A stretch of DNA of 64,000 nucleotides from the human T2T-CHM13v2.0 reference genome, Homo sapiens, in NCBI RefSeq assembly GCF_009914755.1, contig NC_060943.1, one strand, 5' to 3'. The notes beneath the pieces were generated by a model. The model ran no database searches and was not told the origin of the DNA. It saw only the letters and a program-made list of their open reading frames with translations. Every line of letters starts with the position of its first letter. Position 1 is the stretch's first letter. A program made the translations under genes and the position numbers. Positions 1 through 64,000 of this stretch are shown in pieces.

Positions 1-105
1 TTGAACCCAGGAGGTAGAGGTTGCTGTGAGCCAAGATCACGCCATTGCACTCCAGCCTGGGCAACAAGAGCAAAATTCTGTCTCAAAAACAAATAAACAA
101 GAAAA
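1..105 (+). mobile_element. Alu right-arm 3' end with A-rich tail
   Basis: ttgaacccaggaggtagaggttgc...cactccagcctgggcaacaagagc followed by an A-rich tail. Confidence 0.9.
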
Positions 106-109
106 GGTT

Positions 110-300
110 TTAAAAATTGATAAACCACTAGCAAGAAAGAGAGAGAGGACACATCAGGCTTGAGAGAAGTGACATCATCACAGACTGTGCAGACATTAAA
201 AGGCATAGGCATATTAGGAACTAGATATTACTAAGGCAGTAAACCAGATCACTAGCAAATTCGTTGAAAAACACAATTCATCAACTATTGGTTGATAATA
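110..300 (+). mobile_element. Old L1 (L1M-like) ORF2 fragment
   Basis: aaaattgataaaccactagcaaga...gacatcatcacagac...cattaaaagg resembles the L1 ORF2 segment KIDKPLARL...DITTD. Confidence 0.5.
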
Positions 301-604
301 CTGATACGCATCTTCTGTGTGCCAGGGCCTTGAGGCCCTGCTCCAGGCAGAAACTCGGCAGTGGTTGGGAAGGCATCAGATGTCAGATGGCACAAGAGGA
401 CTCAGAGCTGAGGGATAATGGGAAAGAACACAGAGGAATCCAGCCATTTCCACAGCGTCCAGCTCTGCTGTGGGAGGCTGGGAACAGCCCAGCACTACCA
501 CCCTGGACTGGGAGGACAAGACCACAAAATGCAGCTTCCCTGAACCTCCTCTTGGTGATGGGGTTGATGTGGTCGAGGTAGAGGTGAGTATGTCTGGAGC
601 CTCA

Positions 605-1157
<553 letters not shown>

Positions 1158-1293
1158 ACTGTGCTCTTAAGAGCCAGTTCTCCACTCCTCTACCTCAGGA
1201 GCCACCCCAGAACCCATCCACTTTGAGGACACGAGATCCCAGCCCACTCAGCCCTGGGAGTCCAAAGACATTTTAAACAGAGCTCTCTTCACA

Positions 1294-1299
1294 TTTATT
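1294..1299 (-). terminator. A1BG: A1BG proximal polyadenylation signal AATAAA
   Basis: tttatt on +, about 140 nt downstream of the A1BG stop codon. Confidence 0.75.
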
Positions 1300-1437
1300 A
1301 ATTCCTGGGAGGAATGAGGGAGGCTTCTCCAGCCCCCCAGAGACCCCGGCCTTGTGCTGCAACAGGAGGGGAGGGAGCCAGTCCAGAATCCCCGGCACTT
1401 CTGAGGACACCAACAGCACCCTGGGCCCGCGGCTGCA

Positions 1438-7852
<6,415 letters not shown>

Positions 7853-7954
7853 GATGGTCGCGCTCACTCCGGTGCAGTGAGTGTCTGGGGTGAGCGTCTG
7901 CAGCAATGAGGCCCCGAGGGAGGGCGGTGGGGGTGGCTCGGGCACTGACCTCTT

Positions 7955-8110
7955 CCCGTGTTTGTCCTTCCCGGAAGGCGGGGGCAGGGCCCCCATGGGG
8001 TCAGGGCAAAGGGTGAACTTCTGAGGCCTCAGGATGCCCAGCAACAATTATAATCAATAATCATGTATGATTAATAAACTAAATCAAGAGTGATAAAATG
8101 ATGCTAAAAC
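7955..8110 (-). promoter_or_regulatory. A1BG: A1BG proximal promoter with candidate STAT, HNF4, ONECUT/HNF6 and FOXA sites
   Basis: TTCCCGGAA 7968-7976; AGGGCAAAGGGTG 8003-8015; TAATCAATAA ~8051-8060; TGTTTGT 7959-7965; AT-rich island 8045-8110. Confidence 0.55.
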
Positions 8111-8764
8111 CACCTCACCCTCATTTCAGTGTTGGATCCTGGAACCTGTTCTAGAAGGAGACGCTGAGTTCTCCCCACTCTACCTGGAGCTGCTGAGGTC
8201 AAGTGGAGAGTGCCGGGGCTGAAGCCCAGCGAGCCCCTCCCTGTCACACCACACTGCACATGTGACACCAAAGGTGGGGTTCACCTCTTTTCAGACTTTC
8301 TGCGGTTGCCCTCACATGGGCTGTCTGGAGGTGCACCCTCACTCTTCCTGAGGACTGTGGTTCCTTCTCCATCACTGGTTCATTCTGCATGGTGTGACCC
8401 ACCACGGCTCTGGAGTCGGATTTCCACCCAGGTCATTCAGCTGAGACCTGCGCTTCCCAGGCCTACCCGTGACATGTGCTCAGTTACCTGAGCTGCTGGT
8501 GGTCACTCATGTGGCTATAGCCTGCTGCCTGGAGGCCAGGCCTCCCGCTTCCCCTGCCTCCCCCTCTCCTCACCACAGCCTGTTGGGATGGAACAGGACA
8601 GGGGTGAGACCGTGGTGCTTTCACACTCAGCCTCCATGGACATCCTGTCATTCCCACCCGGGGAGGTCTGGTCCCCACCCTGGGTGTCCCAGCCTAGCTC
8701 CGCTACGAGTGTGAGGGCCCAGGGCAACCGCCTAGCCCTCATCTGCCCCCTGCACTGCATCCTC

Positions 8765-8930
8765 CCCACTCATTCATTCCACAGGCATTTATTGAGCATC
8801 TACTGTGTGCCAGATGCAAAGAAGACAGTGGGATAACTGGGCAAGGAGCATTCCAGGCAGAGGGAACAGCCAGTGCAAACATGGGAGATGCGGGTGCAGT
8901 GAGAAGCAGCAGAGGAGACCAGGAGTTGAG
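8765..8930 (-). mobile_element. L2 fragment (3' end)
   Basis: cattcattccacaggcatttattgagcatctactgtgtgccag and gcattccaggcagagggaacagc are typical L2 motifs. Confidence 0.7.
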
Positions 8931-9642
8931 GCGACTGCAGAGCGATTGCAGAGCTCATAGACGTGATGAAGACCAGCTGGGCACTGCAGCGGCTCTGGCT
9001 TCTGCTGTGAGGGACGGGGAGCTGTGGAGACTCCCTCTGTTTGGTCCCATTTCCATATTGCTGAGCACCTGCTGCATGCTCTCTGTCCTGCTCAGAGCCA
9101 GTACCTGGATGGAGGCTGTGTGTTCTGGGTGGACTGGGGGAGAATGCATTCTTTGCAGAAGAGACAACCAGGTGCTGAGGCCTGAAGTCATAACCAGACC
9201 TGGGGCACTCAGACAAGGACTGGTGGCCAGGCCAGAGGAGCAGAGCTCAGGGTGTGCACAGAACTCAGAAGTCAGACCACTGAACAGTGACAGAACCTTT
9301 CAGCCCATTGGCAATGAGGCTGCCCAGGCAGCCAGAGGCCTGGTCAAATCTGAGGTCTGCAGAGATGGAGCTGTCATTCTGTGTTTCCTTTGGCAGTCCC
9401 AACACCAGCCTCGTTGCACCCTCCTCTTAGCTTCCCTGGGTTCTCCAGCCCTAAGGGTGGTAGCAGCTTCCTGCAAGTATCCAACTCTGAGATTCTGCAA
9501 CATCCACTTTTGCTCTCTGAGCCTTGCAAAACCTGCACAATCAGTCCCTAACTTATATCCCCTCTGTTTGAAATACCTAGTGTGGTTTCTATTTCCTGAC
9601 TTGACTCTGACTGGTGTGGTACTTGGTATAAAGAAGGTTCCC

Positions 9643-10003
<361 letters not shown>

Positions 10004-10554
10004 TCAGGAATGCAGTGCTGAGCTTCTTGCCAACAGAATATGAGACACTAGAAAGCCATAGCATGCGGTTTCATCATGTTTAACTGTCACCTGTGGTTGC
10101 CTGAGATGAAGTGCTGACTGAAGCGAGCACCTTAGGAGACACAGTGGCCACTGCACTGAGCAGCTGGTAGCAGCAGTGGTGACCATGTGGACTGGGGGGT
10201 GGGTTGGCTGCTTTTGACAGTGCCAGAGAACTCAAAGAAATAGCCACACCTGTCGGAGACCCCAGTTCTTGCCCACCTCTGCATGGACGAACCTCTCGCC
10301 GAAGTGGAGCCTGCCGCCCTCCCTGGGGTAAGAGCCCATCCTACATGTCCCCAGACAGGCCTGGGTGGCCGGTGGACTATCGTCAAAGGGACTGTGCAGC
10401 CAGGGTTCTCCACACCCAAGGCCGCCCCTGCACTCCCAGCAGGAGGGCGCCCGCACCGGCGGCCCGAAAAAGTCTGGGCCAGCAGACAGCGCACTCACGC
10501 CCGAGACCCCGCAATGCCGTGTGTCCGCGACCTCCCGCTCAGGGCGTCCTCGGG

Positions 10555-12051
10555 TCAGGGCGCAGCGCGGCCCCCGTGCCGCTTCTGGTGCTCGTTGAGG
10601 TTGCAACGGTGGCTGAAAGGCTTCCCGCACTCGCCGCAAGCGTAGGGCCTCTCGCCCGTGTGCGTGCGCCGGTGGCTTAAGAGCTCCGACTTGCGCACGA
10701 AGGCCTTGCTGCAGTGGGCGCAGACGAACGGCCTCTCGCCAGAGTGCAGGCGCTGGTGCTGGCGCAGCTCGGAGCTGCCGCGGAAGGCCTTGCCGCATTC
10801 TGCGCAGGCGAAGGGTCGCTCTCCCGTGTGCGAAAGCCGGTGGCGCGCCAGGCCGGAACTGCCGCGGAAGGCCTTGCCGCAGTCGGCGCAGGCGAAGGGC
10901 TTGGCGCCCGAGTGCGTGCGCCGGTGGCTCAGTAGGTTGGAGCGCTGGCTGAAGGCCTTGCCGCACTGGGCGCACGCATGAGGCTTCTCGCCCGTGTGCA
11001 CGCGCCGGTGCTCCGCCAGGTAGGAGCCCATGACGAAAGCCTGGCCGCACTCGGCGCACTCGAAGGGCCGCTCACCAGTGTGCGTGCGCTGGTGCTGCAG
11101 GAGCTGCGAGCTCTCGCGGAAAGCCTTTCCGCACTCGGCGCAGGGGAAGGGCTTCTCGCTGCTGTGCGTGCGCCGGTGCTGCCGCAGCCCCGCCACACGC
11201 ACGAAGGCCTTGCCGCAGTCGGGACAGGCGTGTGGCCGTGCGCCCGCGTGGATCTTCAGGTGCTCGGCCAGGTTGGAGCTCTGGCTGAAGGCCTTGCCAC
11301 AGTCCCGGCAGGCGTGCGGCCGCGCGCCCGTGTGCACGCGCCGGTGCTCCAGGAAATTGGAGTTCCAGCTGAAGGCCTTGCCGCACTCCGGGCACTCGTA
11401 GGGCTTCTCGCCCGTGTGCGTGCGTCGGTGCTGCACCAGCGTGGTGCTTCGGCCGAAGGACTTGCCGCAGTCCGGGCAGCGGAAGGGCTTCAGGCCGCTG
11501 TGTGTCTCCTGGTGGTGGATGAGCTGCGAGTGCGCGCGGAAGGCCTTGCCGCACTCCCTGCAAGCGTAGGGCTTCTCGCCGCTGTGGATGCGCTGGTGCT
11601 GGCTGAGGTTGGAGCTCCAGGCGAAGGCCTTGCCGCACTCGGGGCACGTGTACGGCTTCTCGCCTGTGTGCACGCGCCGATGCTGCAGCAAGTAAGAGCC
11701 CTGGCTGAACGCCTTGCCGCACTCCCCGCACCGGCAGCCCGGCTCCTCTGGGAGAGGCGAAGGGCGCAACGCCCGGTCTGCAGGCTCGCTCCTGGGCCCA
11801 GCCCCGTCCCGCCCACCGTCTGCGGGGCCCAGCTCCCTGCCGGGGCCTCCCTGTTCGTCCGCCGCCCCCAGTGTGGCTTGCTGCCGCTGGCCGTCCCCTG
11901 CCTCCCTCGGAACCTCCGTGGAGTTTTCCCAGGCCCCCCAGCCTCCAGACACAGCCCCCTCAGAGAGGCCCCTCGTGGCAGTCTTCACATTGCAGAGGAC
12001 CTGGCCTTCCTCTGGGGCCACCTGCAGGGTCCACCCTCTTGGGGACTCCAT
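10555..12051 (-). CDS. ZNF497: Zinc finger protein 497, 498 aa, 14 C2H2 fingers, single coding exon as annotated
   Basis: ORF MESPRGWTLQ...HGGRAAP* with a tandem CxxC..HxxxH array and TGEKP linkers; acceptor ttttag| with exon start at 12065. Confidence 0.96.
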   Translation of the reverse strand: MESPRGWTLQVAPEEGQVLCNVKTATRGLSEGAVSGGWGAWENSTEVPREAGDGQRQQATLGAADEQGGPGRELGPADGGRDGAGPRSEPADRALRPSPLPEEPGCRCGECGKAFSQGSYLLQHRRVHTGEKPYTCPECGKAFAWSSNLSQHQRIHSGEKPYACRECGKAFRAHSQLIHHQETHSGLKPFRCPDCGKSFGRSTTLVQHRRTHTGEKPYECPECGKAFSWNSNFLEHRRVHTGARPHACRDCGKAFSQSSNLAEHLKIHAGARPHACPDCGKAFVRVAGLRQHRRTHSSEKPFPCAECGKAFRESSQLLQHQRTHTGERPFECAECGQAFVMGSYLAEHRRVHTGEKPHACAQCGKAFSQRSNLLSHRRTHSGAKPFACADCGKAFRGSSGLARHRLSHTGERPFACAECGKAFRGSSELRQHQRLHSGERPFVCAHCSKAFVRKSELLSHRRTHTGERPYACGECGKPFSHRCNLNEHQKRHGGRAAP

Positions 12052-12904
12052 CTCGCGCCTGTGACCTAAAACAGGAGAGAAAAGGCAAGTACCTTAGAGA
12101 ATACAAAGAACACCAGACAGAGGGCCTGAGGGGGACACGACGGTGGGTGGGCTGTCATCCCCCACTCTTCTCCTCCAGGTCCCTGGATGCCCAATGCCCT
12201 CTGGAGCCTGGAGCAGGAAGGCCAGCAGGAGGGCTAGACACTCGGGGGATGGGCCAGCACTCTGGGCCTGCCTGACAGGGCCACGTGCACATCCCCACAC
12301 CCGGCCCGGCCCAGCAGGAGGGGAGGGGGCGCCAGCATCGCAGAAGGACTCAAAGTTGCCCACGCACCTGCACTGGCCCTACTGTGGCACCACTCTCCTC
12401 TCCTTGCTTCACAGGGTGGGGCCCCAAGTGTCAAGAAGGTGGAGACTCCAGTTTGTGAGGAACACGATGGACCCGTCTCCATTCCTGAAGGCTGGAGGAC
12501 ACCGCCTGACCCAAACACAGCTATGTCTGCCTCACCCACTCCACCCTGGCCGGATCCCTGGGTAGTCCCCTCCACACAGTATGGGCAGCATGTCCAGGCT
12601 GGAGGATCTCAGTGGCTGTTACCCAGGCAATGTCCACACCAGGCCTCTGTGCAGGTCAGACCAGGTGGTCCAAGGCATGGGGTGGCTGTGCAGCCCAGAT
12701 CCCTGAGAGAGAGAGAGGCCAAGGGTGGGAGGGCCTCCTTGGTCCTAAGGCCATGCCTGCCTGTCCAGCCGATCCTTCCCACAGCGAAGTCTCTACAGCG
12801 AGCAAAACCCATCCTCATTTGCCCTGAGCACCTTATCATCCTTGTGTAGTCTCCAGCCCCGCTGCCAAGGCAGGGCAGGGACAAGTGTGTAGATGGTGCC
12901 ATAC

Positions 12905-13001
12905 CTGGAGGTGGGGCCTGGAAGGGGCCCAGGGGAGCCTCTTGCTCCTCTCCCTCCTCTGTCCTGGGGACCAGCTCCTCTTGGGGCCTGGGGGCTGGCA
13001 C
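12905..13001 (-). other. ZNF497: ZNF497 upstream exon (97 nt, phase 0 to 1), open in frame with the finger exon
   Basis: cttcctgtccccag|GTGCCAGCC...CCTCCAG|GTATGG; translates VPAPRPQEELVPRTEEGEEQEAPLGPFQAPPPG. Confidence 0.75.
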
Positions 13002-13293
13002 CTGGGGACAGGAAGGCAGCAGGGCAGGGTGAGGTGTTCAGCCTAGCAGATCTGAGGAGAAAACAAGGGGCATGCGGTGGCATGACCCACCCTTCTCTGC
13101 ACCTTCAGTTCTCAGGACACAATGCGGAGCACACAGGTGTGACTGGAGATCTCTGACTCTGCCGTCCAAGCCAAGACCACCAAACTCCCACCTGTCACCA
13201 TCACTTTCCCACAGCCCCCAGGCCCTCTCAGCCACCAACCCACGACTGGCCCCAGTGCTGGCTCAGCTGGGGTCGTGAGCAGGGGAAGCACAC

Positions 13294-13741
13294 CCAGCCC
13301 CCAGACCAGCCCCCACTCATCTGGAGTCCTGGCCCAGCTGACTCCTGCTGTAGCCGCTCTGCCAGGGCAGTGGCCTCCTCAGGGCTGCCTAGCCACTGCT
13401 CCTGCGTGTAGGCCTGGATCTCTGGGAGCAGTGTGCCCAATAACTGCTCCAGCACCAAGAGCTCCAGCATCTGCTCCTTGGAGCAGGCCTCAGGCATCAG
13501 CCACTGGCAACACAGCTCACGCAGCTGAGCCAGGGCCCCTCGGGGCCCTGCTGCCTTCTCATAGCAGAACCCCCAGAAGCACTGGCCAGGGCTCTTGGAG
13601 CTGGGCTCACCCACCATCAGTTCCAGTGGACTCGGGAAGACCTGGGGGGCCAGGGCTGATGCCTCACTCATCTGGGCAGCCATCCTGCCCCTTTCCTGGG
13701 AGGGGAGTGCAGCTGCATGGCCCAGGGTACTTTCTCTGCAG
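13294..13741 (-). pseudogene. SCAN-domain exon upstream of ZNF497 (open ORF, mutated donor)
   Basis: ATG at 13683: MAAQMSE...FCYEKAAGPRGALAQLRELCCQWLMPEACSKEQMLELLVLEQLLGTLLPEIQAYTQEQWLGSPEEATALAERL matches the SCAN consensus; acceptor tgtttccag| at 13741; CAG|ATGAGT at 13320. Confidence 0.85.
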
Positions 13742-14108
13742 CTGGAAACACAAAGGTGAGCCTGTGAGCACAGCAAGGCCACGAAGGTCCCCTCCTTGGG
13801 ACCACCTGAGACTGAGTAAAAATGGAAGAATGGGGGTATCGGCGTTTCTGGCCCCCAGTGTCAGCATCTTTGCCCACCTGTGTGTCCAGGTGCCTGAGGG
13901 ACACACTGAGGTGCCATGGCTGCTTGTACCATCCCTTCCCCCCGCCTCCCCGCTTTTCTTGAGGGTCCCTGCCCTGCCCTGTCTCCTTGGCACCCTTCAT
14001 CCCACACACAGAACAACTAAGACAGAGACTGTGAACAGGACACCCAGAGTCAGACCAGCAGATGGGTCCTGTTTGTCCCCTCCAGGAAGTGTTTTAAAAA
14101 TTTAAGTT

Positions 14109-16190
<2,082 letters not shown>

Positions 16191-16799
16191 CTGATTTCAA
16201 TAAAAATCCATATTTGTGTATTGAAGTATCAGAAATCCGGGTCCCCCAAGGGCCCATGTTTCTTAAGGCGGAGCCAGGCACCGCTGCCCCTCCATCCTGT
16301 GGTGTGCGACCCCGACCCGCCAGCCCCCAGCCGCATCTATCAGGGCTGCCGTCCTGAGTCCGTCCTCGTCGTGGGATAGCATGTGAGCCCCGTAAGGTCC
16401 TTCCTGTCGGCCTCACTGCTCCAGCCTCCCCGACGTCCTCACGTCCACGCTGCGTGCCCTTTCTGAGCCTCAACGCCTCCTCCTCACCTCGACATGATCA
16501 GAGCCACCTCCCGCGTCAGTCCCAGCGCCCACGCCCCCAACAACGGGCACTTGTCCGACCAGTCACGGGTACTTGTGTCTCCCCCACAACCCCCAAGGCC
16601 TAGGCTGGACAAACAAATACGGAGTGGATAAAGGGGAGGAAGCTGCGGCCAGGTGGCGCGAGGCCTGTGCGGGCAGCTCCGGAGGCTGGGAGGCGAGCCC
16701 AGCCTGGTGAGCTCCGAAACTACCCGGGGCTGGGGACTGATGAACGAATAAATGAATGTGGGAAGAAATGATGGCGCGGCAGGGCATGAGTGAATGAGT

Positions 16800-17580
16800 G
16801 AAAGAATAAACGAGCAGGAGGAACGATGCCACAGAACTGATCGCCATAAGGCTCGCGTTCACCGAGAGAACAGCAAACGGGAGCCATTTCCGTCCCGACC
16901 ACGGTCGCCTCTGGCCCGTGCAGGGCCACTTCCGGGCCGCTCTGGACGGCGCGGAGGCCTATCTCTCGGTGGTCCCAGAGGGCCCAGCTCAGGGCCGAGG
17001 CCCGTCCTGCCCCGCGCGGCGGGAGTGGTTGGAGCCGGAGGGCGGATCTGTGCCTGGCCGAGGGTGTCCGTCGGCGTCACTCACCGTCCTCGGCCCGCCT
17101 CTGCGTCCACTAGGAGCGGCCTGAAAGAGGCCCGCACGCGGGCTCGAGCCGCGTGGAATGGTAGGAGGGCGGGCACCGGGTCTCCTGGGGGCGCGGTTGC
17201 ATTCGGCAGAGCGGCCCAAGGCGTCGCGTTTCTCCCCACTGCGCCTGCGTAACTATGCCGCGGCTGCGGGCGCGCGCCTTCTGGTTCCCATGGGGACGGC
17301 GCCACAGCCAAGCTACTCGGGCGTCCTGCGTTGCCATGGATGCGCTCCGCCCCTTCCTGCACCCGGCCAGCCTCTGCGGCACACACCCAACAGCTACACA
17401 GGCGCCTGGGGCTGCCCGGGTCGCGGACGCAAGTCGGGCCAACGTAGCTTCTCCCTGGCGGTCCTCCTCCGGCCCCAGGCCGTCTTTACCACCCTGGAAC
17501 CTTGCTGAGTTGACGCCACTGAGCTGCGTCTCACACCCACGCGCTGTGGAACACCCACCAAGCTGGAATCCACGCGGTTT
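16800..17580 (-). promoter_or_regulatory. ZNF497: ZNF497 CpG-island promoter and exon 1 (donor after 17085)
   Basis: CpG-dense; - strand donor CG|GTGAGT (actcac 17079-17084); NRF1-like TGCGCCTGCG ~17240; X-box-like GTTGCCATGGATGC 17330-17343. Confidence 0.75.
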
Positions 17581-17596
17581 TTAAAATAGAGTCGGG

Positions 17597-17980
<384 letters not shown>

Positions 17981-17996
17981 AAAATAAATAAATAAA

Positions 17997-20500
<2,504 letters not shown>

Positions 20501-22047
20501 GGCCACACCTGACTGAGCAGAACATAAAAGCGACAGAACACCAGGAGGGCTGCTGCTTGGGGAAATTGTGTGAGAAGAGTCCTGGGGGACTAGGGGCAGG
20601 GCAAGCACTGCTCTCCCTCTCCTGGAGGCTGGGGAGAGCATCAAGGAGACTACCAGGTAGGAGGAACCATGGGCAGGGCCTCCCTCATCAGGATGCTTTC
20701 CCCACAACAGAGGGATTTAAGCCCCTGGTGGGTGAGTCCTGGATTAACCAAGACCTGAGCCTTTTGGGGGGTGCAGAGGACAGAGGACACTGTGAGGTGA
20801 GTTTCTCCTGGGTGGATTCCCCAGGGGCCTCTGAGGCTGGTTTCAGGCCCTGCCCTTTGGCTGCCCCACTGGAAGCTCTGAGCATCTACCCTTCAGGGAC
20901 GCTTTCCCTGGTCTGACCTTGGCAAGGGCAAATAAGAGGTACTCCATGGAGGGTCACCAAGGTCTGGGGCGTAAACGGTGCCCATCTGCACAGTAGCATG
21001 AGGGCCACAGAGTGTGGTAAATGTCAGTGACCATCACATGCGGTCCCCAGTGTGGCTGCAGGGGCCACTTAGGATTCTTCTGTTCGGGGTCCCAGGCCAC
21101 ACTTGGGGAACCCTATTGGAAGCAACAAGGTCTAGGCCCTGAGGGCCCAGGGCTCTGCCCTCTCCAGGGCTCTAGCTGAGCCACGTGCAAGCATCCTCCC
21201 GGCCCTCCCAGCTGGTGTGAGGAGGAAACCACAGCCAAAGGGCAAGGTGCTCCACACAGATATGTCCCTAGTCAGCCTGCCCCATTCGGCCTCTGGAGTG
21301 GGAGCCTTGGGTCTGTCTGGAACCAGTGTGGATGAAATGCAGGGAGAAACTGGAATCATAGCCATGGACAGCCACTCACATAGCTGGGAAGAGGCATGCT
21401 GTGGTAGATCCCGGTGGACTCTCACCTCTGCGGTGCTGGGGACGTTGTGCCGACACCTCAGGCACCCACTTCCACTCACACCGCGGAGGCTTGGGGAGAT
21501 GCGGTTCAGTCTGGAGTCCAGCGGGGGGCGACAATAAAGGCGACCCCGCTCGTCAGTCAGACCAGGGCAAGCTTGCCAGGGCTTCACACTTCACCAAAGG
21601 GAACCCTTTCTGCCGCGACTACCGAGCTGCCAGGGCCGGGACAGGCAGAAGCCTGCCCCGAGGTCTCACCTCTGGAGGGTTACGAGCTGTGCCAGGCCGG
21701 CTACGGTAGAGGGTGTGCAAATACCCCGCGGTCCCAAGGCTCCTGAAGCTGCCTAAGGGATATGAGAGACCCTAGGTTCGAATCCTGCCTCCATCGTCTT
21801 ATGTTCGTGCCTCAGGAGAGTCACTTTGCCCCGTTTCCTCGCATACCAGAGAGCCCAGTAACACGCTCCGCGGCTCTGCGGAGAAAAAGACCCTAGAGAT
21901 CGTGGACACAGCGTCTGGGCCGTATCAGCGCCCACTCGAGATTATTACTGCTTATGCCTGCAACCGGATGCTGTGCGCCCGGTTAGAAAAGGTCAAATAA
22001 AACTCGAGTTAGGGGAAGCCTGTGGACGCCATGTGTACAAAGTGAAG

Positions 22048-22053
22048 TTTAAT
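22048..22053 (-). terminator. ZNF837: ZNF837 poly(A) signal ATTAAA
   Basis: tttaat on +, about 95 nt after the stop codon. Confidence 0.65.
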
Positions 22054-22147
22054 CAAAGTTACAAACGTTGGTGGGTTTTCCGGGACAAAGGCCCCTCCTC
22101 GACGCAGGGTTCGCTTGGGCGACGCGTCGACTCTCGGCTCCCTGCAG

Positions 22148-23743
22148 TCAAGGCGCGGCGCGGCCCCCGTGCCGCTTCCGGTGCTCGTTGAGGTTGGAGC
22201 GTTGGCTGAAGGCGCGGCCGCAATCTCCGCACGCGTAGGGCCGCTCGCCCGTGTGCGTGCGCAGGTGGCGCACCAGGCTGCAGTTGCGCACGAAGGCCTT
22301 GCCGCAGTCGCGGCAGATGTAGGGCTTCTCGCCCGAGTGCAGGCGCTCGTGCTGGCGCAGCTCGGAGCAGCCGCGGAAGGTCTTTCCGCACTCGGAGCAG
22401 CCATAGGGCCGCTCGCCGGTGTGCGCGCGCTGGTGTTGCACCAGGCCCGAGCGGCCCTTGAAGGCCTTTTCGCACAGTGGGCACGCGTAGGGCTTGGCGC
22501 TGCTGTGAGTGCGCTGGTGCCGGCTCAGGTTCGAGCGCTGGTTGAAGGCCTTGCCGCACTCGGGGCACGCGTAGGGCTTCTCGCCGGTGTGCACGCGCCG
22601 GTGCTCCACGAGGTGCGAGAACAGCCCGAAGGCCTTGGCGCAGTCGGCGCACTCGTACGGCTTCTCCCCGGCTCCCGACCCCCGTCGGGGACTCCGCTCG
22701 CTGTAGTCCCCGCAGGGCGGGCACCCCAGCCGGAAGGCGCGCCGCGCCAGGACGGGGCCACGCCGGTGGCGCTCGGCCGAGTGCGTCTTCTGGTGGCGGT
22801 ACAGGCCGGAGCAGCGCACGAAGGCCTTGCCGCACTCGGCGCACTCGTAGGGCCGCTCGCCCGTGTGGATGCGCTGGTGCTGCAGCAGGCTGGAGGTGCG
22901 CGTGAAGGCCTTGCCGCACTCGTCGCAAGCGTACAGTCGCTGGGCCGGGGGGTCGGGGACAATAGGGCGAGGTCGCGAGGTTTGGCCGCACTCAGGACAC
23001 ACTGGGGGGCTCTTGCCCGTCTGCTGCTGCTGGTTGGGGCGGAAGCGCTTCCCGCACCGGGCACACGGACGGGGCTCCTCCGTCGCCTGCAGCCTCTCCT
23101 GGGGGATCCGCAGGGCCCTCCACGCAAAGGCCTCGCCGCACGCGCAAGCCCGGGGCTGCTCCACCAAGGGGTTCCTCCCGCGGGAGGTCGGCTTTGGGGT
23201 CCTCGGGCAGGTCGGAGCGCCAGTCCCTGGTTGGCACGGCCAACAGTCCGTGTGGACCTCACACAGTTGAGTCCGGGGGTGGTTCTGGATCCGCTCCGGA
23301 CAGGGGTCACACACGGGTGGCGTCTCCCCAGCGGGCGCCCCGCGATGCCACGCCAGGCAGGAGTTCCTGCTGCAGTCCCCGCCACGCGCTGGGCTCCTAC
23401 AGGGGCCCTCCCGGGCTTGCAGCCCCTCGGGGATAACCAGCTCAGGGTTCTGAGAAGAGGTGGGGCCGCACGGCTCCCGCACGAGGGGTCTGGTCCCGGC
23501 GCTGTGCCGGGTCCCCGGGCCGGGGCTCACCCCGAGGCTGCAGCCCCGGGAGCCCCCGCCTGGGGGAGTCGTCCTACCGCCCGCCGCTCCACGCAGGTCC
23601 CCCTTTTGAGTGGGGCGGCTCCCAGCTCGGTCCTCTTCGAGGGGCCTCGGCTCCTCGGGCCTCTTCTCCCGGGCCCCGGAGGCACCCTGGGCATCGGCCT
23701 TGGGGAGTCCTCCCTGCCCAGCCTTCTGGGCTGGAGCCTCCAT
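22148..23743 (-). CDS. ZNF837: Zinc finger protein 837, 531 aa, 8 intact C2H2 fingers plus degenerate ones
   Basis: ATG at 23743 ([12 protein letters not shown]) to HGGRAAP*; acceptor ctcttccag| with exon start at 23772. Confidence 0.95.
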
Positions 23744-24229
23744 CCTGGGGCGCAGAGTTCTGGTTGTAGGATCTGGAAGAGCAGAGAAGAAATGGAGGTT
23801 GGCGGTTCCCAGGAGGAGAGAAGTGGAGAACTGGGCCAACGAGCGACCACCCCACAGCTGGCACCTACTGGGCGGCCCCCAGCTCTCTGCAGATGCGAAA
23901 GGGTAAATGGAGTGACATAGGCAGCCCGTCCTGCCCCTCTTCAAATTGTCACCACCCAGACCCCAGAGAACAGCTTCCCAGGCTCTGCCTGCCCGCCATC
24001 ACCGTTCCTCCCCAACACTAGCTCCTAAAACACTGTGCCCCTGGCTAAGGCCCTCCCTGGTCCCCCTTCCCCAAGCAACAGGGACTCCCCCGTTGCTCAG
24101 CTGCCAGCTCCCCAAAATCTCACTTACTCCTGCCCTCCGTTTCTCAGTGGCAAGCCGACACTCCGGGTCCTCCTGGCTCCATTCACTGCCATTGTCCATG
24201 TCTTCTGAGAGGTGTGAGGTGAGACTCAC

Positions 24230-24339
24230 CTGACAGCTGAGAGCCTGGCCGGGAGATCCACGCTGCAGAGGCCAATGCTGGACTTCCCCTCCCCTCTTCA
24301 ACCAGGTAACGGTGGTGCTCTCAAGGCTGGCAGCCTCAT
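24230..24339 (-). other. ZNF837: ZNF837 internal 5' exon (110 nt), degenerate KRAB-B-like
   Basis: ttttgtag|ATGAGG...TGTCAG|GTGAGT; one frame reads DEAASLESTTVTWLKRGGEVQHWPLQ. Confidence 0.65.
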
Positions 24340-24469
24340 CTACAAAATGGGTATGATAACGGTAAGTATAACCAGCTGAGTAGGGAGACAGGCAGCCCAG
24401 ATCATTCAAGCAAGTGTGAACATTAGCAACGCCTGGCGCCTGCTATTACTATTTTAAAATTACACTGTG

Positions 24470-32040
<7,571 letters not shown>

Positions 32041-33039
32041 CAAAGAAAACTCTTCATTAGAAACTGAACATGCTCGCTGGGAATGATATTCAGGGCACAG
32101 GGCAATTCCTTACAGGGGCACACACCCAAGGGCACTGCTGCCACCACATGGGAAGTTGTGACGGGAGGGAGGAGACTGAGGGCAGGACACAAGACATGGA
32201 GACACACATTCTGGTCTGTCTGACCATGGAGCTCTGTCCACACCCAGGCTGCCTGCTGGCTCCCAACCACCACACACAGTATCTGGCGTTTCTCACAGGT
32301 GTCGGCTTCTCTCTCTCGAGTCCATCTGCTGGCCGTGGACCTGGCTATTCGGGGCAGGCCCATCCTGCCCACCTCCCCACACTCTCTCAAGCCTCTGTCT
32401 CTGAGCACTGCAGGTTTTGTAGTGTTCCCTCGTCTACCTCTGAGAGGCCAGGCTGACTGAAGAGCTCCTGAGAAAGCCACCAGGACCCACTGCTAAAGGG
32501 GTTGGTCCAGGGTCATTGCCAGGCTGGGATCTGAGGTCCCCACACATAGGGCAGGGAACTCCCCAGCCATAGACTCTGATGGGGGTACCAGTGTGGACTC
32601 CAGCCCTTTACACGGAGGAGGGAGCATGCCACTATGGATGCTGAGCAGCAGGAGGTCAGGGGCCCCGCTTTCACAATGTGCCATCCCAGAAGCCCCACAG
32701 CCAGGATCTGGACCTCTCTGACACAACTCCAGGTCACAGAGACCCAGATGTCAGGGATGGAGGGACTTGGGCACCTGCCTTGCTATTAGCTCCAAGGCTG
32801 CTGGCTTCATGTCACAGTCTGTACAACAGCTGGTGGCATGAGCAGGGCTAGGACCAGCACTCAGCATGACTTCCTAGAACTCTAGGGACTTAGGGGCTGA
32901 GGACTTCCCAGGGTGAAAGACCATACCTGGGACAGCCTGGCCAAACAGGGACAATTGATCACCATGGAATCAGTGGACAGGCCCAAGAATGGATGGGCAC
33001 ATGAGGTCACCCAGGATCAGGCAGGTTCCACTGAAGGAG

Positions 33040-33460
33040 GCTGCAAAAGATATATCCAATGTCCTAACCCCGGAACTCTCAGAATGTGACCTTATTAGGT
33101 CTTTGCAGACATAATTAAGGATCTTGTGATGAGATCACCCTGAATAACCTGGGTGTGCCCTAATTCCAATGACAGGTGTCCTTATGAAGGAGGCAAAGGG
33201 AGTTCTGACACGGAGAAGAGTGGTCCATGTGAAGATGGAGGCTGATATTGGAGTGATGCAGCCACACTCCAAGGAACACCCGGAGCCGCCAGAAGCCGGA
33301 AGAGGCAAGGAAAGACCCCCACCCAGAGCCGTCAGAGAGCACAGTACTGCTGACACCTTGATTTCAGACTTCTGGCTTCCAGGACTGTGAGAGTAAATTT
33401 CTGTTGTTTTAAACTGCCCAGTTTGTGGTAGTGTGTTATAGCAGCCACAGAAACTAATAG
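33040..33460 (+). mobile_element. MLT1-type LTR
   Basis: gaatgtgaccttatt...gacaccttgatttcagacttctggcttccaggactgtgagagtaaatttctgttgttttaa...acagaaactaata. Confidence 0.85.
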
Positions 33461-34180
33461 AGACTGGTCTAGCACCCTCGACAGAATGTGTGTGTTGTAA
33501 GGGGCTCTCCTGATCCCTAGTGATGGGGAGTCAGAGGACTGCTTAGTGTCTGAACAGAGGGTTGGGGAAGCTGGGTTGTCCTGAAGAACCAGCAGTCCCC
33601 ACTTGGCAGAAAGGGACCCTGAACTTGTGGGAGGTGGGGGCTGAGGGGCACCTGCTAGCCATGTGCTAACAGCATCTTCGGATTGGTCCCCAGATGCCCT
33701 GCTCCCAGGGGTGGCTCCTCTGCTGCAACAAGAACCTGCCTCCCAGCACCAGACACAGCAGGTGGGAGCTGTGGACCATGGCCGAGTCTCTTCGTCTCCT
33801 TGATCTGCTCCCAGGATGCACTGTCCAACTATCCCACCTGTAGGTGGGTGGCATTCCAGCCATGGACCCATGATCTGAGGCTGAGCACAGCAAACACAAT
33901 CGAGGCTCTGGGTCCCAGGTCCCAGGAGCCCGTCCTTGATGGTGCATTACAGCTCTCCCAGGCTGTTCTTACAGTGACCTCCCACCTGCCCCAGGTGAGC
34001 ATGCTTGCACCTGGGTGCTCGCCCAGCCTTTCTAGTTGTCCTTAGGGCTTCTGGTGTTGGGAACAGGATGCAGAGTTACCAATTTAGGGGGACTGAGAGG
34101 TTAACGTGGCCAAGGCTGAGCCCTGCAGAACTGCAGAGCAACAGCACACACAGGAAAGCTAGTGAGGTTCAACATCCTCA

Positions 34181-34551
<371 letters not shown>

Positions 34552-34899
34552 CTAGCCCCTATGTCCAATTCTACACTGTGCACGCAATGGGAAGAACAGT
34601 GCATCATGCACTGTACAGCAGAAGAAATGTCCTCTGAGTGCAGGCACAGCTCCCTTCTGTGTCTGTCCTCCCGACAGTGCCTCCACCCTCAAGGATTAGC
34701 AAGCTTCAACCCTCGCAGGACATCCACTGTGTCAGGGCCAAACGGTGCTGCATCCTGCTCTAATAGTGAGTGAAGGAGGGGACCGCAGACAAGAAGAAAT
34801 GAACAAGAGACCGTTTAAGAGAGAAAAAGACGTGAAGAACATCAGACAGGGAGCAGCGCGAGGGCGCCAGGGAGGGAGGCAGCGGATTCTTCGGGCCTC

Positions 34900-35880
34900 T
34901 GTGAAGAGGGGGCATGAAACCGGTCTGCAGACAAGGAAAGAGCAAAGTGCAAAGGCCAGGATGCGGGGGCAGAGACGGTAGGGAGGCCGGCGTCGGCCTC
35001 GGCTAGCAGGTGGGCTTGACTCCGAGAGCCGCAGGCCGCCAGGATGGGTCCCGGGCCTGGAGCCTCCCCTCGCGGGCTTCAATGACACCCAGCACGGAAA
35101 CGCGGGGGCCAGAACTACAGAAGCCCGTCCCGCCCGGAACTCAAGGTCGCGAGTGCTGTGTGGCCGGTCCGGACCCGGAGCGCGAGGACCGGAAGTGCGC
35201 GGCGTCACGCCTCTGCCCCGGACCCCGCGCGCGGAGGTGGAGAGGGGACTGGGGTGGTGGCCGCGCTATGCGCCGGGAGGTCCCCGCCTCGCAGGCCGAG
35301 GTTGCGGGTCCGCGCAGAATGCCACTTACTCTCTGGAGGCGGCCCGCACGGGTCCCCTGGTCCCCGCCCCGCATGCAGCGCGGAGCCGTCCTCCCGCCAC
35401 CTCCGGGCCGCCGCGGCACTGAGGGACCCGGGCCACAGCAAGCGCAGGCGGGAACCCGCGCGGGGACTGCTGGGAAACGTAGTCCCGTCATGTCCCGCTT
35501 TGACGCTGCGGAGAAAGCGGTGTAGGGAGAGGCTTGGGCTTCGGTTGTCATAGAAACAGAGGCCGGCTACACCTAAAAGGCGGGGCGTGGACCTAAGTCG
35601 TCGCCAAAGAAACGGCGTTCTGGACGGGGACGTAGGGTCCCGCCCATTCCTTCTCGTGAAAGCGGGTGACTGGTCATGATTATGATTGATAGCCCCCTCT
35701 CCCAATCTGATTTCTAAGAGGTCCCAACCCGGAACCGACTTGCGGTTCGCAGGCTCCCCTCGGGTGGGAGAGTTGGGCTGGGAAGCACCTGGGGAGCTCT
35801 GAAGTGTCTTGGTGAGCGCGTTGCGAGTCAGACCGATAACATCAGAATCTGGGACTGGGCCCGAGCATATGCGCGTCAAA
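34900..35880 (-). promoter_or_regulatory. ZNF837: ZNF837 CpG-island promoter and exon 1 (donor after 35330)
   Basis: - strand donor AGA|GTAAGT (acttac 35324-35329); ZNF143-type TGGGAAACGTAGT 35471-35483; ETS CCGGAAGT 35189-35196. Confidence 0.75.
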
Positions 35881-36965
35881 ACTCCTCAGTTAAGTCTATT
35901 TTTTTGTATTTTTTTTGGTTTGCTTTTTTGAGACGGGGTCTCGCTCTGTCGCCCAGGCTAATGCAGTGACACCATCACGGTTCACTGCAGCCTCGACCTC
36001 CTGAGCTCAAGCGATCCTCCTACTTCAGCCTCCAGAGTAGCTGTTAACAGGGGCGCGCGCCACCACGCCCGGCTAATTTTCTTTCTTCTCTCCCTCCCCC
36101 TCCTTCTCCCCCTCCCTTCCTCCTCCCACTATGTCGCCCAGGCTGGTCTCGAACTCCTGTACTGAAGCGACCCTCCCACCTCACCCTCCCGAATAGCTGG
36201 GACTATAGGTGGGAGCCACCATGCCTGGATAGTTTTTTTATTTTTATTTATTTATTTATTTTAGAGATAGGGTCTCCATATGTTGCCCAGACTGGTCTGG
36301 AACTCCTGGGCTCAAGCGATCCTCGTGTCTCAGCCTTCCAGAGTGCTGGGAGTACAGGCTTGAGCCACTGCGCCAGGCCCCTAGTCCGGCTCCTAGTTGA
36401 TTCTAACACGTGCGGCCCCATTGGGGAACCACAGCCTCCCCAGCCCCTTTGGGTGTTGCTGACTCTACGGGCCCTCCCAGGTAGGATGAACTGGTCACGC
36501 CTCCTACCCATTTGTAACCCCCAGCTCTTGCCCCCATCTATTGTGTGGCTCCTGCCCTCAATAGGGACATCTAATTTTGTTGGCCAGTCCAGCACATATA
36601 TTGCATGTAACGACCCAGTTTGCCCCACCTTTCTGCCTCCACTGCATCTGCTTCAGGGATGCTGGGACTGTTCCACTCCCTTTCTCCATCCTTTGGGTGT
36701 CTGCACATCGAAAGCCTTGTCAGGAGGTCTATCTCCCTGCCCAAGTACAAAACTCAGGGCTTACCAAGCTAATTGAGGGCGAGCAGGAGGCTGAAGGGCA
36801 CTTGGAGGGCTGCCCGCCTTGTGGGTCCCTTGGTGGCTGAAGAGAGTTGCACAGGAAGGCCTTGACAATTGTCACAGAGAAAGGAGTGCAGCTGCTGGCT
36901 CTGTGTGGGTGTGCAGATGTCTGACAGGTTCAGCCACTGGCCCCAATTGGGACACAAGTGGGATT

Positions 36966-37262
36966 TCTTTTTTTTTTTCTTTTTTGAGACAGTCTTGCTC
37001 TGTTGCCCAGGCTGGAGTGCAGTGGCCGCGATCTCAGCTCACTGCAACTTCCGCCTCCCAGGTTCAAGCAGTTCTCTGCCTCAGCCTCCCGAGTAGCTGG
37101 GATTATAGGTGCCCACGACCTCGCCCGGCTAATTTTTGTATTTTTAGTAGAGATGGGGTTTCACCATCTTGGCCAGGCTGGTCTTGAATTCCTGACCTCA
37201 TGATCCACCCGCCTCGGCCTCACAAAGTGCTGGGATTCAGGCATGAGCCACTGCACCCGGCC
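36966..37262 (-). mobile_element. Alu inserted into the ZNF837-like relic, TSD GACACAAGT(G/A)GGATTTCT
   Basis: TSD at 36951-36968 and 37264-37281. Confidence 0.92.
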
Positions 37263-38129
37263 TGACACAAGTAGGATTTCTCACACCTGTGGATGCACTG
37301 CTACTGGAGGAGTCTTGAGCCTATGTGGAAGAACTTCCCACTCCCAGGCACAGAAAGGGCCTCCCTCTGGAGTGAAGATTCTGGTGGTACCACAGGCCTG
37401 GCCACCACACAAAGGCCTTGTCCCTGCAGGGCTGGCATGGGGTGACTGGCAGCCCTGGAGTGGAGTTTGAAGCACCAATGAAAGGCCTAACCACTTGGCA
37501 GGCACAGGTGCGGGGGACTTGTCTGGAGGGGACCGGCTATGGGGGCTGTGACAGTCTGTAGGCTTTCTTCACTTCTACACAAGCCTGTTGTCTAAGTGGA
37601 CCCTGCAGGGTTCATGCAGGGGCAGCACCAGAGAAGCATCTTGTGACAATGGTTACACAGGAGCGATTTCAGGAATGAGACTGAATCAGGCAAGGACCTG
37701 GAGAGGAAGCTCCAGTGGGGCTCCCACCCAAGGGGTCCAACTTTACCAATCCCACAGGTCCCCAGTCTGGGGCTCATTCTATGTCTGTAGGCCTGGGACC
37801 CTGCACCCAGGAGAGTTGTCCTGCTACCGGCCATCCCTCCGCAGAGGTCCCCCTCTGGCTCTATGCTGTCTTCAGCAAAGGGCCTCTGCTCCATTTCACA
37901 CCTCTCCTGAGGGCCTGGGGTAGCTTACTGCGAAGCAGCCTCAGGGAATAGAGGCTTCAGCAGGGCATCTTGGCCCCCAACACAGAATCCTGGTTGTAGG
38001 ATCTGGAAGAACAGAGGAGAAATGGAAGTTGGCAGTTCCCAGGAGGGGAGAAGGTGCTGGTGAGCCACGAAAGCAAACCCCAGTGGCTGAAGCATCCTGG
38101 ATGACTCGGCCACATTTCCTTAAGAATCT

Positions 38130-39156
<1,027 letters not shown>

Positions 39157-40749
39157 CTAACAGTAAGACTGTGGCTGGTAGGGTGGACAGGCAAAGTGAC
39201 TGCCTGGAGAGTGGGCAGGTGGCCCAGCAGGGCCCAGAGGGTGCCTTCCCAGAAGTGAGGAGTCCAGTCTGGGGCCGGCCACTCAGGATGGACACAATGT
39301 ACCAGAAGTGAGGTAGATCTCTGCAGAGTCTCTGGGGTCCTCATCCAGTCTGAAGAACACAGCACCAGCAGCCCTAGATCTATGAGGTCAGACTCTGCAT
39401 CTTATCCTAGCACCTTGGGGACCTGGGGAGGCTGGACCACCCTGGACCTGGTGGCGGGGGTGGGGGGTGCATGAGTCTCGGCTCTGCAGTATTCACCACG
39501 CCACACTTGAGGGCACCTGCCCTCTGCAGCACGATGAGTCATTCTCATGAGGTCTGTAAAGATGTCCATTATCAAATGACCATGGTAGCCAGGCCACAGG
39601 GTTCACATTGACGTTGCCTCATTGCATTCTCATTTCCACACTGAAGGGGAAAACAGGTTCAGAGGGGTGGGCTCACTGTCCTGATGAGTGCTGCCTGTTT
39701 TCTCCCACCCTCCCTACAACCAGCACCCCCATGCCCCTCACTCAAGACCAGGGAGAAGCCCACCTAGCCCCTCCTGCAACCACACAGACCCCAGTGGGAG
39801 CCCCAAGGCTGCTACTCTGCACAGGATGGAGGGCAGGGGTAAAGGCCATTAGGCGGTGGCAGTAGGCCGTGCCCCTCACCAGAGGCTGAGGTCTGACCCC
39901 TTGACCAGCCCAGCTTCAGGGCATGTGTCCTTTCATGAGCTGTGACTGACCACAGTCCAAGGGCCCACTGTGGGGAGTCCTCAGCATATTTGGACAGAAA
40001 CGCCCCAGAATTGGGGTAAGAAGAGCCTTTACAGTCAGGCAGTGAAGAAACACAGCTGCTGGGCACCTGCTATGTGCACGCCTCAGGGATGGGAGTAGGG
40101 GGCAGGCCCAGCCCTGGGACCTGGGTCAGGTGGCTGGGCCCTTCGGATCCCGAGTTGGAGGGATAACCCCTTGGAGGCAGAGATGGGCATCAGAGACAGG
40201 GCGGCCCCAGGTGGTCCTGGAGTCGCCTCGTAAAGGTTATGTCTATGCCTGCTGCAGGCAGAGACACAGTCAAAGTAGTTGCTACCTCTGGAAAGTCCCA
40301 GTTCTGCTCATGAGCCTAGATCTAAGAGGCTGGGACAGGCAGAGGGGTATGAAGGGGTCATGGGCAGGCAGACTGTCCACACTGGCTGCCAGGGTGGCCA
40401 AGTGAGTAGAGTGAGCTGGGGCACTCACTACCGTGCCAACCCCACGCACGGATGAGGACCCCGGGTCGAAGGCCCACATCCTCAATCCCACGCAATAGTT
40501 CAGGCCCTGTGAGAGGGTTCGCTGTCTGCTCCCAGCCAGGGCTGAGCTGTTCAGAGGCCCTACCTGTTCAGAGGCAGCTGGGGGAAGGGACAGAAGTTGG
40601 GGGGCAGGGGATTGTGTGCTGGCGGGAATAATCTCCTTCATCTCATGGCTAAATCTTCCATCCCTCCTTTCAACCTTTGGCCAGAAACCTACGTTTCTGA
40701 CCCTTGGAGAGGTCGGCCAGTTCAAGAGGCACCCCTGAGAGCCACGTCT

Positions 40750-41729
40750 GCAGACACGAGGGCCTCGTGACGTGAGCCCTGAGGGCAGGGGGCTGCAACC
40801 CCTCGCGCGGGCTCCCCGGCCGTGGAGGACACAAGGACAAACACGAAGGGTCCCCGACCTGCCGACCCCCTCCTCCCGGACACCGCGCGTAGCCTGTAGG
40901 CTACCTCCGCGCTCCACCCAGAGACGGGTCGCGCTGCTCCCGCCGCCGCAACCCCGGGCCCTCGTGCCGGCGGTCTCCCCTCTTCCACGGGCGAGATTAC
41001 TGCATAGCAGAGGTGAAGGGCGCGGAGGCTGTGGGGGAACCCAGCGTGGTATGGCAGGAAAGGTCGAGCAGGGAAACAGGCCCAGCCAGAGGCTCGGGAT
41101 CCGGGGCTCGCGAGCGTGGTGCTCCTGGGCCGGGCGGTGGGGGAGGGGCCGCGTGTGGCAGGCACATGCGCACGGCAACCTGGACCTGCGGAGGGCGGCG
41201 GTGACCACTGGGCCTTACTCCGCTAACCCAGGTCCGCATCAGGCGCGTGCCGGTGAGGCGGCTGTGGCCGCGGCGAGGAGTCAGAGGGAACTGAACTGGC
41301 TACTCCCGCGGCAGGTGGGATTTAAGGTCAGCAGCTGAACAAAGAAGCGAGCGCTGGCCAGACTTTTTTCTTTATTAGACATGGCTGCGTTGGTCTCACG
41401 GAAATCTCTGCGCTTTTGCAGGCGCCCACAAGACAGGGCAACTACGGGGTAGCGGACATCCGCCAGGCACGCTTCTAGGGCCGCTTCTGCAACTGCGCAT
41501 GCGCTTGGGCTGCACCCATTCCGTCTAGCCCAAAAGGTTCCTCTACAACCTTCCTCCGGATTGGTCTATAGGGACACGATGGCCTTTTACGCAAGCGTCA
41601 CCCGTGCTGACCCGGAAGTTTTCTTCCCAGTTAAAAGTGTTGGCCCGCGGCGCGCGGCCTCTTCCTGTCTGTACCAGGGCGGCGCGTGGTCTACGCCGAG
41701 TGACAGAGACGCTCAGGCTGTGTTCTCAG
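40750..41729 (+). promoter_or_regulatory. RPS5: RPS5 CpG-island promoter, TCT/5'TOP start and non-coding exon 1 (41659-41729)
   Basis: NRF1 TGCGCATGCGC 41494-41504; GABP CCGGAAGT 41612-41619; polypyrimidine start CTCTTCCT at 41659; donor CAG|GTGAGA at 41730. Confidence 0.88.
41160..41248 (-). ncRNA. MIR4754: microRNA 4754 precursor (mature 41217-41239)
   Basis: Reverse complement AUGCGGACCUGGGUUAGCGGAGU matches the miR-4754 sequence as remembered; GCGGACCTG/GCAGGTCC partial stem. Confidence 0.8.
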
Positions 41730-42485
41730 GTGAGACCGCCGCGGGGCCGGGGATCCTAGGGACGGTTCATGGTCTTTCGGGGATAGTGCCCCGCGGCCTG
41801 GGCCTTTTCTCATTAGGTCTCATTTCTGTCTCTGGAAAAGAAAATGTAGAAGAAACGGGCGCTGGCCGAGTTACTCTTGACTTCTTTCTGGTGCTCCGCC
41901 GCTTCTAGCTTTTCCCCATAGCGGGGCTTGGGGAACTTGGTTTGAACTATGCGGTTGTACTCTGAGATAGGAAGTTTCCATTTCTGAGGGACACGATGCC
42001 CTCTTTTGCTCTGTGTAACTTTCCCCCCGTAATAGCAGCCCCTAGAGCCTTCATACTGTCGGTCAAGAATCGAAACCTTTGGGTTGATTGTGCCACACAG
42101 TACCTACCGTGGTCCTTGATGTCATATAACGGTCCCGCCTCACGGCCAAAGAAACAGTCCGAGACGGAACGTTGACTTGGGTCAAAGACCATGTAAATCG
42201 CGAGATTGTGGTTTGAATTACAGCCCATGCAGTGTGAGGACGTATGGCATCTGCTGAGCCATTATACCTTGGTCCCAGTGCAGCAGCTGTTGACTGGTGG
42301 CTGCCAAGTCTTGGGCCCAGGGGTTCTAGGTGAAAGACAGATGCTTCTTGCTGACAGCTGAGTAATTTTTCTAGTGCTTGAAAACACGTTCACGGCCTTT
42401 CTTGGTCCTTTGCGACCCCCCAGTTCATCACTAGATGGCGGCTAGCCTCAGAGTTGGGAATGAGTGCGCCTTTGCTCCATGCTAG

Positions 42486-49141
<6,656 letters not shown>

Positions 49142-49159
49142 TTTTCCCAGCTGCTGCCC

Positions 49160-49165
49160 AATAAA
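49160..49165 (+). terminator. RPS5: RPS5 poly(A) signal AATAAA
   Basis: AATAAA starts 19 nt after the stop codon. Confidence 0.9.
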
Positions 49166-50096
49166 CCTGTCTGCCCTTTGGGGCAGTCCCAGCCACCTGT
49201 GCTGTTGTCTGTCTTCGGTGGGGGGATGTGGGTGGCATAGCCCTGGTGGCCTTGGGAGCTGCTCACCTTCCTGACCTGTTGGCCTGTGGGGACCTGGAAG
49301 TATTGCTGACTCAGAACCATGGCACCCCAGGGCTAGCAGGTGGGGCACTGGATGCAGGCCAGGCTGCCTGGAGTGTCCCAGCAGGTACTGGAAATGAGAT
49401 GGGGTTATCCATAACTTCTGAGGGCGTGGCACATGAGATGTTGCTGTGGTCTGGGTGGATGGGTGGCTTGGGTGCCTGTGAGGTCTGGGTAGTCACAAGA
49501 CCATCCTGAGAGGCTTGTCACCTTGAAGTAGCACTGGGGAGAGGAGGAAAGCTCAGCTGTTTAGGGCACACGATTTCAGACCCCTAGCTTCACCCCCCTC
49601 TTGGAGTGTGGGGTGGTTTCACACTGGCGAGGTTGTGCTCCTGGTTACCTCCCCGGCTACACTGGTTGTGGCTGCACCCTGGGCCTGCACACCCAGTTTC
49701 TGTGGGCTGTACGGGTTCCCTTCTGCCAGTGTCCATGCAGTGTCATCAGGCTGCTGGGGACAGGTTGGGACCCACCCAGGGCCACAGGCTGGTGACTCTG
49801 GTAGAAGACTCATCAGGTTCTGAAGGGTGGGGTGGGCCCAAGCCCACCCACCGTGTGCCATCACCCTTCCACCGCCCCCAACATCTGGCCAAGACAGGCT
49901 TGGTGTTCATCCTGGTGGGGCTGGCCCAGGGGGCGGGGCAGGCAGTCAAACGGGTCCAGCGGGTACCTGGGACCTGGAGGGGTGGTGCCGGTTGAGCACC
50001 CTCCCCCTGGGAGGGTACTTTTGAGCCCAGCTGCTGGCAGGCCAGGAACAGACAGGGACACGCCACTGGCCAGAGGGAGGAGGCTTCCACAGGTAG

Positions 50097-51470
<1,374 letters not shown>

Positions 51471-53204
51471 GTGCGCCAGTACTGCAGTCCTGCCTCCAGG
51501 CCTGGCACCTCCGTGTTATCTGGGGCCCTTAGTAGGGCGCGCAGCACTTACCTGTTTCTCCAGATTGGGGCTTAGGGCAAGCATCCTTGGCATTGTCACC
51601 ATGGGGCTGGACCCTCTCAAGGAGCAGGCACCGCAGTCGTCCCACAAGGATCCTCTGGGAACACCCCTGACCCCCATTCTTGTGGCTGTCCAGCGGAGGG
51701 TGCCCTGACCGTGACCTCTATAAGGGTCCTGCTGGGGCTTGCTCCTGCTCCGCAACCCCTACTCCGTGGGGGTGCAGTTGGAAGCATCCCTGATCCTCAT
51801 CCCTTGTAGGAGTCCAGCTGTGGACGCCCCCGACTGACATCCATGCAGGTGCCCAGCCAGGGGCAGCCCCACACGGATCCTTGAACGGGTCTTGCTGGGA
51901 GTGCCCCCAGTCATCCTCACCACAGATTCCTGGGGGAGCGTCCTTGCCAGCACTGGAGGCCAAAGCACTCATCCTTCGGATTGGCCATAGGTTGCAGGGG
52001 CCCGCCTATCTTTGGAGGGCAGAGCTGCTGCTGCTATTCTTCCTTGGTCACCTCCTCCCCAACTGGCTCATTGCAGGGGACGTCCCACCACTCCACCCAT
52101 CTGTGGAGTTTGTTTTCTACTGCCTGCAGGCTGGGCCTGGGTGGGCTCCAGCTGTCTACATGCTGGTCCCGGGTGTAGAGTTGCCATCCTGTACACCTGG
52201 TTGGGGCTGGGGCTCAGGCTTGAAGTAACAGGGTGTCCTGGCCAGGGCTGGGGAGGAACTTGAGCCTTAAAGACTGGCTCCCGCCCCAATCCTAAGTCCC
52301 AAACTGCTCTGGGAGCCTCCACTTCCCCCTGGGTCGTGGCTTCTAGGATCCTCCCAATATGCTGTGGTGCAGCTGTGCTTATCATGGCTCAGAGGCCAAC
52401 TTCACCCCAGGGGTCAGACAGAGGCAGACAATGGTGGGGGTGGGAGTCCTGGACCTCCTTGGTTAGCCAGAGGGATCCTAGTCCCTTTCCCTGGCCACCA
52501 GAGTCCCCATCACCCCCGATTAATATCTTGATGCCAGTTACTGCACTTCTTCCTCCAGGGCTCCATCTGTCCTGCCCAGCCTCCTTTCTTGTACCTCGAG
52601 GTGAACCCTGAGCCTTCCCAATAGACAGCAGCCTCCAGGGAAGGTGGCATATGGGCTCCTGTCCTCTTCCTCCCAGAAGTCTTCCTGGGTTAGTTATGGG
52701 GGTAGATGGCAGCTATTCTCTGTGCAGACTGAACCTGGGGCTTCTGTTTCCTCCCAGGCCCTGCACACCACCCCCCCAATCCTGCCTCACCTCACTCTGG
52801 GATGGAGTGCTGTGTTTTGGGAATGGGCACCCAGCATGTTCCAAAGCGAAACGTGACTTCTATGTGGCTGGAGGCTCCTGTTTGATTTGTTAACGTGTGT
52901 CCTCAGCACCAGCATACAGTAGGTGCCAAACAAGGGAGTGACAGAATTGCAGGTGACCCAGGCAGCCTGGGAATGCACCCTGGGCCCAGGACTGTCTAGA
53001 GCTAGCTCTGGTGTGAGCTGCTGCTTCCAGGTGGGAGCCAGAGGAGGAACACTAGGGAGTCCACAGTGTGTCTTCCCAGACCAGTTCTTGCCCACACCCA
53101 CATGCCGATGTCACCCACAGGGGCTGGGACCAGTGTACTGGGTCACTGGGCAGCCACAGCCCAGCCTCATAGGGAAGAAACCTGGTCAGACAGCCGCAGA
53201 GTTG

Positions 53205-54290
<1,086 letters not shown>

Positions 54291-55299
54291 TCTCAGAGAT
54301 CCTCCTCATTGCTTCCCTCTCCCACCCAACCTAGGGGAGTGGGGGTGTGCAATGGTATTTCTGACCCAGACGGGCCAAGCAGGGGAGTCAGAAAGGGGCC
54401 CTTGCCTGGTGTTGCACAGAAGAGGGAGAGGATGTTCTGTGCCTGAGGGTAGACCAGGAAGGCTGCCTGGAGGAGGGAGCTGTATCCTAAAGGATGCTCA
54501 GGAGCTGGCATTGAGGCCAGTGGCATAGCCTGCACAAATACAGGAGGACCTGGGGAGGCCAGGGGTGGGGCTGGGGGTATTGGGTGGGGCTGGCCGCATT
54601 CTCCGTCTTAACCAGCTCGCTCCTAGGTGCTTTTGTGGCTTCTGCACTCTACCAGCTTGGAGCCAGGGGCCTCATTCTCTCTTGCAGTAAAATGAGGCTG
54701 ATGACTGAGCCTAGGAGTTGCTGGGCATCTGGTCTGCTGATTACCACCTTGGTGCCCAATGTCTGCCTGCCTATCCACTGCTTTCAAACAAAGAGGCTGC
54801 CTGACACCACCCAGGGGGACGCCTCCCACCCTTGCCCAGCCTCAGCCAATCTCCTCTTTCTCTTCTTCAGAGCTGGAGTTGTGCCCTCCTATCCTCTCTC
54901 TGCCCACCCCATCACTGCTGTACACCCTGCCCCTTGGCACTTCGGCCCCGGACTTGCTCCTCCTGGCAGGCCTGGGTGCTTGTGAAGCCGGGTGCCAGAG
55001 GGCCCAGCACGGCACGGCCTTTGATTCTGTTTTCTGTAAATCGACGACAATAAATTCTCTTTTTCCTTCATCCACAAGTGTTTACTGAGCGCCTTCTGTG
55101 TACCAGGCCGCACCAGGGTGCGGAGCAAAGACCAACCTCAGGGAGCAGATGAGGTCCAGGCGGCTGAACCAACCGAACCATGGTTCTGGTAGCACTGCCT
55201 CCCCCGCCACCCTCAGGGGGCCCTGCTCCCCAAGCCCTTCCCAAATCCTGCCGTCCAGCTCTCCTCCCCACCTTGCAGGAGGGACGCCAGGGCCCGGTT

Positions 55300-56160
55300 T
55301 TCGGGTTCCGCCATTCTTTCCTCAATGAGGGTCGGAGAGGTCCCTGCCCACGCCAGACCCGTCCCCGGCCGTCGCGGCACCCTCTTGTGATCAGGCGGAG
55401 GGACCAAGGGCCAAGAGCGGGGCTTCGCCGGACGCTGGGAGCGTCACTGTCCAGACTGACAGATGGGGAAACTGAGGCTGACCAGCTGGGCAGGGCGTGC
55501 ATACGAATCTGGGTCCTGGAAGCGTTCTGCAAGATCCCTTCTCACCTCAACCGCACGTGCTGGCATCCTTGGGTTTCCCTCCTTCCCCAGATCACAGCCG
55601 CACTTCTCTCCTCCGCCCTCATAGTCACGGCCCTGCCTTCTCCCTCCTCTTGCCCCGGGCGGGCCCCGCCCAGAATGCGGAGAGGCCTTCGAGGAAGCGC
55701 GGACCAATCGGAGGCCCTATGTAGGGCTGAAGAGGCGGGACTCTGGTCGCCATAACAACTCATCACGCCTGTGCTGCGCGCGCGCGTCGCCTTAGTGCCG
55801 CAGCCCTATTACGTGAGGCAGGGAAGGCGCGCCAGACTCGACGGCCAATCAGGGACCCGAGGGCGATGTTGCCATGACGACCACGTTGCGCTGGAGATTG
55901 CGACGGGGGCTGAAACCGCGGGGAACTCGGGGAGCGAGTGGTGAGAACAGTGAGCACCAGCACTCCGATGGCGCTGGCGAGAGGAAAGGCTGCGGCGCGC
56001 AGAGCGAGGCTGCGGGACCCCAGGATGGGGGACAGGAGGCTGCGGGGCCTCAGGTGAGCAGCAAGCGAGAGACCAGTCCCTTCGAGCGCCCTCACGCGTT
56101 TTGTCCCCACGCCACGCCGGGGACGAGTCTGTGGCACAGACTCGTCCCCGGCCCCGCGGG
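55300..56160 (+). promoter_or_regulatory. CpG-island promoter with first-exon donor at 56054 (probable distal ZNF584 or lncRNA promoter)
   Basis: GC boxes 55656-55671; CCAAT ~55704 and ~55845; X-box-like GTTGCCATGACGAC 55868-55881; CAG|GTGAGC at 56054. Confidence 0.7.
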
Positions 56161-56164
56161 CTTA

Positions 56165-56491
<327 letters not shown>

Positions 56492-56932
56492 TCAAATTCG
56501 AACGTAGGTTGATAGGATCACATAGTTGATCCACTCTAACCCCACACCCACTTGCAGACCTGGTTAGTGCTGAGGTCCTCTCATCCCAGGGAGTAGGCTA
56601 GAGTTCGCACTGGCTCCCCTGGGGCCCGGCTTGGCGTGGCAAAGCTGGGAGTCTCGCCCTAGGTTGGGTTTCCTCTGCTCTGTAAGCCTCTGCAGAAGGA
56701 GCAGAGGGTGGTGGGAGAAGAAGTGCCCAAGAGGGGCCACAAGCTACCTGTGATCTGTGTCCCCCCACCAGGGGGATGGGTGCTTTCATTTTTATCGTTG
56801 TGGAAAATTTCACATTAAGTACTTCTCCAAAGAATCTCCCAGACATCTACTTGTTCTTTCAAAACATAACAGATTTTTTTAAAAAACAATTTACATACCA
56901 TATAATTTGCCCATTTTGAGTGTACAATTCAA

Positions 56933-58375
56933 GGCTGGGCGCGGTGGCTCACGCCTGTAATCCCACCACTTTGGGAGGCTGAGGTGGGCGGATCACCTGA
57001 GGTCAGGAGTTCGAGACCAGCCTGACCAACATGGAGAAACCCCATCTGTACTAAAAATACAAAATTAGCTGGGCGTGGTGGCACATGCCTGTTATCCCAG
57101 CTCCTCGGGAGGCTGACAGGCAGGAGAATCGCTTGAACTCGGGAGGCGGAGGTTGCGGCGAGCCGAGATTGCACCATTGCACTCCAGCCTGGGCAACAAG
57201 AGCGAAACTGCGTCTCAAAAAAAAAAAAAAAAAAAAAAAAGGCCGTAGGTCTGAATAGACCCCTCACCTAAGAAAAATAGATACATAGCTGGCAAATAGG
57301 CACATGAAAATATGCTCCACATCATATGCCATTAGGGAACTGCAAATTGAAACAATAATGAGATACTACTATACATCTATTAGAATGGCTACAATGCAAA
57401 ACACTGATAGCACCATATGCTAGCAAGGTTGTGAGGCAATGGGAACTCTCGTTTACTGCTGATAGAAAGGCAAAATGGTATAGCCACTTTGGAAGACAGT
57501 TTGGCAGTTTCTTACAGAAAGTTAAATATAGTCTTACCATATGATACAGCAATCACACTCCTGGGTATTTGCACAAATGAGTTGAGAACTTATGTCCATG
57601 CGAAAACCACACAAATTATTATAGCAGCTTTATTCATAATTGCTCAAAACTTGAATCAACCCAGATGTCCTTCAATAGATAAATGGCTAATCTGTGTTAC
57701 ATCCACACAATGGAATATCATTCAGCAATAAAATTAACTGTGCTACCAAGTTATGAAAGGCATGGAGGAGTCTGAAATGCACATTGGTAAGTGACAGAAG
57801 CCAGACTGAAAAAGCTACATACTGTATGATTACAAGTTTATGACATTCTGGAAAAGGTAAAGCTATAGAGACAGTAAAGCAGTGACTGCCAGGGACTCAG
57901 TGGGAGGGAGGGAGGGAGGGAGGGAGGAATGAATAGTAGCACAAGTAATTTTTGGGGGCAGTAAAAGTATTTTGTACTATATTGTAATGGTGGATACATG
58001 AATTTATGCATTTGTGAAAACCCATATAATGTACATTAATAATAATGTACTAATATTCATTTTACAATGTTAACAAATGGGCCGGGTGCGGTAGCTCATG
58101 CCTGTAATCCCAGCATTTTGGGAGGCTGAGCGGGGCGGATCACGAGGTCAGGAGATGGAGACCATCCTGGCCAAAATGGTGAAACCCCAACTCTACTAAA
58201 AATACAAAAATTAGCCAGGTGTGGTGGCACGCGCTTGTCGTCCCAGCTATTCGTGAGGCTGAGACAGAATTGCTTGAACCCGGGAGGCGGAGGTTACTGT
58301 GAGATCGTGGCACTGCACTCCAGCCTGGGTGTCAGAGCAACTCCGTCTCAAAAAAAAAAAAAAAAAAGAAGAAAC
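56933..58375 (+). mobile_element. Alu + L1M 3' region + Alu
   Basis: Alu 56933-57240; L1M 57245-58078 (cacatgaaaatatgctccacatc...cagcaatcacactcctgggtattt); Alu 58079-58375. Confidence 0.85.
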
Positions 58376-58620
58376 TAAAATGAGGTCCAATGAAGTAGTG
58401 CCAGGAAAAACATAAATGAACTAACTATTAAGCCCAGGAAAGGTAAGTGGTTAAGAGAGAACTTTGGTCTGAGACTTCCTGGAATCAAACTGTAGCACTG
58501 CCTCCCACTGGCTTTATGACTCAGGGCAAATACTTAGCCTATGGGAGACTCAGGCCCTGGACCCTCTACTCCTCTGCTCCACCCGTGGGAGAGATCAGGC
58601 CCATCTCACAGAGGAACAGA

Positions 58621-60579
58621 TTTTTTTTTTTCTTTTTTTTTTATTGATCATTCTTGGGTGTTTCTCGTAGAGGGGGATTTGGCAGGGTCACAGGACAATA
58701 GGGGAGGGAAGGTCAGCAGATAAACAAGTGAACAAAGGTCTCTGGTTTTCCTAGGCAGAGGACCCTGCGGCCTTCCGCAGTGTTTGTGTCCCTGGGTACT
58801 TGAGATTAGGGAGTGGTGATGACTCTTAAGGAGCATGCTGCCTTCAAGCATCTGTTTAACAAAGCACATCTTGCACCGCCCTTAATCCATTCAACCCTGA
58901 GTGGATACAGCACATGTTTCAGAGAGCACAGGGTTGGGGGTAAGGTCACAGATCAACAGGATCCCAAGGCAGAAGAATTTTTCTTAGTACAGAACAAAAT
59001 GAAAAGTCTCCCACGTCTACCTCTTTCTACACAGACACGGCAACCATCCGATTTCTCAATCTTTTCCCCATCTTTCCCCCCTTTCTATTCCACAAAACCG
59101 CCATTGTCATCATGGCCCGTTCTCAACGAGCTGTTGGGTACACCTCCCAGATGGGGTGGTGGCCGGGCAGAGGGGCTCCTCATTTCCCAGTAGGGGCGGC
59201 CGGGCAGAGGCGCCCCTCACCTCCCGGACAGGGCGGCTCGCCAGGCGGGGGGCTGACCCCCCCCCCACCTCCCTCCTGGACGGGGCGGCTGGCCAGGCAG
59301 AGGGGCTCCTCACTTCCCAGTAGGGGCGGCCGGGCAGAGGCGCCCCTCACCTCCCGGACGGGGTGGCTGGCCAGGCGGGGGGCTGACCCCCCCACCTCCC
59401 TCCCGGACAGGGCGGCTGGCAGGGCGGGGGGCTGACCCCCCCACCTCCCTCCCAGATGGGGCGGCTGGCCGGGCAGAGGGGCTCCTCACTTCCCAGTAGG
59501 GGCGGCCGGGCAGAGGCGCCCCGCACCTCCCGGACGGGGCGGCTGGCCGGGCAGGGGGCTGACCCCCCCACCTCCCTCCCGGACGGGTCGGCTGGCCGCG
59601 CGGGGGGCTGACCCCCCCACCTCCCTTCCGGACAGGGCGGCTGGCCGGGCGGGGGGCTGACCCCCCCACCTCCCTCCCGGACGAGGTGGCTGCTGGGCGG
59701 AGAGGCTCCTCACTTCTCAGACGGGGCGGCTGCCGGGCGGAGACGCTCCTCACTTCCCAGACGGGGTGGCTGCTGGGCGGAGGGGCTCCTCACTTCTCAG
59801 ACGGGGCGGCTGCCGGGCGGAGGGGCTCCTCACTTCTCAGACGGGGCAGTTGCCAGGCAGAGGGTCTCCTCACTTCTCAGACGGGACGGCCGGGCAGAGA
59901 CGCTCCTCACATCTCGGACGGGGCGGCAGGGCAGAGATGCTCCCCACATCTCAGACGATGGGCGGCCGGGTAGAGACGCTCCTCACTTCCCAGATGTGAT
60001 GGCGGCCGGGAAGAGGCGCTCCTCACTTCCTAAATGGGATGGCGGCCGGGCAGAGACGCTCCTCACTTTCCAGACTGGGCAGCCAGGCAGAGGGGCTCCT
60101 CACATCCCAGATGATGGGCGGCCAGGCGGAGACGCTCCTCACTTCCCAGACGGGGTGGCCGCCGGGCAGAGGCTGCAATCTCGGCACTTTGGGAGGCCAA
60201 GGCGGGTTGCTGGGAGGTGGAGGTTGTAGCGAGCCGAGATCACGCCACTGCACTCCAGCCTGGGCACCATTGAGCACTGAATGAACGAGACTCCGTCTGC
60301 AATCCCGGCACCTCGGGAGGCCGAGGCTGGCGGATCACTCGTGGTTAGGAGCTGGAGACCAGCCCGGCCAACACAGCGAAACCCCGTCTCCACCAAAAAA
60401 AATACGAAAACCAGTCAGGCATGGCGGCACGCGCCTGCAATCGCAGGCACTCGGCAGGCTGAGGCAAGAGAATCAGGCAGGGAGGTTGCAGTGAGCCGAG
60501 ATGGCAGCAGTACCGTCCAGCTTCGGCTCGGCATCAGAGGGAGACCGTGGAAAGAGGGGGGGGGGAGGGGGAGGAGGGA
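58621..60579 (-). mobile_element. SVA retrotransposon (poly-A, SINE-R, GC-rich VNTR, Alu-like region, short purine head)
   Basis: Poly-T then ttattgatcattcttgggtgtttctc (SINE-R); VNTR units gggcagaggggctcctcacttcccag; Alu-like 60170-60540; 15-bp TSD AGAGGAACAGATTTT at 58610-58624 and 60580-60594. Confidence 0.96.
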
Positions 60580-62379
60580 AGAGGAACAGATTTTCAAGAA
60601 CGATTTGAGGATATGTATTAGCCCAGGACATGTTATGGGATGACCAGTGTCTTCAAACTAGGCAGAAAGAGGGGACAGGGTACAGGAGTCAGGGGAAGTA
60701 GGCGAAAAGGTGGACTGTTTAGTAGGGGATCAGGAACATAGAAAAGTGGCAAGGCTAGTGACCTTGGTACCCAGACACCAGGGGTATAACTCAGGTACCA
60801 GGTGTGAGAACAGCTCAATTCCAGGCATACTTCCATCCCCAGCTTGCAATCTCCATGGCTGAGCCTCTTTGATAACTTTTGTGCTATTCCTGGTTTCAAG
60901 TCTACCTGGTCCATCAATCAGTGCTCTTGTCTGCACTCCAGTTGGGGGAACTCATGAACTGTAAAGGGCAATCCTGTGGGGGAATGAACAGGTTGGTCAG
61001 TCCAGCCTAGGGCAGACTGACCCACCATGACAGTCCAGGGGTACTGATGACAGGCATGTACCATGAGCTTGGGGGTGTCCCACCTGTGTCTCCACTGGAG
61101 AGAATACACAGGTGTCACTGAGGAACAGGGTTGCAAGGACTGAGGATATGGGGTCAGCTGAGGACATGTTAAGGAGAGGCAAACATTGCACAGCTAGGCA
61201 CTAAGGAGAGAGAAAGGGACACAGCGGGGCATGGCCAGAAGACTGGAATTGAGCTGAGTGGAGGCACCAAGACCTGCGAGGGCACAGGCTGGGCACCAGG
61301 TGTGAGAACAGCCCACTCCTGGGGGCATTCACCAGGGGTAGATCTCTTCAGGGTCCCTCTGCCACAACTAGTTTTGAGTTCATATGGTCCACCTGCTGGT
61401 GGGAATGTAGAAGCCTTCAGACCTATGAAGGATGATGAGTTTTTGAGAGTCCAGGCCAGGAGAGGCCAAAACACCATGACCCCAGCAAGCGAGAATAATC
61501 CTTACTCCAAGACAAACACAGACCTGCAAAAAATGAACATTCAGGGAAGGCTCCCAGGCAGGACCCAGTGGGCCCACACGCACCCATGTCAGTGCATGCA
61601 GTGCCTGGAATCTTACAGGAAGTGACCGAGCTGAATGTGACCAGCTGTGAAGGTTCAGAGACTTCTGAGCCCCGATCTTGGCCACTCACGGCCCTTGGGT
61701 AGAATGTGTGGGGTGTCCACTCAGCCACTTGTTAGAGGAGGTGGCATGATCTAGGCCTCAGTGCCACGACCAACAGCGACTTCCAAGGGGAACATGGAAA
61801 GAACAGAGGAAAAAAACCAGAGTTGAGGCTGGGGAGAATTATGGTGCCAGTGGTCTCACCCAGCACTGAGTGCAAAGTTCTCCAGCACCACTTCAGGTAG
61901 AAGCTCCTCTGGACCTTGCCTAAGAACTCCGTTCGTCCGGGAGGACGCAGGCCCACCTGCTCTAACATGAACGCGTCTGAATTCAGCGGAGGACACCCAG
62001 GAGCCCGGTTATTCTCCTGCCAGCGTCCTCCCCTGATGTGTCCCTGACCCCGTGCTCTGACGTACTCAGCCATGTACTCACTCTCCTCTCCCAGGCCCCC
62101 ATACCTGAGATCACCATGGCCTGATATGGGGTAGACTACAAGCCTACCGTGCCTCAGCCATGTGCAGGGCGACCTGTCCCTGGCATCCACACCTGTGGCC
62201 CATACGTCGCCCGCATTGTGGGGCGCCGAAAACCCAACACAACTGAAACACAACTGCTGACCTTCCCCCTAAGCCGCCTCTAAACGAGGTCCCTCGGCCC
62301 CTGGTCCCAGCCGCTCTTTGAAGACTTGCCTGATGACAGGCATGTACCATGTTTTTGGCTGGGACATTTTTCTGAGCCT

Positions 62380-63341
62380 TGCTCCGGGCTCCGTAAAGCG
62401 GACACGGTGCCAGGGAGAGAATTTCGGGGCGGTTGCGGGCACAGGCGGGCTTCTGCGGAGGCCCTGGCGAACGCCCCCGCGCGGCGCGGTCCGATGGCCC
62501 CATGGGGCCGCCCCTCCACTGTGAGGTCACCGGGGTTCAGCAACATTCACTGCGGCTAGGACGCGTACAGGTCACTGAGGCAGAACTTCCCGATTCTCGC
62601 GCCTTCGTTCGTTTCTGCGGACCAGCGGAGACTCCTCCACACCGCCCACCGCCCAATGATCCCACTGCCGCAAACCGCCCCAAAGCCAGCGCCGAAAGCC
62701 GACGCCGGAAGCCCCGCCCCACGCAGGGCCCGCCCGAACGTTCCCGTTCCTGGGCCGCCATTGGCCAAGTCTGAACGGCCCCACGTCGAGGCTCCTTATG
62801 GGAAATGTAGTTCACGTCCCGCTTCAGGAGCTAGCGGCGCCCTCCCTTATCGCCTTGGCAACGACCCAGCCGCGCCGCGAGGAGAGCCGGGAATGGAGGT
62901 CGTGGCGTGAGGGGCGCCGAGCGAGGGGAGGCGCGGGCCACGGGAGTTCCGGCGTTGCCCGGCAGTCCGCAGTCCTCGGCGGGAAGGCTGTCCCGGCGCC
63001 TCAGGCAGCTCTGCGTGGGCCGGGGTGACTTCCTCGCGATCCCCTGCGCGAGGTGAAGGGCAGGGACCTTTGCCGCGCCTTCCACGCGCCGTGCCCCACC
63101 GGCGAGTGGCTCCATCTTCCTCAGACTTATCGCTCGCGGACAGGCGCCGTGGGTCTCCCGGGCCTCCGTACCGTCCTCCTTCCCAGCGGCTCCGGGAAGC
63201 GGTTCCCTGTCTTCGGACGCATTTCACCCGCGCGGGGAGAGCTTCCCGGGAAGGTTCCACGGCGGCCGAGGGTTTCCGCGCCCGGGACGCGTTTCGGCTG
63301 AGGCCGTGGGTCCAGTCCACGGGTTCTGCCCGCACGGTCCA
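62380..63341 (+). promoter_or_regulatory. ZNF584: ZNF584 CpG-island (likely bidirectional) promoter and 5'UTR
   Basis: ZNF143-type TGGGAAATGTAGT 62799-62811; CCAAT and GC boxes; X-box-like ATCGCCTTGGCAAC ~62849-62862. Confidence 0.75.
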
Positions 63342-63359
63342 ATGGCCGGGGAGGCGGAG
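63342..63359 (+). CDS. ZNF584: ZNF584 (KRAB zinc finger) first coding exon MAGEAE; gene continues beyond the window
   Basis: ATGGCCGGGGAGGCGGAG|GTGAGC; matches the remembered N-terminus MAGEAEAQLDP... and the expected gene order. Confidence 0.8.
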
Positions 63360-64000
63360 GTGAGCAGAGGATGCCTCCGAGGAATGAGGGGGCCCACCAG
63401 GTGGGGGGCGGCGTGTGCCAGGGCAGAGTTGGAGGAGGGCAGGAGATCTGCGTATGATTCCAGGGGGAGGTCTTTGATGCACGGCTGGGGCATGCCCTTG
63501 GCAGTGGGAGCCATTGGAGATGTGCCGCGGGACTGGGACAGGATGGGGTCGTAGTTGCTGTGCCAGGCCCTCTGGAGACGCATGTGCAGAACGGCGTGTG
63601 GAAGGCCAGGCAATTGCCTATAGGGTAAACTGGGGACGTTGTGCTGGGGTTGTACAGTTTTAGGCATTCTGTTGTCCAGTTTTGTGCCTGTTGAGCAGGA
63701 GGCAAACTGGACCCTGGGACCAGGTACTTGAGACCTAAGGGAGAAGGATGAGCATAGGTTTGGTTGCGTCTGAGAGGTATGATCTCTGGGACTGGAATTG
63801 GCAGGCAGGAGATAGAGTGGAGCCTGTGCCCTTGGCCCTGCACATAGATGGCATCAGTCTGGTCACCAACCTGATGTCGCTTTGGGCTGGACACAGTTTC
63901 CAGTAGTAACACCAGAAGCATCAATAACACCAGCAGCTCTGATATTCCTCTGGGATAGGAGAAGGAAGGTATAAGGGTATGTGTAGGGAGTAAGGTGGGG

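What the first reader, a model, noticed from the sequence alone, without database searches (positions are those of the whole stretch)
12052..13741. Hidden SCAN exon of ZNF497, apparently silenced by a single +1 splice-donor change
Seen: an uninterrupted SCAN-domain ORF (ATG 13683) with a good acceptor at 13741. It ends ...GPGLQ CAG|ATGAGT, a consensus GTGAGT donor with G>A at +1 (plus-strand T at 13320). The next exon (13001-12905) starts in phase 0 and ends in phase 1. The finger exon is entered in phase 1 with 14 open nt before the annotated ATG (G|GT CAC AGG CGC GAG ATG). With GT restored, the product is an in-frame 656-aa SCAN-linker-14xC2H2 protein. A weak in-frame GT 27 nt further on (TGG|GTGTGC, exon end 13294) could still give a 665-aa form today. 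Known: SCAN is a dimerisation domain encoded in one exon in ZSCAN genes, and ZNF497 as I recall it is annotated without one. Inference: ZNF497 is a ZSCAN gene that recently lost, or rarely uses, its effector exon.
Basis: partly seen in the sequence, partly recalled or inferred. Interest (0 to 1): 0.85.

Follow-up and report, generated by a model that had tools for sequence, protein, structure and literature searches.

The report
Decayed SCAN exon inside ZNF497
The first intron of human ZNF497 still holds the gene's own former SCAN-domain exon, no longer spliced in and visibly decayed, which makes this an ordinary case of a zinc-finger gene losing its partner-binding domain.

Summary
The sequence facts are confirmed. 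A 184-codon open frame (13782-13228, minus strand) carries a near full-length SCAN domain (Pfam 101.5 bits). It ends at CAG|ATGAGT (13321|13320).

The main idea is supported. Predicted ZNF497 proteins of colugo and elephant join a SCAN domain, the same linker exon and the ZNF497 pre-finger region. ZNF446 and MZF1 have GTGAGT exactly where human ZNF497 has ATGAGT.

"A single, recent change" is not supported:
- The SCAN sequence breaks 5 otherwise invariant columns.
- Its tree branch is three times the colugo one.
- It ranks 58th of 73 human SCAN matches.
- Its CpG content is intron-like (0.13).
- The old linker exon began at 13051, and there the human sequence has a TAG and a frameshift.
- A 26-codon exon of the colugo model has no human match.

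It is not truly hidden either. RefSeq already marks it as LOC100419840, "ZNF446 pseudogene", a label that looks wrong, because it is ZNF497's own vestige.

Timing and any residual use could not be tested, because no primate DNA or RNA data were available. This is a new member of a known kind, of modest interest.

The parts
13321..13741 (-). Relic SCAN exon of ZNF497. The acceptor AG is at 13743-13742, the ATG is at 13683, and 121 codons run to the old donor.
   Evidence: Sequence and ORF. Colugo ZNF497 residues 103-232 align without gaps to 13737-13348 at 65% identity.
13336..13584 (-). SCAN domain proper (Pfam PF02023, profile positions 6-88 of 90).
   Evidence: 101.5 bits and 103.1 bits. The closest solved structure is the MZF1 SCAN domain 2fi2, E 7.8e-27.
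13315..13320 (-). Dead splice donor ATGAGT. The paralogues have GTGAGT at the position-homologous site.
   Evidence: The flanking context scores at the 99.3rd percentile of 270 real donors.
13293..13316 (-). Two tandem 12-nt units (10 of 12 identical) just 3' of the dead donor. The second unit carries the weak in-frame donor TGG|GTGTGC (13294|13293).
   Evidence: Tandem units. The donor scores at the 7.4th percentile of real donors.
13002..13051 (-). 5' part of the ancestral linker exon, now intronic. The acceptor ttctcctcag|ATC is the same as at ZNF446 exon 3. There is an in-frame TAG at 13045-13043, and the stretch is 4 nt shorter than the colugo frame.
   Evidence: The colugo exon starts IC.... 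The acceptor scores at the 86.6th percentile.
12905..13001 (-). Present exon 2 of ZNF497, annotated as 5'UTR. It is the 3' part of the ancestral coding linker exon, running from phase 0 to phase 1.
   Evidence: RefSeq exon. It matches the colugo sequence (residues 245-284, 67.5%) and the elephant sequence (residues 83-115, 60.6%).
12052..12065 (-). 14 open nt of the finger exon before the annotated ATG. They are coding in the colugo model (GHRGEVE versus human GHRREME).
10555..12051 (-). Annotated ZNF497 coding sequence: 498 aa with 14 C2H2 finger matches.
17085..17159 (-). ZNF497 exon 1 (non-coding). It is spliced past the relic to 13001 or to 12065.

Best explanation
The stretch is the vestigial N-terminal coding part of ZNF497 itself. 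The ancestral eutherian gene was built as 5' exon, SCAN exon, linker exon of about 151 nt, possibly one small exon, and finger exon. That matches its nearest relatives ZNF446 and MZF1.

In the human lineage three things changed:
- The SCAN exon dropped out of the mRNA. Its donor now reads AT instead of GT.
- The linker exon is now entered through an inner acceptor (13001) and serves as 5'UTR.
- Translation starts at an internal ATG in the finger exon.

The product is a SCAN-less 498-aa protein. The relic has since drifted like intron DNA while happening to stay open.

What is shown and what is inferred:
- Shown: the anatomy, the homology and the decay.
- Inferred: that the donor change, rather than another lesion, came first, and that the loss dates back tens of millions of years.
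For: Orthologues:
- Colugo 'ZNF497' (P0005, 781 aa, 77% identical to the human protein) carries PF02023.
- Elephant G3U970 (P0129) has SCAN, then linker VPAPHPSEELV..., then the ZNF497 pre-finger region.
- Of the 230 stored proteins, only these 2 match the human pre-finger region (E 6.6e-22 and 2.2e-10) and the linker exon.
- All three blocks map in order to 13737-13348, 13019-12900 and 12066-11722.

Gene structure:
- ZNF446 and MZF1 end their SCAN exon in phase 0, and their next exon (190 and 184 nt) ends in phase 1.
- Both have TGG|GTGAGT 9 codons after GLQ/GLR, exactly where human ZNF497 has CAG|ATGAGT.
- The ZNF446 exon-3 acceptor ttctcctcag|ATC recurs at 13051.

Decay:
- The relic ranks 58th of 73 human SCAN matches. 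ZNF446 scores 138 bits and MZF1 129.9.
- It has 10 private residues and 5 breaks of otherwise invariant columns, against 4 and 1 in colugo.
- Human and colugo share 54 of 80 SCAN residues, against 73 of 80 for ZNF446 in the same species pair.
- The tree puts human and colugo together (support 92/84), with branch lengths 0.40 and 0.13.
- 11 changes are assigned to the human lineage, 3 to colugo and 12 are ambiguous.
- CpG o/e is 0.13. Flanking introns give 0.17-0.22, the ZNF446 and MZF1 SCAN exons 0.35 and 0.41, and the ZNF497 finger coding sequence 0.84.
- The coding signature across codon positions is flattened: 0.79/0.79/0.69 against 0.87/0.85/0.66 for ZNF446 versus MZF1.
Against: - Both orthologue proteins are computer predictions, and I saw no RNA support for them.
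- The colugo model leaves the SCAN exon 9 codons before the homologous donor.
- The elephant model's finger region looks broken, and its SCAN groups with elephant MZF1 in the short 64-80-column tree.
- The relic has no stop in 184 codons and no indel against colugo over 130 codons. My neutral simulation keeps 121 codons open in only 8-15% of runs at the divergence that gives 14-20 residue changes. Some lingering constraint is therefore not excluded.
- No primate DNA, RNA-seq or GENCODE could be consulted.
- The protein searches listed no primate ZNF497 at all, not even the human protein. They say nothing about primates.
Confidence: 0.78

Rival explanations
1. The SCAN exon was lost only recently or is still used now and then. 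The result would be a 665-aa SCAN-ZNF497 through the weak donor at 13294, or N-terminally extended forms without SCAN through inner donors.
For: - The frame is open and free of indels against colugo.
- ATG 13683 aligns with a Met in colugo.
- The joins are in frame: 665 aa through 13294, 558 aa through 13615 to 13001, and 527 aa through 13611 to 12065.
- Donors 13615 and 13611 score at the 37th and 33rd percentile of real donors.
Against: - Donor 13294 is at the 7.4th percentile of real donors.
- No RefSeq transcript uses the exon.
- The SCAN sequence has lost 5 otherwise invariant residues and has intron-like CpG content.
- The strong upstream acceptor at 13051 leads straight into a TAG.
Confidence: 0.12
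2. The RefSeq reading. This is a separate pseudogene copy of ZNF446 (LOC100419840) that happens to lie in ZNF497 intron 1.
For: ZNF446 is the best human match of the relic: 65% identity, E 1e-28. It is also the name given in the supplied annotation.
Against: - 65% protein identity and 75% DNA identity (201 of 267) are no closer than ZNF446 is to MZF1 (212 of 267).
- The relic's nearest SCAN in the tree is that of colugo ZNF497.
- It keeps intron-exon structure, strand, order and phases that run on into ZNF497's own exons.
- Beyond the SCAN part, ZNF446 proteins gave only weak matches in proline-rich stretches, E >= 0.002.
- 8 of 8 minus-strand ORFs tested between 12066 and 13083 have no Pfam family, so there is no KRAB relic.
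Confidence: 0.05
3. A chance open frame in GC-rich DNA that merely resembles SCAN.
For: Long chance ORFs are common here: a 276-aa antisense ORF and stop-free runs of up to 203 codons in the flanking introns.
Against: Pfam E 2.3e-29 over 83 of 90 profile positions, and PDB 2fi2 at E 7.8e-27.
Confidence: 0.01

Closest known systems
ZNF446 and MZF1, the neighbouring chr19q13.43 SCAN-zinc-finger genes
   Same: - The SCAN domain lies in one exon that ends in phase 0, 9 codons after GLQ/GLR.
- The next exon ends in phase 1.
- The linker-exon acceptor ttctcctcag|ATC is identical in ZNF446.
- The 89-codon alignment has no gaps.
   Different: - Their donors read GTGAGT and are in use.
- Their SCAN scores are 138 and 129.9 bits against 103.1.
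- ZNF446 also has a KRAB-type exon, of which ZNF497 shows no trace.
Effector-domain loss by degeneration in C2H2-ZNF genes (Tadepally, Burger and Aubry 2008, PMC2443715; passages read)
   Same: The paper reports three things that fit this case. There is a degenerate SCAN domain in the matching exon of human and mouse ZNF187. There is a KRAB-like sequence left in an intron of the chimpanzee orthologue of ZNF307. And it calls loss of SCAN or KRAB 'by deletion or degeneration' a recurrent theme.
   Different: ZNF497 does not occur in that paper's main text; two searches found no paper holding both 'ZNF497' and 'SCAN domain'.
Predicted SCAN-ZNF497 proteins of colugo (P0005) and elephant (P0129)
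   Same: Same locus-specific linker and pre-finger sequences, with a SCAN domain upstream of them.
   Different: - Their SCAN domains are closer to consensus. Colugo has 1 break of an otherwise invariant column and the elephant has 2, in the 64 of 80 columns it covers; human has 5.
- Both are unverified models.

Membership tests
SCAN domain (Pfam PF02023) | Profile match above the curated cut-off over most of the domain | tested here: met
   101.5 bits against a cut-off of 27, profile positions 6-88 of 90. 103.1 bits in the genome scan.
SCAN domain (Pfam PF02023) | Residues that are invariant in close functional relatives are kept | tested here: not met
   5 breaks of otherwise invariant columns (E11K, E17G, V61T, P66L, V76A) in an 80-column alignment of 20 sequences. 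Rank 58 of 73 human matches.
SCAN domain (Pfam PF02023) | Part of an expressed protein: the exon is spliced into an mRNA | tested here: not met
   Neither of the 2 RefSeq mRNAs includes it, and the position-homologous donor reads AT. GENCODE and RNA-seq were not available.
SCAN domain (Pfam PF02023) | Mediates homo- or hetero-dimerisation | not testable with these tools
   The two-protein predictor was off and there is no experiment. The role of SCAN as a dimerisation domain is as stated in PMC2443715.
Pseudogene copy of ZNF446 (RefSeq label LOC100419840) | Derived from ZNF446, so clearly closer to ZNF446 than to other SCAN genes and not part of the host gene | tested here: not met
   DNA identity to ZNF446 is 201 of 267 and to MZF1 204 of 267. 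It is sister to the colugo ZNF497 SCAN. Its phases and order run on into ZNF497's exons.
Lineage-specific loss of an effector-domain exon in a C2H2-ZNF gene | Orthologues elsewhere encode the domain joined to the same finger gene | tested here: met
   Colugo P0005 and elephant P0129, both predictions only.
Lineage-specific loss of an effector-domain exon in a C2H2-ZNF gene | A recognisable but degenerate relic lies at the syntenic place in the intron | tested here: met
U12-type or AT-AC intron, as a way in which ATGAGT could still be used | AT at the 5' end paired with AC at the 3' end, plus the U12 5' splice-site consensus (recalled, not from a call) | tested here: not met
   The site reads ATGAGT, and both downstream acceptors (13051, 13001) end in AG.

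The most novel reading that the evidence does not exclude
Human ZNF497 still makes low-abundance, unannotated isoforms that start at ATG 13683. One would be a 665-aa protein with a divergent SCAN domain, made through the weak donor at 13294. Others would be 558- or 527-aa forms with a new N-terminus, made through donors 13615 or 13611. Lingering selection on such isoforms would explain why the frame has stayed open and free of indels.
Probability: 0.1. Interest if true: 0.5.

Novelty: new member of a known kind. Interest (0 to 1): 0.3.

Why it matters
- It corrects an annotation. LOC100419840 is better read as the vestigial N-terminal exons of ZNF497 than as a copy of ZNF446, and ZNF497's 5'UTR exon 2 is a former coding exon.
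- It gives a clean, lesion-by-lesion example of how a SCAN-zinc-finger gene becomes a bare poly-zinc-finger gene: a dead donor, a shifted acceptor and a new start codon.
- It implies that human ZNF497 is cut off from the SCAN dimerisation network that its colugo counterpart may still join.
- It does not open a new kind of biology.

Tried and rejected
- Protein search with human ZNF497 residues 1-110 found nothing: 77 candidates were scored and 585 were left out.
- The whole-protein search was swamped by other zinc-finger genes. One of the 120 listed was named ZNF497, and the human protein itself was not listed.
- The search with colugo residues 100-420 added only the elephant protein. P0121 (golden mole) turned out to be two ZNF446-like SCAN copies, and P0122 and P0126, also fetched, are multi-SCAN models.
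- The Atlas search gave only generic SCAN clusters with scores of 0.81, below the level that means anything.
- I first thought the GT at 13294 was the ancestral donor. A gapped tblastn alignment put ZNF446's terminal Trp against ZNF497's GGW, and GGCTGG|GTG recurs there. I rejected this because the gapless 89-codon alignment and the elephant junction both place the old donor at 13321|13320.
- I looked for a KRAB or other relic between 12066 and 13083. 8 of 8 minus-strand ORFs tested had no Pfam family.
- I looked for the colugo 26-codon exon in the human sequence. There was no match at E <= 10.
- Literature: 36 papers mention ZNF497 (30 listed) and none of them also holds 'SCAN domain'. No paper holds LOC100419840, 'ZNF446 pseudogene' or ZNF446P. 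No paper holds the four terms. PMC3921586 lists ZNF497 only in a table of predicted retrovirus binders. Nowick 2011 (PMC3126818, passages read) says gain or loss of SCAN is very rare among the primates it compared. Supplementary tables were closed.
- Dating is rough. The simulation gives 5.0, 9.4, 14.5 and 20.1 residue changes in the 80 columns at 3, 6, 10 and 15% neutral divergence. Observed changes are 11 assigned to the human lineage plus up to 12 ambiguous. Turning this into 'tens of millions of years' rests on a recalled neutral rate.

Full report
WHAT IS THERE. On the minus strand an open frame runs from 13782 to 13228 (184 aa).
- acceptor tgtttccag|C, with the exon starting at 13741;
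- ATG at 13683;
- CAG|ATGAGT at 13321|13320;
- TGG|GTGTGC at 13294|13293;
- exon 13001-12905, ending CAG|GTATGG;
- the finger exon starting at 12065, with 14 open nt before ATG 12051.

Pfam finds a SCAN domain at E 2.3e-29 and 101.5 bits, covering profile positions 6-88 of 90. A scan of the whole genome with the same model places it at 13336-13584 with 103.1 bits. The closest solved structure is the MZF1 SCAN domain, 2fi2, at E 7.8e-27. The in-silico joins give 656 aa (exon end 13321) and 665 aa (exon end 13294), each with one terminal stop. RefSeq has two ZNF497 mRNAs and neither uses the exon.

WHOSE EXON IS IT. RefSeq places a pseudogene on it, LOC100419840 'ZNF446 pseudogene', at 12465-13657. 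ZNF446 is indeed the best human match, but only at 65% identity; MZF1 follows at 61%. At DNA level, over 267 gapless positions, the relic is 201/267 identical to ZNF446 and 204/267 to MZF1. Those two are 212/267 to each other. So this is an old lineage of its own and not a copy of ZNF446.

A protein search with human ZNF497 returned one protein named ZNF497 among the 120 listed. It is colugo P0005, 781 aa, 77% identical, and it carries PF02023. A second search with its residues 100-420 added elephant G3U970 (P0129), which reads SCAN, then VPAPHPSEELV..., then the ZNF497 pre-finger region.

The colugo protein maps onto the human locus in order:
- residues 103-232 to 13737-13348 (65% identity, no gap);
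- residues 245-284 to 13019-12900;
- residues 310-420 to 12066-11722.

In the last block GHRGEVE lies against human GHRREME, so the 14 nt before the human ATG are coding in colugo. In a tree of 20 SCAN sequences the human relic and the colugo ZNF497 SCAN are sisters, with support 92/84. The relic is therefore ZNF497's own former SCAN exon.

THE DONOR. ZNF446 and MZF1 end their SCAN exon in phase 0, and their next exon (190 and 184 nt) ends in phase 1. ZNF497 has the same phase pattern. Their exon ends read GGC TGG|gtgagt and AGA TGG|gtgagt. From the SCAN core to that point, all three genes align over 89 codons without a gap, and human ZNF497 ends at CAG|ATGAGT. The elephant model also changes exon 9 codons after GLW.

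I trained position matrices on 270 GT donors and 276 acceptors from 20 exon-rich 10-kb stretches of chr19 plus the window, leaving ZNF497's own sites out. The 7 non-GT positions of the dead site score at the 99.3rd percentile of real donors. The in-frame GT 27 nt downstream is weak: 7.4th percentile of real donors and 84th of decoy GTs. It lies in the second of two tandem 12-nt units, 10 of 12 identical.

NOT A SINGLE LESION. The acceptor of ZNF446 exon 3, ttctcctcag|ATC, recurs letter for letter at 13051, and the colugo linker exon begins IC.... From 13051 the human sequence reads I-C-stop, with the TAG at 13045-13043. It reaches the 'RP' of the linker 4 nt sooner than the colugo frame does. 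The old exon start therefore has a stop and a frameshift. SCAN exon joined to 13051 terminates at codon 123.

Both acceptors are strong: 13051 is at the 86.6th percentile and 13001 at the 85.5th. Present mRNAs use the inner one, so today's 5'UTR exon 2 is the 3' part of a former coding exon. A 26-codon exon of the colugo model (…GGPKVKQEDDSE…) has no human match at E <= 10. No KRAB or other domain relic was found in 8 of 8 minus-strand ORFs tested between 12066 and 13083.

DECAY OF THE SCAN SEQUENCE.
- The relic ranks 58th of 73 human SCAN matches. Below it are only 15 matches, 7 of which contain stop codons. ZNF446 scores 138 bits and MZF1 129.9.
- In an 80-column gapless alignment it has 10 private residues and breaks 5 otherwise invariant columns. 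Colugo has 4 and 1.
- Human and colugo share 54 of 80 residues. ZNF446 of the same two species shares 73 of 80.
- Branch lengths are 0.40 for human and 0.13 for colugo.
- By outgroup comparison, 11 differences fall on the human lineage and 3 on the colugo lineage, and 12 are ambiguous.
- CpG observed/expected is 0.13. Flanking introns give 0.17-0.22, the ZNF446 and MZF1 SCAN exons 0.35 and 0.41, and the ZNF497 finger coding sequence 0.84.
- Identity by codon position is flat (0.79/0.79/0.69 to ZNF446). The functional pair ZNF446/MZF1 shows 0.87/0.85/0.66.
- A crude neutral simulation needs about 6-15% divergence to give 9-20 residue changes.

The relic has therefore evolved without SCAN-type constraint for a long time. 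'Recently lost' is not supported, although the order of the lesions is unknown.

WHAT SPEAKS THE OTHER WAY. The frame is still open over 184 codons and has no indel against colugo over 130 codons. In the simulation, 121 codons stay stop-free in 15% of runs at 10% divergence and 8% at 15%. Indels were not modelled. Stop-free stretches are not rare here: 2.5% of 363-nt windows in the flanking introns, and a 276-aa antisense ORF. Still, some lingering use cannot be excluded. Inner donors at 13615 (phase 0, 37th percentile) and 13611 (phase 1, 33rd percentile) would give in-frame 558- and 527-aa products.

Both orthologue proteins are predictions. The colugo model leaves the SCAN exon 9 codons early. 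The elephant model has damaged-looking fingers, and its SCAN groups with elephant MZF1 in the short tree. The protein searches listed no primate ZNF497, not even the human one, so they are silent on primates. No primate DNA, RNA data or GENCODE was at hand.

COMPARISON WITH WHAT IS KNOWN. Loss of SCAN or KRAB 'by deletion or degeneration' is described as a recurrent theme in C2H2-ZNF evolution. Published examples include a degenerate SCAN in human and mouse ZNF187 and a KRAB-like sequence left in an intron (Tadepally et al. 2008, PMC2443715; passages read). Nowick et al. 2011 call such gain or loss very rare among the primates they compared (PMC3126818; passages read). I found no paper that links ZNF497 to SCAN. 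Supplementary tables were closed and may list it.

VERDICT. This is a real, well-preserved relic of ZNF497's own SCAN exon with a dead donor. It is old rather than recent, has several lesions rather than one, and is already flagged in RefSeq under a name that looks wrong. It is a new member of a known kind, interest about 0.3.

Noticed in passing
window 13275-14105 (+): A 276-aa ORF lies antisense to the SCAN relic. It shows how easily long open frames arise in this GC-rich stretch.
   Followed up: partly
window 12049-12051 (-): The annotated ZNF497 start codon aligns with a Val in the colugo model (GHRREMES against GHRGEVES). The human start may therefore be a derived ATG, or the colugo Val may be the derived state.
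   Followed up: no
window 13668-13718 (-): An out-of-frame ATG at 13718 opens a 16-codon upstream ORF that overlaps ATG 13683. This is read off the sequence.
   Followed up: no
window 13611-13615 (-): Two moderate GT donors lie inside the relic: ATG|GTGGGT at 13615 (phase 0) and TGG|GTGAGC at 13611 (phase 1). They would give in-frame 558- and 527-aa products without SCAN.
   Followed up: partly
window 10555-12051 (-): The ZNF497 finger coding sequence has CpG o/e 0.84 at 70% GC, like a CpG island. This is in sharp contrast to the relic and the introns.
   Followed up: no
protein P0129 (elephant G3U970): The finger region of this model reads as if frameshifted in places (for example ...AAHPHQREAVRVPRVRQAFRAHSQLIHHQ...). 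The elephant ZNF497 may be a poor model or itself decaying.
   Followed up: no
protein P0121 (golden mole, 'ZNF263-like'): It holds two nearly identical ZNF446-like SCAN domains in tandem and no fingers. This may be a local duplication or a model artefact.
   Followed up: no
window 12465-12904 (-): RefSeq's pseudogene LOC100419840 extends about 440 nt beyond exon 2 into the intron. There I found no significant similarity to ZNF446 proteins, only matches at E >= 0.002 in proline-rich stretches.
   Followed up: partly
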